Position numbers and translations under genes: made by a program
In this document: positions 1 to 10,567 of the stretch, one piece after another
Layout: each line of letters opens with the position of its first letter
Position numbering within the stretch: the first letter of the stretch is position 1
IMG/VR virus record: IMGVR_UViG_2529292726_000017
Source of the DNA: a virus
Lineage: Duplodnaviria; Heunggongvirae; Uroviricota; Caudoviricetes
Reading direction: 5' to 3' (one strand)
DNA: 10,567 nt
The notes under the pieces: model-generated
What the model saw: the letters and a program-made list of their open reading frames with translations, nothing else
The model's database searches: none
Told to the model about the DNA's origin: nothing

Positions 1-2111
<2,111 letters not shown>

Positions 2112-2140
<29 letters not shown>

Positions 2141-2836
2141 AACGCACACCTCCGGAAATACCTTCCCCAAGATGCATCAGTTCTTCGTCCGTTCGCTCCG
2201 GTATCCCGTTCTCTTCCGGTAAAAGGCTGAAATCAGCCACCGCAGCATCACTGCTGCCGGACACCATTCTCACGATCAATGCCTTCAGCGAGGCAAACTG
2301 CGCATCCATCCACACATCACTGAAGCTCTGCATCCGGAAATAATCGCCCCACTCACCAAGCTCAGTGGCTGACATTTCCGACAGCATCCGCCGCCAGTCT
2401 GCCCGCCGGAACTCCCGGGCAAGCCGCATGACAAACTGCATTTCCCGCGTCAGGACTTTTCCGGCGTCAGCACCTCATGCTCCAAATCCCCGGCATTCTC
2501 AATGGCTCCCATACCGCTCAGCGACAGAACCATCTCCGCCCCCGCTCCCAGGGCATCATACGACCATGTTGTAATAACGGATGCGCAAAGCGTCTCAACA
2601 TCCTGAGACTGTTCCGCATTCCACAGTGAGCGGGAAACCAGCCAGGCATTGATATCCATCCCCATCCGCAGAAAAGCAATCTGTCGTTCAGCCTCCGGCA
2701 GTTCTCCCTCTTCGGCATCAAACTTTGCCGTTCGCTGCTGAACAAACGCCAGATATTCAATTCTCTGCAGCCCGGACAGCTCACTGAGCACCACGGACTG
2801 CTTTTCATAATTAAACGTGCCCTGTTTCAGAAACAT
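2112..2836 (-). CDS. tail assembly chaperone G-T fusion (lambda gpGT-like), made by programmed -1 frameshift near 2456..2464
   Basis: T-frame ORF 2112..2441 (…ADWRRMLSEMSATELGEWGDYF…GGVRYG) resembles lambda gpT (WRRMLS and GGVRYG motifs). It lies in the -1 frame relative to G and is open from 2474 through the G stop. No independent RBS or start is needed. Confidence 0.7.
2450..2836 (-). CDS. tail assembly chaperone G (lambda gpG-like)
   Basis: MFLKQGTFNYEKQSVVLSELSGLQRIEYLAF… versus lambda G MFLKTESFEHNGVTVTLSELSALQRIEHLAL. Start ATG 2836..2834 with GGTGGAG 6 nt upstream; stop TGA 2452..2450. Confidence 0.85.
   Translation of the reverse strand: MFLKQGTFNYEKQSVVLSELSGLQRIEYLAFVQQRTAKFDAEEGELPEAERQIAFLRMGMDINAWLVSRSLWNAEQSQDVETLCASVITTWSYDALGAGAEMVLSLSGMGAIENAGDLEHEVLTPEKS
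2456..2464 (-). promoter_or_regulatory. candidate -1 ribosomal frameshift site (CCG GAA AAG, slippery G_GAA_AAG) at the 3' end of G
   Basis: Minus-strand sequence ...ACG CCG GAA AAG TCC TGA. Slipping tRNA-Lys from AAG to AAA enters the open T frame (GGA AAA GTC CTG ACG CGG GAA ATG CAG...). Position is equivalent to the lambda G GGA AAG site, with one substitution. Confidence 0.55.
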
Positions 2837-2852
2837 CATGTTCTCCACCTGC

Positions 2853-2876
2853 AAAAAAGCCCCGGATAACCGGGGC
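2853..2876 (-). terminator. intrinsic terminator-like hairpin between V and G
   Basis: Minus strand reads GCCCCGG-TTAT-CCGGGGC followed by TTTTTT: a perfect 7-bp GC-rich stem, 4-nt loop and 6-T run, about 20 nt after the V stop. Confidence 0.6.
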
Positions 2877-2896
2877 AAATGATGAGTATCGTCCTG

Positions 2897-3640
2897 TTAA
2901 CCTGCGGCGCTGACAGCCACCGCAGCCACTGCCACAAAATCGCCGTCAGAAGTCATGCCCACAATGCTGACACTGCCCTGCTTCACGCCTTTCACCGTGG
3001 CCACAAGCCCGTTCAGGGTCACCGTGGCAGTCTGTGGATCTGTCGAATGCACACTGATCGCTTTGTCACTGGCTCCGTCAGGTTTTACTGTAAAGGTCAG
3101 CGTGGTGGTTGCTCCCACTTTTACACTGGCAGATGCCGGTGCCACCGTCAGCCCGGTAACGCTCACTGTTTCAGTGCCTTCCTCTGCCAGATACGGACGC
3201 CCCACACCGCTGATTTTCACTGTACGGGTCATCACGTCTTTTGAGGCAATGGTTTTACCCAGTGAGCTCAGCCAGCCACGGAAAACATCAACAGTGCCGT
3301 TGGGATATTTGATACGAAACGCGCAGACTTCACCGGAGTCGAACAACTGAACCAGTTTTTTCTGCCCGCTGTCACCCGGACGCCAGGCCAGCGTCGCCGA
3401 AGTATCACCGACGGATTTCTGCCCCTGGGTTGTCGTTTTCCAGTCTGCATCTTCATCATCGAGATAAGAGTCATCTTCTGCATCAGCGGTCATTTCGCCA
3501 GGTTGCAGATCCTTCACCATCGCAAGACGCAGCCAGTCAGTGTCCGATAAAGGGTTCGCAAACGCATCGCCCTTGCCGGTGTACATCCAGAACGTCGTTC
3601 CCGCACCTTTCGTTTTTGCCAGTGGATTTGGTGTGGTCAT
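2897..3640 (-). CDS. major tail (tail tube) protein, lambda gpV-like, with C-terminal Ig-like domain
   Basis: MTTPNPLAKTKGAGTTFWMYTGKGDAFANPLSDTDW…YLDDEDADW…NGTVDVFRGW closely parallels lambda V ([36 protein letters not shown]…SYLDDEDADW…NGTVDVFRGW). ATG 3640..3638 has AGGAGG 5 nt upstream; the track's 3646 start is GTG. C-terminal ~90 aa is T/V/S/A-rich, Ig-like. Confidence 0.9.
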   Translation of the reverse strand: MTTPNPLAKTKGAGTTFWMYTGKGDAFANPLSDTDWLRLAMVKDLQPGEMTADAEDDSYLDDEDADWKTTTQGQKSVGDTSATLAWRPGDSGQKKLVQLFDSGEVCAFRIKYPNGTVDVFRGWLSSLGKTIASKDVMTRTVKISGVGRPYLAEEGTETVSVTGLTVAPASASVKVGATTTLTFTVKPDGASDKAISVHSTDPQTATVTLNGLVATVKGVKQGSVSIVGMTSDGDFVAVAAVAVSAAG

Positions 3641-3651
3641 TGCCACCTCCT

Positions 3652-4053
3652 TTAATTCGTGTACGTGATCTGGTACGTGATTTCCGCCATCGCCCAGGTG
3701 GCCATCTCATTATCACGTTGATAGTTAAAACCGAGAGGGATCAGGGTGTCGATGAGTCCGGAAAGTGCCGGTATATCATTCAGGGCCGGGAAAATGGTGC
3801 TCTCCATCCACATATCCAGCTCTGAATCCGGTGCCTGTGCCCGGATGAAGACAGCAATATGCAGAACAGCCTGCCAGTCATCTTCATCCGTCATTTTTCC
3901 GGTGTACTGAGCATCACTCAGCCACACCGCCACGGCAGGCAGTTCCTGCGCATCAATAAATGCCGGAAGCCCGTCAAAAAACGTGGCGCTGTCTCCACAC
4001 TGTTCCCGAAGGCGTGCCAGTACGGCCTGGCGGATTTGTGTATGTCGGTTCAT
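3652..4053 (-). CDS. tail terminator protein, lambda gpU-like
   Basis: MNRHTQIRQAVLARL…ATFFDG…FPAVAVWL…DIPALSGLI versus lambda U MKHTELRAAVLDAL…ATFFDG…FPAVAVYL…DIPALSDLI. ATG 4053..4051 overlaps the Z stop (ATGA); the track's start at 4065 is 4 codons upstream. Confidence 0.85.
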   Translation of the reverse strand: MNRHTQIRQAVLARLREQCGDSATFFDGLPAFIDAQELPAVAVWLSDAQYTGKMTDEDDWQAVLHIAVFIRAQAPDSELDMWMESTIFPALNDIPALSGLIDTLIPLGFNYQRDNEMATWAMAEITYQITYTN

Positions 4054-4628
4054 CGGGTCAGCCATAACCTCAGTTGTTGTTTCAGTGCATACCCCAGCTG
4101 TTTCGGCATTTCCGCAGCAATGATGCGGTCGCGGGCATCTTCAAATGCCTGTGTCAGCGGTCCGGAAAGCGGGATTTTCACCACATCAATGGGGTAACGA
4201 TTTTTGCCATCAATACGCCGCATCACATGCCAGCGACCATTCGCCAGTTGCTGAATAAACGCATCCCGGAAAAGATATTTACCCACCTTCAGCACACTGC
4301 CACGGTACTGCAGTTTTCCACCACGCCGGGCTAGTCTGACCCGGGCTGTCCCCAGCTTAATGGCGGGAAGATTGCCCCGGTTAACGCGGATCCTGGCCGT
4401 CATTTTTCCTGACGGACTGGCTTTAAACACCCGGACACGCTGACGTACCAGTTTCAGGGGGATCCCTTTCACCTGGTTATCTCCCGCAACGGTATTCCCG
4501 GCAACCTGCCGGGTGGCAACCGAGACCGCTTTCTGTGCCACACGGTTTATCGCCCATGCGCTGGCCTGTGGCACCATACGGGTATCAAGGCTGTTCAGAT
4601 TGCGGATGGCATTCTCAAGCCCCTTCAT
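4050..4628 (-). CDS. tail completion protein, lambda gpZ-like
   Basis: MKGLENAIRNL…AWAINRVA…NGRWHVMRRIDGKNRYPIDVVKIPL…LGYALKQQLR versus lambda Z …IKGLEQAVENL…NGRWHVMQRVAGKNRYPIDVVKIP…LGYALQHQLR. GAGGT RBS before ATG 4628. Confidence 0.85.
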   Translation of the reverse strand: MKGLENAIRNLNSLDTRMVPQASAWAINRVAQKAVSVATRQVAGNTVAGDNQVKGIPLKLVRQRVRVFKASPSGKMTARIRVNRGNLPAIKLGTARVRLARRGGKLQYRGSVLKVGKYLFRDAFIQQLANGRWHVMRRIDGKNRYPIDVVKIPLSGPLTQAFEDARDRIIAAEMPKQLGYALKQQLRLWLTR

Positions 4629-4639
4629 CCCACACCTCT

Positions 4640-4915
4640 TTACTCAATAAAGATCATTGGCTTACCGTTAAAACGTTCATGCCGTGTGACCGTCCATTGT
4701 TGTCCGTCATAAACAACGTGATCCCCGCGCCGTGGGCGGTATCCCGAAGAAAACACCACCAGAGAGACCGCAGGTCCGGACAGAGCATTCAGCTCTGCCA
4801 GTGTTTCGCCCGGGATCACAGCCATATCGACATCATTAATCGAGGCTGTCTTTCCCATCTTTCTGACCGTGATCGCATCCATACGCGCTGCCAGCCGGGA
4901 AAAGGGATCAGACAT
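4640..4915 (-). CDS. small head-tail connector / head completion protein occupying the lambda FII position
   Basis: 91-aa ORF between the post-capsid small protein and Z. Assignment is by position and size only; no clear similarity to lambda FII that I can recall. Start overlaps the upstream gene stop by 8 nt. Confidence 0.5.
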   Translation of the reverse strand: MSDPFSRLAARMDAITVRKMGKTASINDVDMAVIPGETLAELNALSGPAVSLVVFSSGYRPRRGDHVVYDGQQWTVTRHERFNGKPMIFIE

Positions 4916-5231
4916 TGAGTTTTACCTGCACTTCTTCTGCACTGGTTCCGGCATCTGCCCAGACAACCCCGACCAGCGGATCAGAGCCGCTGTTAGTCAG
5001 CTGAACTTTTCCGGACTTCAGATAAACCTTCTTACCCGTTTTCATGTCATCCGTTTTCAGTTTAGGCAGGATAAACACACCTTCGGTCATGCCGTCGCCT
5101 GTTTCACCCTGTGGAATATCGGTCAGCGCCACCGCAAAAACATCACCCACCTGCACCAGATCTCCGCTGCTGATGGCTGCACTGGCAACAATCGCCACCG
5201 TTTTTCCTTCTTCTACAAAATTCTTTGCCAT
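4908..5231 (-). CDS. small protein following the capsid gene, possible head decoration / cementing protein
   Basis: ORF 4908..5276; likely start is ATG 5231..5229 (MAKNFVEEGKTVAIV…) with GGAG 6 nt upstream. Gly/Val-rich, about 107 aa, immediately downstream of the capsid gene. Function is inferred from position, not sequence. Confidence 0.55.
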   Translation of the reverse strand: MAKNFVEEGKTVAIVASAAISSGDLVQVGDVFAVALTDIPQGETGDGMTEGVFILPKLKTDDMKTGKKVYLKSGKVQLTNSGSDPLVGVVWADAGTSAEEVQVKLNV

Positions 5232-5274
5232 AACTGTCTCCGCACAGCCCCGTTCAGAGGCTGATTTCAGGTAC

Positions 5275-5293
5275 AAAAAAAGCCCTTACGGGC
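5275..5293 (-). terminator. weak terminator-like hairpin + T7 run just downstream of the capsid gene
   Basis: Minus strand reads GCCC-GTAA-GGGC followed by TTTTTTT, about 25 nt after the capsid stop (5318). The stem is only 4 bp, so confidence is modest. Confidence 0.4.
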
Positions 5294-5317
5294 CATCAGA
5301 GTTGTTGTCTGCGACGT

Positions 5318-7276
5318 TTACGCCGTACATTTCACCAGACCGCGGTGATCAACTGGCGCGACACCGGCGTCAATACGCACTTTCGTTGTCACGCCATCCA
5401 CACTGAAGCCCTCCATCTGATCAATATATGGCGTATCCACACCGTTGAGATAAGCCACTTCAATCGTATCGGAGCCTTTGGACGCAGCCAGGTAGAAGGT
5501 GGTCTGGCTGTTATCATCAAGACGAGGCTCTGCAATAACGGTCGCAAAATCTTTCACCGGGTTAATAATACCGGCGTTAATGTCAGCCCCCTTGACACTT
5601 GAGGAGCGAATGACCCGGTTAGCAACAGACTCCATCGCCGTCGGTACCAGTACGAACGCAGGACGAATATTCAGATGACGCTCCCCCTCTTTCTGAACGC
5701 GCATCAACTGGCGGGCTTTATCCAGCGATGCCACGTCCATTGCAGCGCTCTCCAGTACGTTTGCATGTTTCGCTTTATCGAACAGACTTACATTATCTGT
5801 GGAGATTTTCGGGTTAGACGTCAGAATGGCATAAACCAGATCGGCAATGGTGGATTTCGCCGCACGGCCCAGCTTCATCGGGACATCGGTCAGCATATTC
5901 AGATCATCATTGATAATGGCCTGACGGGTGATACTGAACAGCTCGCCATAGGTCGCCAGTGCAATAGTGGCCTGTTTATCTCCGGTGGTGACGTATTTAT
6001 ATTCCGCCCCTTCACGCACCTGACGCAGAGCACTGAAGCCCCCCATACCCACACGATGGGCAATTTTAAAATCAGACAACTGACCTTTCCGCGTCCACTG
6101 TTCATAGGTTTCAGGAGCATCTTCCCAGCCCTGCAGAATGGCTTTGTTCGCAACATCCAGCAGAATATTACCGAAGTCAGACGTACTGTGTGTGAACGCC
6201 GCACCGACCATCTGCATCGGGTTATAACTGGAAACCCCAATACCCCGTTCAGTCAGTGACATACGGGCATATTCACGCAGGGTCATCCCGTTGTAGACAT
6301 TATCACGTTCGGTTTTTTCAAATCCGGCACGCGCCATCAGCGCCTGGCGGATCCCGTCCCCCACAAAATTACCGTTACCGGCATAAATATGAGCCGGGGT
6401 ATTTTTATTGGATGGCGTGGACTCGCGCCCCATCTCGTTCAACAGCTTTTCGCGGGCCTGCTCCAGCGAACATTCAGGATCGGCAAGACACTGAGCCTGC
6501 AGCGTCTGATAACGCCCGCCAAACATGGCAAACAGATCATTAATACCGTTTACACGCGCTTTTTGCTCTGCCAGTACCTGCGCACGGATACTGTTTTCAT
6601 CCACCACGGGTGCTGCTGCCTGCACTGGCGTCCGGGAGGCTGCAGGTTCATCATCCTGTACGCGTGGAGCACTGTTGCGTGGCGGAGTAATCATGTTTCG
6701 AATGGATTCCGGCATCTTTTTAAATTCCTCTGTACGTTTTGACTGAATACATGCCATTGCCTTAACGGCTGGCGTTACCTGATCAGCAAATCCATGTGCC
6801 AGACATTCGGCACCGGACATCCAGGTCTCATCCGCCAGCATGGCAGCAATTTCATCGGTGGTTTTCCCGGTTTTCTGTGCATAAGCGGGTAACAGAACCG
6901 CCTCAACTTTATCGAGCAGGTCGGCATAGGTGCGCATGTCCTCCGCATCACCGCCCGTAAAGCCAAATGGTTTATGAATCATCATGAAAGTGTTTTCCGG
7001 CATAATGACCGGGTTTCCCACCATCGCAATGACCGACGCCATTGACGCCGCCACACCGTCGACATAAACGGTAATGGACGCACCATGTGTTTTCAGCGCA
7101 TTAAAAATGGCGATGCCTTCAAAGACATCGCCACCCGGTGAATTAATATGGAGATTAATGTGGGTGATATCGCCCAGTGCATTCAGATCACTGATAAACT
7201 GCTTCGCTGTAACACCCCAGAAACCAATCTCGTCATAAATATAAATATCCGCGTCACTCTGGTGACCAGCCTGCAT
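5318..7276 (-). CDS. prohead protease (S49/ClpP-like) fused to major capsid protein in one ORF
   Basis: N-terminal part DIYIYDEIGFWGVTAKQF…INSPGGDVFEGIAIFNAL…VDGVAASMASVIAMVG… is S49/ClpP-like. A P/Q/A-rich linker follows, then an ~400-aa capsid-like domain ending …VAPVDHRGLVKCTA. Start taken as ATG 7276..7274, 14 nt after the portal stop (weak RBS); the track ORF extends to 7537 through the portal 3' end. Confidence 0.8.
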   Translation of the reverse strand: MQAGHQSDADIYIYDEIGFWGVTAKQFISDLNALGDITHINLHINSPGGDVFEGIAIFNALKTHGASITVYVDGVAASMASVIAMVGNPVIMPENTFMMIHKPFGFTGGDAEDMRTYADLLDKVEAVLLPAYAQKTGKTTDEIAAMLADETWMSGAECLAHGFADQVTPAVKAMACIQSKRTEEFKKMPESIRNMITPPRNSAPRVQDDEPAASRTPVQAAAPVVDENSIRAQVLAEQKARVNGINDLFAMFGGRYQTLQAQCLADPECSLEQAREKLLNEMGRESTPSNKNTPAHIYAGNGNFVGDGIRQALMARAGFEKTERDNVYNGMTLREYARMSLTERGIGVSSYNPMQMVGAAFTHSTSDFGNILLDVANKAILQGWEDAPETYEQWTRKGQLSDFKIAHRVGMGGFSALRQVREGAEYKYVTTGDKQATIALATYGELFSITRQAIINDDLNMLTDVPMKLGRAAKSTIADLVYAILTSNPKISTDNVSLFDKAKHANVLESAAMDVASLDKARQLMRVQKEGERHLNIRPAFVLVPTAMESVANRVIRSSSVKGADINAGIINPVKDFATVIAEPRLDDNSQTTFYLAASKGSDTIEVAYLNGVDTPYIDQMEGFSVDGVTTKVRIDAGVAPVDHRGLVKCTA

Positions 7277-7289
7277 CCTGAACCAGGAA

Positions 7290-8798
7290 TTATTCTTCGG
7301 ACTGGTCGTCGGTGTGCTGCGGCTCCTGTCGTTTCGTTGCGGCACTGCTGCCTCCTTTATCACTGGCCGGATCGGTATCAAATACCAGATCCAGCTTGCG
7401 GTTTTCATCAATTTCGGCCTTGCGCCGACGTTTGACATCATCCGGATTACGACCACCTGCACGTACCCAGTCTGATTCTGTCGCCGCTCCACCACGAATC
7501 TGGATTTTCCAGGCCTCAGCCTCCTTAACAGGGTCAATCCACGGCATCACCGGTCCGGAATACACCGCGGTATACAGTGAAGAACGGTCAAGATCGCGGG
7601 GTAGCCTGATAACACCGGATGCCACAGCCTGTTTCAGCCAGGCACGATACATCGGGCGGGTGACGGCACCAATAAACCAGTCCTGCAGGATCAGGTAGCC
7701 ATCAGTAGACTCAACCAGTTCCTGACGCTGGGCGCTGTAAGTGCCGTTATAGTTGCGTGCCGTACTGGAAAAACTCAGACGACTGCCCGCCGCCACGGCA
7801 CGCAACTGACCATTACGAAAAGTTTCAAGGTTAGGATTGGGACGATCCGACTTCACCATTCCGATTTCTTCGCCGGGTTTCAGATCGTCGTAAATAATGC
7901 CTGGCTGAATGGTAAGCTCGCGTTCATTCTCCTTGCTGCCATTACCATCCGGTTCATAGCTCTGCCCGTCGCCTTTCCGGATGTACATCCCCAGAGCAGC
8001 GGCGATCCTTGCTGCAGTCAGCTCAGAATCTTCATACTCTTTCAGGGCACTGAGGCGGATCAGCACACCGGACAACAAAGACGTCCCGCGCATCTGGTGC
8101 AGACGGCGAACAAATTTAAGATGCAGCATTCGCTCTGCATCCACTTCTTTGGTTTCCATCTGCCGCCCGGATACGGGACGGCTTTTATACACCAGATATT
8201 TTTCGGGACGCCCCCAGTCATCAACAAACACGCCCTGATTCAGCCTGTTGCTATCATCACTGGTCATGGGAATAAAGTCCGGCTCGAGCGCCTCCAGCCA
8301 GAAATTAACACCGGCAGAAGGCGTCAGGCTGTTTATGCGCCCGGAAACCATCTGGGCAAACACCTCACCATCGCGCAGCCAGGTACGCAGCATCAGACGT
8401 TCCAGCATCGGACGGGTAAACTGCCCGGTGACTTCCGGACTGACAGACCATTCACTCCATCGGGTGCGAATCTCCGCAGCCAGGTCACGGGCAATGGCCC
8501 CATTGCGTAATACCGGATGTGGCTCGACAATAATCCCGTTTTTCCCCACCACCCGTTCTTCCAGCTTGTCAAATACACCAATAACCAGATCGTGGTTGTT
8601 ATCAAGGTAACGGGCCTGCTCACGTAACGACACGGCCCCGTACTGGCTTAACTGGTCGGCAGTTCGGTTTTCCCGCCGGGCTTTGTGTGTCCGCGTCGTT
8701 TTTACGGCCTCATAAGCCTGGATCACCGCACGGGAACGCAGCCTTGCCGCTTTCCATCCTGGTGAAAAAACGCCAATCACATCATCAAGAATAGCCAT
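7290..8798 (-). CDS. portal protein (lambda gpB family)
   Basis: 502 aa from ATG 8798..8796 (MAILDDVIGVFSPGWKAARLRS…), GAGG 5 nt upstream; the ATG overlaps the W stop (TGATG). Size and position (after terminase and W, before protease) fit a portal, with scattered gpB-like motifs. The track ORF begins 24 codons upstream at 8870. Confidence 0.8.
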   Translation of the reverse strand: MAILDDVIGVFSPGWKAARLRSRAVIQAYEAVKTTRTHKARRENRTADQLSQYGAVSLREQARYLDNNHDLVIGVFDKLEERVVGKNGIIVEPHPVLRNGAIARDLAAEIRTRWSEWSVSPEVTGQFTRPMLERLMLRTWLRDGEVFAQMVSGRINSLTPSAGVNFWLEALEPDFIPMTSDDSNRLNQGVFVDDWGRPEKYLVYKSRPVSGRQMETKEVDAERMLHLKFVRRLHQMRGTSLLSGVLIRLSALKEYEDSELTAARIAAALGMYIRKGDGQSYEPDGNGSKENERELTIQPGIIYDDLKPGEEIGMVKSDRPNPNLETFRNGQLRAVAAGSRLSFSSTARNYNGTYSAQRQELVESTDGYLILQDWFIGAVTRPMYRAWLKQAVASGVIRLPRDLDRSSLYTAVYSGPVMPWIDPVKEAEAWKIQIRGGAATESDWVRAGGRNPDDVKRRRKAEIDENRKLDLVFDTDPASDKGGSSAATKRQEPQHTDDQSEE

Positions 8799-9010
8799 CA
8801 GAACCTCGCCAGCCGGTACCCGGGATGCCCCCGTCGTCGTGTAATCAGAGCCGCAAGGCGGCGCTCCCACTCCTGCCGTCCCTGCCGGATCTCAGATAAG
8901 TTTTCCATGGTCATCTGCTGACCATTAAAGGTGACGGATTTTCCGTCCAGCACCGCCATTTCAGCTTCCGTATAACGCTGAATCATGGCTTCGATATCAT
9001 TCTGGTTCAT
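8798..9010 (-). CDS. head completion / head-tail joining protein, lambda gpW-like
   Basis: MNQNDIEAMIQRYTEAEMAVLDGKSVTFNGQQMTMENLSEIRQ…RRRGHPGYRLARF has the size and C-terminal RRRG motif of lambda W (…QRRRGPAGFYV). ATG 9010..9008 has GGAGG 6 nt upstream and overlaps the terminase stop (ATGA). Confidence 0.75.
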   Translation of the reverse strand: MNQNDIEAMIQRYTEAEMAVLDGKSVTFNGQQMTMENLSEIRQGRQEWERRLAALITRRRGHPGYRLARF

Positions 9011-10239
9011 AACCATCCTCCGGAAGTCAGCCAGGGGTTAACATCGTCAGTTACTGTTTTCTTCCGTTTTTGTTTTTTAACAGGCGTGGATACCGGTTCC
9101 GGTGAGGGTGACGGTTCGGTACTGTCCGGGACACACTCCAGCCAGGTTTCCCGGCTCGCCCACTCCGGTGCATCCGGCCAGCGGATCTTTTCGTATCCAT
9201 GCAGAATGACCAGAGCCTCGGCATACACCATCAGGTCAAAAGCTTCGTTGGCACCGCGACCCGGCTTACTCCATTTCCCGTCACTACTCCGCTCTTCATA
9301 CGTCAGTTCGTCGTAAAACCAGCTCCCCAGCCAGTCAGGGAAATGCACATAGCCGGGACCTGGCGAGTCACGCCATAACGCGTTATTCACCCGGTCTTTC
9401 AGGGCATCCGTCTGAAGAAGCCAGAGCGGCACATCACCTGCGGCCTGCGCCCGTCGGCCCGTTCGTCCGGTGTTATCAGGGAATGTACGGGTGATCAGTT
9501 TTGCGCGCCGGATGCTGTCGCCCTTAAACAGGTAAATACGTTTACCAAGGCCATCACGACGGCAACGACGCCAGAATTTATAGGCATTATCAGTGACCCC
9601 GTCTTCACCGCCGGAGTCCACCGCCATTGCCATCAGTCGCATTTGTTGAGAAGGATCGGAGGCCAGCGGCCAGCTTTTATGAAAAACATCCGTCAGCAGG
9701 ACATCCCAGTCTTCCGGATAGCTGGCCGGATCAATTCGCTGGCTCTCCCCGTCGCTGTCACCGCGCAATGACTGCGTGATGTTGTAACGATCAATAATCC
9801 AGCGTTCGCCACGGCTGCCATAGCCCGTTACCTGAACCACAAAACGGCGATGACGTCCCGCCTGCACATCAACTGTCGCCACCAGGAAATTAACGCCATC
9901 CGGCACACTGCGGGAAGGAACTGGCTCTGCCCGCTGCTCAAGCAGTTCACTTTTTCGTTGCTCCATGCTGACACGGGGAAGATAAGGTAATCCCCAGTCG
10001 GTATTGATAACCGTCTTGAGTGTTTCTTCACTTCCGGTTGTCTCGTATTCCTGTTCTGCAGTAAGCAGTTTGTAAACGAGTTGCGAGAGTGTCTGGTAAG
10101 CAGCTGCCGGACCCTCCATCCAGAATGACGCAATACGTGAGCGTCGGGGATCACCATAACGACTGCCATCCGCATTGATGGATTCACCATCCCGCAACCA
10201 GACCCCACGTCCGTTCAGCTCACGTTTTTGTTCAGGCAT
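9007..10239 (-). pseudogene. terminase large subunit (lambda gpA-like), C-terminal ~410 aa only; N-terminal ATPase region absent
   Basis: …GVWLRDG…TDWGLPYLP…FLVATVDVQ…RFVVQVTGYG…WIIDR… is colinear with lambda gpA from about residue 280 to the end (lambda GIWTRDG…, YLTAGIDSQ…, MRVWGWG…, WLIDRQ). The frame has a stop at 10293..10291 and nothing resembling the gpA N-terminal 280 aa lies upstream; a plus-strand ORF occupies that space instead. Confidence 0.8.
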
Positions 10240-10380
10240 AATCCGTCCTGAACATATGAGACGACAATAACTCAGTCCGCCTGGCGCCGATTATTCTGGC
10301 CGGTTTTGTAACCTGAGTGTCATTTACATGATCCAACAGGAAATGGCGTGACGCTCAATACTTCTCAGGTCAGTTACTAT

Positions 10381-10567
10381 ATGACTCAGCGTAAGAAAGG
10401 TATAACTCAGCATATCTCGGCCATGAAGGCTGGTATCTCAGTCCGTTCTGGTCGTCGGATCGAAAAAGGAGAGTGGGCAAAAAACAGTGTTCGGCACTGG
10501 CGCACACGCAAAGATCCTCTGGAAGCTGTGTGGGACAGCATGCTTGTTCCTCTGTTGAAAGAGAGGC
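10381..10567 (+). CDS. HTH-containing protein, N-terminal 62 codons (partial); possible transposase (IstA-like) or regulator
   Basis: ATG at 10381; translation MTQRKKGITQHISAMKAGISVRSGRRIEKGEWAKNSVRHWRTRKDPLEAVWDSMLVPLLKER. Predicted helix-turn-helix around ISAMKAGISVRSGRRI, laid out like the IstA HTH ([17 protein letters not shown]). Identity not established. Confidence 0.4.
   Translation, partial: MTQRKKGITQHISAMKAGISVRSGRRIEKGEWAKNSVRHWRTRKDPLEAVWDSMLVPLLKER

Follow-up and report, generated by a model that had tools for sequence, protein, structure and literature searches.

Gene Organization of the Locus

The window, that is the whole stretch of 10,567 nucleotides that was analysed, holds the morphogenesis region of a lambda-like prophage of E. 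coli in which all genes lie on the minus strand, the order of transcription being terminase large subunit, portal, a ClpP-like protease/major capsid fusion, head-tail connector genes, V, G, T, and tape measure. The part of main interest comprises V (2897-3646), G (2450-2839), the T frame (2112-2474), and H (from 2140), all on the minus strand, with the start of H overlapping the end of T. The features are the following:

2897..3646, minus strand: tail tube gene V (Pfam PF16461 Phage_TTP_12, E 1.3e-66, and PF02368 Big_2, E 2e-11)
2859..2876, minus strand: intrinsic terminator-like hairpin between V and G (GCCCCGG-TTAT-CCGGGGC followed by T6)
2450..2839, minus strand: gene G, tail assembly chaperone (Pfam PF06894 Phage_TAC_2, lambda gpG, E 1.8e-39; 'phage tail assembly chaperone G' in RefSeq)
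2112..2456, minus strand: T segment after the predicted slip, 114 aa, VLTREMQF...GPDSQPGH, stop 2114-2112 (Pfam PF06223 Phage_tail_T, E 5.1e-15)
422..2140, minus strand: tape measure gene H, start ATG 2140 (Pfam PF06791 TMP_2, E 8.6e-49); the 3' end at 422 is approximate, mapped by arithmetic from a related RefSeq record

The product of V is a lambda-type TTP carrying an additional Big_2 domain, and its gene lies directly upstream of G. Homologues of G and T are recovered by tblastn in lambda, N15, phi80, and Gifsy-1. G measures 129 aa from ATG 2839 or 128 aa from ATG 2836 and ends at a TGA (2452-2450); the start at 2836 is favoured, judging from its 6-nt spacing from the GGAG at 2846-2843 and from homologues that begin with MFLK.

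Other details of the region concern the expression and arrangement of the neighbouring genes. The strong terminator-like hairpin with its T6 tail is located just upstream of the ribosome-binding site of G, an equivalent terminator is annotated in mEp460, Ayreon, N15, and HK225, and the element may lower the transcription of G, T, and H relative to V. The strong Shine-Dalgarno (SD) sequence of the tape measure gene, GGAGGTG (2153-2147, minus strand), consists of codons for the GGVRYG motif that is conserved at the C-terminus of T, so that a single sequence stretch has two roles. Further upstream in the order of transcription, one long ORF (5318-7537, minus strand) codes for a fusion of a ClpP-like prohead protease with a major capsid protein of the HK97 type and overlaps the end of the portal gene; its RefSeq name in a related genome is 'ClpP-like prohead protease/major capsid protein fusion protein'.

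The G/T Overlap and the Candidate Slip Site

The T frame is in -1 relative to G and is open from 2474 to the stop at 2114-2112; the +1 frame is closed. The two features that delimit and mark the junction are:

2475..2477, minus strand: TGA of the -1 frame, upstream limit of the 25-nt stretch open to a shift
2456..2462, minus strand: slippery heptamer G_GAA_AAG (zero-frame codons of G: CCG GAA AAG), the one place in the overlap for cognate -1 re-pairing

Due to the TGA at 2477-2475 on one side and the stop of G on the other, a shift is confined to 2474..2450, 25 nt, in agreement with the first-pass annotation, which had the T frame open only from 2474 and the shift falling within this short overlap. 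The zero-frame codons of the overlap, preceded by GAG, are GUG CUG ACG CCG GAA AAG UCC UGA, and among them only AAG, by moving to AAA, permits cognate re-pairing in the -1 frame; G_GAA_AAG is therefore the sole candidate, as had been proposed, and none of the other shift sites in the 25 nt allows such re-pairing. The heptamer does not conform to the canonical X_XXY_YYZ pattern, since AAG is canonical as YYZ and the XXX triplet is GGA, which is not a homotriplet. This near-canonical form does not argue against membership of the G/GT family, being that of the majority of its members (41/54, see below).

Slippage at GAA_AAG gives a 242-aa fusion, ...EHEVLTPEK|VLTREMQFVMRLAREF..., whose peptide at the junction, ...LTPEKVLTREMQF..., contains one K; the earlier form of this peptide, …LTPEK-KVLT…, is at variance with the translation if two lysines were meant. 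T is expected to be expressed not by itself but as the C-terminal portion of this fusion.

GGAAAAG occurs five times in the window against 1.5 expected. Three of the copies are on the minus strand; by frame arithmetic the one at 2462..2456 is read in the zero frame of its gene, and those at 1444-1438 and 5012-5006 are not. The remaining two, on the plus strand, are on the strand opposite to the genes. The significance of the slip site is argued here from relatives and not from the count within the window.

Conservation of the Junction in Related Phages

The 851-bp G/T region is 98-99.6% identical to that of phages phi458, Ayreon, mEp460, cdtI, and Tritos, and the G/T module is found in 1849 of 5426 complete E. 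coli genomes, about a third. Within the clade the heptamer GGAAAAG is present in all the close IMG/VR contigs (160/160), and codons nearby vary. A wider set was assembled from 16 annotated phages and 55 loci of a bacterial collection holding one genome per species, which together yield 54 distinct junctions with the following heptamers:

GGAAAAG: 41 of 54 distinct junctions
GGGAAAG (lambda type): 6 of 54
AAAAAAG: 2 of 54
CCCAAAA: 2 of 54
GGCAAAA: 2 of 54
GGGAAAA: 1 of 54

In these 54 junctions heptamer positions 4-6 are invariant (2.0 bits), and most flanking positions carry less than 0.7 bits. When the proteins are clustered at 80% identity, GGAAAAG is found in 21 of 30 clusters, which span Escherichia, Salmonella, Citrobacter, Kluyvera, Kosakonia, Enterobacter, Providencia, Sodalis, and other genera. 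The codons AAG and GAA at the slip site do not vary, though AAG accounts for only 24% of E. coli Lys codons. The heptamer, first G included, is selected at the nucleotide level.

The proteins tell of the same position. Fusions built by slipping at [GA]AA_AAG align unbroken across the 16 phages, including lambda, N15, phi80, and Gifsy-1, and the slip site occupies the same alignment column as the experimentally defined G_GGA_AAG of lambda. In the T frame, the pattern K-[VA]-[LF]-x-x-E-x-x-F-x-x-x-[LF]-A-R-E is conserved from directly after the slip Lys, which is what would be expected if translation entered the T frame exactly there.

The distance from the heptamer to the stop of G is 0, 3, or 15 nt among relatives, and some junctions show individual arrangements. 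In Gifsy-1 (L085, 651-700) a second in-frame A_AAG, as U_GAA_AAG, is placed exactly where the -1 frame opens. Phages of Providencia (L088, L120, L153) have CUG_GAA_AAG_UAG, with the stop directly after the heptamer, and the junctions of Kluyvera and Ewingella (L107, L109) read G_GCA_AAA_UAG, for which poor P-site re-pairing is predicted; the stop immediately 3' in both these groups recalls 'shifty stop' contexts.

Some loci of the collection are of doubtful origin. Junctions identical to that of lambda are carried by short contigs (L139-L144, L147, L148, L150), several with about 1x coverage by contig name, in assemblies labelled Kitasatospora, Pseudomonas, Oceanobacillus, Neobacillus, Shewanella, Leeuwenhoekiella, Chromatium, and others, and are almost certainly contaminating lambda DNA. 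Likewise, an E. coli-type prophage (L099, 99% identical) is present in a MAG labelled Bacillota, a taxon label that is probably a binning error.

The alignment with lambda-like G-T junctions that had been suggested as a check thus places the slip site in the lambda column and finds the same heptamer in the majority of junctions. The description of the site as a 'variant' is correct in relation to the G_GGA_AAG of lambda, but does not apply within the family, where GGAAAAG is the majority form and is annotated as a slippery sequence in N15: the GenBank record AF064539 has a misc_feature at 10027..10033, with the bases GGAAAAG, described as 'slippery sequence for -1 translational frameshift'. 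Two further records with this heptamer refer to the fusion, that of Gifsy-1 stating for T 'part of tail assembly chaperone gpG by translational frameshifting' and that of HK225 'tail assembly protein GT'. The site is an ordinary, already-known kind of recoding site and GGAAAAG is not new. A full-text literature search for GGAAAAG or 'G GAA AAG' together with frameshifting returned only an in-vitro EF-G study and nothing on phage GT.

The Pfam identities, the V-G-T-H order, and the unbroken alignment of the fusion with its relatives all agree with a G/G-T programmed -1 frameshift, as first proposed. The locus is accordingly read, with a probability of about 0.88, as the recoding site of the tail-assembly chaperones G/GT in a lambda-like prophage of E. 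coli, of the mEp460/cdtI/phi458 type. The G/GT frameshift belongs to textbook knowledge on long-tailed phages, and the value of this instance as a discovery is small; what the census adds is that the lambda G_GGA_AAG is a minority form, most junctions having the near-cognate G_GAA_AAG with its conserved first G.

Re-pairing of One or Two tRNAs at the Heptamer

A_AAG with tRNA-Lys is the most shift-prone tetramer in E. coli, and in the first reading of this DNA the site was considered a test of whether A-site Lys slippage alone is enough. The composition of base 1 of the heptamer does not favour the site as one that isolates this event. The base before GAA is G in 41 of 41 GGAAAAG junctions, across six codons for five amino acids (CCG 16, GCG 16, CUG 6, then UUG, GUG, and ACG), whereas G is found at only 41% of comparable four-fold third positions in the genes of the G/T family. 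Since this base is synonymous in the G frame and untranslated in the T frame, its conservation must act at the RNA level. On GGA the anticodon of tRNA-Glu (mnm5s2U-U-C) forms G:C at the first, G.U at the middle, and A:U at the third position, and the conservation of the base-1 G across different codons suggests that the P-site tRNA-Glu re-pairs from GAA to GGA. Tandem slippage with near-cognate P-site re-pairing is thus somewhat favoured over slippage in the A site only.

The competing mechanism is slippage of a single tRNA, in which tRNA-Lys alone moves on A_AAG, as at the G_CGA_AAG of IS1222, while tRNA-Glu remains static and the first G is irrelevant. Several observations speak in its behalf: A_AAG is by far the best E. 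coli tetramer; the pairing of tRNA-Glu on GGA has a second-position mismatch; and two members of the family carry G_GCA_AAA, a site at which the P-site tRNA would re-pair poorly. With AUG_GAA_AAG, a reconstituted E. coli system yielded mainly the zero-frame product, and the sequence was termed unfavourable in vitro owing to the second-position mismatch for tRNA-Glu. The review by Atkins et al. (2016) gives NNA_AAG motifs as naturally used, by IS1222; the same review recognises G_GA as an intermediate between hexanucleotide and full heptanucleotide sites. Against an irrelevant first G stand its invariance in the 41 GGAAAAG junctions, over six codons, compared with the 41% at comparable sites, and the identity of base 1 and base 2 (G_G) in every non-canonical member, which preserves first-position P-site pairing after the shift. 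Movement of tRNA-Lys alone is for these reasons considered the less likely account, with a real if smaller share of the support. The study behind the statement on natural NNA_AAG motifs is presumably that of Licznar et al. 2003.

Tandem slippage leads to a broader proposal, which is put forward tentatively: the G_GAA_AAG that serves as a 'hardly slippery' control in vitro would be the very heptamer favoured by selection in the GT chaperones of Enterobacterales phages (41 of 54 distinct junctions, each with its first G retained), so that the middle G.U re-pairing of tRNA-Glu would matter in vivo, the G:GT ratio would be doubly sensitive to tRNA thiolation, and an upstream GAGGUG might assist in the clade. 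If this is true, the ratio would be set by two mnm5s2U34 tRNAs (Glu and Lys) and be more thiolation-sensitive than in lambda. Both tRNA-Glu and tRNA-Lys are substrates of the 2-thiouridine pathway, which modulates lambda GT frameshifting, and phages with G_GAA_AAG may be more sensitive to this pathway of the host. G_GAA_AAG is a natural test case for the P-site re-pairing needed in low-level bacterial -1 frameshifting.

Candidate Stimulatory Elements

Elements that could raise the frequency of the shift were sought on both sides of the heptamer. Downstream, single-sequence folds of the 56 and 96 nt past the heptamer gave z scores of -0.72 and -0.04 against shuffles, and the consensus fold of 18 diverse relatives reached -0.91 kcal/mol with 0 covarying pairs; a downstream RNA stimulator is rejected, the folds being no more stable than shuffles and devoid of covariation. 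Upstream, one element is present in the window:

2471..2476, minus strand: SD-like GAGGUG, complementary to the 3' end of 16S rRNA (CACCUC), with the GAGG core ending 10 nt before the heptamer

GAGG at a spacing of 10 recurs in the mEp460/cdtI/phi458-type clade and in some other clades. An SD-like 4-mer at 6-17 nt upstream is found in 17 of 54 junctions against about 17% expected, a mild enrichment for which a conserved Glu codon and shared ancestry are confounding factors, and an upstream SD conserved throughout the family is rejected on these grounds. GAGGUG encodes a conserved Glu-Val/Ala and varies to GAGGCG within the clade. From its sequence and spacing the element is a possible clade-specific upstream stimulator of the dnaX kind.

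Proposed Synthesis of G and G-T

In the proposed mechanism most ribosomes would read G up to the TGA and release the chaperone of 128-129 aa, and a small fraction would slip back by one base on CCG_GAA_AAG. In this step tRNA-Lys (mnm5s2UUU) would move from AAG to AAA and, in a joint slip, tRNA-Glu from GAA to GGA, where it would pair as G:C, G.U, and A:U. The slipped ribosomes would continue with GUC CUG ACG... in the T frame and complete the 242-aa G-T fusion, ...LTPEK|VLTREMQF.... The efficiency of the event is presumed to be low and to be reached with no need of a downstream structure, and the upstream GAGGUG could possibly assist the shift.

Some observations speak against this mechanism. 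In vivo, A_AAG alone gives only about 0.15% frameshifting with no stimulator; even the best heptamers reach only about 0.3% by themselves, rising to about 3.7% in the most favourable 3' context. The negative result for a downstream structure, the lack of family-wide conservation of the SD-like element, and the mainly zero-frame product of AUG_GAA_AAG in vitro count against it likewise. Lambda produces GT at about 4% and depends on a G:GT ratio near 30:1; a low frameshift efficiency at the present site would fit this biology. If lambda is a guide, both proteins would coat the tape measure protein through their G part, the T part would recruit the tail tube protein, and a large excess of G over GT would be required for correct tail assembly.

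Alternative Routes to T

Public annotations imply a different origin of T, in which no frameshift takes place and the protein is made separately from its own AUG:

2439..2441, minus strand: annotated 'T' start ATG of GenBank/RefSeq annotations, probably no real start

An in-frame ATG is indeed present at 2441, and the mEp460, Tritos, and RefSeq E. coli entries list a 109-aa T as a CDS of its own. However, the only SD-like bases (GGGAA) abut this ATG, a spacing too short, and the codon is CTG in Gifsy-1 and in Citrobacter (L106); the starts picked for T by annotators differ between related phages, and the T-frame amino acids are conserved upstream of ATG 2441 as far back as the slip site. Independent initiation would also leave the nucleotide-level selection of the heptamer aside, and the T of lambda is known only as part of GT. 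Taken together, these points make a separately initiated T highly improbable. Slippage of RNA polymerase on the A4 run, giving an mRNA one base shorter, has practically no chance of being the cause, since, although a short A run is present in the site, the runs on which RNA polymerase is known to slip are far longer than A4, and GGAAAAG with fixed flanking G's and a fixed reading frame is a translational signature. Transcriptional slippage and ribosomal frameshifting are treated separately in the Atkins 2016 review.

Programmed ribosomal frameshifting from G into T remains the preferred reading, and it bears on the databases. In the records of mEp460, Tritos, Ayreon, and E. coli NZ_CP025851, T is given as a separate CDS from an internal ATG or later and the slippage join is absent, so that for a very common module the public records offer an N-terminally truncated T with no slippage join.

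Condition of the Prophage Copy

The tape measure gene of the window has lost its 3' end to an IS21-like insertion, and the translation of the left end of the window (1-422, minus strand) matches the N-terminus of an IS21-family IstA transposase. One RefSeq record, with 100% identity across window positions 2050-2900, shows the same arrangement, with a tape measure missing its C-terminus followed by the istA of ISEc10. With its tape measure broken by an IS element, this copy of the prophage is probably defective; its frameshift signal would then be inherited rather than currently needed, and the slip site in the window may no longer serve a function. The signal itself is identical to that of viable phages.

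Comparison with Known Recoding Systems

The closest systems are N15 gp14/gp15 (AF064539) and their counterparts in phi80, HK225, mEp213, and Gifsy-1, which share with the window the Pfam families, the gene order, the -1 geometry, and G_GAA_AAG. The proteins of this N15 group are only 36-59% identical to those of the window. In N15-type phages the stop of G follows the heptamer after 15 nt, against 3 nt in the window and in Gifsy-1, and N15 lacks the SD-like GAGG that the window has 10 nt upstream.

The G/GT pair of lambda, whose frameshift was reportedly placed at G_GGA_AAG by Levin, Hendrix and Casjens in 1993, has homologous proteins (about 36% identity), the same slip column, and the A-site movement of Lys AAG to AAA that is proposed for the window. 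GT is a minor product in lambda; in the window a downstream structure was not detected. The P-site codon is GAA (Glu) in the window and GGA (Gly) in lambda, and re-pairing therefore has a middle G.U in the former and is cognate in the latter; the residue before Lys is E in the window and G in lambda. T is also shorter, with 114 aa in the window against 144 aa in lambda.

IS1222 (G_CGA_AAG) and the cdd gene of B. subtilis (A_CGA_AAG) resemble what is proposed for the window in the A-site slip of tRNA-Lys from AAG to AAA and in low-level shifting, and in all of them the P-site codon ends in A and is non-slippery or poorly slippery. The window differs from IS1222 and cdd in that base 1 equals base 2 (G_GA), which keeps first- and third-position P-site pairing, and IS sites rely on a downstream structure, whereas none is seen in the window.

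E. coli dnaX (A_AAA_AAG, with an upstream SD and a downstream hairpin) likewise has Lys AAG in the A site. The SD of dnaX has a spacing of 10 nt, and its frameshifting requires this element; the SD-like sequence in the clade of the window ends at this distance upstream of the heptamer and is not conserved in the family, and the window lacks a stable hairpin or pseudoknot 5-9 nt past the heptamer. The efficiency expected for the window is a few percent at most, in comparison with about 50% in dnaX.

Follow-up and report, generated by a model that had tools for sequence, protein, structure and literature searches.

A lambda gpA-type large terminase gene (terL, 700 codons) of an E. coli lambdoid prophage has, with very high probability, been interrupted by transposition of the insertion sequence ISEc10. 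The window, meaning the whole stretch of 10,567 nucleotides analysed here, holds only one side of this interruption, and the terminase fragment within it is a disrupted member of the gpA family, a pseudogene in two pieces, since the ATPase domain is encoded by a separate ORF. A sequence-only reading of the window had concluded that the N-terminal ATPase region of the terminase is missing and that there is no small terminase upstream. Neither conclusion survived comparison with the closed E. coli chromosome CP025886.1, in which the first 287 codons of terL lie across a 2,410-bp ISEc10, making this an interruption with no loss, and a DUF1441/PHROG 141 gene for the small subunit is present beyond the element.

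An exact look-up with the truncated tape-measure protein identified the reverse complement of contig APXK01000088.1 (GCA_000356245.1) as the window (10,567/10,567 positions identical); the window is an entire short-read draft contig, and its two ends fall inside insertion sequences, one after 313 nt of ISEc10 and one after 340 nt of IS100. Multi-copy insertion sequences are the usual break points of short-read assemblies, and because this contig was broken inside repeated IS sequence, the window shows only half of terL. The apparent absence of the ATPase half and of the small subunit is an edge effect. When the 410-aa protein encoded by the fragment was looked up by its exact sequence, 4 contigs were returned, one of which is the closed chromosome CP025886.1 (4,998,347 bp), and this chromosome proved identical to the whole window (10,567/10,567). 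The far side of ISEc10 was read in CP025886.1, while the draft assembly GCA_000356245.1 supplies the window contig. The search of the flanking genome that had been proposed for the 5' part of terL and for the small-subunit gene located both of them across ISEc10 in CP025886.1. Among 5,426 complete RefSeq E. coli genomes, none covered the junction between terL and ISEc10 (window 10050-10460). A contig that terminates in a repeat is silent on the DNA beyond it, and claims that something is missing at the edge of a window need a closed relative. The features of the locus are collected in Table 1.

Table 1. Features of the interrupted terminase locus and of the neighbouring insertion sequences (window coordinates unless an extract of CP025886.1 is named).
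Feature	Position	Strand	Remarks
IS100 (IS21 family) end	1..340	- (istA)	istA ATG at 254..252; other end of the window
Tape-measure gene	341..2140	-	interrupted by IS100 after codon 600 of 1,021
gpW-like head-tail adaptor gene	8798..9010	-	PHROG 118 head-tail adaptor, E=1.4e-37
terL 3' fragment, codons 286-700 and stop	9007..10254	-	complete gpA-type endonuclease domain
Longest ATG ORF in terL fragment, 410 aa	9007..10239	-	start is native Met291
Target duplication copy TGAACA, 6 bp	10249..10254	.	terL nt 856-861, codons Cys286-Ser287
ISEc10 (IS21 family) left end, 313 nt	10255..10567	+	terminal inverted repeat starts TATGAGACGACAA
In-frame TAA closing the terL frame upstream	10291..10293	-	inside ISEc10 sequence (translation from 10320)
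istA transposase start, GTG	10348	+	first 73 codons, then off the window
DUF1441 small-terminase gene	CP025886.1 extract 6224..6715, outside the window		PHROG 141 'terminase small subunit', E=1.5e-76
IS66-family element, ~2.45 kb	CP025886.1 extract 14014..16466, outside the window		in the tape-measure gene, 259 bp beyond IS100

Translation from position 10254 down to 9010 yielded 415 aa, for which the sole Pfam match was GpA_nuclease (PF20454, E=3.2e-86), covering the profile from end to end (1-294/294) and residues 41-359 of the fragment; no ATPase domain (GpA_ATPase, PF05876) was found by Pfam in this 415-aa stretch of the window. The same fragment matched PHROG 15 (terminase large subunit) at profile positions 608-985. 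The claim that only the C-terminal ~410 aa of a gpA-like terminase is present was thus borne out, as the minus-strand ORF 9007..10239 encodes GpA_nuclease and lacks the ATPase domain. The frame had been said to close at 10293..10291, where a TAA is indeed read on the minus strand, and the DNA upstream, described as unrelated and on the other strand, was identified as the left end of ISEc10 (10255..10567), with the istA GTG at 10348 on the plus strand. Terminase homology does not begin at the ATG (10239) of the 410-aa ORF; it extends beyond it to 10254, which is nt 856 of terL, leaving 415 native codons. Compared with the uninterrupted terL of strain 510016 (2,103 nt), the window fragment has 0 mismatches over nt 856-2103. 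An AGGA lies 8-11 nt upstream of that ATG, and both are internal terL coding sequence. No sigma-70-like promoter was detected when both strands of 10100..10567 were scanned, and NCBIfam gave no match for the DUF1441 protein or for terL, whether intact or as the fragment. The translated fragment aligned with lambda gpA at 29-31% identity. No full-length terminase ORF could be read across 10240..10567, and the 410 aa do not make up a complete short terminase, since in the 700-aa protein they correspond to residues 291-700. For annotation, the consequence is that the fragment should be labelled as half of an IS-interrupted terL pseudogene and should not be taken to show a deleted packaging module.

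When window positions 8800..10567 were compared by megablast with complete E. coli genomes, 2,573 genomes were matched, and 1,303 of these matched query positions 1-1455 (82% query coverage), all stopping at window position 10254; a chance pattern is excluded as the cause of this common stop. The context of terL was inspected in two genomes, strain 510016 and E2348/69, and in both the DNA that matched belongs to a CDS of 2,103 nt with the annotation 'phage terminase large subunit', in the order DUF1441 gene, terL, 70-aa gene, portal gene, and ClpP-protease/capsid fusion gene. In the intact 700-aa protein, Pfam assigns residues 41-304 to GpA_ATPase and residues 326-644 to GpA_nuclease. The Walker A motif, GPARTGKT, aligned with KSARVGYS of lambda, is found in the N-terminal fragment, and the Walker B region, also within the first 200 residues of terL, belongs to the same fragment.

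In CP025886.1 the corresponding order is DUF1441 (163 aa), an ORF with GpA_ATPase (288 aa), istB, istA, and the 410-aa ORF with GpA_nuclease, followed by the gpW-like adaptor (PHROG 118) and the portal (Phage_portal_2), so that terL occupies its place between the small-terminase gene and the W-like adaptor and portal. The 5' piece of terL comprises nt 1-861 with 0 mismatches to the intact 510016 allele, and it matched PHROG 15 at 332-603, adjoining the match of the 3' piece at 608-985. Its ORF extends into ISEc10 by one codon before the stop (...IQCPSCS-Y-stop) and would give 288 aa. The protein encoded by the DUF1441 gene matched PHROG 141 from end to end and showed a weak N-terminal helix-turn-helix match (PF13556); its RefSeq name is just 'DUF1441 family protein'.

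Downstream of the terL fragment, the position of the gpW-like adaptor gene corresponds to the normal terL-W-portal order. The adaptor ATG and the terL stop overlap as ATGA (9007..9010), an arrangement that suggests translational coupling between terL and the adaptor. In RefSeq genomes the PHROG 118 adaptor is listed as 'hypothetical protein'.

The element at the end of the window was assigned by its near-identity to annotated copies: 870 E. coli genomes have annotated ISEc10 copies that are 99.1-99.4% identical to window positions 10240..10567, and the element is 99.9% identical to the copy in CFT073 (blast span 2,416 nt), which is annotated 'IS21-like element ISEc10 family transposase' and has istA at IS position 94 (window 10348). 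The part within the window is identical to the copy in strain 510016 (313/313). As is typical of the IS21 family, in which istA is a transposase with helix-turn-helix and DDE domains and istB an AAA+ helper, the element in CP025886.1 encodes istA (499 aa; PF22483 Mu-transpos_C_2 and PF27155) followed by istB (251 aa; PF01695 IstB_IS21), and it forms a 2,410-bp insert with TGTTCA on both sides (coding strand) after codon 287 of 700. The intact terL contains a single copy of this hexamer (...CCTTCC TGTTCA GGACGG...), and the interrupted gene reads ...CCTTCC TGTTCA (TATTAGACG...2,410 nt...CGTCTCATA) TGTTCA GGACGG.... In the orientation of the window, the right end of the element is ...GTTGACGTCTAATA, and at a simple-insertion junction this end would be followed directly by TGAACAGGAAGGACACTGAATATAAGCC; terL read from nt 861 downwards is TGAACAGGAAGGACACTG, the flank expected beyond the right end of ISEc10 under simple insertion. 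The inverted repeats, TATGAGACGACAA and TATTAGACGTCAA, match at 10/13 positions and are imperfect.

Ends of IS21-family elements are usually 5'-TG...CA-3' in ISfinder descriptions, which is a tendency and no strict criterion. Two reciprocal empty-site comparisons placed TA...TA as the outermost bases of ISEc10 (window 10255..10273 and, for the other end, CP025886.1 extract 7576..7594), with TG at positions 3-4, so the element does not have TG...CA ends; CA does form the last two bases of the IS100 end in the window. The assignment to ISEc10 is carried by istA together with istB, the near-identity to annotated copies, the inverted repeats, and a target duplication defined against an empty site. 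A left end that starts with TG, TGAACATATGAG..., had been considered from blast matches beginning at 10246-10249, and it was rejected in favour of a start at 10255, since the CFT073 flanks (TGACCT) and the reciprocal empty site show these earlier match starts to be chance similarity of the flank. The length of the target duplication varies among the copies: 5 bp is apparent in CFT073, where no empty site was seen, with 6 bp in terL and 7 bp in 510016. ISEc10 is known to alter E. coli genes through new insertions, which were seen near lpp when strain CFT073 was under selection in the laboratory (PMC7482066).

The arrangement in CP025886.1 shows the course of the interruption. ISEc10 entered terL after codon 287, within a Cys-rich motif (CPHCG...CPSCS) on the C-terminal margin of the ATPase domain, with duplication of 6 bp of target (TGTTCA, coding strand). 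The promoter-distal piece of terL, with the nuclease domain, together with the first 313 nt of ISEc10 is the part seen in the window, and in CP025886.1 the promoter-proximal piece, with its predicted 288-aa product, and the small-terminase gene lie intact across ISEc10. The terminase holoenzyme is predicted to be non-functional, since the ATPase and the nuclease would be on separate polypeptides, the break falls within the ATPase domain, and the 3' piece has no promoter-like site; the prophage would then be without DNA packaging. The insertion in terL evidently happened recently, to judge from both halves being 100% identical to the uninterrupted allele, and the perfect 6-bp target duplication indicates a simple insertion in which nothing was deleted in CP025886.1.

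The tape-measure gene, at the opposite end of the window, is likewise interrupted. Its ORF reads 19 codons into IS100, which in CP025886.1 is a simple 1,954-bp insertion with a 5-bp target duplication, and further along the same gene this chromosome carries the IS66-family element, with three ORFs (HTH_Tnp_1, TnpB_IS66 and DDE_Tnp_IS66) and a flank overlap of 8-9 bp. Beyond the IS66-family element, CP025886.1 has the distal tail genes M, L, K, I and J, the last of which appears to be called in two parts, ORFs of 331 aa and of 795+ aa. The prophage is probably defective, in part because the tape-measure gene carries IS100 and, in the closed genome, the IS66-family element. The same verdict had been reached in the sequence-only reading, and it stands as probable, as the locus cannot yield an intact large terminase, but the ground offered for it, a missing ATPase region and small subunit, does not.

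Sister strain 510016 carries a close relative of this prophage, in which terL is intact. Over ~9.8 kb, only 2 SNPs (window 1846 and 5060) separate it from the window, with which it shares the IS100 junction. Its copy of ISEc10 is identical (2,410/2,410) and lies in the opposite orientation in the tape-measure gene, at window 429/430, flanked by a 7-bp duplication, CGCTGAT (extract 6430..8839); the corresponding empty site is found in the window at 422..429 (ACGCTGAT). The two isolates thus have ISEc10 at different sites of the same prophage, separated by ~9.8 kb, and the site occupied in one isolate is empty in the other. Beyond IS100, the 510016 extract (1..6000) contains IS2 followed by yfdQ/yfdR-type genes, and no tail genes or remainder of the tape-measure gene. 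The comparison of the two genomes implies an IS100-associated rearrangement or deletion in 510016 that is absent from CP025886.1. A deletion of the distal tail genes by IS100, which 510016 had seemed to suggest, was rejected, as IS100 in CP025886.1 is a simple insertion and the tail genes are present. Set beside these 2 SNPs, the closed genome has three IS insertions; IS movement outpaces point mutation in this lineage, and the locus adds one more case of a prophage inactivated by IS elements faster than point mutations accumulate.

Several other accounts of the truncated gene were weighed against a simple insertion of ISEc10. IS21-family elements can cause adjacent deletions, and a true deletion, for example one mediated by the IS, could have removed the 5' 855 nt of terL together with the small-terminase gene; there is no terminase sequence upstream of 10254 within the window, and the DNA beyond IS100 is rearranged in 510016, so the lineage does undergo such changes. 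However, CP025886.1 has terS and terL nt 1-861 directly across ISEc10 with a perfect 6-bp duplication, and the window stops in ISEc10 merely because it is a whole draft contig. Since the 10.5-kb identity to this closed genome includes both IS junctions, and the target duplication there is perfect, a deletion in the draft isolate is very unlikely. An assembly chimera at the contig end might also be suspected where a short-read contig ends in a multi-copy repeat, as the window does, but a closed 4.998-Mb chromosome contains the same junction and has its counterpart, together with the target duplication, on the opposite side; the junction recurs in further independent contigs, and a chimeric origin of the junction between terL and ISEc10 is scarcely credible.

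The 410-aa protein could also be regarded as naturally short and complete, either a stand-alone nuclease or a short terminase, given a clean ATG ORF with AGGA upstream and a complete nuclease domain that gene callers do call as a gene. Against this, its DNA is 100% identical to codons 291-700 of a 700-codon gene, native homology runs 15 nt past the ATG to the ISEc10 boundary with no promoter-like site upstream, and the exact match occurs on 4 contigs only, compared with 1,303 genomes that match the region, of which the two inspected have a 2,103-nt terL; this reading is highly improbable. There is, finally, a slim chance that more than a plain insertion is at work, in that ISEc10 hops locally or prefers the prophage morphogenesis operon, a reading that draws on the coincidence of the two sites in the two isolates, or that the orphan 410-aa fragment is expressed and kept as a stand-alone nuclease. 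A recent, simple insertion of ISEc10 into an otherwise undamaged terL is the explanation that we prefer.

Compared with known systems, the window fragment resembles the lambda gpA-type terminases (PF05876 plus PF20454) in having a full GpA_nuclease domain. This fragment has 99.3% DNA identity to the lambdoid prophage of E2348/69 and 100% to the intact 510016 allele, and both of these prophages share the same terS(DUF1441)-terL-W-portal-protease/capsid order. In contrast to an intact gpA-type gene, terL is here split after codon 287 into ORFs of 288 and 410 aa, and when set against lambda itself, the intact terL is ~29% identical to gpA and its small subunit is of the DUF1441 type, whereas that of lambda is Nu1. 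The element does not differ from ISEc10 of CFT073, and the insertion site (terL nt 856-861) alone is particular. A prophage gene interrupted by an IS is an already known and commonplace kind of prophage decay, and this prophage, like the IS-riddled cryptic and defective lambdoid prophages of E. coli and Shigella, carries several insertion sequences in its morphogenesis genes; unlike in those prophages, the decay here is very recent, as the target duplications are kept and the interrupted genes are otherwise undamaged.

Follow-up and report, generated by a model that had tools for sequence, protein, structure and literature searches.

Members of the IS21 family encode a transposase, IstA, in which a pair of helix-turn-helix domains at the N-terminus (HTH-1 and HTH-2) accompanies a DDE domain, require a second protein, IstB, and are delimited by terminal inverted repeats (TIRs) with two repeats each and by short direct repeats (PMC10122671). 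In the IS5376 transposase, as resolved by cryo-EM, HTH-1 comprises residues 1-39 and HTH-2 residues 55-104, and in the transpososome of the family a single IstA tetramer binds a left end paired with a right one (PMC10122671). ISEc10 is an already catalogued and very common E. coli insertion sequence, and new insertions of this element near lpp have been observed in strain CFT073 under drug selection (PMC7482066); no work on the biochemistry of ISEc10 was found in the literature. The complete ISEc10 resembles IS21 and IS5376 in its istA-istB layout, in an IstA with an N-terminal HTH region and a DDE core, in an IstB of the AAA+ ATPase type, in long imperfect TIRs, each of which appears to contain two repeat blocks, in short target duplications and in hexamers that resemble a -35 element (right TIR) and a -10 element (left TIR). 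It differs from them in the size of IstA (499 aa, as opposed to ~400 aa in IS21/IS5376) and, together with its relatives, in target duplications of 5-7 bp where IS5376 produces 5 bp. The ISEc10-type IstA is also ~100-160 aa longer than the IstA proteins of IS5376 and IS100. ISPlge2 and ISEc10-like elements without a name, carried by plasmids of Klebsiella and Salmonella, which show 72-88% identity and are 2409-2411 bp long, share with ISEc10 the TIR tip, a GTG-initiated istA and 6-bp target duplications.

The DNA analysed here, hereafter the window, is a stretch of 10,567 nucleotides recorded as a Caudoviricetes virus (IMG/VR record IMGVR_UViG_2529292726_000017). The right end of the window is, with high confidence, the left end of an ISEc10 copy whose transposition target was the large terminase gene in a lambdoid prophage that had already been truncated by IS100 (Table 1). 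In local BLAST comparisons, positions 10255-10567 are identical (313/313) to the complete 2410-bp ISEc10 of E. coli 510016 (L002 8839..8527), and the complete 2410-bp copy of CFT073 is likewise 100% identical over this segment. The matches are labelled in RefSeq as transposases of the 'IS21-like element ISEc10 family', with istA and istB annotated, so that the second IS21-like insertion sequence which the original prediction placed at the terminase breakpoint is borne out. By megablast, the sequence 10240-10567 matches 870 of the 5426 complete E. coli genomes, with as many as 22 sites in one genome. Of the 925 E. coli records with a match, 789 cover 80% or more of the query and place it within a full-length annotated istA.

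Table 1. Features of the window that bear on the two insertion sequences and the terminase gene.
Feature	Position	Strand	Remarks
IS100 (IS21 family) left end	1..340	-	Tip TGTCACGAACGG at 340, istA ATG at 254; truncates the tape measure gene
Lambda-like terminase large subunit, 3' remnant (C-terminal 415 codons)	9007..10254	-	PF20454 GpA_nuclease, 289.6 bits
Phage bases TGAACA adjoining the IS tip	10249..10254		Expected target-site duplication if the insertion is simple
ISEc10 (IS21 family), left-terminal 313 nt, cut off by the window end	10255..10567	+	313/313 identity to complete copies
ISEc10 left TIR	10255..10302	+	Conserved tip block TATGAGACGACAAT and second conserved block GATTATTCTGGCC, both kept across six copies
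istA, 5' part (first 73 codons, N-terminal HTH region)	10348..10567	+	GTG at 10348; ATG at 10381 is codon 12

In both CFT073 and 510016 the ISEc10 copies carry istA (499 aa) followed by istB. In the CFT073 element istA measures 1500 nt (WP_000174402.1) and is directly followed on its 3' side by istB (756 nt), and in the identical full copies istB overlaps the istA stop; istB would be expected to follow istA in the window's own copy as well. The IstA of an identical full copy reaches 227 bits on the NCBIfam model for IS21 family transposases (NF033546, cut-off 160 bits) and its IstB 209 bits on PF01695. The only Pfam match of the full-length ISEc10 IstA (499 aa, encoded at L001 4100-5599) at E <= 0.01 is to Mu-transpos_C_2 (PF22483, 32 bits); the protein matches no rve/DDE or HTH model of Pfam at this threshold, yet clearly passes the NCBIfam IS21 model. 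With no Pfam match for the fragment in the window and this single one for the full-length protein, the NCBIfam model is required for the assignment of IstA to its family. The segment 10255-10567 is identical to ISEc10 (WP_000174402.1; IstB WP_000065240.1) of CFT073 and 510016 in its TIR, leader and first 73 istA codons, beginning with the first base of the element, and the IstA family model is matched by the protein of the identical full copy, the part of istA for the DDE core lying beyond the window. Over the 313 nt present, only the insertion site distinguishes this copy from the catalogued ones. ISPlge2 and the plasmid-borne relatives differ from the window at 12-28% of the nucleotides, and the copy in the window is ISEc10 proper.

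The boundary between phage and insertion sequence can be placed to the nucleotide. In a three-way alignment the window tracks the intact prophage to ...CCGTCCTGAACA, where the prophage reads on GGAAGG, and from TATGAGACGAC it tracks ISEc10. A comparison of six copies, drawn from the window, CFT073, 510016 and four relatives on plasmids (72-88% identity), showed a common sequence from exactly the base T at 10255, with unrelated flanks upstream. Every plasmid match in a distant-mode search likewise begins at query base 1, which corresponds to position 10255, and a repeat search on the complete 510016 copy revealed a 48-nt inverted repeat, 71% complementary, located exactly at both ends of the 2410-bp element. 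Direct repeats flank each of six complete copies, measuring 6 bp in four cases, 5 bp in one (GACCT) and 7 bp in another (ATCAGCG). Because of the unrelated flanks, the target duplications and the TIRs exactly at the ends, the start of the element is set at 10255 (TATGAGACGACAAT...) and not at 10294, where the original prediction had it; that position is wrong by 39 nt and falls inside the left TIR. The left TIR lies in the window, and its counterpart in the complete 510016 copy pairs with a right TIR; the right end in complete copies reads ...GTTGACGTCTAATA. Two conserved blocks ~23 nt apart were recognised by eye at each end, with weak similarity between L1 and L2 (~6/10); at the right end there are two copies of TAGTTG(A/G)CG, ~23 nt apart. 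The tips of ISEc10 take the form TAT...ATA, as opposed to TGT on the IS100 in the window. An initial megablast had pointed to a tip at the TG at 10249 (10246-10250, query positions 7-11). This proved to be a chance extension, of TGAACA against TGACCT, and was ruled out since 10249-10254 are phage sequence and differ in other copies.

From position 10381 the plus strand reads MTQRKKGITQHISAMKAGISVRSGRRIEKGEW..., and the open reading frame runs out of the window end. The description of this frame as starting with an IstA-like HTH is correct as regards its product, an IstA N-terminus, although translation most likely starts 33 nt further upstream, at the GTG at 10348 instead of the ATG at 10381. 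This start is favoured by an AGGA (10338-10341) that precedes the GTG by 6 nt, by the conservation of the GTG and the next 11 codons (VTLNTSQVSYY at the protein level) in all relatives, and by substitutions that are mostly in third positions. Variable columns at the first, second and third codon positions number 1/2/5 in 10348-10380, 22/12/45 in the downstream coding sequence and 9/8/7 in the non-coding leader upstream, the counts for 10348-10380 being small and indicating a preference, not proof. The RefSeq start of WP_000174402.1 is also the GTG equivalent to 10348. The 73-aa fragment aligns with positions 2-63 of NF033546 (E = 3e-4), below the cut-off by itself, being a fragment, and shows a weak match to an XRE/HipB-type HTH over residues 16-42; no Pfam match was found for the fragment at E <= 0.01. 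The positions of HTH-1 and HTH-2 in IS5376 fit the reading of this fragment as an IstA-like HTH.

Taken alone, the weak family matches of the fragment, including that to the XRE/HipB-type HTH (E = 0.0019), might be taken to indicate a phage or host HTH regulator whose resemblance to an insertion sequence is coincidental. The probability of such a coincidence is negligible, as the sequence agrees with ISEc10 at every base, also in the TIR, the intact prophages lack this sequence at this position, and the only matching records in the phage collection are six from Klebsiella with an 85% relative, annotated as a transposase. The regulator reading is already refuted: the open reading frame is the N-terminus of a transposase, and the sequence 10294-10380 matched insertion sequences only and never an intact prophage.

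The leader of ISEc10, estimated at ~65-85 bp in the original prediction, is longer, measuring 93 nt from the tip to the GTG at 10348 or 126 nt to the ATG at 10381, of which 45 nt lie between the left TIR and istA. The motifs TGTCA (10318) and TGATCCA (10329), on which the kinship with IS100 had been argued, do occur in both leaders. Their co-occurrence is, however, at chance level: the longest k-mer common to the ISEc10 and IS100 leaders is 7 nt, a length reached in 682 of 2000 shuffles, and 12 five-mers are common to both where 8.8 ± 3.4 are expected. The two motifs begin 64 and 75 nt from the tip of ISEc10 as opposed to 1 and 21 nt from that of IS100, so that TGTCA is the very tip of IS100 and lies 64 nt inside ISEc10, and conservation of either motif was not found among the ISEc10 relatives of 72-88% identity. 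As evidence for IS21 kinship the shared motifs were consequently rejected, and the right IS21 conclusion was reached from motif evidence carrying no weight.

Within ISEc10, the hexamer GACAAT at 10263-10268, 8 nt inside the left tip, is invariant among the relatives, all of which also have TTGACG in the right TIR, 7 nt inside the right tip (510016 L002 6437-6442). Joined in tandem or in a circle with a 2-3 bp spacer, the two ends would give a candidate TTGACG-N17/18-GACAAT promoter, which agrees with the junction promoter described for IS21 (PMC10122671). No complete sigma-70 promoter was found in a solo ISEc10 left end. Five copies of the hexamer [AT]CTCAG fall within the first 190 nt of ISEc10 (10270, 10363, 10384, 10405 and 10436), three of these at 21-nt intervals, against two in the other 2220 nt. 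The phased copies were considered as sub-terminal IstA sites and rejected, as four of the five are mutated in the relatives of 72-88% identity and some hexamer occurring at least three times arises in 6% of shuffles; the repeat is probably due to chance.

The phage DNA between the two IS tips extends over 9914 bp (341-10254) and is ~99.5% identical to intact lambdoid prophages. The latter match the window only from 341 on and as far as 10254, after which they read on into the terminase gene. The N-terminal 285 codons of the 700-aa terminase are missing from the remnant, and with them the ATPase domain (PF05876, GpA_ATPase) that occupies residues 41-304 of an intact homologue. Of the ATPase and nuclease domains of lambda-like gpA only the nuclease is left, and the gene is dead, a 3' pseudogene fragment. 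The break lies at 10254/10255 and not at the ATG at 10239 given by the list of open reading frames; this ATG was rejected as the terminase start, being an internal methionine, as the gene extends upstream in the intact prophages. The terminase insertion site of ISEc10 is apparently unrecorded, and unremarkable. Elsewhere in the remnant, open reading frames for the tail assembly chaperones G and T (2112-2878, minus strand) are arranged as in lambda G/GT, for which a programmed -1 frameshift is usual.

At the opposite end of the remnant, the junction with IS100 is identical to one in E. coli 510016 that RefSeq annotates; B7A has an annotated junction of a similar kind. The tape measure gene keeps ~600 N-terminal codons at this junction and has lost ~420 C-terminal codons. 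The IS100 IstA scores 321.7 bits on NF033546, and IS100 resembles ISEc10 in this family membership, in a left TIR facing the remnant and in truncating a phage structural gene; it differs in an IstA of 340 aa, a leader of 86 nt and an unrelated TIR. The bracketing of the phage genes by two IS21-like left ends is real as geometry, IS100 having its tip at 340 (minus strand) and ISEc10 at 10255 (plus strand), and both elements, while presenting their left TIRs to the remnant, transcribe outward from it.

This geometry, with both left TIRs turned to the phage segment, is what would be observed if the two left ends formed a composite unit mobilising the 9.9-kb segment. Such a unit is nevertheless very improbable. 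No significant BLASTP similarity was found between the IstA proteins of IS100 and ISEc10 (best E = 1.3), the TIR tips are unrelated (TGTCACGAACGG in IS100 and TATGAGACGACA in ISEc10), and a matched left and right end would be needed under one IstA tetramer (PMC10122671). The arrangement is neither the same insertion sequence twice nor a pair of ends under one transposase, as a composite transposon would be, and the segment 341-10254 with its IS ends was found at no other site with a target duplication, the matches being intact prophages. Moreover, 510016 shares the IS100 junction and has an intact terminase, from which it follows that the two junctions arose at different times, in independent events. 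IS100 and ISEc10 are very different elements that arrived separately, and the suggestion that their bracketing of the phage genes is meaningful is unsupported; with dissimilar IstA proteins, different TIRs and junctions of different age, it has no evident functional meaning.

The genome of 510016 matches window positions 1-10254 at 100%. It carries an ISEc10 copy of its own in the tape measure gene (L002 6430-8839), inserted at the equivalent of window positions 423-429 in the opposite orientation and flanked by the 7-bp duplication ATCAGCG, and its terminase is intact; in the window the site at 423-429 is uninterrupted. The empty site in the window and the intact terminase in 510016 together imply that ISEc10 was acquired independently in both lineages after the IS100 event, which suggests that ISEc10 has been active recently, and independently, among closely related lineages. 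In 510016 the lysozyme gene of this prophage is interrupted by ISEc62, a third element of the IS21 family (L002 21524-23490), so that this remnant carries IS100, ISEc10 and ISEc62, with IS2 and IS1 nearby.

The window ends 313 nt into ISEc10, and istB, the right TIR and the second copy of the target duplication would lie beyond it. For a simple insertion, the right junction is predicted to consist of the right TIR, TGAACA and then the rest of the terminase gene (GGAAGGACAC... / GGAAGGACACTGAATATAAG...). The left junction was absent from the 5426 complete E. coli genomes, from species-representative genomes and from metagenome contigs, and a synthetic right junction was absent from the same 5426 genomes and from metagenome contigs; as neither junction was found in the genomes and contigs searched, the simple insertion is without outside confirmation. 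The ISEc10 end could instead mark the edge of an IS-mediated rearrangement, such as an adjacent deletion, an inversion or recombination between ISEc10 copies. At the IS100 junction the distal tail genes of the prophage are already lost, in 510016 IS100 is followed by unrelated genes (IS2, yfdQ/yfdR) that suggest a rearrangement there, the presence of ISEc10 at up to 22 places per genome provides ample substrate for recombination, and the predicted right-hand junction was found nowhere among the sequences searched. The missing right junction is, however, uninformative, given that the left junction was found nowhere either; all complete copies examined have intact duplications of 5-7 bp, indicating that simple insertion is usual, and the intact terminase of the closest relative, 510016, indicates that the event is recent. 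A rearrangement is therefore considered unlikely. If it had occurred, the ATPase half of the terminase and all upstream prophage genes would have been removed, leaving the head and tail genes as a 9.9-kb block stranded between IS21-family elements unrelated to each other. In a weaker form of this reading ISEc10 would be unusually active in this lineage, since in 510016 it has independently entered the tape measure gene of the same remnant.

It is less likely still that the 313 nt are a solo left end, the dead fragment of a truncated ISEc10. Plasmid records do hold left-end pieces comprising query bases 1-62, 1-75 and 1-125, and IS-rich regions like this one often contain nested and truncated elements. 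Against this, there are zero differences over the 313 nt from active-looking full copies, and the great majority of the matching E. coli records (the 789 of 925 mentioned above) hold the sequence within a full-length istA. The window's ISEc10 copy is presumed to be complete beyond 10567, and the event to be a simple insertion and not the edge of a deletion or inversion.

Under simple insertion, the large terminase gene of the already IS100-truncated prophage would have been the target into which ISEc10 transposed. The visible part comprises the left TIR, the 45-nt leader and the start of an istA which, judging from the complete copies, codes for a transposase of the DDE type with HTH domains at its N-terminus, with istB providing an AAA+ helper ATPase. 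By analogy with studies of IS21 and IS5376, IstA would bind the two TIRs and IstB would deliver the target, resulting in a short staggered cut, and the cut would leave ~6 bp duplicated here (TGAACA). The insertion parts the ATPase domain of the terminase from its nuclease domain, and a defective prophage is thereby further inactivated.

The significance of these results beyond correct annotation is small, and mechanistically they are not new. The right end of the record should be annotated as the left end of ISEc10 from 10255 onwards, with the terminase labelled a pseudogene fragment (3' part), and the prophage as a whole has decayed to a remnant that at least two different elements of the IS21 family have cut, in which the insertion sites of ISEc10 could serve as a strain-typing marker.
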